DNA of 64,000 nucleotides from Sulfuricurvum sp. (GCA_028714915.1 JAQTLL010000005.1:193730-257729); one strand, 5' to 3'; counted from the stretch's first letter, positions 1 through 64,000 are shown. A program made the numbers and translations. Notes: generated by a model not told the origin, from the letters alone.

Positions 1-7467: not shown

Positions 7468-8436
7468 ATGCAACGCGAAAATATTACCTTTATTGTTGAA
7501 GAAGCGATGCGTTTGGATGTTTTTTTAACATTAATGCTCTCTCAAACACGCAACCAGATTGTTCAGCTTATTGAGCAAAATGCAATCGTTATAGACGGCA
7601 AACCAACGGCAAAGGCAGGGCTTAAACTTAAAGTTGGTCAAAGCGTAGCGGTCTATTTTCCGAAAATGAAATCAACCCCTGCTCATGTTATCGATTTTGA
7701 TGTAGAGGTTTTGTTCGAAGACGATGACATGATGGTCATCAATAAACCAAGCGGTCTCACTGTCCACCCAGCACCCAGCGTCAAAGAACCAACGCTTGTT
7801 GATTGGCTTAAAACCCGTGGAATCGCCCTCTCAACACTCAGTGGAGAAGAGCGTCATGGAATCGTTCACCGACTAGACCGAGGGACAAGCGGTGTGATGG
7901 TCATTGCCAAAAATAATGAGGCTCACGAAGCCCTTTCTCTCCAACTTCAAGACAAAACGATGGGGCGTTATTATCTCGCAGTTATCACCCCTCCTCTCAA
8001 AGAAGAAGAGACAACGATTGATAGACCAATCGGGAGAAGCTCACAAAACCGTCTAAAAATGGGAATTATCGAATCAGGCAAAAATGCCAAAACGATGTTC
8101 CGAAAATTGCTCCCTTCCCATGATGCTACGTGTGAGCTCATTGTCTGTAAACTCTTTACCGGACGAACTCATCAAATTCGCGTCCATCTTGAGTCCATCA
8201 GCCGTCATATCCTCGGTGATCACCTCTATGGAACGCACCAAAAAGACAACAAGGTGGAACATATTTTGCTCCACGCCTATATGCTTTATTTGGTTCATCC
8301 GACCAGTGGTGAACCGCTCTCATTCAAGGCTCCGATGGACCCAGTAATGGATGATTATTTAGAAAAACATTTTGAACCCAAGGAATTGCATGCAACGTTC
8401 ACTTCAATACGCTTTGAGCATCTCTTTAGCGCTTAG
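7468..8436 (+). CDS. rluD: RluD-type (RluA family) 23S rRNA pseudouridine synthase with S4 domain
   Basis: HRLDRGTSGVMVIAK catalytic Asp motif and GRTHQIRVHL. AAGGAG lies upstream of the ATG. Confidence 0.85.
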   Translation: MQRENITFIVEEAMRLDVFLTLMLSQTRNQIVQLIEQNAIVIDGKPTAKAGLKLKVGQSVAVYFPKMKSTPAHVIDFDVEVLFEDDDMMVINKPSGLTVHPAPSVKEPTLVDWLKTRGIALSTLSGEERHGIVHRLDRGTSGVMVIAKNNEAHEALSLQLQDKTMGRYYLAVITPPLKEEETTIDRPIGRSSQNRLKMGIIESGKNAKTMFRKLLPSHDATCELIVCKLFTGRTHQIRVHLESISRHILGDHLYGTHQKDNKVEHILLHAYMLYLVHPTSGEPLSFKAPMDPVMDDYLEKHFEPKELHATFTSIRFEHLFSA

Positions 8437-9643
8437 TCTTTTTAGCGGTTGTGCTCCCCAGCCAACACCTGAAAAAAAAATCAGCATTGACCCCTCGCTC
8501 CCTGTACCTTCCCTCAATGGGTCGTTATCGGATATTAATACCATTGCCTTTGAGTGGAAAGCTATTACTGATCCTAATGTTAGCGGCTATAATATTTACC
8601 GATCGTCTCCCGCTGAAAGTAATCAGACACTGAGTCGTATTGCCACAATTAACAGCCGATTTGCGACTCACTACGTCGATGAGAAATTAACCCCTAATAC
8701 TCAATATCTGTATCGTTTCACCTCCAGTGGAAAAGAATACATCGAATCTAACGGCAGCGAAATGATGACTGTTTCTACCTTGCCGATGATTGCTCCTGTC
8801 AGCTTTTTTCAATCCGTAGGTAATATGCCGCGCAGTGCAAAACTTCTCTGGCGTCCCCATCCAAATACCCGAATCAATGGCTATATTATTGATAGACTCA
8901 ATGTAAACGATCAAAAATGGGCTGAAATCAAAACCATTGAGGGACGTCTTAATGCAGAATACATTGACAGAGATCTAAAAGACGGTCAAGTCTATTATTA
9001 CCGTGTACGGGCTATTACGTTTGATAAGCTCTCTACTGAGCCAAGCGAAACAGCCAAACTGGTTACAAAACCTCTCCCTGCTGAAGTAAAAAATATCACA
9101 GCAACGACCAATCTACCCAAAGCCATTGCTCTGAAATGGGAAGCCAGTAAACTAGAAGATTTAAGCCACTACAACATTTATCGTTCTGCAAGCTCCAATG
9201 GTAACTATGAGTACCGCGTGAAACTCACCGAAACAACCTTTACAGATACCACTAAAGAAGACGGAGAACCGTTCTACTACAAAATCACCGCTGTAGATAA
9301 AGATGGATTGGAAAGCCCGATGGGGTCACTCATCACCCAAGGCATTAGCCTAGCAAAACCCCATGCTCCTATCGCATACGATGGCAAAGTCTATGCAAAT
9401 GGCGTTGATTTGCAATGGACGAATGACGATCCGCGTGTTATTAGCTATACGGTCATTAAAACAACTAAAATCAGCTGGATTAACCGTGAATCGGTTGAAA
9501 TTAACAATATCAAAGAGTTTAAATTTCACGACAGCAGTATTAAACCCAATACAGGTTACATTTATGAAGTCATGGGTGTAGACAAAGACGGTATCCGCTC
9601 TCTCCCGACACAGGGAATCGAACTTATATATGAGACTAAATAA
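8390..9643 (+). CDS. lipoprotein with four tandem fibronectin type III-like repeats
   Basis: Lipobox LSLFSGC. Four repeats of ~90-100 aa each carry W...(G/S/H)Y.I(Y/D/K)R/T and YYY(R/K)(V/I).A(I/V) type motifs: FEWKAI..VSGYNIYRS, LLWRPH..INGYIIDRL, LKWEAS..LSHYNIYRS, LQWTND..ISYTVIKT. ATG 8390 has AAGGA upstream. Confidence 0.6.
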   Translation: MQRSLQYALSISLALSLFSGCAPQPTPEKKISIDPSLPVPSLNGSLSDINTIAFEWKAITDPNVSGYNIYRSSPAESNQTLSRIATINSRFATHYVDEKLTPNTQYLYRFTSSGKEYIESNGSEMMTVSTLPMIAPVSFFQSVGNMPRSAKLLWRPHPNTRINGYIIDRLNVNDQKWAEIKTIEGRLNAEYIDRDLKDGQVYYYRVRAITFDKLSTEPSETAKLVTKPLPAEVKNITATTNLPKAIALKWEASKLEDLSHYNIYRSASSNGNYEYRVKLTETTFTDTTKEDGEPFYYKITAVDKDGLESPMGSLITQGISLAKPHAPIAYDGKVYANGVDLQWTNDDPRVISYTVIKTTKISWINRESVEINNIKEFKFHDSSIKPNTGYIYEVMGVDKDGIRSLPTQGIELIYETK

Positions 9644-9646
9644 ATT

Positions 9647-10822
9647 ATGCCTCATCTCCATTTAGACGCATTTCATACCGTACCCTTTCCGGCAGTCGAG
9701 GGGGATGTAACGTTTGATTTTAGTGCTACCTCTCGTGGAGAAGGGAAAGAATCTCTCGTTGCAACACACTACAAGGATCGTGAATTTTTTATTCTTCACA
9801 AAAAAAGCGGTGAAAAAAATCTTCTTAAAAGTGATAAAATCACCCGTCCTAGTCCAAATTTTCTTATCAAACATGCATTACTTGCGTATGCCAAGCATTC
9901 AGGAAGTACGATATTGGCTTCCAATGTCGATACAGCTGGTGAAAATGTCCACTTAAAACAGCATGATGCCCTGAAATCCGTTGATTTTTTTACTACTAAT
10001 TTTCCCTCTGGAGCTGAGATACGACTCGAAGTGGGATTTGGTTCAGCCCGTCATCTGCTCCATCAAGCCATTACGAATCCTGATGTTCTTTTTATCGGAT
10101 TGGAAATTCACAAACCCTCCATCGAACAAGCACTCAAACAAATCACAATTCAGAACTTAACTAATATCATGATTTTGGATTATGATGCACGACTTTTTTT
10201 AGAATTTGTCCCCTCAAACTCTTTGAGTCGAATATATGTCCATTTCCCCGTTCCATGGGATAAAAAATCTCATCGTCGTGTTATTGGAGATGCATTTGTG
10301 GACGAAGCGATTCGTGCATTAGCACCGCAAGGGAGACTCGAATTACGAACCGACAGTGAAAACTACTACCGCTTTGCACTTGAGACATATTCTCATCCAC
10401 CGTATGTCAGTTTTGAGGTACACAAAAATCGTGATATTGCCATCACGAGCAAATACGAAGACCGTTGGAAAAAGATGGAGAAGAACATCTATGATGTCAC
10501 CCTTATTAATGCGTTGCAAAGCCCTGAAAAAAGGCTTGAAGGGGACTTTGTTTTTTCTCAAATACCGATTAATGATGCTATACTTCCAAAAATAGAGCGT
10601 CAAACCTATCGCCGTGAATGGGGATTTTTAAACGCAGAAGCTAGTTTTGATATACACGACGGGGGATGGATGATTCGACTGGCAATGGGAAGTTTTGACC
10701 GCCCCGAACACCTTTATTTAATCGTTAAAGATGGAAAAGCTCGCTATTTTCCCACCTTACCCATCCGCTCAAGAACAAACCTAAAAGCCCATATCTTACT
10801 AGACGAGCTACTCCATGGATAA
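9647..10822 (+). CDS. trmB: tRNA (guanine46-N7)-methyltransferase TrmB with a ~130-aa N-terminal extension
   Basis: The C-terminal part has EVGFGSARHLL, FIGLEIH and VHFPVPWDKKSHRRV, which are TrmB motifs. Confidence 0.8.
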   Translation: MPHLHLDAFHTVPFPAVEGDVTFDFSATSRGEGKESLVATHYKDREFFILHKKSGEKNLLKSDKITRPSPNFLIKHALLAYAKHSGSTILASNVDTAGENVHLKQHDALKSVDFFTTNFPSGAEIRLEVGFGSARHLLHQAITNPDVLFIGLEIHKPSIEQALKQITIQNLTNIMILDYDARLFLEFVPSNSLSRIYVHFPVPWDKKSHRRVIGDAFVDEAIRALAPQGRLELRTDSENYYRFALETYSHPPYVSFEVHKNRDIAITSKYEDRWKKMEKNIYDVTLINALQSPEKRLEGDFVFSQIPINDAILPKIERQTYRREWGFLNAEASFDIHDGGWMIRLAMGSFDRPEHLYLIVKDGKARYFPTLPIRSRTNLKAHILLDELLHG

Positions 10823-11486
10823 AGTAATAGTTGCCGAAAACCTATCGCTCTCTTATAAAGAGTTTGAAACCATTATCTCCAAAGCTACTTTCAGCATCGA
10901 TGCCGGAAGCTTTGTCTTCATAACCGGGGCAAGCGGCAGCGGTAAATCAACGCTCCTTAAATCCTTTTATGGTGCCATTGAACCGCGACAGGGACAGCTT
11001 AGCGTCGGAGGGGTGAAAATGAACCATATTGGTACTTCTAAACTCAATTTTCTTCGTCGTCACATTGGTATCGTTTTCCAAGACTATAAACTTATCAAAG
11101 AGTGGACAATTGAAAAAAACGTAATGCTTCCCCTCATCATTTCAGGCTACACGAGTGATGTAAGCGGTGCTCAAGTACAAAAACTTTTAGCGCACGTAAA
11201 ACTGACACATCAAGCGGGAAAATATCCTCCTGAGCTCAGTGGTGGTGAACAACAACGGGTTGCCATGGCAAGAGCTCTTGCTCACAACCCTATTCTAATC
11301 CTTGCCGATGAGCCGACAGGTAATCTCGATGAATACTCTTCATCCGTCATCTGGAGCCTGCTTGAGGGAGCTAATACTCAGCTAAAAACAACCGTAGTTG
11401 TCGTCACCCACCATATTCCGGAAGGGTTAAAAGTCCCCTATAAACACTATCATATTGAGTTTGGAAACATCAATGAAATCTCTTAA
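10815..11486 (+). CDS. ftsE: cell division ABC ATPase FtsE
   Basis: Walker A GASGSGKST, signature LSGGEQQRVAMARA, Walker B ILILADEPT. Followed by an FtsX-like permease. Confidence 0.85.
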   Translation: MDKVIVAENLSLSYKEFETIISKATFSIDAGSFVFITGASGSGKSTLLKSFYGAIEPRQGQLSVGGVKMNHIGTSKLNFLRRHIGIVFQDYKLIKEWTIEKNVMLPLIISGYTSDVSGAQVQKLLAHVKLTHQAGKYPPELSGGEQQRVAMARALAHNPILILADEPTGNLDEYSSSVIWSLLEGANTQLKTTVVVVTHHIPEGLKVPYKHYHIEFGNINEIS

Positions 11487-12285
11487 AAATCATATTTCTC
11501 TCATCATCGCTCTTTTTACGGTTCTTGCATCGGTGCAAATTTATGTAGCCGTCGATCGCACTATTGCAGCCTACGAATCTCATCTCAAAAATGATTATTC
11601 TGTCATTGTTGTTGCCAATAAAGCTTTTACACCTCAAGAATTTAAAACTATGAGTTCTATGATTGAGCGAAGCGAACCTATCAGTACGGCTCAAGTATTA
11701 GAGCGCCTTAAAGGGGAGATGAGCGAAAAAAATCTTGCTCTCTTAAAGCTTACTTTACCGAAGTTTTATCGGATTTATCTAAACCGTTTTCCAACGCCTC
11801 ATGAAATCAATGGTCTCCAAAAAAAGCTCCAAAAAAACAGTTCTATTGAACGCGTAGAAGGATTCTCACAAACGCACGATACGGTCTATAAATTAATGCT
11901 GTTATTCAAAGATGTGGTTCAAGTTTTCTCTATTGCTATTGCTGCTGTTACCTCACTTCTTATCCTTAAAGAGATGCGTCTATGGCAGTTCCAACATGCT
12001 GAGAGAATGAATATCATGGCACTTTTTGGAGCACCGGTATGGCTTCGTTCTGCTGTGCTGTTTCGTCTTGCTATTGTTGATGCCATGATCGCCACATTGA
12101 TTTTGTGTTTTTCTTTTTTTATTATTGATTACTACGCTATTTTGACACTGCCGCTCAAAGAGATAGGGATAAGCGTACAGCTTTTTAATTTTATAAACGA
12201 TGCCCTGCGCTCACTGGCTATTTCACTTGGGATTTCAATAGTACTTACCTTTACCATCGTTATGTTCCATCGCGAAGAAGAATAA
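11473..12285 (+). CDS. ftsX: FtsX-like cell division permease
   Basis: One N-terminal TM, an extracytoplasmic loop and three C-terminal TMs, immediately after ftsE. ATG 11473 preferred. Confidence 0.7.
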   Translation: MKSLKNHISLIIALFTVLASVQIYVAVDRTIAAYESHLKNDYSVIVVANKAFTPQEFKTMSSMIERSEPISTAQVLERLKGEMSEKNLALLKLTLPKFYRIYLNRFPTPHEINGLQKKLQKNSSIERVEGFSQTHDTVYKLMLLFKDVVQVFSIAIAAVTSLLILKEMRLWQFQHAERMNIMALFGAPVWLRSAVLFRLAIVDAMIATLILCFSFFIIDYYAILTLPLKEIGISVQLFNFINDALRSLAISLGISIVLTFTIVMFHREEE

Positions 12286-13503
12286 ATGATTCAATTGCAT
12301 GCCTCTCTCGTTCTTGCCTCCTTTTTAGCCCTCTCACTCAATGGTGCTAAAATCGACGAACGAATCAAATCCACAGCGTCTCAGTTGAATGAGACAAAAC
12401 AAACATACTCCTCCCTTAACGCTAAGCTCGAAGCAACCGCCAGTAAGATTATGCAGCAACGCCAAGTAGTTGGAGCACAACAACAGCATATTAATACCCT
12501 TATAACTGAACTTCAAAGCAAAGAAAATGTCTATCAGTCCAACAAACAAAATCTTCACTCTCTTCAATCCCAACAAGACCTTTTGATCAAAACCCAAAAT
12601 AATATTGAGCAAAAACTTGTCTTTGCCATCGCCCGGAACACTTCCATATCCTTGCTTATCAATGATGATCGTGCCAAAGAAGCCAATAGTATTATTACCG
12701 AAGAGGCACTAAAGCTGCATCTCAAACAGATCAACCAAGAGATCAAAGAACTTAATTTTATTTTTGGTGAAAATGCTACCAAAATTGCTTCTCTTTCCAA
12801 TCAAACAACGGTACTGAAACACTCCATCGCTGTCATCGATAAACAAAAGCAAATTGTCATCGCAACCAAGCAAGAAAATGAAAAAGCAATTGCTCTGTTA
12901 GAAAAAGAAAAAAATGAGTACAAACGTTCTCTTGGTCACATCCTTAACCAACAACGTTCACTCCAAAATACCCTTGCAAGCCTTAACATCATCAAGCGTG
13001 AAGAGATGAGACCAAAAAAAGCTCCGCCTCCCCTTGTTACTCAAAAGCCGGGTTCAAAGCCTCTTCCGGAAGGAGCGAGGGAAGCCATTTCCCAATACCA
13101 ACCCTCTAATACAGCAGCTTATAGCGGTGAACGCACCATTTCCCCTCTTGACGGGTATGTCATCACCAAACGCTTTGGTCCCTATACTGATCCCGTTTAT
13201 GGGATAAAGATTTACAACGAATCTATTTCTCTGCGCCCTACCGATCCAGATGCAAAAGTAAAAGCAATCCTAAACGGCAAAGTTATCCTTGCCAAACCTA
13301 CCGCAATGCTTGAGAATGTTATTATTATCGAGCACGACAACGGACTTCATACTATTTATGCCCATCTTGATAAAATTGCCCCTACAGTGGTAGTAGGTCA
13401 ACGTCTCAAACAAGGCTCAATCATCGGTCGCGTGGGTCGTGAACTCATGTTCCAAGTAACCCAACGCAATGCCCACATTGATCCGTTACAGGTAATTAGG
13501 TAA
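12286..13503 (+). CDS. M23 (LytM) domain protein with long coiled coil, EnvC-like
   Basis: Signal peptide, a Q/K/E-rich coiled coil, and a C-terminal LytM-type domain (IIIEHDNGLHTIYAHLDK, GSIIGRVG). Its position after ftsEX fits EnvC. Confidence 0.8.
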   Translation: MIQLHASLVLASFLALSLNGAKIDERIKSTASQLNETKQTYSSLNAKLEATASKIMQQRQVVGAQQQHINTLITELQSKENVYQSNKQNLHSLQSQQDLLIKTQNNIEQKLVFAIARNTSISLLINDDRAKEANSIITEEALKLHLKQINQEIKELNFIFGENATKIASLSNQTTVLKHSIAVIDKQKQIVIATKQENEKAIALLEKEKNEYKRSLGHILNQQRSLQNTLASLNIIKREEMRPKKAPPPLVTQKPGSKPLPEGAREAISQYQPSNTAAYSGERTISPLDGYVITKRFGPYTDPVYGIKIYNESISLRPTDPDAKVKAILNGKVILAKPTAMLENVIIIEHDNGLHTIYAHLDKIAPTVVVGQRLKQGSIIGRVGRELMFQVTQRNAHIDPLQVIR

Positions 13504-13528
13504 ATCTGCCTAGAGGCAAACTTTAGCG
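13503..13528 (-). repeat. short copy of the hairpin + CAGATT intergenic element (family Z), probable flgH terminator
   Basis: AATCTGCC-TAGAGGC-AAACTTTAGCG matches the ends of the elements at 49012 and 51568, with an internal deletion between two TTAG motifs. It lies immediately downstream of the flgH stop. Confidence 0.45.
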
Positions 13529-13539
13529 TTCAAATACAA

Positions 13540-14256
13540 TCAAAACGGCCAAATTGCTTCGACCAGCTTGCTTCCCCAGCCTCGGTTGATGGAGCGGTCA
13601 ACATCTCCTTCATTGGCATAGAGTATTTTGGCATCCGAAACTTTTGCAGAGTTGATTTGATTATTTTGGTCAATGTCATAGGGGCGAATCACTCCGCTTA
13701 ACTGCATTATCTGCTTTTGGTCATCTACCATAATCTCACGTCGTCCTACGATAAAATAGTTCCCATTGGACATTACCTTGACAATACGAGCGGATACTGT
13801 TGTCGTAAAGGAGGCATCTTTGGTTGCAGCACCTGAACCGGCATAACTTGAGGTTGACCCTCCCGTAAATCCAATCTCACTCACTCCATTCACTCTGCCC
13901 AATGCAGAATTAACGGTGGAATTAGCACCGGCACCGGCAAATATGCCACCATTAAGCCCTAGCTTATCGGCTTCTGTAAGTGCTTTATTTGCCTTGCTTG
14001 AACTCGTCGCTTTTTCTAAAATAACAACGGTCACAATATCATTGACATGCATCGCTTTATGATCGGAAAAGAGGGGACTGTCCCCTTGTCCGAATAAACT
14101 TCCCTGTGCCGTAAAACTGCTCTCTTCCTCACGCGATGGCATCTCTTCAACGTATTTAGGAGGGGTAAAGGTGATTTCAGGTTCTGTTAGCTTTGCGGTA
14201 CATCCGCTAAGTAACAATGATGCAGCGAGCACCGAAAAATAGAGTGTTAGTCGCAT
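13540..14256 (-). CDS. flgH: flagellar L-ring lipoprotein FlgH
   Basis: Lipobox LLLSGC, SLF...LFSDHKA..VNDIVTV, and a C-terminal family pattern typical of FlgH. Confidence 0.85.
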   Translation of the reverse strand: MRLTLYFSVLAASLLLSGCTAKLTEPEITFTPPKYVEEMPSREEESSFTAQGSLFGQGDSPLFSDHKAMHVNDIVTVVILEKATSSSKANKALTEADKLGLNGGIFAGAGANSTVNSALGRVNGVSEIGFTGGSTSSYAGSGAATKDASFTTTVSARIVKVMSNGNYFIVGRREIMVDDQKQIMQLSGVIRPYDIDQNNQINSAKVSDAKILYANEGDVDRSINRGWGSKLVEAIWPF

Positions 14257-14313
14257 AGCCCATCCCGATGATTATTTAGCTATAATAAGCAAAAATAGTT
14301 CCAAAGGGTATCC

Positions 14314-14757
14314 ATGTCATTACGAGAACAAATAAACAATGATATTAAAACGGCAATGAAAGAAAAAAACAATTCTGTTCGTGACGCATTGCGCCTTCTA
14401 AGCAGTGCTATGAAACAAATCGAAGTAGATGAGCGCAAAGAACTAACAGACAATGATGTTATCAAAATTATTCAAAAACAGGTCAAACAGCGTTACGATG
14501 CTATGACCCAGTATAAAAATGCAGGACGTGAAGATTTGTATGACCAAGAGGCATCCGAAGCGGTCATTTTTGAAGCCTATCTACCTCAACAACTCAGTGA
14601 TGAAGAATTAGAGAGTGCACTACGTGCTATTATCACTGAAGTAGGTGCTGCTTCACTAAAAGAAATTGGGAAAGTCATGGGCGCCGCTTCCAAAACTCTT
14701 GGTTCAAAGGCCGATGGAAAACGGATTAATGAGTGTGCGAAAAAAATATTGAGCTAA
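14314..14757 (+). CDS. GatB/YqeY domain protein
   Basis: MSLREQINNDIKTAMKEKN..RDALRLL is the typical YqeY N-terminus. 147 aa. Confidence 0.85.
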   Translation: MSLREQINNDIKTAMKEKNNSVRDALRLLSSAMKQIEVDERKELTDNDVIKIIQKQVKQRYDAMTQYKNAGREDLYDQEASEAVIFEAYLPQQLSDEELESALRAIITEVGAASLKEIGKVMGAASKTLGSKADGKRINECAKKILS

Positions 14758-14763
14758 AAAATA

Positions 14764-16785
14764 TTAGCTTAGCTGATACGGTTTCCCAAGGTAATATCCT
14801 TGTGCATAATCGACTCCAAGCTCTTTGAGCACAGCTAAAGTCTCTTCATCTTCAACATATTCAGCAATCGTCTTTTTACCAAATTCTTGTGCGATTTGAT
14901 TAATATGTTTGACAAAAATACGATCTTTCTCGTTAACCACAATATTTTTCACAAATTCGCCATCAATTTTGACATAATTGGTATCAAAATATTTCAAATA
15001 TATAAACGATGAAAATCCGGAGCCAAAATCATCCAATGCAAATCCGATTCCCTTTTCTTTTGTCTCTTCAATAATAGTCATAAGGGCATTAACGTTATGA
15101 ATTGCTTCCCGCTCTAAAATTTCAATTACGACATTCGTTGCCTCTGTTACTACAGGATTTTGTGTACAATGTTCTTTAATTAATGAAATATAATCACCGG
15201 AAAAAAGGCTGTGACTTGAAAGATTAAAAAAGAATTTCTTATCCCACATCTTTAAATTTGCTCGTACTTCAAGTCCCTTAGCCAATATAATATGATCAAT
15301 TCTCGAAGCCATTCCAAGACTCTCAGCAATTTCTATAAATTGTCCTGCTGGCATATAGCGCTGACCGTCACGTATACGGGCAAGGACTTCGTATCCGTAA
15401 AGTTCATTGGTACGGATATTATAAATAGGTTGAAAAAAGGGCTCAATTCGATTTTCATCGATTGCACGACGGATAAATTCCCCTTTTTTCTGAATCTCCG
15501 CTGTAATTTCCTGATCACTTTGATCAGCACGGGCAATAGTATTTTTTCCCGCTTTTTTAGCTTTATACATCGCTATATCTGAACCGGTAAGAAGAGATTC
15601 AATATTATCTCCCTGCTCAGGATATTCAGTAATTCCGAAACTGGCGGTAAGCGATATTTGATCAATCATCAAGGAAATCGTAGCAGATTCCAACCGTGAA
15701 CGGAGCTTTTCAATTACAATATAACCACTTTCATAGGGTGTTTCGGGCAAGATGATAGCAAACTCATCACCTCCTAAACGAGCTAAAACATCAGCATTAC
15801 GAAGGTTTGATTTGAAAATTTGACTCACTTCCTTAAGCACCAAATCACCCGATGCATGACCGTATGTATCATTGATGTATTTAAAATTATCCAAATCAAT
15901 CATGATAACCGTAAACTTATGGTGATGACGCAATGAGCGGTCAATCTCATACGAGAGAAACTCTTCAAACTTTCGACGATTATAAAGCCCTGTAAGATAA
16001 TCACGATCAGAAAGTTCTTGAAGCTTTTCATAATAATCTTGAATTGAATCGAGCATTTTATTGAAATAGTTTTCAATATTTTTTACTTCAAAAATTTTTG
16101 TCTTTAGACTAACTCTCTTGGCAATATCATTTTTATTAATGATCTCTTGGATCAATAGAATAAATTGATTAATCGGTTGTACGAGTAAAGAGTTAAGTCT
16201 AAAATATAAAATAGCAAAGATGATAATCGTAAAGAAAACAAAAAAGATGATAAAGGAATTGACCATCGTTGTCAACGATATTTTTAAATTTGCCACAGGG
16301 AAACGGACATCAAGAACGCCGTTTATATCCCCTATTTTTGCATTGGTATGACAACTCAAACACTCTTGTTTGACAATAATTGGGTAAAGATATCGAATTT
16401 CTTCATCACCGGTAAGAATCTCTTTGCCAAGCATTGCTTGAGCAACCACAGGATCATGTTCACGTACTTGTTTATCTTGTTTCCAATCCCCAAACAGCTC
16501 TGCTACGATTGGACTCCGGTATGCATTGATCCGCATATTGGGCTCAACTTCATTAAGACGGAAAATAATCGCATCAAGTTCTTTCTTACTCCACCCTTTT
16601 TCCATTGCCGAATAAAGTGCTTCAAACGCCAAACGGCTTGTTTTACGGGCATCAACTCTCGCTAGATCATCAATAGCACGCTGTTTAATATAAATACCGT
16701 ATATAAATGCAATCGCCAAACTTGCCAATAATGATAGAATGACTGTTTTTGCAATCAAACGTTTATAGGTCGTATACGTTTTCAT
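14764..16785 (-). CDS. membrane-bound GGDEF-EAL protein with periplasmic CxxCH (heme c type) sensor domain
   Basis: Two TMs flank a ~140-aa loop containing CLSCH. GGDEF motif RLGGDEFAIIL. EAL domain with YEVLARI, DDFGSGFSS and KIDGEF. Confidence 0.9.
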   Translation of the reverse strand: MKTYTTYKRLIAKTVILSLLASLAIAFIYGIYIKQRAIDDLARVDARKTSRLAFEALYSAMEKGWSKKELDAIIFRLNEVEPNMRINAYRSPIVAELFGDWKQDKQVREHDPVVAQAMLGKEILTGDEEIRYLYPIIVKQECLSCHTNAKIGDINGVLDVRFPVANLKISLTTMVNSFIIFFVFFTIIIFAILYFRLNSLLVQPINQFILLIQEIINKNDIAKRVSLKTKIFEVKNIENYFNKMLDSIQDYYEKLQELSDRDYLTGLYNRRKFEEFLSYEIDRSLRHHHKFTVIMIDLDNFKYINDTYGHASGDLVLKEVSQIFKSNLRNADVLARLGGDEFAIILPETPYESGYIVIEKLRSRLESATISLMIDQISLTASFGITEYPEQGDNIESLLTGSDIAMYKAKKAGKNTIARADQSDQEITAEIQKKGEFIRRAIDENRIEPFFQPIYNIRTNELYGYEVLARIRDGQRYMPAGQFIEIAESLGMASRIDHIILAKGLEVRANLKMWDKKFFFNLSSHSLFSGDYISLIKEHCTQNPVVTEATNVVIEILEREAIHNVNALMTIIEETKEKGIGFALDDFGSGFSSFIYLKYFDTNYVKIDGEFVKNIVVNEKDRIFVKHINQIAQEFGKKTIAEYVEDEETLAVLKELGVDYAQGYYLGKPYQLS

Positions 16786-16787
16786 TA

Positions 16788-16817
16788 TTGACGCACCTTG
16801 ACGATGAAAGTCGTCAA
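16788..16817 (-). promoter_or_regulatory. leader hairpin with two alternative 3' arms overlapping the RBS of the GGDEF-EAL gene
   Basis: The mRNA strand reads TTGACGA-CTTTCA-TCGTCAA-GGTG-CGTCAA-TA-ATG. There is a perfect 7-bp stem (16817-16811 with 16804-16798) and a second possible partner CGTCAA (16793-16788). AAGGTG (16799-16794) is the likely RBS. Confidence 0.25.
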
Positions 16818-16874
16818 TTATACCTTTGAATTCTTAAAGCACTAATATGATTTTTTCTTTTTAGTGTACTGCTA

Positions 16875-17837
16875 TTATTTTCTCTTAGTGTCAATTTGAC
16901 AGCACAACTCTACTGATGCAATCCGAAAAGCAATGGAGTTTTGGAAAATAAGAGGATGTGAATACTGACATGTTACAATCCCCTCACAGGGTGAAAGCAT
17001 TTTTTCGAGCTTTTTTCCACTCAATGCATCCATAATTACCCCGACAACTTCCCCTTTTTTGATAGGTGAACCACAAGCTACTTGAGAAATAAAGATTCCT
17101 GCACGAGAGGCTTTGAGAACGGTAATTCGATTAGGGTCTAAGATATTACTCTTTCGTCCCTCAAAAACGTAAAAATCAAGCATATTCCGCTTAGAGAGAA
17201 ATCTCACTATTGCGGTATGAACTTCATCGCTTATACTCTGATCAATTGACCCATTTTTACCAAAAACAATCGAAAATGCTTTGGTTTCCCACAGTTGCCA
17301 GTTGTACTGAAGCATAGCAGTTTCAACCGGTTCATGCGGACGGTAATGGACGAAACCCATCCCTAAATCTTTGACGCACTCCAAGTCTTCATATCCGCTT
17401 TGGATCAATTTTACATACGGGAGACACATCCCCTGATCACGCCTGCCCTCTAAAATAATCCCATAATCATACCCTTTGAGCTCACCAAAAAGCTGCGATG
17501 CAATGCGCTGAGTCGTTTCACCTTGCGCGTATCCTGGGAACATCATATTGAGATCCGTTTTATCGAGTGGCCAATTTTTTTCTCCCATATTAAGAGCATA
17601 CGCATTGACCGCAGGAATAATAAGAATACGCCCAATAATTTTTCCCTCTTCTTCTTTGGTGCGCAGATACTCTACCAATCCTGATGCTACATAGAGCTGA
17701 TTGATATGATCCCCGCTCATGGCTCCGATGATAGCAACGGAAGGTCCTTTGGACTTTTCTTCACCAAATAAAAAACCTTCAATACGCAAAGGGGCTCGGT
17801 TGGGAGATTCAAGAGTTACTATATCAAATCGTCTCAT
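16875..17837 (-). CDS. AstE/AspA-like M14-fold protein, degenerate active site
   Basis: Aligns with the upstream paralogue, but SGIHGDELEG becomes GAMSGDHINQ, DLNRIFPG becomes DLNMMFPG, and AIDIHSS becomes GIILEGR. Confidence 0.7.
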   Translation of the reverse strand: MRRFDIVTLESPNRAPLRIEGFLFGEEKSKGPSVAIIGAMSGDHINQLYVASGLVEYLRTKEEEGKIIGRILIIPAVNAYALNMGEKNWPLDKTDLNMMFPGYAQGETTQRIASQLFGELKGYDYGIILEGRRDQGMCLPYVKLIQSGYEDLECVKDLGMGFVHYRPHEPVETAMLQYNWQLWETKAFSIVFGKNGSIDQSISDEVHTAIVRFLSKRNMLDFYVFEGRKSNILDPNRITVLKASRAGIFISQVACGSPIKKGEVVGVIMDALSGKKLEKMLSPCEGIVTCQYSHPLIFQNSIAFRIASVELCCQIDTKRK

Positions 17838-18772
17838 TGTTTTTCTCCAAAAATTCGTCCAAGCAGCGAGCCCTCATACACGATCGGATACGCTCTGATA
17901 GTAAAAAGCATCCCCCCAATGGGAGCAATGACCTCATCCATAACCTCACCACTGAGCGCACTCACGATGTGCCCGACAACCGAACCTTTTTCGATAATCT
18001 GGCAATGTTCGATGACAGGGACAAACAATCCGGGACACGCAGCATTAAGGTACGCGACTTCCCCTTCATGCGACTGCATCGGAAAACGAACATCCAGCAG
18101 TTCAATATCTAAAATTCCTTCACATGCCATCAAATTTAACAGTCCATCAAGTAATTGCTGCCCATACGCTTTACCCAAGCGCATCCCAACACCCATCTCT
18201 ACCACCAGCGTTTTTGTTCCGATGGTATTCATCGCATGGGCAAATGTTGACTCCAAAACCGTTACCGCATCATGAACCCAAACAAAATCAATATTTAATA
18301 GATTAGCAAGCGGAACAAGTACATCTTCTTGGGATTTTGCGATACGTACCTGCGGAATTTCACGTAAAAATATATTGCTGGAGTGGATGTCTATTGCCAA
18401 ATCGCTCCCTCTCATTGCATTGACCACCCCATCGGCAATTTGTGCAGGGAGAAAATCATTTTTGCTCCCTGGAAAAATTCGATTCAAATCAACATCGTAA
18501 AAAGGGATAGAGCGGGTAATACTATCTAGCCCCAACGAGTTGATTGCAGGATATATATCGATTATTCCCAAAATTTTATCCGGATTATTACGCAACCACT
18601 GACCAAGCAAGAAACAAACATACTGTCCCTCCAGCTCATCACCATGGATACCGCTCACAATAGAAATACGCTTTGTGCTTTTTTTACCCTTATAACGGCA
18701 ACGCTGAATCCTAAAAGACTCCCCTACCGGAAGCTCTATGGTAAATACTTCTTCGATTAAACCCATATTCAT
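17834..18772 (-). CDS. succinylglutamate desuccinylase/aspartoacylase (AstE/AspA, M14-fold) zinc hydrolase
   Basis: HGDE (HxxE zinc motif), DLNRIFPG, and a second His in DIHS. 4-nt overlaps with both neighbouring ORFs. Confidence 0.8.
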   Translation of the reverse strand: MNMGLIEEVFTIELPVGESFRIQRCRYKGKKSTKRISIVSGIHGDELEGQYVCFLLGQWLRNNPDKILGIIDIYPAINSLGLDSITRSIPFYDVDLNRIFPGSKNDFLPAQIADGVVNAMRGSDLAIDIHSSNIFLREIPQVRIAKSQEDVLVPLANLLNIDFVWVHDAVTVLESTFAHAMNTIGTKTLVVEMGVGMRLGKAYGQQLLDGLLNLMACEGILDIELLDVRFPMQSHEGEVAYLNAACPGLFVPVIEHCQIIEKGSVVGHIVSALSGEVMDEVIAPIGGMLFTIRAYPIVYEGSLLGRIFGEKQ

Positions 18773-19476
18773 CCTTGCGATTGTAACGTTTGCTCAGTCT
18801 CTTTTACTGATATATTTTCTTGAATAACTCGATTAATTACTCCGTTCACTGCTTCAAGAGCTTTAGGAATATCAGATGAAGTAATTTGAAGCGGTTGATA
18901 ATGATGATTGAGCCGTCTGGCAATCACATTCATCGCTTCGAGTTCAGCATTGACAAGATCAATACCGTCATACAGTCTTAAAATCAAATCAAAGCGTTCA
19001 ATTTGCTGACCCAAACGGATAAAATGGTAGGCTTTAGGCCGTCCCAATTCCGAGGAAAAAATACCTAAAATAAGTGCAAAATGATCAATCATCTCTTCTA
19101 AAGTAGTAGGACTAACGACACTTTCCCGTCCTGCTACAATATGATTAAAAATTTTATTTAGGGTCGAAAATCCACGTTCATCCAATAAATGGCGCGTTTC
19201 GATTGCATTTTCTCTAGCCCATGTGATAATCAACTCAATGCTTGCGCCATGCTCTCCATAAACCCCCTGTTTCAAAAAATCAAGGGCATTGTTATACTCA
19301 ATCTCAATTCCCAATTTTGCATAGAGTTTGCGCCCATCATCCACATCACGATCGATGACATAATCATAACTGTTGACAAGTTCACGTAAAAGAGTTTCAG
19401 CACGCTGAACGTACCGCCCAAACCAATAAAGTCTTTGCGCCGTATTAACAGAAATAGCCACACCGTTCGTCATCAT
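18769..19476 (-). CDS. alpha-E domain protein (COG2307/DUF403-like), short form
   Basis: AQRLYWFGRYVQRAETLLREL matches the alpha-E signature (LYW.GRY.ERAE). ATG 19476-19474 overlaps the TGA of the ATP-grasp gene. An alternative ATG lies at 19491. Confidence 0.75.
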   Translation of the reverse strand: MMTNGVAISVNTAQRLYWFGRYVQRAETLLRELVNSYDYVIDRDVDDGRKLYAKLGIEIEYNNALDFLKQGVYGEHGASIELIITWARENAIETRHLLDERGFSTLNKIFNHIVAGRESVVSPTTLEEMIDHFALILGIFSSELGRPKAYHFIRLGQQIERFDLILRLYDGIDLVNAELEAMNVIARRLNHHYQPLQITSSDIPKALEAVNGVINRVIQENISVKETEQTLQSQG

Positions 19477-20837
19477 AATTCCACCACCCATGTATCTTTG
19501 AATCCGCCGCCTTGAGACGAATTGACGAGGTAATTACCCTCTTCCATTGCATAACGAGTCAATCCACCCATGCTCACACTTACTTCTTCTCCATAGATGA
19601 CGTAAGCACGCAAATCAGCTTTTCGAGGGAGAATTTTCCCTTCTATCATACAAGGTAAATCATAAAATTCAATGACCTCTTGAGCAATAAAACGACGAGG
19701 ATTTTCTAAAATCATCTCTATAATATTCGCACGCTCTTGGGGAGTCAAACGATTGCCAAACAATACTCCATACCCGCCAGCTTCCGCAACATCTTTAATA
19801 ACTAATTTGTCAATATTTGCCAAAACATATTCACGATCTTTTTCATAATAAGGGAGATAGGTCGGTGCATTTTTAAGCAAAGGTTCTTCATCCAAATAAT
19901 ACTTCACCATTTGCGGGACAAAATAATAAATACCTTTATCATCCGCAACACCGTTTCCGATACTGTTCATAATGGCCACATTACCAGCTCGATACGCACT
20001 GGCAAGATGGGGAACACCAATCAAACTCTCTTCATCAAACTCTTCGGGATCTAAAAAATCATCATCAAGCCGACGGTATATCGCTCCGACACGTTGACGC
20101 TCACCGTTGTAAACACATAAAAACACTTCATTATTTTCTACCACCAAATCCTCGCCCAATGCAAGGGTAGCGCCGGTAATTTTTGCCAAATAACTGTGTT
20201 CATAATAGGCAGAATTGTATCGTCCGGGTGTCAAAACGACATTGAGACCGCCCGTATTGACATATTTCATAGCTGCTTTGAGCTGATCACCGTATTGTTT
20301 GATCTTCGAAATTTTCATCGACTCAAAAAATTCAGGATAGGTGTGGCGGAAGGCACGACGGATAGTGAGGGGATAACTGACACCACTGGGAACACGCAGG
20401 TTATCTTCAAGAATTACCCACTCCCCGCTCACACTGTCTTTTACCAAATCAATACCGCTAATATGCGTTCTAATCCCCCGAGAAGGAACAACTCCCATGA
20501 AAGTGGGGAGAAAACCAACTGCTGAATCAATGTATTCGCGAGGAACAATTCCATCTTTAATAATACGCTGTTCACCGTAAACATCATTCAAAAAGGCATT
20601 TAATGCTTTGACACGCTGAACAATGCCGGCTTCGAGATGATCAAACTCTTTTTTGGGGATAATGCGGGGAATCATATCAAAAGGAAAAGAGCGCTCAATA
20701 AAATTCCCCTCTTTAAAGAGGTTAAAATTAACTGCATTAGCCTCCAAAAAATCTTTAAACTCAGGGATTTTACTTTTATCAACGCTATCAAAAATATCAT
20801 AAAAATTTTGTAACTCTGGACTCACAGGCTCAATCAT
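19473..20837 (-). CDS. circularly permuted type-2 ATP-grasp protein (COG2308, DUF404/DUF407-like)
   Basis: 454 aa. The size, its position directly upstream of an alpha-E gene, and segments such as GIDLVKD..GEWVILEDNLRVPSG and GGYGVLFG fit this family as I remember it. Confidence 0.75.
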   Translation of the reverse strand: MIEPVSPELQNFYDIFDSVDKSKIPEFKDFLEANAVNFNLFKEGNFIERSFPFDMIPRIIPKKEFDHLEAGIVQRVKALNAFLNDVYGEQRIIKDGIVPREYIDSAVGFLPTFMGVVPSRGIRTHISGIDLVKDSVSGEWVILEDNLRVPSGVSYPLTIRRAFRHTYPEFFESMKISKIKQYGDQLKAAMKYVNTGGLNVVLTPGRYNSAYYEHSYLAKITGATLALGEDLVVENNEVFLCVYNGERQRVGAIYRRLDDDFLDPEEFDEESLIGVPHLASAYRAGNVAIMNSIGNGVADDKGIYYFVPQMVKYYLDEEPLLKNAPTYLPYYEKDREYVLANIDKLVIKDVAEAGGYGVLFGNRLTPQERANIIEMILENPRRFIAQEVIEFYDLPCMIEGKILPRKADLRAYVIYGEEVSVSMGGLTRYAMEEGNYLVNSSQGGGFKDTWVVEL

Positions 20838-20999
20838 AAGTACCCTTTGTGAAAAGATAGGATTAGCTCTATCATATCCTAAAGTAATCTCAAGGATTGC
20901 TTAAAAAAAAAGTAATTTTGATTTTTAGATAAAAAAAAGGAAGAAAGAACTCACATCAAACTCCATTTTAAATGGGCTTGATACGATGAGCGGTGTTAT

Positions 21000-22643
21000 T
21001 TATTCTGTTTTGAATTGACGCAATTGATCATTAAGGGCTAAGGAGGTTTGTGTAAGCTCTTTCATCTCACCATTAATTGCTTCGACTGACTCGATAGCAC
21101 CATTAAGGCTTTGATCCATTCGGTTGATTTCTCGAATAACATGTTCAATACTTACTGTGGTAGTTCCAAGCGTTTGAAGTGTTCTGTGCATAGCATCTCC
21201 GGTCTTATTCATAGTACTAACGGTTTCATCAATTTGATGTTTAACATCTGAAGATACGGTGTTTAAATTTTTAATATTTTGAGCATTGCGATTCATTTTA
21301 TCGCTTGCATCACCGATAGACTGGACAATAACACTAATAGTTGAATTAATTTCCGTGAGGCTTTTTTGGGTACGTTCAGCCAATTTTCGTACTTCATCGG
21401 CTACAACCGCAAATCCTCGCCCATGTTCTCCAGCACGTGCAGCTTCAATCGCTGCATTGAGTGCTAGCAAATTGGTTTGATCTGCAATATCTCCGATCAC
21501 AACCAACACCCCTTTAATCTGAGTGGCATCGGAGTTTAGCTGATTTAAGTCTTCTACCAAAGAGGATTCCATCTCAGCAGCATGGCTAATTTTTTCAATC
21601 ATAATGGTAACACTTTGATTTGAAGCATTCAAATTTTCTTGTGCATTTTCAATCTCTGATTTAACTTCATTTGCTTCCTGAATCATTGCCTGAATTAACT
21701 GATTAATCTGATCACCATTTTGTGACGCTAGACGCATATCTTTAGAATTGCTGCGTAAACTTTCAAGCATAATCGAAAAGTTACTCTGAATTTTATCGGC
21801 TACCTCTCTGTTGAGGGATGAGCTGTGTTTAGAGCTGTGCAATACCCCTTTTGTAGAAGCAATCATTCTACCGATACTTTGGAATATTTTTCCAATCTCG
21901 TCATCACCATTACGGCTATTGATAAAGGTAAAATCATGCTGTTCATCAACATACGCAATAGTCTCTTGAAGAGAATGAATAGATTTTTGTATCATCACCA
22001 CAATCATCATACTCAAAATAACAATAACACCAACAAATAACAAACTTACGAAAATAAGTATATTTCGATATGAACTTAATGTCTTATCAAAAGAAGCTAA
22101 ATTTTCATCTAACTTTTTATTTGAAAATGCAGTAAGTGCTGAAAGTTCATTTTTGGTTTTTACCGCAACTGAGTTAAATGAACTGACCGCATCAACACGA
22201 TCTTCAAGAACATTGGTATCATCCGTAAATGTCTCAATCATTGATCTGCCCATAGTATTCATACTTTTCAAACGAGTACGAATATTGTCTACAATGGGTT
22301 TGAGCTCTCCCATTCCGTCATGTTTTGTAAATGTATCAAGCTCTTTCATATCGCTGTCAAGTTTTTCTTGAATAATACTCACGGATTTTTCATAATCGGA
22401 TTCAAGTGCCATTTGGGATGCTGAAGCAGTGAGTAAAATATTTTGCATTTGAGCAAGATTACTCGCAATATCGTTTGAGACAATAATCAATCGAAGTTCA
22501 CGTTCTTTGAAGCTATTAAAACTCTCTTTGGATGATGATAATGCGCTAATACTCACAATACTAATGATAACTAAAACCGTGACACTCAGCGCCACAATGA
22601 GCCAAATTTTGGCTCGAATACTCATCTGTTCAAACATACCCAT
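21000..22643 (-). CDS. methyl-accepting chemotaxis protein
   Basis: Highly conserved signalling hairpin [38 protein letters not shown]-terminal TM, periplasmic domain, second TM. Confidence 0.9.
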
Positions 22644-22660
22644 TTTTAAATCCTTAATAA

Positions 22661-24124
22661 TTAATAGCTAACGTTGAAAAGCAAATAATAGTTCTTTAAT
22701 TTATCAAGCTGGGAACCATATCCAGGTGATGTTAACACCGTTGGTGCACCGATTTGCATACCGCTACCGCTGTAATCGTAGTCAATAAATTGAGCGCCTG
22801 TACGTAGATACGCATAACGGTTAATTGGCTGGATGTAGTATGCTTCAATCGCATCACCACGAGTTGCCAACTTGTTGGTTACATCATTTGAACCTTGAGT
22901 AAAACTAAACCAATTTTGGCTACCGTGATTGTATTCAAGTCCGATACGTGGGTTATTGAGCATTTCACTACTAAATGTGTAACGTCCTCCCATCCAGAAG
23001 GCATGCCCTTTTTTATCAGAAGTATCACCAAAAGTTGACGTTAAAAGTCCAACGTCATATCCTGTATCAGCAACTCCGTCACCATTTATATCAAATTGGC
23101 TTAATGTACCATTTGGTTTAGAAACTGATATTGCATAGTGAGCAAATAAATCAAGATTGGTATCTGCAAGATTTGTGAATTCAACCATTGCGGTATACAA
23201 ACTCACATCACCAATATTTTTATTTTGACCTTGAACATTTGAATTTGAAACTACATCAGTCGCTTTAACCGCACTCACTTGCACCAATGAACCAGCGATT
23301 CCAAGTCCTGCATCTAAAAAGGCTCCAACCACTTTTGTATCGGCGATTCCGCCGGAAGCTCCAACGTAACTAGCTCCAGTATTTTGCTGGTATCCTTTGC
23401 CATAACCAAAACGTAATGCCATATCAGGAATACTGGTGATTTTTGAGAGTCCAACAGTCGCAACGACACCATCGGCTCCACCATCAAAACTGAGTGCAGA
23501 GTAGGTTGATTTACGAACAGTATTATCTTTGAACTGGTGAGATGGGCCATCTGAACTCGGTTGACGACCAATAGTCAAGGCTACAGGAACGTTACCTTTA
23601 AGAACTGTCCAATCGACGTAGGCACGATCAACAAAGACTGAGCTGTCACTCGGTCGACGACCTTGCATCGGGTCCATTCCTGAATAGGTAAAACCGCTAC
23701 CATCATCTGCCCAATTTTTGTACATCACGACGCGACCGGTAAATTTCATATCATCGGTAATAACAGAGGACATATTAAGTCTCAAACGATTTGACCATAC
23801 ATCATTATTTGAACTTTTTATACCGTCTGCTGTGGTACGCTTGAATGAATCAACACGGGTTCTAAAATCGACACCCCAATTAATCTTATTTACCATAGAT
23901 GCGGTTTCAACTTTATCAATACGCTCTTCAAGTTCATCTACACGAGCAATTTCTTGCTTGCCTACTTGTGCAGTTTGTTGTTTAGACATTTGTTCATTTT
24001 GAGCTTTTTGTAATGCTTCAATTTTACTTTTTAACTCATCAATTTGAGCCTGAAATGAACTGTCAGCTGCGTATACGCTAACAACAAGAGAAGCAAGGGC
24101 ACTTAGTACAATAGTTTTTTTCAT
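22661..24124 (-). CDS. outer-membrane beta-barrel (porin-like) protein with N-terminal coiled coil, DUF3373-like
   Basis: Signal peptide ...SVYA, the coiled coil [21 protein letters not shown], alternating beta-strand pattern, and a C-terminal ...LLFNVSY aromatic terminus typical of OMPs. Confidence 0.55.
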
Positions 24125-24145
24125 AATAGAGAGTTCCTTTTTAGA

Positions 24146-24409
24146 TTATAAACCCGCAGCTTCGGGATGATCCGAATCAGCAGCATGAGATGTTAAATAT
24201 CCTTTTAAGGCGCTTTGATCGCCATCACTTAATTTGTCAATCCCCATGGAAGCCATCTTGTCAGGTTTTTCAAAAATTTTTTCCCACTGCTTAATTGCCT
24301 TAGAACTAGGATCTAACTTTAACGATTTAGCCAAGTCTTTACCGCTTGCAGCAAATACCGAGGTTGATAATACCATCAAGCTAAATAACATTATGAGTGC
24401 TGATTTCAT
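24146..24409 (-). CDS. small secreted protein, unknown function
   Basis: 87 aa with signal peptide MKSALIMLFSLMVLSTSVFA. Lies 21 nt upstream of the porin-like gene on the same strand. Confidence 0.45.
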   Translation of the reverse strand: MKSALIMLFSLMVLSTSVFAASGKDLAKSLKLDPSSKAIKQWEKIFEKPDKMASMGIDKLSDGDQSALKGYLTSHAADSDHPEAAGL

Positions 24410-24556
24410 ACCTTATTTCTTCCTTATAATTAAAATATTTAATATGAATTATAAGTAAATTAACTTAATATTTTATTCTTTTTTGATAATTTATTCCTAG
24501 ATGATTCTATGAACTATAAAACTTTATATAAAGAGGAGGAGGCGAAAAAACAGAAA

Positions 24557-25342
24557 TTATCCGTTTTTGAGTTTTTTTAGCGCACCTTCTACATCATCCT
24601 GACGCATGAGCGATTCGCCGACCAAGAATGCATCCACGCCCGCTTTGCTTAGATCTTCCAACTGACCGTGTTCATAGATTCCACTTTCAGCAACAATAAT
24701 TTTGCCGTTTGGAATCAAAGGGATGAGATCATAACTCAGATTCATATTCATCTCAAATGTCTGAAGATTACGGTGATTGATTCCAATAATATCCGCACCC
24801 GCATAAATCGCTTTGGTGAGTTCACCTTTATCATGAATTTCAACCAATGCTTCCATCCCTAGATGGCGCGTGTAGTTTAACAGCTCTTTGAGCTCACTTT
24901 TAGAAAGTGCTGCCGCAATAAGGAGAACAAAATCAGCTCCGTAAACAAGTGCTTCGAGGAGCTGATATTTGGAAATGATAAAATCTTTACGTAAAAGTGG
25001 GACTCCGACATAACGACGAATTTCGGCTAAATAATCCAAATGCCCTTGGAAAAAATGAGGCTCGGTCAAAATTGAAATAGCATTCGCACCGCCACGCTCA
25101 TACGCTTGCGCTATCGCTACAGGATCGAAATCCTCACGAATAATGCCACGCGAAGGGCTCGCTTTTTTAACTTCTGAGATGATACGGTACGGCTCATCAG
25201 CAGTTGCCGTCAAAAACGGACGTACATCACGCGGAGCACGCGCATTAAATGCCAAAGAACGTCCCAGCCACTCCATACTAAACTTGGCTTCACGCTCTTT
25301 TAAATCTTCTTTTGTTCTTTTGATGATGTCGTCTAGTATCAT
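24557..25342 (-). CDS. trpC: indole-3-glycerol phosphate synthase
   Basis: [28 protein letters not shown], and IGINHRNL near the C-terminal half. Confidence 0.9.
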
Positions 25343-26637
25343 TTTTTCTCCTTAGTTTTACACATTTCTATTGTTTTAAGATGATCCTTCACCTCTTGTT
25401 CCTCTGTACCAATCATCGATTCAACCTGCTTCATCAGACGCAATGCTTCTGCACATTCACCCTTTTTATAATGTCCCCATGCGAGAGAATCGATATAAAA
25501 CGGGGATTCAGGTTGTGCAGCAAGGGCTTTTTTGACATACACCATCCCGCCATCTACATCAATATCATGATCAATCATCAAATAGCCCAAATAATTAGCA
25601 TATAAGGGACTTTCAATCTCACTATTAACCTGCTTAAGTCCATCGACCACTTCATTCAAAAGGAGAGGATCATTTTTGTTTGCGGATGCTTCATAAGCAA
25701 AAACAGAACTTTGCGCCAAATAGAGGGGATTTTGATCTTTTTTGTACAGTTTTTTTGCCAATTCGGAGGCCTTGTCAAATTGTTTATTCCGAATATACAA
25801 TTCCAATAAAAGAGGATCATTAATACCTGTTTTTTCAAGTATTATATTAAGTTTGACAATATTTTGCTGATATGCATAAATTTTAATCGCTTCTTGCGCG
25901 ATAAGAGGATCAAGAGTAAGAGCATACGTTTGTTCATACATCAATGCCGCATCATCAAACTCACCGCTATCGGCATAAAAACTTCCCAAACGTTTCCCAA
26001 GAACTTTACTGTTTCCATGCTCTCCAATATGCTCTTTTAAAAAGGCTATTCCCTCTTTTTTTTGTCCCAAATGGGCATACAGTATGAGAGCGATACGATC
26101 CGCCATCTCTTCATCGTGCGTGCTGTCGTATCCTTTTTTAAGAGCACTGTATCCACCTTGAAAATTACCCAATTTTATCAAAGCTTCTGCATTCAATGCA
26201 TAATCAGCAGCAGCTTTAGTCTGCTCACTTAGCGCAGAGGACTCCTGTGCGGCTTGCGAATATTTCCCGCTTTTAAGCAACGCAATAATACCAAAACGGA
26301 GTAACGTTTGATCTTCAGGATGTACAACCAATGCAGTTTGGGTTAAACGGGTCAGCTTCTCAGTATCATTGCTCTTTTCAACCATACGCAACGATTGATA
26401 CAAATACTCTTTTCGTCCGGTCTTACTATAAAGTGTATCAAAATAGCCGGCAGCTACATCATTTTTTTGACGCATTTGAGCATCCAATGCTGCCAAAATA
26501 TAAGCCTCATCACTTATTTCTATTGGCTGGCTTACGACTACACTCTTTTGTTCTTTAAGCTTTGTAGCACCTTGCAAACTTACACTTATTACGAGCACTA
26601 GTAAGAAAAATTTATTCATCCTATTATCCCTGGACAT
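25339..26637 (-). CDS. periplasmic TPR-repeat protein
   Basis: Signal peptide followed by repeated A..Y/L..G helical pairs along 432 aa. Overlaps trpC by 4 nt. Confidence 0.6.
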
Positions 26638-26993
26638 TCAGCTTTTAGTTCATCAATACGGTGACGAAAGTAATCCCAAAACGGAAACGTTCGACACTGC
26701 AACGGACGGGCTTCGTAAATACTACATCCATTTTGTGAACGATTAAAAAATACACAATCATACGAACCGTTTACAACTTTCTCTTTGAGTGAATAACGAT
26801 AAGCCTCTTTACGCAAAAAATTACGGCGGAACTCTCTTTCGTCGAGATTTAAAAGCTTTGCGATGGCGGTAATTTCAGTTACGGAAACAAAGATATTGCC
26901 ACTCTCTCCTGTACAGCAGTTGCCTCCGCATGAGGCGCACGCATCGGGATTAAAAGCGTAACAAAACCCTTCTTGTGTCATTAAATCGGACAT
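26616..26993 (-). CDS. YkgJ/UPF0153 family Cys-cluster (zinc/iron-chelating) protein
   Basis: CASCGGNCC plus later CVFF..GCSIY..RPLQCRTFPFW. Confidence 0.7.
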   Translation of the reverse strand: MSDLMTQEGFCYAFNPDACASCGGNCCTGESGNIFVSVTEITAIAKLLNLDEREFRRNFLRKEAYRYSLKEKVVNGSYDCVFFNRSQNGCSIYEARPLQCRTFPFWDYFRHRIDELKAECPGIIG

Positions 26994-27673
26994 TTGATAC
27001 TGTGCACCTTTGCTTTGCTGTAAATTTCCTGCACCGCAGGGGTATATGCTTCATCTTCAAATGTTATCAGCGGAGGCAAAACATTTGTGGCAGATTTACT
27101 ATTTTTTTTCGCATGAATCATCACCAATGTACTGGAACGATCTTGCTTTGAATGGACGAATTGTACATTAGTGACTCTTAATCCAGCATCTTCAAACGCA
27201 CTGCACACTGCAACAAATTGCCTCGCGTCGTAACAGATAGCCACTTGCCCTTTTGGTTTCAAAAGTTTCGCGATTTTTCGGGCGAAAATCTCAATGGGCA
27301 AATGAATATTATAACGGGCTTGATGAACCATTTCATTTTGTGTTCTTGCGGAACCTTCATGATAAAAAGGGGGATTGGAAACAATCCAATCAAACCCTTT
27401 GGAGTCATTAAACTCAGCAAAATCCCCTTCATGAATACTGTACTGAATATGATTAATCTGCGCATTACGACGGGCAAACTCAACATAAAGACTCTGTTTT
27501 TCAACTCCCTCAAGTGCCACATAGCAATCACGCGCCACTAAAAGCCCAACAATTCCGCACCCCGTCCCGACATCGAGCATCCGACCTTTTGGTGCAAAGG
27601 AAGTAATAAACCCGTACAAAAGTATCGAATCACTGTTGTAACAATAGCCACCGTCGATTTGATAAAGAAGCAA
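26981..27673 (-). CDS. class I SAM-dependent N6-adenine methyltransferase (TrmN6/YfiC-like)
   Basis: SAM motif MLDVGTGCGIVGL and catalytic VSNPPFY. Confidence 0.75.
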   Translation of the reverse strand: MLLYQIDGGYCYNSDSILLYGFITSFAPKGRMLDVGTGCGIVGLLVARDCYVALEGVEKQSLYVEFARRNAQINHIQYSIHEGDFAEFNDSKGFDWIVSNPPFYHEGSARTQNEMVHQARYNIHLPIEIFARKIAKLLKPKGQVAICYDARQFVAVCSAFEDAGLRVTNVQFVHSKQDRSSTLVMIHAKKNSKSATNVLPPLITFEDEAYTPAVQEIYSKAKVHSIKCPI

Positions 27674-27726
27674 TTGTCTCCCTTTGAGTTATAATTTAAT
27701 AATTATATCGTTACCAAGGTTTACTA

Positions 27727-28446
27727 ATGATTATCATCCCTGCCCGTCTTGCTTCTACCCGTTTCCCGCAAAAAGTTCTCGCCGACATCGGTGGTTTGCC
27801 CATGGTTATCCGCACGGCTAAGCGAGTTGAAGCGCTTGATCGCGTTGTTGTCGCGTGTGATGATGAAAAAATAGTAGAAATTTGTGCAGCTTTTGGTATC
27901 GAAGCACGTCTCACTTCGACAACGCACAAAAGCGGAACCGACCGTATCAACGAATGTGCCCAACTCCTCGACATCGCTGACGATGAACTCATCATCAACG
28001 TTCAAGCTGATGAACCCTTTATCGAAACCGAAGTTTTAGTCCAGCTCATCGAACGTCTTAATGCACTAAAATCACAAAACGCTCCCTTCATTATGGCAAG
28101 TTGCTACAATGCCATCAATACTGAATCGGCAAATGACCCCAATATGGTTAAAGTCATCACCGATGATGCTCACAATGCCATCTATTTTTCCCGCTCACCC
28201 ATCCCTTTTAACCGCAGTGGAGAGGCATCATATTTCGGGCACATAGGGATTTACGGATTTACAAAAAAAAGCCTGCATGATTTTTGTGCACTGGGTGAGG
28301 CACCGTTAGAAGACATCGAAAAACTCGAACAGCTCCGCGCCCTCTATCACGGCAAAAAAATATCCATGGTAAAAGTTGCCAGCAGCGGATTCGGGATTGA
28401 TACGGTAGAGGATTTAGAGAGAGCCAAAAAGATTTTCGGGATTTGA
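27727..28446 (+). CDS. kdsB: 3-deoxy-manno-octulosonate cytidylyltransferase
   Basis: MIIIPARLASTRFPQKVLADIGGLPMV and VQADEP motifs. Confidence 0.9.
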   Translation: MIIIPARLASTRFPQKVLADIGGLPMVIRTAKRVEALDRVVVACDDEKIVEICAAFGIEARLTSTTHKSGTDRINECAQLLDIADDELIINVQADEPFIETEVLVQLIERLNALKSQNAPFIMASCYNAINTESANDPNMVKVITDDAHNAIYFSRSPIPFNRSGEASYFGHIGIYGFTKKSLHDFCALGEAPLEDIEKLEQLRALYHGKKISMVKVASSGFGIDTVEDLERAKKIFGI

Positions 28447-28519
28447 TTTTCTCTTGCTACACTGATGCTACACTTCAGGCGTACAATAATTGCACCAATA
28501 TGTTTTTCAAGGAGCAATT

Positions 28520-28861
28520 ATGTCACTCATCGAAACGTTTACTGACTATGTCCTAAACCGCAAAAGTCTGAAAGAGTATGTGGAATTCCGTAAAACAACC
28601 AAGGAGCGGGGAGAATTTAACGATACTAAATTAATCCAAGCCCAAGAGAATCTTGAACGTCTGAAAACTGAAAATCCAGAAATTTACGAGGCAATGTACA
28701 CAACATTGGATGCAATTTATGCACGTAATGCCGGATTAACTATCGAATATCCTCTCGACTTCATACGACAAATACTCAGAATGTACAAAAGTTCGTTATC
28801 GGTACAGCAAATTTATGAAGAGTACAAACGGATGTTGGATCATTACCATCATGATGCATAA
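28520..28861 (+). CDS. hypothetical protein
   Basis: 113-aa ORF. ATG 28520 has AAGGAG 6 nt upstream. No recognised motif. Confidence 0.45.
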   Translation: MSLIETFTDYVLNRKSLKEYVEFRKTTKERGEFNDTKLIQAQENLERLKTENPEIYEAMYTTLDAIYARNAGLTIEYPLDFIRQILRMYKSSLSVQQIYEEYKRMLDHYHHDA

Positions 28862-28913
28862 TTCATTAGAAAAGAAGAAAGATAATAGACTTCTTACATA
28901 ACCTTCTAACCTT

Positions 28914-28996
28914 TTAAAGATGGATCCTCGTGCTTGACACGGGGATGACAAAACTCCGTCATTCCCGCGAAAGCGGGAATCCAGCTCTTCTTAAAG
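28914..28996 (+). repeat. two-module structured intergenic repeat (family XY), order X-Y
   Basis: Module X is ATGGATCCTCG-TGCTTGACA-CGGGGATGACAAAA. Module Y is CTCCGTCATTCCC-GCGAAAGC-GGGAATCCAGCTCTTCTTAAAG. TTAAAG flanks both ends. A second copy at 57604-57686 has the order Y-X. Confidence 0.6.
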
Positions 28997-29029
28997 GGTG
29001 TCTTATTAGACTTTGAAAAAAATATTGTT

Positions 29030-29066
29030 GGAAAAGAAAAAGGAGAAATTCCCCGAAAATCGGGGA
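29030..29066 (-). terminator. rho-independent terminator of rpsO
   Basis: CCCCG-ATTTT-CGGGG hairpin (29065-29051 on the minus strand), followed by the T-rich run AATTTCTCCTTTTTCTTTTCC, 13 nt after the rpsO stop. Confidence 0.55.
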
Positions 29067-29078
29067 AGAAAGAAGGTG

Positions 29079-29354
29079 TTAGATATTGTCACGAATACCG
29101 AGTGTAGCGATAAGCTGGTTGTAGCTTGCACGGTTTGTACGTTTCAAATAACGCATCAAACGACGACGTTGTCCAACCAATTTCAAAAGACCTAAACGTG
29201 ATGAATGGTCTTTTTTGAAAATCTTAAGGTGCTCGGTAAGATCACCGATACGCTTTGAAAGCAATGCAATTTGCACTTCACTTGAACCGGTATCACCCTC
29301 TGTTCGTTGAAATTCTTTAATAATTTCTGTTTTTTTAGCCGTATCTAAAGCCAT
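29079..29354 (-). CDS. rpsO: 30S ribosomal protein S15
   Basis: [63 protein letters not shown]-like sequence. ATG 29354 has AGGAG upstream. Confidence 0.95.
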
Positions 29355-29493
29355 AATAGCCTCCTGATGGGTAGTTAAATTTACTTGGATAGAGAAGATT
29401 CTCTTCAAGCAGAACCGGAATTATAGCTGAAAAATCTTAAAAATATGTATAATAAGCTTTTCTAAACTATACTATTACCATTAAGAATCATTA

Positions 29494-30504
29494 ATGACCA
29501 ATATCAATCAAAAAACATTTCATATTTTATGCGTTGATGATTCTCAAACCAATCTTCAACTGCTCAATTCAGTTTTAAGCAAAAACGGTTACAAAGTCAC
29601 TTGTTTATTAGATGGACAAGAGGCGTTGGATCATGTAACGAAACATACCGCCATCGATTTGATATTACTCGATATTATGATGCCGCATATGGATGGCTAT
29701 ACTGTGTGTCAGCATCTTAAGAGCTCAAAGGTTTTATCCAAAATACCGGTCATATTTTTAACCGCCTATAATGATATTGAAGCCCTTACGAAATCATTCG
29801 AAGTAGGTGGAGTCGATTACCTCATCAAGCCGTTTCGAACCAAAGAGCTGCTGGTACGGATACAAACCCATCTAAAACTCAAGTTTTACCAAGATCAAGA
29901 GATTGAAAAAACTCAATATGAACTCATTTCCATGATGGGCTCTTTAGCTGAGAACCATCATCAAGATACGGCAACACACGTTAAGCGCGTAGGTGAATAT
30001 ACCGCTCTTATCACTAGATTGCTTGGGTTTGGTGATGAACAAGCCGCAGTAATTCAATCGGCTTCTATGTTGCATGACATCGGTAAAGTCACTACTCCCG
30101 ATGCAGTACTGCATAAACCTGAACAATTAACTCCTGAAGAGTTTACTATTATGAAGCATCATGCCAAAGCAGGATACGATGCCCTTAGCTGTTCCTCATT
30201 ACCCTTGTTTCAAGTCGCTGCCATCATTGCTCACGAGCATCATGAAAAATACGATGGAAGCGGATACCCAAGGGCGCTAAAGGGTCATGAAATTCATATT
30301 TTTGGACGTATTGTTGCCTTTGCCGATGTTCTGGATGCTATCAGCAGTGCCCGTGCGTATAAAAAAGGGTGGAAACTGGATGAAATATTTTCATTTATAA
30401 AATCAGAACACGGGAAACATTTTGATCCAAAAATTGTAGATCTCTTCTTTGATAATTTTGCTCTCTTTTTAGACATCAAAGAAAAATATGACAATGCCGA
30501 TTAA
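29494..30504 (+). CDS. response regulator with HD-GYP domain (c-di-GMP phosphodiesterase type)
   Basis: Receiver domain (DD...DLILLDIMMP...K) followed by HD (MLHDIGK) and HHEKYDGSGYP. Confidence 0.85.
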   Translation: MTNINQKTFHILCVDDSQTNLQLLNSVLSKNGYKVTCLLDGQEALDHVTKHTAIDLILLDIMMPHMDGYTVCQHLKSSKVLSKIPVIFLTAYNDIEALTKSFEVGGVDYLIKPFRTKELLVRIQTHLKLKFYQDQEIEKTQYELISMMGSLAENHHQDTATHVKRVGEYTALITRLLGFGDEQAAVIQSASMLHDIGKVTTPDAVLHKPEQLTPEEFTIMKHHAKAGYDALSCSSLPLFQVAAIIAHEHHEKYDGSGYPRALKGHEIHIFGRIVAFADVLDAISSARAYKKGWKLDEIFSFIKSEHGKHFDPKIVDLFFDNFALFLDIKEKYDNAD

Positions 30505-30550
30505 GCAGTTTTAGCTATAATAACTCCTTTACTACGAGAAGGATGTCGAA

Positions 30551-30955
30551 ATGCTAATGACCCGTGCGAGCGAATATGCGCTATTATCCCTCATCATTTT
30601 AGCCAAAGCGTCACATCCGCTGGATGTGGATACCCTCTCTCGTGAACTCGATATTTCCAAAAGTTTTTTAGCCAAGATTCTCCAATCGCTTGCTCGTAAA
30701 GGGATTTTAAAATCATTCAAAGGGGTAAATGGGGGATTCGAACTGGCACGACCCGGTTGCAATATCACCATCCTTGAAGTACTGGAAGCAGCTGAGGGGA
30801 AAAGCCCTGCTGTCTTTAACTGCACCCCCTCGCACGGAGAGTGTCCTTCTAATAAAGCAATGACGTGCTCTTTGTGGCCATTTCTCAATAGATTACAGGG
30901 AAAAGTAGATGCTTTTTTAGGTGTTCTAACCCTTGAAGCTATTTTAGAAGAGTAA
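30551..30955 (+). CDS. Rrf2 family transcriptional regulator with three clustered Cys
   Basis: MLMTRASEYALLSLIILAK winged-helix N-terminus typical of Rrf2. Cys cluster C-x6-C-x7-C (NCTPSHGECPSNKAMTC). Confidence 0.8.
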   Translation: MLMTRASEYALLSLIILAKASHPLDVDTLSRELDISKSFLAKILQSLARKGILKSFKGVNGGFELARPGCNITILEVLEAAEGKSPAVFNCTPSHGECPSNKAMTCSLWPFLNRLQGKVDAFLGVLTLEAILEE

Positions 30956-30958
30956 TTT

Positions 30959-33139
30959 TTGGCAAAAGCAAAAAATAAAACTCCTAGTGCACTAGGCATT
31001 ATTTCTGTAATTTTTGCATCACGCGATTTAAGTGTCGTTATTTTTGTTATGGCAATTTTGGCGATTATTATCGTTCCGCTTCCCAGCGGAATGCTCGATT
31101 TTTTCCTCGCTGTTGTCATCTCATTATCGGTTTTGATTTTACTGATTTCCCTTTACATCCCCAAACCGACTGATCTTACTACTTTTCCAACCCTATTGTT
31201 AATTATCACCCTTTTTAGACTCTCTCTTAACATTGCGACTACCCGTATGATTTTAAGCAAAGGGCATGAGGGACCTGAAGCGGTCAGTGACATCATTACA
31301 AGCTTTGGAAATTTCGTCGTGGGTGGCAATTACGTTATCGGGGTAATCGTTTTTAGTATTATTGTCATTATCAATTTTATGGTTATTACCAAAGGTTCCA
31401 ATCGCGTCGCTGAAGTAGCCGCACGTTTCACCCTCGATGCGATGCCCGGAAAGCAAATGGCGATTGATGCGGATCTCAACAGCGGTCTCATCGAAGAGAC
31501 AGAAGCCAAGCGCCGTCGTGCCGAGATTTTACAAGATGCCAATTTCTATGGAGCCATGGACGGATCAGGTAAATTTATCAAAGGTGACGCGATTGCGGGA
31601 ATTATCATTACCTTTATCAATATTATCGGCGGTTTTTTAATCGGTATGTTTCAGTTTGATTTGGACGTTGCAACAAGTGCTCAGACCTATACCCTCCTTA
31701 CCATTGGAGACGGTTTAGTCTCTCAAATTCCTGCCCTTATCATCTCAACTGCTACGGGTATTATGATTACCCGCGCCTCCAACGATGAGGGCAATTTTGC
31801 CGAGGGCAGTATCAAACAACTCATGGGGAATGCGAAAGTTATGATTATCGTGGGGGTTATCATGATGATGTTTGCCCTCACTCCTGGACTTCCCACTATT
31901 TCAATGGGATTTGTCGGTTTGATTTTCTTAGGATTAGGGTATGCGCTTTATAAATATGAGAAAGGGGAATTTGTTCTTACTTCTGCCCCAGCTGTTGCAA
32001 AAAGTGGTTCAAAAGCTTCTGAGGGCTCAAGTGAGACCCCCCCTTCTGCAACCCCCCGCCGAAAAACCAATGAAGAAATTGCAAAAGACGAAGAAGCCGC
32101 TCTCGAAGATATCCTCAAAATAGAGATGCTTGAACTCACTCTTGGGTATCAGCTCATTCGTCTTGCCGATGGCAATCAGGGAGGAGATTTACTGGAACGT
32201 ATTCGATCTATGCGTCGTAAAATTGCTTCTGATTTTGGATTTTTAATGCCTCAGGTGCGTATTCGTGACAATCTTCACCTCAAACCAATGCAGTATTCAA
32301 TCCTTCTAAAAGGGGTGATGATTGGAGATGGGCTTATTCAGCCTGATAAATTTTTAGCGATGGACAGCGGGATGGCAATCGGTGAGATTGAAGGTGAAGC
32401 GACCAAAGAACCGGCCTTTGGTCTGGATGCGTTCTGGATTGCTCCAGAACTCAAAGAAGATGCCATTATCAACGGCTATACCGTAGTTGATCCCTCTACC
32501 GTTATCTCTACTCACATGAGTGAACTGGTCAAGAAACATGCCGAAGAACTCCTCACACGTCAAGAGACACAATCACTCATTGATAAGATTAAAAATGACT
32601 ATCCTGTTCTCATTGACGATTTGCTCAAAGTTGCCAATATTGGGTTGATTCAACGGGTCTTTAAAGCACTTTTGCATGAACGTATTTCTCTCAAAGACAT
32701 GATAACTATCCTAGAAACTATCGCCGATGTGGCTGAATACACAAAGAGCGTGGATATTATTACCGAACACGTCCGTGCCAAGCTTTCTCGTATCATCACC
32801 CAAAGCTATACTGGTCCTGATGGAATCATAAAATTGCTAACCTTTGAAACCATGAGCGAACAACGACTGCTGGAAAAATCTCAAGAGAGAGACGGTGCTC
32901 GCCAACTACAACTCAATGTAGGGGAAATCAACGGTCTCATTCAAGCGACCAGCGCCAAGGCCAGCGAACTTCTTCAACGTGGAGTCTCCCCCATCATCAT
33001 TATCGTTGACCCAAAACTTCGTCGCCCTTTGGCAGAGATTTATGAACGCTTCAATCTCGACATCGTCGTTCTTTCTCATGCTGAGATTGATTCTAGCGCC
33101 AAATTCGAAGTACTCGGCTCCATCACTTTAGACAAATAG
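30959..33139 (+). CDS. flhA: flagellar type III export protein FlhA
   Basis: FHIPEP-family N-terminal membrane domain (RFTLDAMPGKQMAIDADL, GDGLVSQIPALIISTATG) and a large cytoplasmic domain. TTG start 3 nt after the Rrf2 stop. Confidence 0.95.
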   Translation: MAKAKNKTPSALGIISVIFASRDLSVVIFVMAILAIIIVPLPSGMLDFFLAVVISLSVLILLISLYIPKPTDLTTFPTLLLIITLFRLSLNIATTRMILSKGHEGPEAVSDIITSFGNFVVGGNYVIGVIVFSIIVIINFMVITKGSNRVAEVAARFTLDAMPGKQMAIDADLNSGLIEETEAKRRRAEILQDANFYGAMDGSGKFIKGDAIAGIIITFINIIGGFLIGMFQFDLDVATSAQTYTLLTIGDGLVSQIPALIISTATGIMITRASNDEGNFAEGSIKQLMGNAKVMIIVGVIMMMFALTPGLPTISMGFVGLIFLGLGYALYKYEKGEFVLTSAPAVAKSGSKASEGSSETPPSATPRRKTNEEIAKDEEAALEDILKIEMLELTLGYQLIRLADGNQGGDLLERIRSMRRKIASDFGFLMPQVRIRDNLHLKPMQYSILLKGVMIGDGLIQPDKFLAMDSGMAIGEIEGEATKEPAFGLDAFWIAPELKEDAIINGYTVVDPSTVISTHMSELVKKHAEELLTRQETQSLIDKIKNDYPVLIDDLLKVANIGLIQRVFKALLHERISLKDMITILETIADVAEYTKSVDIITEHVRAKLSRIITQSYTGPDGIIKLLTFETMSEQRLLEKSQERDGARQLQLNVGEINGLIQATSAKASELLQRGVSPIIIIVDPKLRRPLAEIYERFNLDIVVLSHAEIDSSAKFEVLGSITLDK

Positions 33140-33146
33140 GATATTT

Positions 33147-34223
33147 ATGAATAAAACGTTTTATCACCTCTCACATATCGATCTCGATGGCTACAGCTGT
33201 CAGCTTGTTATGGCGCAAACATCCCATACTATGATCAGCTACAATGCCAACTACGGCGCAGAAGTCATGGATCGTCTCGAAGAGATTATCGATACCATCA
33301 AAAAAGCCAAACAAACATCTACTATTCTTATCAGTGACCTTAATCTCACTCCCGATGAAGCACGATGGCTCAATACGGAGATTAATCGACTCAATGAAGG
33401 GGGCTGGAATATCGCCATTACTCTCCTCGATCACCATGGGAGCGGGAAGGATACAGCCGCACAGTACCCATGGTATTTTTTAGATACTGATCGATGCGCC
33501 ACGAAAATCGTCTATGAATATGCAATTGAGCATTACGGATTGAGTACCGGAGGATGGCTTGAAGAGTTTGTCAAAGTTGTCAATGCCGTGGATTTATGGC
33601 ATCAAGATGAAGTGGAAGATTTCGAATACGGCAAAGTATGTATGCGTCTCATCAGTGATGCAAAAGAACTCAGCCGTGTAATGTTTGCAAATGAAGACCG
33701 TGCCTACAAACTTGCTCTTTTAGAACAAGCCGCAACCATGCGTTTCGCTCCCGATGCCCCAATCAAACTCGATGAAGCTCTGCACAAAATGAAAAAAGAT
33801 TTTTTTAAAGACAGCGTAGACAATACTCTCGATAATCTCTCCACCAAATATATCGTGGCATTACTGGGAAGCAAACGCTCTACCATGACCGTCTATTACA
33901 AAGGATGGCGCGGATTTTTAAGCTATGGCTTAGGCAATACCTCGATTATCGGAAACGGTTTTGTTACCGCATTTCCAGATTTTGATTTTATCGTCGATGT
34001 GAGTACTCGTGGAACCATGAGCCTGCGAGGTCATGACAAAGTAGATGTTGCCATGATGGCCGGTGAGTGGGCAAATGGCGGGGGACACCCTAATGCAGCG
34101 GGTGGACGTATCCAAGGATTCAAAGAACAGTTTCGCTACGACAAAGTAAAACGTCAAATTGAAGATCTCCTTGCCAATAAAGAGGCCATGCCCGGCAAGC
34201 TTCCCCATAAAATTGAAGAGTAA
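33147..34223 (+). CDS. DHH/DHHA1 family phosphoesterase
   Basis: HIDLDG, LLDHHGSG and GGGHPNAAGG motifs. Confidence 0.75.
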   Translation: MNKTFYHLSHIDLDGYSCQLVMAQTSHTMISYNANYGAEVMDRLEEIIDTIKKAKQTSTILISDLNLTPDEARWLNTEINRLNEGGWNIAITLLDHHGSGKDTAAQYPWYFLDTDRCATKIVYEYAIEHYGLSTGGWLEEFVKVVNAVDLWHQDEVEDFEYGKVCMRLISDAKELSRVMFANEDRAYKLALLEQAATMRFAPDAPIKLDEALHKMKKDFFKDSVDNTLDNLSTKYIVALLGSKRSTMTVYYKGWRGFLSYGLGNTSIIGNGFVTAFPDFDFIVDVSTRGTMSLRGHDKVDVAMMAGEWANGGGHPNAAGGRIQGFKEQFRYDKVKRQIEDLLANKEAMPGKLPHKIEE

Positions 34224-34232
34224 TATTAGCAT

Positions 34233-36065
34233 ATGATTCAAATTAATAACCTCACCAAAAGCTACGGAACACGAATATTGTTTGAGAATCTAAATCTCAA
34301 ACTTTCCGCAGGTCAGAAAATCGGTTTCGTCGGGCGTAACGGTTCAGGGAAATCAACCCTCTTTAAAATCATTTTGGGGGAAGAGGCTTACGATGATGGA
34401 GAGATACTGATTCCTAAAAATTACCGTATCGGAACATTACGCCAACACCTTCATTTTACCCATAAAACCGTCCGTGATGAATGTGCCTCCGTCCTTACGG
34501 GTGATGCCGAACATGAAGTATATCGGGTCGAAAAAATTCTTTTTGGACTAGGATTTACGCAAGAAGATTTAGATAAAGATCCCCTCAGCTTTTCAGGGGG
34601 GTATCAAATACGGCTCAATCTTGTCAAACTACTCGTCACTGAACCCAATCTGCTCTTGCTCGATGAACCGACCAACTATCTCGACATCGTCTCCTTGCGC
34701 TGGCTTGCCTCGTTTATTCGAGCATTTGAAGGAGAAGTCATCCTCATCACCCATGATCGTGATTTTATGGATTCTGTTTCTACTCATACGATGGGTCTGC
34801 GTCGCAGGGCTGTTTCCATACTCAAAGGCAACAGCAAAAAATACTATGCATTCATGGAACAAGAAGATGAGCTGTACGTAAAAACCAAAATTAATCATGA
34901 TAAAAAACGGGAAGAACTCATCGATTTTATCGCTCGGAACAAAGCCCGTGCCTCTACCGCAGTGATGGCGCAGTCCAAAGCTAAAGAGTTGGAAAAAATG
35001 GGGATAATGGAGAATCTCGTGGATGAAAAAGATTTAGCCTTCTCCTTTTCCTATCGCCCTACTCCCGCTAAAGTCATCATGGAGGTCAAAAATCTTTCGT
35101 TTGGTTACACTGCGGATGAATTGCTTTTTCAAAATCTCTCATTTATTTTGGAGACCAAAAAATGCCTCGCCATCATCGGTAAAAACGGCAAAGGGAAATC
35201 AACGCTTCTCAACACAATGGCCGGTGTTCTCAAACCTACCGGAGAAATAATTTCCCATCCCTCCACAGCCATTGCCCATTTCGGTCAAACCAACATTGAA
35301 CGACTGGATAAAAACAGTACGATAGCCGATGAAATTCAAAGTGCTGACAATACTCTCCAAAACGTCCGTGTCCGCTCCATCTGCGGAACGATGATGTTTA
35401 GCGGTGATGATGCCGATAAAAAAATCTCTATCCTCTCAGGGGGTGAACGAAGCCGTGTCATGTTAGGAAAAATTATCGCCACCCCTGCTAATCTCCTCTT
35501 TTTGGACGAACCGACCAACCACCTCGATATGCAATCCATTGACTCCCTATGTGATGCGCTCAAACGGTTTGAGGGCTCCGTCGTCATCGTTACCCATTCC
35601 GAGATGCTGTTGCGTGAACTCGCTGATCAGCTTATCATTTTCCGTGAGGGGGGTGCAGAGTTTTTTGACGGCGGATACGATGAGTTTTTAGAAAAAATAG
35701 GGTGGGATGAGGAGATAACCGATACCCCTAAGCCTGTCAAAGCAACCCAAAACAGTAATAAAAAAGAGCAAAAACAGCAGCGTGCGGAACTGATTCAAGA
35801 ACGCTCACGCCTCCTTAATCCTCTCAAAAAAGAGATTGACCATTGTGAGAACACGATTATGAAACTCGAAGATAAACTCAAAGAATCACATAAACAATTG
35901 ATTGTTTATTCTAATCAAGGTGATAGTGGTAAACTTCAAGAGCTCTCCAAAAGTATTTCCATGGATGAAAAAGAGATTGAAAACTTATTTGAGAGATTGG
36001 AAGCAGCAAGTAACGAATTTGAGCGTATCACCAAAGAGACCGATGAAAAACTCCAAGCCCTCTAA
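34233..36065 (+). CDS. ABC-F family ATPase (two ABC domains, C-terminal coiled coil)
   Basis: Two sets of Walker A (GRNGSGKST, GKNGKGKST), signature (FSGGYQIRL, LSGGERSRV) and Walker B (LLLLDEPTN, LLFLDEPTN). No TM domain. Confidence 0.85.
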   Translation: MIQINNLTKSYGTRILFENLNLKLSAGQKIGFVGRNGSGKSTLFKIILGEEAYDDGEILIPKNYRIGTLRQHLHFTHKTVRDECASVLTGDAEHEVYRVEKILFGLGFTQEDLDKDPLSFSGGYQIRLNLVKLLVTEPNLLLLDEPTNYLDIVSLRWLASFIRAFEGEVILITHDRDFMDSVSTHTMGLRRRAVSILKGNSKKYYAFMEQEDELYVKTKINHDKKREELIDFIARNKARASTAVMAQSKAKELEKMGIMENLVDEKDLAFSFSYRPTPAKVIMEVKNLSFGYTADELLFQNLSFILETKKCLAIIGKNGKGKSTLLNTMAGVLKPTGEIISHPSTAIAHFGQTNIERLDKNSTIADEIQSADNTLQNVRVRSICGTMMFSGDDADKKISILSGGERSRVMLGKIIATPANLLFLDEPTNHLDMQSIDSLCDALKRFEGSVVIVTHSEMLLRELADQLIIFREGGAEFFDGGYDEFLEKIGWDEEITDTPKPVKATQNSNKKEQKQQRAELIQERSRLLNPLKKEIDHCENTIMKLEDKLKESHKQLIVYSNQGDSGKLQELSKSISMDEKEIENLFERLEAASNEFERITKETDEKLQAL

Positions 36066-36765
36066 ACAACGGCTCGACCAACTCCTCACCAGTTTGGGAT
36101 ACGCAAGCCGCAGTGAGTCAAAAAAACTCATTTCTAGCGGTCTTGTCACCGTTGATGGAAAGTGTATCACCAAACCCGATTTCAAAGCATTTCATCACGA
36201 CGTAGCATTTGGAGGCGAACCCCTCGATGTGTGTGAGGGGATAGTTATTTTAATGAACAAACCGCTTGGTGTTGTCTGTTCCCATGATGACGGGGAAGGA
36301 AAACTCGTGTATTCTCTCCTTCCCTTAAGATGGCAAAAACGTGATCCAAAAATTTCCACTATCGGACGGCTCGACAAAGAGACAAGCGGACTGCTGCTGC
36401 TCACCGATGACGGGCAACTTCTTCATCGCCTCACATCGCCCAAATATCATATACCCAAACTCTACGAAGTGACACTGGATCGGCCATTAAACGGGAATGA
36501 AACGGATATTTTCGCAGCAGGAACGTTGATGCTAAACGGCGAAAAAAGCCCCTGCCTCCCCGCAAAATTGATAATCATTGATGATACACACGTGACATTG
36601 GAAATCACCGAAGGACGCTACCATCAAGTTCGACGGATGTTCGCGGCAGTCGGAAACCACGTCACGGCACTGCACCGTTCCCGCATTGGGGATTTAACCC
36701 TTGGGGATTTAATGTCTGGTGAATATCGACTGCTTGAGCGCAAAAACTTTCCTGAACTGCTCTAA
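36043..36765 (+). CDS. rsuA: RsuA/RluB-type pseudouridine synthase with S4 domain
   Basis: S4-like RLDQLLTSLGYASRSESKKLI, catalytic GRLDKETSGLLLLTDDG. Internal ATG 36043 is chosen because the track ORF would otherwise overlap the ABC-F gene by 164 nt. Confidence 0.8.
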   Translation: MKNSKPSKQRLDQLLTSLGYASRSESKKLISSGLVTVDGKCITKPDFKAFHHDVAFGGEPLDVCEGIVILMNKPLGVVCSHDDGEGKLVYSLLPLRWQKRDPKISTIGRLDKETSGLLLLTDDGQLLHRLTSPKYHIPKLYEVTLDRPLNGNETDIFAAGTLMLNGEKSPCLPAKLIIIDDTHVTLEITEGRYHQVRRMFAAVGNHVTALHRSRIGDLTLGDLMSGEYRLLERKNFPELL

Positions 36766-36766
36766 T

Positions 36767-39076
36767 CTACAGCTCTTTATTTTTTAGCCGAAGGGCATTT
36801 AAGATAACCGATACCGAACTGAAACTCATTGCCGCCGCCGCGATCATCGGGGAGAGTAAAATACCGAAAAAAGGATACAATATCCCCGCTGCAATCGGTA
36901 TCCCGATACTGTTGTAAAAAAATGCGAAAAAGAGATTCTGCCGAATGTTGTGCATTGTCGCACGGCTAAGACGGCGTGAGCGAACAATTCCTCGCAGATC
37001 CCCTTTGATAAGAGTAATCCCCGCGCTTTCCATCGCAACATCGGTTCCTGTCCCCATCGCAATTCCCACGTGAGCTTGTGCTAGCGCAGGGGCATCGTTA
37101 ATGCCATCTCCCGCCATAGCGACAATATGCCCCTCCATCTGAAGCCGTTTAACCGTTTTGGCTTTCTGCTGCGGCAGCACTTCTGCCTCCACCCGATCGA
37201 TCCCCAGTTTGGCGGCGACTGCTTCGGCAGTGATACGGCTATCCCCAGTCAGCATCACAACGGTTATCCCCTCATGGTGCAAATCCGAGATGGCTTCTGG
37301 GGTACCTGCTTTAATCGGATCAGCTACCCCAAGAATCCCCGTCGCTTCTGATTTGACGGCAAGAAACATCACACTCTCCCCCAAGCGGCGTAAACTGTCT
37401 GCCTGTACCAAAAGTGCCGAGGTATCAATCCCAAAACTCTCCATAAGTTTTAGATTTCCCAACGCAATCCGCTCTCCTTCCACGATGCCAACGACCCCTT
37501 TTCCCGTCACCGACTCGAAATTCTCTATTTCTACCGGGGACAATCCTCTCTCCTGCGCTGCATTGACAACCGCTCTAGCAAAGGGGTGTTCGCTGAAGCG
37601 TTCCAACGAGGCCGCCAAACGGACAACCGACGCTTCGTCCCACTTATTCCCCGCAATTACGGAGACCAGCTTCGGTTTTCCTTCAGTAAGAGTCCCCGTC
37701 TTATCAATGACAAGAATATCAATTTTTTCCATCATCTCCAGTGCTTCAGCATTTTTGATCAGGACACCCGCCCTTGCCCCTTTGCCGGTTCCGACCATGA
37801 TCGATATTGGAGTTGCCAATCCCAATGCACAAGGACAGGCAATGATTAAAACAGCTACAGCATTTATCAAAGCGTATGCCAGAGAAGGCTCAGGACCCCA
37901 TTGGTTCCAGACGACAAAGGTGATCAAGGCAATCATAATAACAGCAGGGACAAAATAACCAGATACCGTATCGGCGGTTTTTTGAATCGGCGCACGGGAA
38001 CGCTGTGCCTGCGAGACCATCGCCACAATTTGGGAAAGCAGCGTATCAACCCCCACTTTTTGCGCCCACATTACAAGGCTTCCTGTCGTATTGATCGTCG
38101 CACCGATAAGATGCTCTCCCTTTTTTTTGGATACAGGAATCGGTTCACCGGTCACCATCGACTCATCCACATGGCTCTCCCCCTCGATCACTTCACCATC
38201 AACCGGAATTTTCTCACCCGGACGGATACGGAGTCTATCCCCCGGTTGCACTGCCTTGATGAGAATATCTTCTTCACTGCCGTCTTCTCGGATAATATGT
38301 GCGATCTTCGGAGAAAGCCCCAGCAACAAACGAATCGCATCATTGGTACGGCTTCGAGCTCGAAGCTCTAACACCTGTCCTAACAAAACCAGCGCCGTGA
38401 TAACCGATGCCGCTTCAAAATAAACCGGAACAACCTCCATTTGCATCGATAGATTTTCCGGAAAAATATTCGGAAACAAAACGGCAATGGCACTGTAGAT
38501 CCACGCGCTCCCTGTCCCCAACGCGATGAGGGTAAACATATTGAGACTGCGGTTGCGGACCGATTCCCATGCTCGAAGGTAAAAGATCCATCCCCCCCAC
38601 CATACGACGGGTACGGAGAGAAACATTTCAAACCACTGACGGGTCTTGGGATCAACAATCACGTCAAATTGTCCGGGAAAAAACTCAGAACCCATCGCAC
38701 TGATCAATACCACGACCGATAACAGCATGCTGATCCAAAAACGGCGTTTCATCGCATCGTATTCTGTCGTATCATCTTCGAGCTGCAATGTTTTTGGTTC
38801 GAGCGCCATACCGCATTTTGGACAGCTTCCCGGCCCTTTTTGCTCCACTTCAGGATGCATGGGACACGTGTAGAGAACACTCTCAGCTGCATCGATTAAA
38901 CAGCTATGATTGTAACACGATGAGGGGGAGGGTTCAGAGGGGAGAAAATTTTCAGGATGCTCTAAAAATTTGTGCTGACAATGCCCAGAGCAAAACAGGT
39001 AATGTTGGTCTTTATAATCGCTTTGGTACGGTGTAGAGGGGGAAACCTCCATACCGCAGACAATATCTTTAACCAT
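36767..39076 (-). CDS. copA: copper-translocating P1B-type ATPase with TRASH/YHS-like and CxxC-rich N-terminal domains
   Basis: CPC ([12 protein letters not shown]), [15 protein letters not shown], and SEHP in the N-domain. The N-terminus has VCGMEV...FCSGHC (TRASH/YHS type) and [17 protein letters not shown], not a GMTCxxC HMA domain. Confidence 0.9.
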
Positions 39077-39116
39077 TTTCCCCCCTTTCCATACTTTTTT
39101 AAAGGCGACTGGTATT

Positions 39117-39151
39117 ATTGTACACTATCAACAATAGAAAATTGGTACAAT
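39117..39151. promoter_or_regulatory. inverted repeat ATTGTAC-N21-GTACAAT in the copA / rluA-like divergent intergenic region
   Basis: ATTGTAC at 39117-39123 and GTACAAT at 39145-39151. On the copA strand this reads TTGTAC..N..TACAAT, which could also be promoter elements. The function is only a guess. Confidence 0.25.
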
Positions 39152-39178
39152 TCCCTATATATTCTGTAAAGAGGCTGT

Positions 39179-39865
39179 TTGAGCGCATATCGCAAAATTT
39201 TTCCCATCATCTATGAAAATCTCTCCTTTATTATTACCGTCAAAAGCAGCGGAATAAATTTTCACTCCGAAGAGGAAGCAGGATTCGTTGTCCAAGTAAG
39301 TCAACAAATGGGCATTCCCCTTTTCCCCGTCCATCGCCTCGATAAAATGACATCAGGATTAATAATCTTCGCCAAAACCTCGGAAGTTGCAGCGATGTTT
39401 GGGAAAATGTTTGAAAATAGAGAAGTTGAGAAATATTATCTTGCCATCTCGATGCGCAAACCGAAGAAAAAACAAGGGTGGGTCAAAGGGGACATGACAA
39501 GTGCCAGACGAGGAGATTATAAGCTCCTCGCTACCATGGACAATCCTGCCATCACACAGTTTGTCAGCTGTGCCTTACGCACCCACGAGCGCTTTTTCCT
39601 CATCAAACCCCATACGGGAAAAACCCATCAAATCCGTGTTGCCCTTAAAAGTCTCGGTTCTCCCATCGCAGGAGATGAACGATACGCGCAAGCCGATGTT
39701 GCACGCAAAGAAGAGAGAGGGTATCTGCACGCTTATGCACTGCGGTTTCATCTCAACGGTGAGGAATTCAGTTTTGTTTCACCGCCCAATGAAGGGGAGC
39801 GGTTTGTCAGCGATGCGTGTAAAGTACAGATTGAAATGTGGTGTATGCCGTGGGACTTATTTTGA
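39179..39865 (+). CDS. RluA-family pseudouridine synthase (no S4 domain)
   Basis: HRLDKMTSGLIIFAK catalytic motif and GKTHQIRVAL. TTG start with AAGAGG upstream. Confidence 0.8.
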   Translation: MSAYRKIFPIIYENLSFIITVKSSGINFHSEEEAGFVVQVSQQMGIPLFPVHRLDKMTSGLIIFAKTSEVAAMFGKMFENREVEKYYLAISMRKPKKKQGWVKGDMTSARRGDYKLLATMDNPAITQFVSCALRTHERFFLIKPHTGKTHQIRVALKSLGSPIAGDERYAQADVARKEERGYLHAYALRFHLNGEEFSFVSPPNEGERFVSDACKVQIEMWCMPWDLF

Positions 39866-40803
39866 AAATTTTTACCACCGAACCTCTCATCCATATCCTG
39901 TCATGGGCACATGAAACACTCAAAGAATCCAATACCCTGACCTTCGAAGTGCTCAATCCTGACATCACAGGCGGAACCTATGCCGGTGAGAGCATTACCA
40001 TCGACAATCAAACCTACCTTTATCGAGGATACAAAGCATGGAGTGATTTGGGAGAGATTCTTTTTTGCCGTCTTCTTACACCGACAATAGCCTCTGCACA
40101 TACCGTCCAAATTACCTATGAAAAACTCGACCTCAGTGACTCCTTTCATCACAGTGATGCGAAAGAAGAAAAATATGGGGCAGACTCACGCTTTGCCGCA
40201 CTACACAAAAATGAAGAACCTGCCTTTCTCTCTCCGTACCTGCGTGCACTGCGAAGTGTTCATGTCGGAGAAAAAAAACGGATTCTTAATCTCGGAATTA
40301 ACACAGGAGATGAGTTTGACCTTATCCGTCAAATTTTGTCCCATGAAGAGTATCTCAAGCTTGAACTCGTTGGAATCGACCATTCCCAAACGGCTATTGC
40401 TCACGCACGAAAGCGATTTTCGGAAGGAAATGCAACCTTTTACATCCATGACATCAATGATCTCGCCATCCTAGATTTAGGACGCTTCGACCTCATCATC
40501 ACCATCGGAACACTTCAAAGTCCCGGAATCGATTTCAAACTGCTCTTTATGAAGCTCGTCCAAGAGTATCTGACACCCAATGGAGCAATGATTTTAGGAT
40601 TTCCAAACTGTCGATGGATGGGAGGGGAGATGATCTATGGGGCCAAAGCGCCCAATTATCCTTATTCTGAGATGACACTACTTTACAAAGATGTTTATTA
40701 CTGCAAAAAATATTTACAACAAAAGAAATTTCGAGTGACCCTTACAGGAAAGGACTATGTCTTTTTAACCGGAACAAAAATAAGGCAGTCCCTAATTATC
40801 TAA
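39838..40803 (+). CDS. class I SAM-dependent methyltransferase
   Basis: Motif I ILNLGINTGDE and a later DLIITIGTL. Start uncertain: GTG 39838, or TTG 39862, which overlaps the upstream TGA as TTGA. Confidence 0.65.
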   Translation: MVYAVGLILKIFTTEPLIHILSWAHETLKESNTLTFEVLNPDITGGTYAGESITIDNQTYLYRGYKAWSDLGEILFCRLLTPTIASAHTVQITYEKLDLSDSFHHSDAKEEKYGADSRFAALHKNEEPAFLSPYLRALRSVHVGEKKRILNLGINTGDEFDLIRQILSHEEYLKLELVGIDHSQTAIAHARKRFSEGNATFYIHDINDLAILDLGRFDLIITIGTLQSPGIDFKLLFMKLVQEYLTPNGAMILGFPNCRWMGGEMIYGAKAPNYPYSEMTLLYKDVYYCKKYLQQKKFRVTLTGKDYVFLTGTKIRQSLII

Positions 40804-40812
40804 CCTATTAAT

Positions 40813-41130
40813 TTACTTTTTTTTATCCCAGTGGTTTTCAACAAGATGATCAGAATGTACTTCATCCAATATATCAATTGTTTTTAAAGCATAGACCTGT
40901 TCATCCACAGTAATACAGAAGATCTCATAATTACCCATATCTACATTCTGTTTAATAACCACTTCTTTAACTCCCAGAGAAAGAGCAAAGCTTCGAATAG
41001 CGCTCAATGCCTCTTTCTCTTTTGTTACAACTTTAACAATTAAATCACCTTTATACCCTGAATAGGTATGTATATCCTGAATATCAAAGTCTAATGCAAA
41101 GCGAATAATTTTTTTTCTCTCTTCCTTCAT
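40813..41130 (-). CDS. hypothetical protein
   Basis: 105-aa ORF, AT-rich, no recognised motif. Confidence 0.4.
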   Translation of the reverse strand: MKEERKKIIRFALDFDIQDIHTYSGYKGDLIVKVVTKEKEALSAIRSFALSLGVKEVVIKQNVDMGNYEIFCITVDEQVYALKTIDILDEVHSDHLVENHWDKKK

Positions 41131-41256
41131 ATTACAATACTCCTCTTACTAAGGATGAAAATTTACTGACTTAGTATAGCATATTTAAATACTATCTTAG
41201 TTCTTCTTTTGATTACGCTATACTGCACATAACTTATTTTGCATCGAGAGAGTGCA

Positions 41257-43389
41257 ATGCCTATAAAAAGCATTTTAACACAATTCACATCATCGATTAT
41301 CCGTTTGGAATCTCTGCAAAAGCCATGGTTGGGTATCGTAACCTCTGAGAACGAAATTTATCTCTACAATACCGTCAAGCAATCCAAAGAAAAAATTGTA
41401 CATCTCAATTTATCCAATGATGCGACACTCATCTGCGCTTTTGATCCTCTTGGGATGCAGCTGATTTTCGGAACAGATCAAAGTAAGACTCTCCATCTGA
41501 TTGATCTCAATCAAAAAAAAATAATACGGCGATTTGAACTTGATCATCAGCATCCCACCGCTATAGCTTTTGCTCCTGACGGTTCTCATTTTATCTGCGG
41601 AACAGACGAGGGTCGGGTATTGCTTTGGCGATGTGATGCAAAAACTATGATTGCGCGAATGCACTCTTTCCCCGAATATGCTGCCTATTCCACTATTAAA
41701 CCAAAGCTTAACTTTGTCTCCGTACTAAAATTTGAAGGAGATTTACTCGCAACATCAGGATACGGAGGGAGTGTCGTCATTACTGATTATCAAAGCCAAA
41801 CACATATACATCGGCTTCATCCGGGGTATGTTCGCAACAATGCTCTCCTCTTTTATCATGAGAGTTTAATTGTCGGTAATCAAAACGGAATTCTCTTAAA
41901 ACTTGATCGAAATGGCAAATCTCTCAATCAGCGTCTAGCAACACCACTTGCTTCAATTACCCAATTGCTCCGGATTGGTCCTGAACCCTACATTCTTGTT
42001 GCATCCACTCATCGCCGCCTTCTCCTGATTGATGGCGAAAAAATGCAAATTATTCATGACCGTTATATTGAACTTGATGAAAACCTCACTTCTCTTTGCA
42101 AAGTGGAGGAATCAACGATTTATGTCGGTACCGAAAAGGGAGGAATATACCGTTTCGATCTCGAACCCCTAAATCATTTTGAATCACTGATAAAGTCCAA
42201 AGCATATGCAGAAGCCTATCTTTATACGCAACAAGAACCGCTACTGCAAAAAAACAAAACCTATGAAATTCTAGAATCAATCTTTGAAAAAGATCTCTAT
42301 TTGGCTTCTCTTGCTTTGGAAAAAGGGGAAAATGAAAAAGCTAAAATAATTTTAACTCCATTTTTGCCCGCCAAAGCTAAAGAAATCACAACTCTTTTTA
42401 CAGCATTTTTACATATAAATCGGCTCATGTACCTTTTTAAGCAACAAAAGTTCTCCGCTTTTTACGGCTTGATTGAACAATACCCGTTTTTGCGTAGGAC
42501 ATCCGTATATTCGCAGGCAGAGGAAGTATGGGAGAACTGCTTTTCTCATGCACAGAAATGGATGCTTTCCGGAAAAACAAAAGAAGCCAGAGCCAAACTG
42601 CAACCTTTCTCGATGGTCAATGTCAAAGCTCCATTCATTCAGCTCCTGCTTCAACATATCGATGTGCTCAAATCCTATTCCAAAGCACTTCATTCACACG
42701 ACTATCAAACCCTTAAACAGCTAAGCCAACATTATTCAATTATTCGAAAACTCCCCTCTTATCTCCGACTCATTGCCGAAGCCGGAGAACTTTCTCCGGC
42801 AATTACTGATGCACTCAAAGACAAAGCGTTTGAACACGCTTTTTTATTACTCGAGGAGCTTAGGGATGTGGTTCAGTATGAAGACGATTTTATTCGGCTT
42901 AAAAATTTTGCTTCCTATGCCTTTAATCTTCACCGTACGATTCAAAATCATCATTGGAGATCTGCTTACCATTTGCTGGATACTCATCCCGAGCTTTTGA
43001 TCCTCCCTTGGGGGAAAATTCTCGAAGAGCAATGGCACCATAAACTCGAGCAATGTGAACGTTATGCAATGATAGGAGATCTCTCCTCTATCAAAAAAGA
43101 GCTTACCAATCTCATAAATCTTCAAAATCGATATGAACGTATCGGTGATATTCTACGAGCAGCCTACCATGCACAGCTCAAACAAATAGTGATAAAACAT
43201 TCTGAATCATTTGAAAGGGCCGTAAATAACTATTGTGATCTTTTTGGTATGGATACAGAACTGCTTTATCTTTTAAAGCAAACCCAACATCAAGGGATCC
43301 GTGCAAACCTTCAGCCCATACAGTACAAATTTAAAGCTCGAAGCTTTTGGCTTAGAAATATCCAAAGACTTCCCGACCATATCGCCTAA
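41257..43389 (+). CDS. large soluble protein: N-terminal WD40-like beta-propeller, C-terminal helical repeats
   Basis: The N-terminal ~300 aa show recurring strand patterns with short WD-like ends (e.g. HFICGTDEGRVLLWR, LLATSGYGGSVVITD). The C-terminal ~400 aa are helical and TPR-like. The assignment is by eye only. Confidence 0.5.
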   Translation: MPIKSILTQFTSSIIRLESLQKPWLGIVTSENEIYLYNTVKQSKEKIVHLNLSNDATLICAFDPLGMQLIFGTDQSKTLHLIDLNQKKIIRRFELDHQHPTAIAFAPDGSHFICGTDEGRVLLWRCDAKTMIARMHSFPEYAAYSTIKPKLNFVSVLKFEGDLLATSGYGGSVVITDYQSQTHIHRLHPGYVRNNALLFYHESLIVGNQNGILLKLDRNGKSLNQRLATPLASITQLLRIGPEPYILVASTHRRLLLIDGEKMQIIHDRYIELDENLTSLCKVEESTIYVGTEKGGIYRFDLEPLNHFESLIKSKAYAEAYLYTQQEPLLQKNKTYEILESIFEKDLYLASLALEKGENEKAKIILTPFLPAKAKEITTLFTAFLHINRLMYLFKQQKFSAFYGLIEQYPFLRRTSVYSQAEEVWENCFSHAQKWMLSGKTKEARAKLQPFSMVNVKAPFIQLLLQHIDVLKSYSKALHSHDYQTLKQLSQHYSIIRKLPSYLRLIAEAGELSPAITDALKDKAFEHAFLLLEELRDVVQYEDDFIRLKNFASYAFNLHRTIQNHHWRSAYHLLDTHPELLILPWGKILEEQWHHKLEQCERYAMIGDLSSIKKELTNLINLQNRYERIGDILRAAYHAQLKQIVIKHSESFERAVNNYCDLFGMDTELLYLLKQTQHQGIRANLQPIQYKFKARSFWLRNIQRLPDHIA

Positions 43390-43495
43390 TCATAATAGCT
43401 CTGAAAATTACCTTTTAAAGGGAGATAACTACTTTTATAAGCACTCCTAAGTTGAAACCGATTATAATAAAACACTATTATTTTCTGGAGTTTTA

Positions 43496-44728
43496 ATGCC
43501 GTCTTCTTCTCTCTCTATCTTTCGTCAAGTTCTCACCCTCCCTGTCATCGTCATTGCAATGGGGTATTTTGTCGACATTTATGACCTTATTTTATTTGGA
43601 GTCGTCCGTGTGGCGAGCCTCAGAGAACTTGGGCTGGGCAGTGAAGAGATCACATCATGGGGTTCCACTATCCTTAACATGCAAATGAGCGGGATGCTCA
43701 TCGGAGGAATTTTATGGGGGATACTCGGGGATAAAAAAGGACGCCTCTCGGTATTATTCGCCTCTATCATCCTCTATTCGGTTGCCAATTTTCTCAATGC
43801 GTTTGTCACCAATGTTGAGCAATATGCACTGTTACGTTTTATCGCAGGTATCGGTCTTGCAGGGGAACTTGGTGCGGGAGTAACTCTGGTTTCTGAAATC
43901 CTCCCCAAACATCTTCGCGGTTATGGGGTAATGAGCATCGCGAGTTTCGGTGTATTGGGTGTTGTCGCTGCCAATTTGGTCTCACAACATTTTGACTGGC
44001 GCAATGCCTACATCTTCGGCGGATTACTTGGTTTTTCACTTCTTATTTTACGCCTCAAAGTACGTGAATCAGGAATGTTTGAACACAACCTCAGTGAGAA
44101 TATTAAACGAGGTGATTTTTTCTCTCTTTTTACCCACCGAACACTTTTGGTTAAATACCTTAAAACCATTGCTATTGGAATCCCGCTGTGGTTTATTGTC
44201 GGAGTGTTGGTGATGTTTTCCCCCGAGTTTGCAAAAGCTCTCCAAATTACAGGGGAAGTGAGCGCAGGAACTGCACTAATGTACTGTTATATCGGTTTGG
44301 CCATCGGTGATTTCAGCAGCGGCTATCTCTCCCAAAAACTTCAAAGCCGCAAAAAAGCATTTACCCTTTTCTTAACTTTCTCTGCCGTAAGCGTTTTGTG
44401 GTACTATACCCTCACGGGAGCAACACCTGATGCCTTTTATTGGAGCTGTTTTGCCCTTGGTATTTTTTGCGGCTACTGGGCACTCTTTATTACCATGGCA
44501 GCAGAACAGTTTGGAACCAATATCCGCGCTACAGTAGCTACAACCGCACCCAACTTCGTCCGTGGTGCCGTTGTCCCTATCACCCTCTCGTTTATCGCAC
44601 TCAAAGAAAGTTATGGAATATTGGGCGCCGGTGCAATCGTTGGAGCAGTCTGTTTTAGCCTGGGAGCCATTGCTCTTTATTATACGCATGAGACATTTCA
44701 CAAAGATCTCGATTACATCGAAGCATGA
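43496..44728 (+). CDS. MFS transporter
   Basis: ~12 TM segments with the MFS loop motif GILGDKKGR between TM2 and TM3. Confidence 0.85.
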   Translation: MPSSSLSIFRQVLTLPVIVIAMGYFVDIYDLILFGVVRVASLRELGLGSEEITSWGSTILNMQMSGMLIGGILWGILGDKKGRLSVLFASIILYSVANFLNAFVTNVEQYALLRFIAGIGLAGELGAGVTLVSEILPKHLRGYGVMSIASFGVLGVVAANLVSQHFDWRNAYIFGGLLGFSLLILRLKVRESGMFEHNLSENIKRGDFFSLFTHRTLLVKYLKTIAIGIPLWFIVGVLVMFSPEFAKALQITGEVSAGTALMYCYIGLAIGDFSSGYLSQKLQSRKKAFTLFLTFSAVSVLWYYTLTGATPDAFYWSCFALGIFCGYWALFITMAAEQFGTNIRATVATTAPNFVRGAVVPITLSFIALKESYGILGAGAIVGAVCFSLGAIALYYTHETFHKDLDYIEA

Positions 44729-45408
44729 AAATCCTATTACGCACTCTTATCGCTATCGGAGTCTTGACTCTTTCGTGTGTCCACGCTTCTCCCTCTAACG
44801 CTGCCTTGAACGCTTCCCTGCAAGCCATAGACTCAGATGAGTCGTATGAAGAGATAAAAGCCCTTGACGGACTACGGGATAAATACGCTACTAGCTACAA
44901 GGCGCACACCCTGCGCTATAAAGAAACCCAAGATGAACACATCAAGATTGAAAAGAAGTTTGAAGAAGCCAATATCCCTCTATTTTTCTCTCTAATTCCC
45001 TATTGTGAGTCTAACTTTAGAAGTAAGATACGAGGGCATGGAACTGCTGGATTATGGCAATTTATGGCTCAGTCGGGACGTACATACGGGCTTACAATTA
45101 AAAAAGGGAATGATGAGCGCACTGATATGTGCCGCTCTACCGATGCGGCTATACGCTATATTAAAGATTTGAAAAAAGAGTTTAAAAGTTGGTATCTCGT
45201 GGATTTCGCGTATGGGATGGGAGAGATAAAACTCAAACGTCTCATCAAAAAAAATGGGAGTGAGAAAATCTCTATTCTCCTAAAAGATCCTGAGTTTCCA
45301 AGAGGAACCAAAGATCATTTTGGTAAAACGCTGCTGCTGGATGCCACGATTTACCATAGCACAAGTAAAGATGAGGTAACCGTTCGTCCTGAGCCTGTCG
45401 AAGGATGA
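44725..45408 (+). CDS. lytic transglycosylase (SLT domain) protein
   Basis: Signal peptide, catalytic Glu context IPYCESNFRS, and GLWQFM. Confidence 0.75.
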   Translation: MKILLRTLIAIGVLTLSCVHASPSNAALNASLQAIDSDESYEEIKALDGLRDKYATSYKAHTLRYKETQDEHIKIEKKFEEANIPLFFSLIPYCESNFRSKIRGHGTAGLWQFMAQSGRTYGLTIKKGNDERTDMCRSTDAAIRYIKDLKKEFKSWYLVDFAYGMGEIKLKRLIKKNGSEKISILLKDPEFPRGTKDHFGKTLLLDATIYHSTSKDEVTVRPEPVEG

Positions 45409-45418
45409 ACGCTTAGAA

Positions 45419-46126
45419 TTATCCGATATTGGTATAAACTGCTTGAACATCTTCGTCATCTTCGAGCTTATCAATAAGCTTTTCGATGTCTACCATCTGC
45501 TCATCAGTAAATTCAACAGGAGAGTTGGCGATACGCTCTAAGGCTGCTTTTGTAAGCTCAAAACCCATCTCTTCAAGGGCGTGAGAAAGTGCACCAAAGG
45601 CTGTATAATCGCCGTAAACAGTCACTTCTCCCTCTTCAACTTCTAAAGACTCTAACCCTGCATCAATAAGAGAAAGCTCAAGCTCGTCCATATCCATATC
45701 AGGTGCTGGAAAACTAAACACAGCTTTACGGCTAAACATAAACTCTAAAGCTCCGTTGTTTAGCGTCTCCCCTTTGCCTCTACCAAAACAGGTACGAATA
45801 TTCGAAATAGTACGGGCATTGTTATCCGTAGCGCATTCAACGAAAATAAGGGCACCGTGCGGAGCTTTACCCTCAATATTCATTTCAAACATTGTTGTAG
45901 CATCTTTTCCGCTGGCACGCTTGATCGCCGCTTCAATATTATCTTTGGGCATATTTTGCGCTTTTGCCGTCAAAATCGCCGATCGGAGTTTCGGGTTCAT
46001 GTCGGGATCGTCCCCACCCTCTTTTGCCGCCATTGTAATCATCTTGCCCAATTTAGGAAATACTCTTGACATATTTCCCCATCGCTTCATTTTTGCAGCT
46101 TTACGATATTCAAACGCTCTACCCAT
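45419..46126 (-). CDS. yebC: YebC/PmpR family transcriptional regulator
   Basis: [16 protein letters not shown]..., [12 protein letters not shown]. Internal ATG 46126 gives the canonical N-terminus. Confidence 0.9.
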
Positions 46127-46193
46127 ACACAAACTCCCGTGAAAAATTAATAAAATTATAGCCTTTTTGGCTTTTATCTTCGACGAATCAGAC

Positions 46194-46913
46194 TCAATCG
46201 ATAATCGCGATGTCACTTTTGATTTGATTGAAAAGCAATGAACGGTTATCCATACGATATTGGTAATAAAACGTATTGGTCTCTAAACTTCTCAACACTG
46301 ACGTATTGTAATAATGGGCATTTGAACATCGCCCCAAATACAAGAACGTAAAGAGAAGTTTAATACGCGGATCTTCAAAAATTTCATTCGGCTGTGTCAA
46401 AAACGTAAAACCAAATTTCTTAAGATTCACAAGATCAAAAATATAATAGAGGAAATCTTCAAATTTAGTGTAAAAACCGTTTAGGCTTTCGATTTCATGA
46501 AAAAAGTAATAATAATTATCTAACAATTCATGCTTCTGAATGGTTTTAGATAATTGGCTCTTAACACTGCGCTTGGAAGCAAAATAAGAAGGGTTTACTG
46601 CCATATAAATATTGCGACGCTCTTCAATGGCTTTATTAAGAGCCGTTTCAAATGCCTCACTCTCTTCAAATCGAAGATAAAAAAAAGTATCTGAGTCTTT
46701 AAATTTTTCTTCAATTTGTTCTATTGACGGATCAGAAAAATCAAGATAAAGAGTAGGAACGCCGCATGCCATAACAAAATGACGGATTTTATTGGCTAAA
46801 TGAGTTTTTCCAGATCCGCTTTCTCCAAGAATCAACGTATTTTGATAAAGAGTTCTCTCTGTAAGTTCCAAAGTTGCAATGCTATTTTTAAATGTCCCTA
46901 TTTTTGTACGCAT
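46194..46913 (-). CDS. small P-loop NTPase, unknown function
   Basis: Walker [10 protein letters not shown] and a candidate Walker B YYYFFHE. 239 aa, no other recognisable domain. Confidence 0.55.
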
Positions 46914-46974
46914 GAGTAATCCATTGTTTTAAAATTGATATGTGAGTATAACCAATGAAAACGGAGTTAAAGAT

Positions 46975-47002
46975 AAAGAGAAAAAGTCCCGCCCAAGCGG
47001 GG
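46975..47002 (-). terminator. rho-independent terminator of acs
   Basis: Minus strand CCCGC-TTGG-GCGGG followed by ACTTTTTCTCTTTATC, 22 nt after the acs TAG. Confidence 0.55.
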
Positions 47003-47023
47003 AGAGAAAAATGAAAATAAGGA

Positions 47024-48982
47024 CTACCCTTTTACTTTCACTTCGATGGTGGCAACAATACTTGGATCTTCGAGAGTTGAGATATCCTGAGTAATCGCTT
47101 CGCCTTTGGCGATCGAGCGTAGTATTCGGCGCATAATTTTACCTGAGCGGGTTTTTGGAAGTCCAGGTACGAAAACGATGTCATCACAAATAGCAATGTT
47201 ACCGATCTCTTTCATGATCACTTTGTTGATCTCTTTGACCATCTCCATCTCTTCACCGACGGTGTCTTCACTTTTGAGAACAATGTAAGCGAAGATCCCC
47301 TCCCCTTTGATCTCATGCGGTTTACCAACAACGGCTACTTCTGCAACGTTGGGGTGTTTTTTACATGCCGCTTCAACTTCAGCGGTTCCCATACGGTGAC
47401 CGGAAACATTAATAACATCATCCGTACGCCCCGTAATGGTGATGTAGCCTTCCTCGTCGTAAATAGCACCGTCCCCCGTAAAATATACAGCCTGCCCGTC
47501 TTTTTTCACATCACCGAAATACGATTTTACAAAGCGCTCCGGATCACCCCAAATTCCGCGAATCATAGACGGCCAAGGACGTGTTACACACATATAACCA
47601 GCCTCGCCTGCTTCGACTTTTACACCTGTTTGAGGATCAAGAATTTCAGCGATGATGCCCGGAAGCGGGAATGTTGCGCATGCAGGTTTGATTGGAGTCG
47701 CACCTGGAAGGGGAGAAACAATATGTCCGCCAGTTTCCGTTTGCCAGTAGGTATCAACGATAGCACATTTGCTTCCGCCAACTGCCTCATAATACCATTT
47801 CCATGCCGGTGGGTCGATCGGTTCACCTACCGTACCCAAGACTTTTAGAGAGGACAAGTCGTATTTAGCCGGCTCATCTTCACCCATTTTGTGCAATACG
47901 CGGATTGCGGTTGGAGCGGTGTAGAATTGGTTGATTTTGTACTCTTCGACCATTTTCCATGGGCGTCCGGCATCAGGGTATGTAGGTACACCCTCAAACA
48001 TTACCGTCGTCGCACCCATCGCAAGCGGTCCGTAAACAATATACGTGTGTCCGGTAATCCAGCCAACGTCTGCCGTACACCAGTAAGTATCGTTTTCTTT
48101 GACGTCAAATACCCATTCCATCGTCATTTGTGCCCAAAGAATATAACCTGCAGAGTTGTGCTGAACCCCTTTTGGTTTTCCGGTAGAGCCTGAAGTGTAA
48201 AGGAGAAATAACGGATCTTCGGCATCCATAACTTCCGCTTCGCATTTGCTTGACTGATTTTTGATAAGCTCATTGTACGAGTAATCACGTCCTGCTACCC
48301 ACGTAATGTCTTCATTATTTCTCTCAACAACAAGAACCTTCTGTACAGGAGACGTAGCATTAATCGCCTCATCCACAACAGGTTTGAGCATGTATGGCTT
48401 ATCTTTTCGATACGCTCCATCGGCTGTGATGACAACTCTTGCCTGAGCATCTTCAATTCGGTCTTTTAGCGCTTCTGCGGAGAATCCTCCAAATACAATC
48501 GAGTGGATTGCACCGATACGGGCACACGCCAACATAGCATACGCAGCTTCTGGAATCATCGGCATATAGATAACAACACGGTCACCTTTTTTAACACCGA
48601 ACTCATTTTTAAGAAGATTTGCAAATTTATTAACATTGTAATAAAGCTCAAGATAAGTAATAATTTGTTTATCACCTCGATCGCCTTCGAAAATAATTGC
48701 TGCTTTGTTTTTACGAGAAGCTAGATGACGGTCGATACATTGGTGAGCAACATTCAGTTTTCCGTTCACAAACCATTTGTAAAACGGTGCGCTGCTCTCA
48801 TCGAGAACTTGGGTATACGGAGAAAACCAGTCGATTTTTTCGTTGGCAAAATGAGCCCAAAAACCCTCATAATCCTCATTCGCCCATGTTTGAAGATCAT
48901 TGTATTCACACATATTTTTAATACGGGCTTGCTTCGCAAACTCTCGGTTAGGTTGAAAAGTTGGTTTTACGGTATCGTTCAT
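47024..48982 (-). CDS. acs: acetyl-CoA synthetase
   Basis: 652 aa with AMP-binding motif [11 protein letters not shown] and C-terminal [11 protein letters not shown]. Confidence 0.95.
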
Positions 48983-49011
48983 TGTTAATGCTCCTTTTGT
49001 TTAGTTTAATT

Positions 49012-49070
49012 AATCTGCCTCGAATGAGGCAAGCTTTAGTGCCTTAGCGACAAGCGTAGCCAAGCAAGGC
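49012..49070 (-). repeat. structured intergenic element (family Z) in the acs leader, downstream of the exonuclease gene
   Basis: AATCTGCC, the hairpin GCCTC-GAAT-GAGGC, and a 29-nt box AAGCTTTAGTGCCTTAGCGACAAGCGTAG (49031-49059). The box is 26/29 identical to 51586-51614. Confidence 0.6.
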
Positions 49071-49107
49071 TCTGTGTGCCCCCTCGGATATTGCCCCTGA
49101 TGGTGTT

Positions 49108-49722
49108 CTAAATTCTATGTACATGTTGTAATTTTATATAGACCATTGCGGTCATAATCGCGTCATTCAGCGCGTTGTGTTGTCCCATCCTCGGGATGTT
49201 CAAACTGTCAAGGATTGTATCAAAGCGCAAATCAATATTTCCTTGAGGAATCAAAGCAATTTTTTTATCAAAATAAAGCCCTGAAACTTCAATTTGTTTG
49301 TTGGGCAAGGTAACTCCAAGCCACGGCTTAATCAGACGATTCATCATCGCCATGTCGAACTCCAAATAATAACCTACGAGGGGGCGATTTCCAATAAAAT
49401 CCAAAAATTTTTTTACCCCCTCTAAAGGCTCTATGGCATGTTCCAAATCACACGGTCGGATATGATGAATTTTGATACTCTCCACACTAATCTCTTTGGT
49501 CGGCTTCAAAAAGATCTCAAAGCTCTGGGATGTGAGGATTTTATCCCCTTTGATCTTCACCGCTCCGATACTCAAAACGGCATCTTTTTTCGTATTTAAG
49601 CCCGTCGTTTCCGTATCAAAAACGACCACTTCATCCCCCTCATAAATATCAAAAAGCCATTCGTATTGTGCGTCAAGCAAACCTCTGCGGTTCCATCCAC
49701 GCAACAACGGCTCAAACATCAC
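49108..49722 (-). CDS. DEDDh 3'-5' exonuclease (DnaQ/epsilon-like)
   Basis: Exo I VVFDTETTGL, Exo II-like region, Exo III HNALNDA. 4-nt overlap with the upstream DUF294 gene. Confidence 0.8.
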   Translation of the reverse strand: MMFEPLLRGWNRRGLLDAQYEWLFDIYEGDEVVVFDTETTGLNTKKDAVLSIGAVKIKGDKILTSQSFEIFLKPTKEISVESIKIHHIRPCDLEHAIEPLEGVKKFLDFIGNRPLVGYYLEFDMAMMNRLIKPWLGVTLPNKQIEVSGLYFDKKIALIPQGNIDLRFDTILDSLNIPRMGQHNALNDAIMTAMVYIKLQHVHRI

Positions 49723-51542
49723 ACAACCATTCCCAAATGAAAATGGTAGGTGAGAAATTTTTTAAATGTGTTGACAATTTTAAAGGCATCTTTGAGCAAG
49801 TCCCGATCGGTTTTGCTAAAGAGTTTTGGATTGACGTAGTTTTGTTCCCCGCTCTTTTGCTTTTGTGAAAGCATTGAACGCAAACGTATCCCCAGTAATG
49901 TATCGTATGCCTCAATCAGCTCACTCGCAAACCGTTTGTCGAACAATCCGATATTATTGAGCTCTTTAATCCGCTCGGTCGTATTCGTAGAGCTTATTTT
50001 ATGCTCAAGCGCTAAAATACGAATACCGTGGACAATTGCAAAAATCCCCCCTTTTTTGATGTCCAGTTCACTTTCATGTTCTGCACGCCCTAAAACAAAT
50101 CCCGAAAAGAGGCTCAACGGAGTATCAAAAGCAAGTACCGATTTTGCCAAGTGTGCCAATACATCGCTGCGCCCCTCAAAATGTTCACGAATATAGTCTC
50201 TGCACGCAATTAACAAACTCTCATCTCCTGCAACGCACGAAGCATCCAAAAAAATCGAAAGTGAAAGAAGCGTCTCATCATTAAGTGTCTCCACCCACTG
50301 AGAAATTATCTCTTTATATCCCGAAACACTTCGACGCCAGAATGGATTACTCACCATAACATTACCGCTGCATTTTGGAAATCCTAATCGCAGCAGATAC
50401 TCATTGAACGTCATCATATAGGGCTCGAACTCTGCTTCATTTTCACCATCACGAATAATTAGCGCATTGTCTTGATCGGTACGCAATATTTGCTCACCTC
50501 TCCCCTCGCTCCCCATCACGATGAGGGCACACTTGGTCTGAAGTTCTTGCGGAACGACCAATTCAAATACTTTACGATACATCTTGGCATTGAGCTCACT
50601 TACCAGCTTCGAGATGTATCGTACCTTCACCCCTTTTGAGGTCAGCGAACTGATAAGATGGGTCAAAGAACGTTGTGCATTTTGAAGTTCATCGATGCTT
50701 AGAGCACGATCAATCGAGGCGGCAATCAGATGAGTATGGTTGGCAAAATGGCTCAACAAATCAAGCTGTTCCAAAATACCGACAATCTTCTCATCCTCCA
50801 CCACAATCAGCCGTTTTACCCCGTATTTTGTAAAAAGAAGCAATGCGTTAAATAAAAAATCGCTCCGCTCAATTGTCACAAGACCAAATGTAGCAATCTC
50901 GCCGATGGGATCTTGCGTACTTTTTTGGGCTAAAAGCACTTTTTCACGTAAATTCGTATCGGTTACAATCCCGATGGATATGCCATCATGAACCAAAATA
51001 ACATCGGCATTTTGACTTGCCATATTTTCTAATGCTTCTTTGATGGATGTTTTTGCATCGACAAAACAGGGTGTATGCAAATAAATTTCATCAACACGAG
51101 AGACCATAAACGGGGTCAATTCATTTTGGTGCTGACGTTCTTTGAGATTTTGATGTTTAGTGATGAAGTCTTGCATAAAGTAGTTTTGAAAAGATTCAAC
51201 GTCTTGAAGAAGATTGAGAAAAGACTCTTTAGGAAGTTCATAGCAGATGAGATCTTCTGCTACACTAAAAGTGCTTTGGGTATTTCCATAAATGAGCGCG
51301 TTGGGATCAAAACTGTCACGCTCTCCATAGATATTTTGAAGTTCGCCTTCGATGGTCTCGTTAACTATCCCTTTGATAATAATACAAAGCGATTGGGCCC
51401 GAACCCTAGGAGCGATCAAGACCGTCTCCTTGGGATAATAAGCAATATCCATTTGGGTCATCAGTTTCTCAATCATCCTTTCATCCAAAAGATCGAAAGG
51501 ATGGATTGACATTAATAATGCTTTTTGGTCAAAAAGACTCAA
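49719..51542 (-). CDS. cNMP-binding + tandem CBS + DUF294 nucleotidyltransferase protein
   Basis: N-terminal cyclic-nucleotide-binding-like domain, two CBS-like segments, NTase motif GSEGRGEQILRTDQDNA, and a C-terminal helical DUF294_C-like region. TTG start with AGGAG 6 nt upstream. Confidence 0.8.
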   Translation of the reverse strand: MSLFDQKALLMSIHPFDLLDERMIEKLMTQMDIAYYPKETVLIAPRVRAQSLCIIIKGIVNETIEGELQNIYGERDSFDPNALIYGNTQSTFSVAEDLICYELPKESFLNLLQDVESFQNYFMQDFITKHQNLKERQHQNELTPFMVSRVDEIYLHTPCFVDAKTSIKEALENMASQNADVILVHDGISIGIVTDTNLREKVLLAQKSTQDPIGEIATFGLVTIERSDFLFNALLLFTKYGVKRLIVVEDEKIVGILEQLDLLSHFANHTHLIAASIDRALSIDELQNAQRSLTHLISSLTSKGVKVRYISKLVSELNAKMYRKVFELVVPQELQTKCALIVMGSEGRGEQILRTDQDNALIIRDGENEAEFEPYMMTFNEYLLRLGFPKCSGNVMVSNPFWRRSVSGYKEIISQWVETLNDETLLSLSIFLDASCVAGDESLLIACRDYIREHFEGRSDVLAHLAKSVLAFDTPLSLFSGFVLGRAEHESELDIKKGGIFAIVHGIRILALEHKISSTNTTERIKELNNIGLFDKRFASELIEAYDTLLGIRLRSMLSQKQKSGEQNYVNPKLFSKTDRDLLKDAFKIVNTFKKFLTYHFHLGMVV

Positions 51543-51567
51543 AATTGACTCCTGATTCAGTGAAAGA

Positions 51568-51637
51568 AATCTGCCCCAAAGGGGTAAGCTTCAGTGCCTT
51601 AGCGGCGAGCGTAGTACAAGGGATGTATTCCTTGTAC
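51568..51637 (-). repeat. structured intergenic element (family Z) between actP and the DUF294 gene
   Basis: AATCTGCC, the hairpin CCCC-AAA-GGGG, the 29-nt box AAGCTTCAGTGCCTTAGCGGCGAGCGTAG (51586-51614), then a perfect 8-bp hairpin GTACAAGG-N8-CCTTGTAC (51614-51637). Confidence 0.6.
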
Positions 51638-51644
51638 GTTCCAA

Positions 51645-53306
51645 TTAGTGTTCTACTGCACCTTCTGCACCGATACCCGTTTGAGCACGAATATATTGAG
51701 CTTCGAATGCTTCACGCTCACGGGCTGCCATATCACTATTATCGGTAATCGAAAAGAACCAGATTCCGATAAATGCAGCACTCACAGAAAACAGTGCAGG
51801 ATATTTGTATGGGAAAATTGCTTCCGCATTGCCCAAAAAGTCAACCCATACGGTAGGACCTAGAACCACTAAAACAGCCGCCGTCAAAAGACCCAATGAT
51901 CCGCCTAACAATGCACCGCGAGTCGTGAGTTTCGACCAATACATAGAAAGGAATAAAATCGGAAAGTTAGCACTTGCCGCGATAGCAAATGCCAATCCGA
52001 CCATGAACGCAATATTTTGCTCTTCAAATGCAATTCCTAAATAAATCGCAATAATTCCCAAAATAACCGTCGCAATTTTAGAAACTTTCATTTCCATCAA
52101 TCCATCTGCCTTGCCTTTACGAATAACACTCGCATAAAGGTCATGGGATATTGCCGAAGCCCCTGCAAGAGTAAGTCCTGAAACAACCGCAAGAATCGTT
52201 GCAAACGCTACCGCTGAAATAAATCCTAAAAAGAAATCGCCGCCCACTGCATGAGAGAGGTGAATCGCCGCCATGTTATCGCCGCCAAGGATCGGAGAAC
52301 CGCCATCTACTGCTTGTTTTGCAAGATCAAGATATTGTGGGTTTTGGAATACCATAACAATCGCACCGAAACCGATGATAAAAGTCAGGATATAGAAATA
52401 CCCGATAAATCCTGTCGCATAAAAAACTGATTTACGTGCTTCTTTTGCATCGCTGACGGTGAAAAAGCGCATAAGAATATGCGGAAGACCAGCTGTACCG
52501 AACATCAGAGCAATTCCCAGTGAAATAGCTGAAATCGGATCACTTACCAATTTGCCCGGAGCCATAATTGAAACATCTTTCATTTGAACCGCAGTAGCAA
52601 ATAATGACTCGAAATTGAAGTTATAGTGCGCCATAACTGCAATTGCCATAAATGTTGCACCTGAGAGCAATAAGAAGGCTTTGATAATTTGAACCCATGT
52701 CGTTGCCAACATACCGCCAAATGTGACATAGAGAATCATCAATACACCCACTAATACAACCGCTATTTCATAATCAAGTCCGAAAAGAAGCTGAATAAGT
52801 TTTCCTGCTCCTACCATTTGAGCGATCAAATACAAGATAACCGTTGTAATCGATCCAAACGCTGCTAATGTACGGATAGGGGTTTGACGCAAGCGATACG
52901 ATGCAACGTCTGCGAATGTATATTTACCAAGATTACGAAGCTGTTCAGCCACCATAAACAAAATGATCGGCCATCCAACCAAGAAACCGATAGAGTAGAT
53001 TAAACCGTCATACCCTTTACCGTAAACGAGAGCTGAAATCCCCAAAAACGATGCCGCAGACATATAGTCTCCCGCGATTGCCATACCGTTTTGAAAACCG
53101 GTAATTCCGCCGCCTGCTGTATAGAAATCTTTAGCTGTTTTGGTACGTTTTGCCGCCCAATAGGTAATTCCCAATGTCGCTCCTACGAAGATCAAAAACA
53201 TGATAATTGCCGACATATTTAACGGTTGTTTTTCTACCGCACCGCTGAGTGCCTCACTGGCAAATATCCCAGCTGATCCGAGAAGTAAAAAGAGTATTGG
53301 TTTCAT
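51645..53306 (-). CDS. actP: cation/acetate symporter ActP (SSS family)
   Basis: 553 aa, ~14 [33 protein letters not shown]. Preceded by a DUF485 gene, as in yjcH-actP. Confidence 0.9.
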
Positions 53307-53620
53307 TATTCCCCCTTCGCTTTCGCTTTAATACGGCGAGTAAGCTCATCAAACTCACCGTTTGCACGACGTACATAAATCCCTGTCAAAAGAAATGCAC
53401 TGATAATCACAGCAACACCCACTGGGATACCTACTGTTGTAACAGAACCCTCTGACAACGGTGTTCCCAAAATTGACGGATCAAACGCAATCGTCAATAC
53501 AAAGCCAAAATAAATAACCAACATCACAATTGTCAATGTCCATGCGAATTTACTTCGCACAGATACAAGCTGTATAAAATCTGGATCGTTTTTAATACGA
53601 TCGACCATCTCTTGTTTCAT
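53306..53620 (-). CDS. DUF485 (YjcH-like) inner membrane protein
   Basis: 104 aa, two TMs. The stop overlaps the actP start by 1 nt. Confidence 0.8.
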
Positions 53621-53632
53621 AATCGTATTCCT

Positions 53633-54970
53633 TTAAAAGTTATAATTGGCAATAAAACGGTATTCATTCCAATCTGTACCTACACCAGAGGTGTTTTGTG
53701 CAAAATCACGTGTGTAGTTTGCACGTAAACGCAACTGAAGATTTTTCATTGTTTGTGGATTATAGATAACATCAAATCCAGATTCAGTTGTTGTACATGC
53801 CTTTGCAGAATACCCATTAAGAGCATCCAATTTAAATGACGCATAATAAATACCGGTATTGAGATTGACCCCGAAGTTTTTCCAATCATAATTTCCGGCA
53901 AGTTTCCACGCATCCGTTCCCGCCATAAATTGGTGACGGGTTACCATACCCTGAGTATACGCCGGCATACCGCCCCATGGAGAAATTGTTCCACCATTTG
54001 TTGCCGCAGAGCTCGCATCTTTGCTATTATGAGAAACAGCACCAAAAACATCAAAATTAGCAACTTTTACCCCTGCTTTTGCACCTATAAAATCACTTTT
54101 AACTTTTCCGGCATAATCAGCTCCAACATTATCTTCACGAATGTATTGAGCTCCGAGATAACCATTAACCTCTTTAGTGATAGCTGCTCCGTAATTTGCT
54201 TCGGTATAGATTGCATTCAGAATATCGTGTGCATAGTAATCCCAAAGTTGGAGTTTAAGCCCTGGAATTCCTGAATAAATTGCACCCGCAACCGTTACTC
54301 CGCCAGTATTGTGTCCAACAGCATATTTTCCCATATCCTCAAAACTACCCGTTTGATTTCTTGAATCAATATAAGAATAACCCGCTGTAGCACTCAAAAT
54401 AGCATTCGCATGATTAAGACCTGCATCATAAACACGCCCAAATGTTCCTTGAGCAAATTTTGTAACATGCCCCGCAACAATTGTAGTGTCTTTAATATCA
54501 GTATTTGTCAATACATACGCTTCAAAAAGATTTGGAAGCATACGGGCATCATCACTGCCCGCCATCGGAGTATCAAGCTTTTGTCGACCTCCTTTAAATG
54601 TTGTATTTCCATTTTTGTATTGGAGATATGCTTCACCAAGATAGATGTCATTTTGATTATTAGTACTTAATAATGTTGGATCTACTTCCCTAAGATTAGA
54701 ACGATCATTTAAAGCGAATCCGATTGTTCCATACGCGGCCGCACCCAAACTCAAACCATTCCATGCACCTGTTTCGTATTTGACATATCCGCCAATAGCA
54801 TTTGCTCTACGTGTATAATCACTCGCACCATTATAATCACGGCTGATTGAAAATTCACGAGCCTGTCCGCTCATTTTTCCCTCACTAAACATGCTCGCCA
54901 AATCATCCGCTGCCATAGCATTTGCTACAATGATTGATGCTAAAAACGATAAATGTATCGCTCGTTTCAT
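53633..54970 (-). CDS. outer membrane porin, OprD-like
   Basis: Signal peptide ...ANAMA, alternating beta pattern, and a C-terminal ...RFIANYNF aromatic terminus. The family call is from memory of Campylobacterota OprD-family porins. Confidence 0.6.
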   Translation of the reverse strand: MKRAIHLSFLASIIVANAMAADDLASMFSEGKMSGQAREFSISRDYNGASDYTRRANAIGGYVKYETGAWNGLSLGAAAYGTIGFALNDRSNLREVDPTLLSTNNQNDIYLGEAYLQYKNGNTTFKGGRQKLDTPMAGSDDARMLPNLFEAYVLTNTDIKDTTIVAGHVTKFAQGTFGRVYDAGLNHANAILSATAGYSYIDSRNQTGSFEDMGKYAVGHNTGGVTVAGAIYSGIPGLKLQLWDYYAHDILNAIYTEANYGAAITKEVNGYLGAQYIREDNVGADYAGKVKSDFIGAKAGVKVANFDVFGAVSHNSKDASSAATNGGTISPWGGMPAYTQGMVTRHQFMAGTDAWKLAGNYDWKNFGVNLNTGIYYASFKLDALNGYSAKACTTTESGFDVIYNPQTMKNLQLRLRANYTRDFAQNTSGVGTDWNEYRFIANYNF

Positions 54971-55102
54971 TTTTGCTCCTTCTAGTTTCTTTCACTGTCA
55001 TCATAAAAAGTAATCGTAGCATGAACGTAGCATTTGATAAATTAGAAAAAATTATCCATAAAAATCAAAATCAAGATAAAAAAACTGAGTAGAAAAGTAA
55101 CA

Positions 55103-55768
55103 CTATAAAGAACGCGGAATATCAATCATATACCCTAATGCACGAATATTTTGGATGAAATCTTCTTTGAGACTTTTATTTAAACGGCTGACTTCGGCAC
55201 GAATAGTCGCATTATCAACGTATTCATCATCCCAAATATAGGTTCGGAATTGATCAAAATCAACTACCCTCCCCCGATTACGAGCCAATAAATCGATGAT
55301 TTGCAATTGCCGTTTCGAGAGGGAATGTGTTACATTATCACACAGTAATGTTGAGGTTGATGCATCATACGCATAGCTCTTCGAAAGACGCACATGGCTT
55401 TGGGGAATAACACAGCTTTGCATTACTTTATCAATACGCAATGAAAGTTCCTTGAGATGAAACGGTTTTTTGAGATAATCATAACATCCCAGATCATACG
55501 CCCGACTGATCCCCTCGATGTCTGCTAAGGCACTGATATAAATAGCAGGAGGACGAATTTTAAGGAGATGAAGTTGTTCGAGCAAATCCAGCCCATCAAT
55601 TCCAGGGACATTGATATCCAGGATAAGCAGATCAAAATTCTCGCCTTGAATACACACCAAAGCATCACTTCCGTCATAACATGTCACAACACGATGCCCT
55701 AACGTCACCAAATACTCACTGATTGCTTCACAGAGCATCTGTTCATCTTCAAGCAAAAGAATTTTCAC
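55103..55768 (-). CDS. OmpR-type response regulator
   Basis: Receiver domain (LLEDE, DLLILDINVPGIDG, K at LKKPF) plus a winged-helix output domain. Confidence 0.9.
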   Translation of the reverse strand: MKILLLEDEQMLCEAISEYLVTLGHRVVTCYDGSDALVCIQGENFDLLILDINVPGIDGLDLLEQLHLLKIRPPAIYISALADIEGISRAYDLGCYDYLKKPFHLKELSLRIDKVMQSCVIPQSHVRLSKSYAYDASTSTLLCDNVTHSLSKRQLQIIDLLARNRGRVVDFDQFRTYIWDDEYVDNATIRAEVSRLNKSLKEDFIQNIRALGYMIDIPRSL

Positions 55769-57024
55769 ACATCCCCCTTTTTAGGAAACTGATAGTCGAA
55801 ACGGGTATATTTAACCGTTGAATCAATACGAATATCAACCCCTTCTTCATCACAAATCGATTTCACCAAGCTCAACCCCAAGCCAAATCCATCACTTTTT
55901 TTACGTTCCCGATAGTAAGCTTCAAAAATCTTATCCACATCCTGAATTTTTTGTGATTTGCTCTCAACCCAAAAAGTACACGCATCAATATTGGATCTGA
56001 CACCCACCCGAACAACTTCCCCATTTTTAGTATACTTAATCGCATTGGTAAGATTATTATCAATTACCCGCTGAAGCTTTGTCTCATTAAAATAGATCCA
56101 TGCAGGAAATTCATGTTTACTGTATTGGAAGGATAGGTTTGAAAACTGAGCAACCTCATCGAAAAATTCAAGCCGTTTTTCAACATATTCTCCCAAATCT
56201 ATCGCTTTTTTAGGATACTCGATCTGATCTTTTTTGACCAAATAGCTCAAATCATCATAAATACTAAAAATATTTTTAACCGCCGCTTCAATTTTAGCAA
56301 GATAACGGTTGCGCCCCTCGTGCATGCTAAACAGTTCGATATTCGCCATAATCACCGAAAGAGGAGTATGGGTCTCGTGAATCGCATAACGGATAAACTG
56401 CTTGTGCGATTCGAGCAACCCTTGTGAAAACTCACGCTCCTCTTCAAGCGCTTCATTTTTGAGCTGCAGCGCTTTTGTTTTTTGTTTCACCCGATCTTCC
56501 AAACTCGCGTTGAGAGAGCGAAGAGACTCTTTTTGCTCATAAATCGTTGCCCCCATCTCATTGGCATATCCCGCCATTTTTTTAAACTCATTAAAATAGA
56601 GTTCATCAAGGAGAATTGCTTCTGCTTTTTCGTGCGCCGATTCAAAGAACGTTAAAAAACGCTCCATGTCACGAGCAATCATACTGTTAATAATTTTCGA
56701 GATTCCGACAATAAATCCAAACAAAATCAATGCCAGTGTCGCAATTTCAACCATTATTTTTATCAAACGTGTTTTGGGTAAATCTTGAAACGAAAGAGAA
56801 CTGCTTAATGGGGTATTTTTACTGATTTCAATTCCGTGCTGTGCTGTTTTTAAAAAATCTTTGTATTCATCGTAAATCAGTAATGATGAAAAAATAACTG
56901 TAAAAAAAAGAATAAAGACAATGGTATAAAAATTAAGTTCTCGTAAAGAGATACGGGACAATCTACGCTGTAACCACGACTCCATGCCATTCCTGTCAAA
57001 TAAAATTGCCTCATTATAACCCAT
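55765..57024 (-). CDS. sensor histidine kinase
   Basis: Two TMs, H-box IHETHTPLSVI, N box NLTNAIKYT, G boxes DGFGLGLS. 4-nt overlap with the regulator gene. Confidence 0.85.
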   Translation of the reverse strand: MGYNEAILFDRNGMESWLQRRLSRISLRELNFYTIVFILFFTVIFSSLLIYDEYKDFLKTAQHGIEISKNTPLSSSLSFQDLPKTRLIKIMVEIATLALILFGFIVGISKIINSMIARDMERFLTFFESAHEKAEAILLDELYFNEFKKMAGYANEMGATIYEQKESLRSLNASLEDRVKQKTKALQLKNEALEEEREFSQGLLESHKQFIRYAIHETHTPLSVIMANIELFSMHEGRNRYLAKIEAAVKNIFSIYDDLSYLVKKDQIEYPKKAIDLGEYVEKRLEFFDEVAQFSNLSFQYSKHEFPAWIYFNETKLQRVIDNNLTNAIKYTKNGEVVRVGVRSNIDACTFWVESKSQKIQDVDKIFEAYYRERKKSDGFGLGLSLVKSICDEEGVDIRIDSTVKYTRFDYQFPKKGDV

Positions 57025-57086
57025 TACACCCGATTGGTTAAGAAAAACCGACTATAATTGCAAAAAATTCCCTCAAGGATCAACTT

Positions 57087-57593
57087 ATGTTCGGACGCAA
57101 AGAACTCAAAACTTATACTGTCACTCCCGAAGAGATGGCAAGTTACCAATGGGCAAAAATGACCACTGCAAAAGGGGTTATGTGGATTAAACTTTACAAT
57201 GAGGAGACTCCAAACACGGTTGCAAACTTTGCTGCAATGGTAAAAGACGGCTATTACGACGGTCTTAACTTTCACCGTGTAATCCCGGGTTTCATGGCTC
57301 AGGGCGGATGTCCTCACGGTACAGGTACAGGCGGTCCAGGTTGGGCAATCCCTTGTGAAACAGCACTCAACACGCACCGTCACGTCAAAGGAACTCTCTC
57401 TATGGCTCACGCAGGTCCAAATACAGGGGGAAGCCAGTTCTTCATCTGTTTTGCTGCAACTCCGCATCTTGATGGTGTTCACACGGTTTTTGGCGGTATC
57501 GAAAAAGATGACGCTGAATCTATGGCAGTTCTTGACAGTATTGCTATGCGTGATGTTATTGAAAAAGTCGAGATTTTGGCAGAAAAGAATTAA
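57087..57593 (+). CDS. ppiB: cyclophilin-type peptidyl-prolyl isomerase
   Basis: FHRVIPGFMAQGG and SMAHAGPNTGGSQFFI motifs. No signal peptide. Confidence 0.95.
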   Translation: MFGRKELKTYTVTPEEMASYQWAKMTTAKGVMWIKLYNEETPNTVANFAAMVKDGYYDGLNFHRVIPGFMAQGGCPHGTGTGGPGWAIPCETALNTHRHVKGTLSMAHAGPNTGGSQFFICFAATPHLDGVHTVFGGIEKDDAESMAVLDSIAMRDVIEKVEILAEKN

Positions 57594-57603
57594 GATGCTT
57601 TTC

Positions 57604-57686
57604 CTCCCGTCATTCCCAACTCGATTGGGAATCCAGCTCTCTTCTTTAAGATGGATCCCCGATCAAGTCTGGGATGACGAAAAAAA
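57604..57686 (+). repeat. two-module structured intergenic repeat (family XY), order Y-X
   Basis: Module Y is CCGTCATTCCC-AACTCGATT-GGGAATCCAGCTCTCTTCTTTAAG, followed by module X ATGGATCCCCG-ATCAAGT-CTGGGATGACGAAAA. It is a circular permutation of the copy at 28914-28996. Confidence 0.6.
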
Positions 57687-57692
57687 CTATTT

Positions 57693-64000: not shown

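Follow-up and report, generated by a model that had tools for sequence, protein, structure and literature searches.

The stretch of Sulfuricurvum DNA that we analyzed (64 kb, hereafter the window) carries four tightly coupled ORFs on its minus strand, from position 20837 to position 16875 (Table 1). All four lie at the coordinates given in a first-pass annotation, which had described them as coupled, and the sequence read directly at their junctions bears that description out. The stop codon of ORF1 (TGA, 19475-19473) overlaps the ATG of ORF2 (19476-19474), and the ORF2/ORF3 and ORF3/ORF4 junctions are each formed by an ATGA overlap, at 18772-18769 and 17837-17834, respectively. This coupling supports the earlier suggestion that the four genes constitute a single operon. 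For ORF2, the coupling is tight whether the start is placed at 19491 or at 19476. ORF3 may start at a second ATG at 18766, giving a 310-aa protein, because its closest database homologs are called at 310 aa and an AAGGA Shine-Dalgarno sequence fits this start better; a 2-nt gap to ORF2 would then take the place of the 4-nt overlap.

Table 1. Genes and upstream element of the operon, in window coordinates.
Feature	Position	Strand	Remarks
ORF1, active-type circularly permuted ATP-grasp amidoligase (predicted)	19473..20837	-	454 aa; Pfam CP_ATPgrasp_2
ORF2, short alpha-E protein	18769..19476	-	235 aa; alternative start 19491 gives 240 aa
ORF3, AstE/AspA-fold zinc amidohydrolase (clan MC, M14-like), predicted to be of catalytically competent type	17834..18772	-	312 aa
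ORF4, catalytically dead ORF3 paralog, conserved	16875..17837	-	320 aa
Upstream element TTTAAGCAA-N13-TTTAGGATA	20875..20905	-	invariant across aligned Sulfuricurvum loci

We compared the operon with 80 related loci, 78 of which hold enough sequence for gene order to be read and are here called informative. These come from Campylobacterota, Firmicutes, Bacteroidota, Actinomycetota, and one archaeal MAG. The order and strand of the four genes are kept in 78 of 78, so the arrangement is far beyond chance. The upstream element, 38-68 nt 5' of the ORF1 ATG, is invariant in 8 aligned Sulfuricurvum loci despite a differing upstream gene (MCP or trpC). It was not called by a sigma-70 consensus scan, and it is probably the promoter region of the operon. 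A 13-codon ORF upstream of the operon in the window is not conserved. The MCP gene precedes the operon only in the window and in one other locus (L007), trpC occupying that place in the other Sulfuricurvum loci, and adjacency to a GGDEF-EAL gene is confined to close relatives. Thus, the signaling context once proposed from these two neighbors amounts to strain-level synteny rather than conserved context. Beyond Campylobacterota, each flanking family accounts for 6 of 90 neighboring genes at most, and a search for a cis-encoded peptide substrate found none, small ORFs not being conserved beyond close relatives.

Pfam profile searches confirmed the family assigned earlier to each of the four proteins. 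ORF1 matches CP_ATPgrasp_2 (6e-140) and CP_ATPgrasp_1 (1.5e-121) with full coverage of the profile, and it matches PDB entry 3N6X (E 9e-115), with about 50% identity to the 3N6X family member. It retains every motif that is invariant in 74 orthologs (LEDNLRvPSG, GNGvADDKGIYYFVP, EAGGYGV, RKADlR, and NSSQGGGFKDTW); of the 145 ORF1-type conserved residues, 89 are gone from the inactive grasp-alphaE fusions. Judged by these motifs, ORF1 is an intact ligase of the active type, a circularly permuted ATP-grasp such as occurs in the cp-ATP-grasp/alpha-E system. A homologous ATP-grasp from Yersinia frees phosphate from ATP (PMC6376114). The adjacent ORF2 matches Pfam Alpha-E (2e-19) over profile positions 5-166 of 294 only, the N-terminal ~55%. 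Since 77 of 78 orthologs are equally short (216-253 aa), this shortness characterizes the subfamily and does not reflect truncation. The family conserves LYWxGRYxxR and GxxiERxD, and ORF2 itself contains the AQRLYWFGRYVQRAE motif and the conserved ER motif of alpha-E proteins (GRYxxR, iER). Its AF2 model is all-helical (pLDDT 81) and has no neighbor in the PDB (best E 0.5).

The last two genes had been taken to encode two hydrolases, a view that our results contradict. ORF3 matches Pfam AstE_AspA_cat (4e-18), and all 80 of its orthologs keep the residues H43, E46, R87, N97, R98, H130, and E192 (78 of 80 keep E174). In alignments with DoeB and CphZ, these residues fall on the Zn triad, the general-base Glu, and the R/NR that bind carboxylate, giving ORF3 the H-x-x-E...H zinc ligands, general base, and N-R motif of the AstE/AspA family; these motifs also align with 3CDX and 2QJ8. 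ORF4 matches the same profile (9e-11) and aligns with ORF3 over 303 aa at 23% identity (E 4e-26). Its AF2 model (pLDDT 80) has a complete AstE fold, for which the top PDB matches by Foldseek are CphZ, DoeB, 3NA6, and 2QJ8 (E about 1e-17 to 1e-18). In contrast to ORF3, however, it lacks the zinc histidines and the catalytic Glu, carrying S, H, M, E, and V in place of H43, E46, R98, H130, and E192, and His43, His130, or Glu192 is found in 0 of 78 ORF4 orthologs. The ORF4 family has motifs of its own, with 50 positions at least 90% conserved. On these residues ORF3 is the only predicted hydrolase of the pair, and ORF4 belongs to the AstE/AspA fold but is a conserved pseudoenzyme and not an enzyme of the family; presumably, it is a noncatalytic partner subunit. 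Current annotation labels both as 'M14 family metallopeptidase'.

Tandem AstE-AstE genes recur down to about 30% identity, with and without a ligase, and the second member is always without the general-base Glu. In 41 of the 78 informative loci, ORF3 and ORF4 overlap by 4 or 8 nt. By its recurrence and its overlapping junctions, the pair is an old module and an obligate unit. Pairs without a nearby ligase occur at four loci (L083, L086, L087, and L088), so the substrate of the hydrolase need not be the product of the ligase.

Iyer et al. 2009 reportedly predicted the COG2308-COG2307-COG1305-Anbu operon to be a peptide-ligase/tagging system. The operon, comprising cp-ATP-grasp, alpha-E, and transglutaminase-like peptidase with or without Anbu, is likewise predicted to be a peptide-ligase/tagging system by Valas & Bourne 2008 (PMC3235984). 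Functional hypotheses for Anbu operons are described as unconfirmed (PMC6376114, PMC5666114), and our literature search found no paper that combines the families seen here, so the description of the system as uncharacterized holds. The cluster in the window shares with the published system the active-type ligase followed by an alpha-E gene that overlaps it, and in most of its relatives a transglutaminase-like peptidase gene comes next. It differs in that the alpha-E protein is short (about 220 aa), that Anbu is missing, with the catalytic-plus-dead AstE pair in its place, and that the lineage of the window is also without the transglutaminase-like gene. No conserved Anbu (NTN-hydrolase/proteasome beta-like) family was found in or around the 80 loci, and the four proteins of the window have no proteasome-family match; tblastn and HMM searches likewise found no transglutaminase-like cysteine peptidase anywhere in the window. 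The first-pass annotation held that M14 genes follow instead of these partners, but the M14-like pair does not replace the transglutaminase. A transglutaminase-like gene lies between alpha-E and ORF3 in 58 of the 78 informative loci (Firmicutes, Bacteroidota, Actinomycetota, some Campylobacterota, and the archaeal MAG), coexisting with the pair, and its Cys motif is present in 55 of the 58. By gene order, the window carries a reduced, transglutaminase-less form, and the AstE pair takes the position of Anbu in the classic operon. With the transglutaminase missing here, the system could rely on genes beyond the 64-kb window. Among the conserved neighbors of the 80 loci, we found no fifth family other than the transglutaminase-like gene.

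In S. kujiense-type genomes, a trio of TGase-DUF2126 amidoligase, inactive grasp-alphaE fusion, and TGase, which we take to be of the Mycobacterium Rv2566-2569c type, lies directly upstream of the AstE-type unit. The trio is built from the same domain families as the cluster in the window and adjoins the AstE-type unit co-directionally in S. kujiense-type genomes and convergently in Arcobacter and Sulfurimonas genomes, but it is absent from the window and its ATP-grasp is degenerate.

The closest sequence and structure relatives of the AstE pair are DoeB (an N-acetyl-DABA deacetylase), CphZ (a beta-Asp-Arg hydrolase), AstE, ACY3, and AspA. The solved structures closest in sequence to ORF3 and ORF4 are DoeB/EutE (N-alpha-acetyl-L-2,4-diaminobutyrate deacetylase, PDB 6TWL/6TWM) and the uncharacterized 2QJ8, 3CDX, and 3NA6 (E 1e-13 to 1e-6). 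This group shares with ORF3 the catalytic motifs and a conserved 'LE' that aligns with E174. Identity with DoeB itself was rejected for both proteins, which score 39.1 and 40.9 bits on NCBIfam TIGR02994 against a cutoff of 402.7, and no ectoine genes lie nearby. CphZ (PDB 8EIN/8EIP), the top Foldseek match, has the AstE/AspA fold and shares with ORF3 an H-E-H triad for Zn, a general-base Glu, and an R/NR clamp for the carboxylate. The corresponding R/N/R of CphZ hold the C-terminal carboxylate of the substrate, and the enzyme acts downstream of a polymer that an ATP-grasp-containing synthetase assembles and a separate peptidase cuts (PMC9974463), a succession of ligase, endopeptidase, and dipeptide hydrolase that resembles the logic of the present system. 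The differences are that the sequence match of ORF3 (E 7.8e-5 to 2e-3) is marginal and limited to the C-terminal domain, that CphZ is a homodimer of active subunits and not an active/dead pair, and that cyanophycin synthetase and cyanophycinase are both absent here. ORF3 falls below the >30% identity and >70% coverage to AbCphZ required for assignment as CphZ, a definition that also calls for an Arg pocket (D222/E223) and Asp-binding residues (D181/K366) (PMC9974463).

The interpretation we prefer, which stands about an even chance of being correct, is that the window carries a reduced, transglutaminase-less cp-ATP-grasp/alpha-E operon coupled to a catalytic-plus-dead AstE module, in which the ligase and the alpha-E protein build an amide-linked conjugate of an amino acid that ORF3/ORF4 hydrolyze. 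ORF1, helped by ORF2, would spend ATP to convert a carboxylate into an acyl-phosphate, which it would couple to the alpha-amine of an amino acid; the resulting amide or isopeptide would carry a free C-terminal alpha-carboxylate. R87, N97, and R98 of ORF3 would grip this alpha-carboxylate, and Zn (H43/E46/H130) together with E192 would hydrolyze the amide and release the amino acid. ORF4 would serve as a noncatalytic partner in substrate binding or presentation or in regulation of ORF3, probably within an ORF3/ORF4 heterodimer derived from the homodimer typical of the AstE fold. Two observations speak against such a heteromer: a survey of 150 representatives turned up no ORF3-ORF4 fusion, and stable complexes among the proteins of Anbu-type operons were not detected (PMC6376114). 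The five-gene form would add an upstream cut by the transglutaminase-like cysteine peptidase. The operon structure, the families, the intact ligase, the active/dead status of the pair, and the conservation of the module are established by the sequences; the product chemistry, the heteromer, and the direction of flux in this scheme are inferred. A precedent for a Glu-less binding subunit is the E251A (Glu-to-Ala) variant of CphZ, which binds substrate at a Kd of 7.6 uM without cleaving it (PMC9974463). The ORF4 of the window has also lost the carboxylate-binding Arg (R98M), and the case for a substrate-binding subunit is accordingly weaker in this lineage.

The pairing of a ligase with a hydrolase, as first suggested, is reasonable logic, but nothing points to the proposed addition and removal of acidic amino acids on a protein; the closest characterized relatives liberate DABA or Arg/Lys from small-molecule substrates (PMC9974463). 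The substrates of CphZ, DoeB, AstE, and AspA are in every case small N-acyl-amino acids or isopeptide dipeptides, and among the AstE/AspA-family matches there is no characterized enzyme that acts on proteins. The hydrolyzed species is therefore more likely to be a small conjugate or a poly-amino-acid breakdown product than a protein tail, the handling of cyanophycin dipeptides by CphZ offering a parallel for the latter.

Protein tagging and de-tagging is a less probable account. Here, ORF1/ORF2 would add one or more amino acids to a C-terminus or an acidic side chain, and the ORF3/ORF4 carboxypeptidase would trim the tag, much as TTLL/CCP and RimK/RimB pair an ATP-grasp ligase with a dedicated hydrolase that undoes the addition. 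The carboxypeptidase-like R/NR clamp of ORF3 fits this account, the strong conservation of the ligase would suit a universal protein target, and the dead paralog could be a tag reader. We know of no modified protein for the cp-ATP-grasp/alpha-E system, however, and neither the cluster nor its surroundings contain a conserved target gene. The ATP-grasp is neither TTL nor RimK, and the hydrolase is AstE_AspA as opposed to an M14D CCP or a retropepsin: the Pfam searches matched only CP_ATPgrasp and AstE_AspA_cat, with no TTL match for ORF1 and no match to Peptidase_M14 proper for ORF3, so the resemblance is one of analogy only. A microviridin-like RiPP ATP-grasp is likewise not indicated, no conserved precursor-peptide gene lying beside the ligase. 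For the parent system, the passages that cite Iyer 2009 in PMC3495828 and PMC5666114 do carry a prediction of peptide tags reversed by associated peptidases, but the characterized AstE/AspA relatives found here are all small-molecule enzymes (PMC9974463), and we consider tagging unlikely.

Of similarly low probability is a sequential pathway in which ORF3/ORF4, in salvage or catabolism, first release an amino acid or amine from a precursor that is N-acylated or a dipeptide, and the ATP-grasp then ligates the released compound into a small peptide metabolite or nitrogen store. AstE, DoeB, and CphZ are catabolic, amino-acid-releasing enzymes (PMC9974463), expression of related Anbu-type operons rises when nitrogen is limiting (PMC5666114, PMC6376114), and stand-alone AstE pairs adjoin peptide-salvage genes such as that for pyroglutamyl peptidase in L083. 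Turnover of a product is nevertheless in better keeping with the gene order, which runs from the ligase to the hydrolases, and with the analogy to the Anbu and transglutaminase peptidases, and no transporter or additional biosynthetic gene is conserved with the cluster. Very improbable is chance adjacency or an anti-phage defense or mobile-element cargo module: the patchy phyletic spread, including an archaeal MAG, suggests horizontal transfer and the position of the cluster varies within Sulfuricurvum genomes, but the conservation of gene order refutes chance adjacency, PADLOC models of known anti-phage defense systems gave 0 matches for all four proteins, there are no close plasmid homologs, and the conserved neighbors include no mobility or defense genes.

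A more specific form of the preferred make-and-break interpretation, which we offer only tentatively as an improbable extension, is a self-contained cycle around an amino-acid conjugate or short polymer with isopeptide linkage, which would serve as a nitrogen or stress reserve like cyanophycin. The cycle would occur widely among gut anaerobes and sulfur-oxidizing Campylobacterota, with the dead paralog as a dedicated substrate-binding or regulatory subunit and the four-gene Sulfuricurvum form as its minimal functional version. The cp-ATP-grasp/alpha-E system has been recognized since 2008-2009 in many bacteria. The chemistry of the AstE partners in the present variant, amide hydrolysis beside a free C-terminal carboxylate, is well understood and so constrains the product of the ligase, and the dead partner narrows the possible functions of the system while defining a conserved catalytic/pseudoenzyme pair within the AstE/AspA family. 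Resembling CphZ E251A, this paralog is a candidate natural substrate trap, and the minimal four-gene version occurs in a genus with cultured representatives. At least several hundred species carry the five-gene form, abundant gut Lachnospiraceae and Bacteroidales among them, so many genomes would gain an annotation once its function is worked out.

The four minus-strand ORFs proposed in the first-pass annotation exist, and reading of the sequence bears out the way in which they are chained: the ORF1 stop codon TGA (19475-19473) shares bases with an ATG at 19476-19474, and ATGA overlaps of 4 nt form the two following junctions, at 18772-18769 and 17837-17834. The true start of ORF3 may be its second ATG, at 18766, because its 100%-identical database counterpart has 310 aa and an AAGGA ribosome-binding site is better spaced there. 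Whichever start codons apply, the operon genes lie no more than 2 nt apart. ORF3 and ORF4 are both 100% identical to proteins in an NCBI Sulfuricurvum sp. MAG. The operon is flanked by a 162-nt intergenic region upstream and an 89-nt gap downstream, and a scan for internal terminators and promoters gave matches inside the genes no more often than in shuffled sequence. The conserved upstream element listed in the table does not fit the sigma-70 consensus of the promoter scan; it probably serves as the promoter region of the operon itself. No riboswitch or other RNA was matched by Rfam upstream of or inside the operon, even at E<=1. A 13-codon ORF whose ATGA end falls at the ORF1 start is unconserved in related loci and was dismissed as chance.

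Features of the window and of related loci (L-numbers denote fetched related loci; coordinates without an L-number count along the window)
Feature	Location	Strand	Remark
ORF1, circularly permuted ATP-grasp ligase	20837-19473	-	454 aa
ORF2, alpha-E protein	19491/19476-18769	-	either start possible
ORF3, AstE/AspA-fold zinc hydrolase	18772-17834	-	
ORF4, catalytically dead ORF3 paralogue	17837-16875	-	
Upstream element TTTAAGCAA-N13-TTTAGGATA	20905-20875	-	invariant before ORF1 in eight Sulfuricurvum loci despite differing upstream gene
MCP and DUF3373 outer-membrane-like protein	21000-24124	-	between trpC and operon
trpC	24557-25342		
tRNA gene	6056-6128	-	sole Rfam match in window at gathering threshold
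Ligase-free AstE pair	L083:7001-9422		followed by pyroglutamyl peptidase (Peptidase_C15)
Ligase-free AstE pair	L086:7001-8941		no obvious partner
Ligase-free AstE pair	L087:7001-8949		no obvious partner
Ligase-free AstE pair	L088:1811-3735		followed by MatE transporter gene
Trio beside AstE-type unit	L081:1738-12577		co-directional
Trio beside AstE-type unit	L013:9848-16650; equivalent regions in L018, L019, L021, L023-L026		convergent in Arcobacter/Sulfurimonas

A Pfam profile search placed all four proteins in the families that had been guessed for them: ORF1 matches CP_ATPgrasp_2 (6e-140) and CP_ATPgrasp_1 (1.5e-121), ORF2 matches Alpha-E (2e-19, over profile positions 5-166 of 294), and ORF3 and ORF4 match AstE_AspA_cat (4e-18 and 9e-11, respectively). 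No NCBIfam equivalog came near its own cutoff for the operon proteins. ORF1 is of the catalytically competent type. It shares approximately 50% identity with 3N6X, a protein from structural genomics (E 9e-115), and retains all residues that are invariant across 74 orthologues; 89 of 145 ORF1-invariant residues, among them LEDNLR, ADDK and AGGYG, are gone from CP_ATPgrasp+Alpha-E fusions. ORF2, which does contain the signature AQRLYWFGRYVQRAE ascribed to it, is one of a subfamily of short alpha-E proteins: 77 of 78 orthologues measure 216-253 aa, and full-length alpha-E proteins of 315-318 aa occur in more distant clusters. Modelling gives ORF2 an all-helical bundle (pLDDT 81), for which the PDB offers no significant structural neighbour.

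ORF3 and ORF4 are full-length paralogues that align over 303 residues with 23% identity (E 4e-26). ORF3 carries the AstE/M14 catalytic set, namely HGDE (H43, E46), NR (N97, R98), DIH (H130) and VVEMG (E192), and ORF4 has SGDH, NM, ILE and SIVFG at the same positions. In a joint alignment of the AstE-type proteins from 80 related loci, all six catalytic residues are kept in 80/80 ORF3-type proteins, and His43, His130 and Glu192 are each found in none of the 78 ORF4-type proteins. Thus, the proposal that the operon encodes two hydrolases does not hold for ORF4. The ORF4-type proteins are nevertheless under selection, with 50 positions at least 90% conserved and motifs of their own that include ETTQRIA, SGYED, YNWQxW and NSIAxR. 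The AlphaFold model of ORF4 shows a complete fold (pLDDT 80) that Foldseek matches to CphZ, DoeB, 3NA6, 2QJ8 and 3CDX (E approximately 1e-17 to 1e-18). Given the missing catalytic residues, the conserved motifs and the complete modelled fold, ORF4 is a conserved pseudoenzyme.

Scanning GTDB with an ORF3 profile, each species represented by a single genome, yielded at least 583 loci, the best 80 of which were fetched. These 80 include Sulfuricurvum, Sulfurimonas, Arcobacter and Sulfurospirillum and, at 50-55% identity, many Lachnospiraceae, Clostridia, Ruminococcus, Bacteroidales, Prevotella and Paludibacteraceae, as well as a Coriobacteriia genome, an Acidaminococcaceae MAG and a Methanomassiliicoccaceae MAG. 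The order ORF1-ORF2-ORF3-ORF4 on a single strand was observed in all 78 of these loci that have enough sequence. At 58 loci (all 52 informative non-Campylobacterota and six Campylobacterota), a gap of approximately 750-900 bp between ORF2 and ORF3 encodes a protein of approximately 260 aa with Bact_transglu_N and Transglut_core domains and Cys-His-Asp triad motifs (GxCQ[DE] in 55/58), that is, a transglutaminase-like cysteine peptidase (TGase). The common form is therefore a five-gene one: ligase, alpha-E, TGase, active AstE and dead AstE. The TGase gene is missing from the window and from 20 other Campylobacterota loci, and neither a TGase nor a second ligase was found elsewhere in the 64-kb window, which is the most reduced arrangement seen among the compared loci. 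The suggestion that M14 genes had replaced the TGase is thus correct in that the window lacks one, but most relatives carry it alongside the AstE pair. The Methanomassiliicoccaceae MAG (contig CAJJJM010000019.1) has the complete five-gene cluster on a contig binned as archaeal; either a gut methanogen acquired the cluster by horizontal transfer or the contig was misbinned. A Saccharofermentans MAG (L070:4582-8001) has 3.4 kb between alpha-E and active AstE, with an additional ORF of approximately 441 aa beyond the usual spacing.

A search of 1.8 billion representatives returned 72 clusters at E<=1e-30, rising to 468 at E<=1e-10, and contexts were looked up for eight distant representatives at 28-41% identity. 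L082 and L089 again contain grasp/alpha-E/TGase/AstE/AstE clusters, L085 is an AstE pair on a short contig, and four others are tandem AstE pairs with no ATP-grasp nearby (see table). As a module, the AstE pair is older and occurs both with and without the ligase. The first gene of the distant pairs retains the catalytic set except in L083, and the general-base Glu is missing from every second gene, its place being taken by Q, M, R, V, L or Y. The conserved design is thus a catalytic subunit paired with a partner that lacks this Glu. Decay of the second gene is graded: the Zn ligands are still there in L085, L086 and L089 and gone in L087, L088 and the gut clades, and the window's lineage has also lost the carboxylate-binding Arg. 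Gene 1 of L083 (L083:7001-8844) lacks the Zn ligands (R, A, R) and keeps the general-base Glu, and gene 2 keeps H-E-H with Val at the Glu position, so that either both members would be dead or the pair would form a composite active site. No natural ORF3-ORF4 (Rosetta-stone) fusion was present in the top 150 representatives. The one candidate, the metagenomic representative P0504, was rejected as an 841-aa tandem of two AstE-like domains only distantly related to either protein; its first domain has the full catalytic set and its second has HGNE/NR/DIH, apparently without the general-base Glu.

We group the cluster with the COG2308/COG2307 'peptide-ligase' systems (PMC3235984). Unlike the described peptide-ligase operon, it has the AstE catalytic/pseudoenzyme pair in the place usually occupied by Anbu, a short alpha-E and, in the window's lineage, no TGase. 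Iyer et al. (2009) reportedly describe these systems too and may already mention the AstE association; in the searched literature, outside which that paper lies, we found no paper on ATP-grasp with succinylglutamate desuccinylase and transglutaminase, or with aspartoacylase. A second ligase set, consisting of a TGase, an inactive-type CP_ATPgrasp+Alpha-E fusion of approximately 830 aa and a TGase-DUF2126 amidoligase of approximately 1,120 aa, lies convergently and immediately past ORF4 in Arcobacter, Sulfurimonas and Halarcobacter. On the S. kujiense-type contig (L081), the trio is immediately upstream, giving a seven-gene array in which Sulku_1753 is the alpha-E gene. The direct adjacency of the trio and the AstE-type unit suggests cooperation between the two sub-systems. 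The 64-kb window does not contain the trio.

ATP-grasp enzymes form amides via an acyl-phosphate. AstE/AspA-fold enzymes hydrolyse amides using Zn (H-E-H) and a Glu general base, and hold the leaving amino acid by its free alpha-carboxylate; AstE acts on succinyl-Glu, AspA and ACY3 on N-acetyl amino acids, and DoeB on N-acetyl-DABA. A Yersinia homologue of the ligase, from an Anbu operon, releases phosphate from ATP (PMC6376114). CphZ, whose substrates are beta-Asp-Arg/Lys, holds the substrate's alpha-carboxylate through R102, N112 and R113, and its E251A variant still binds beta-Asp-Arg (Kd 7.6 uM) with no cleavage (PMC9974463). Every residue equivalent to this catalytic and carboxylate-holding set is present in ORF3, and the substrates of all the characterised relatives recovered are small N-acyl-amino acids or isopeptide dipeptides. 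CphZ itself acts after an ATP-grasp-domain synthetase and a separate depolymerase. By analogy, ORF1 and ORF2 would make an amide-linked amino-acid conjugate or short polymer, the TGase of the five-gene form would cut this product, and ORF3, with ORF4 as a non-catalytic partner, would hydrolyse the small end-product. There is no indication that the residue is acidic, as had been proposed, and the closest characterised relatives release basic residues. The acidic E174 of ORF3 is kept in 78/80 ligase-linked members and is variable in stand-alone pairs; as a pointer to the S1' pocket of ORF3, this is only a lead.

Tagging and de-tagging of proteins, the prediction published for the parent system (PMC3495828), strikes us as an unlikely reading, and we are just as doubtful of a sequential pathway in which salvage would come first and ligation would follow. 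A RiPP-like system is disfavoured, no cis-encoded substrate peptide having been found, as is an anti-phage defence system, for which PADLOC returned zero matches. Chance adjacency of four genes that keep their order across phyla is likewise disfavoured.

The gene neighbourhood beyond the core is not conserved. Clustering of the flanking ORFs of related loci gave lineage-specific synteny only, with no recurrent families outside the core genes, and among 90 immediate downstream genes of non-Campylobacterota loci the commonest Pfam family accounts for only 6. Citrate synthase and isocitrate dehydrogenase were rejected as conserved partners (2 loci each), as was a plasmid-borne module, the plasmid matches being only generic AstE at approximately 25% identity. 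Within Sulfuricurvum, the unit's position varies, and an MCP gene precedes ORF1 in the window and L007 only; the S. kujiense-type contig has trpC-SCO1-MCP-GGDEF/EAL as one uninterrupted stretch, with the operon unit located elsewhere. The signalling context read from the MCP and GGDEF-EAL neighbours is therefore incidental. Because trpC abuts ORF1 upstream in most other Sulfuricurvum loci, the MCP/DUF3373 stretch seems to have arisen by local insertion or rearrangement. Window GC is 0.47-0.49 at 36001-40000, 0.34 at 1-4000 and about 0.40-0.42 elsewhere, and Rfam detects no rRNA in the window.

These results correct the annotation of hundreds of genes that are labelled 'M14 family metallopeptidase' and cannot be peptidases. 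The cluster is a variant of a known, uncharacterised system, and a question that has been open for 15 years can now be addressed by concrete experiments.
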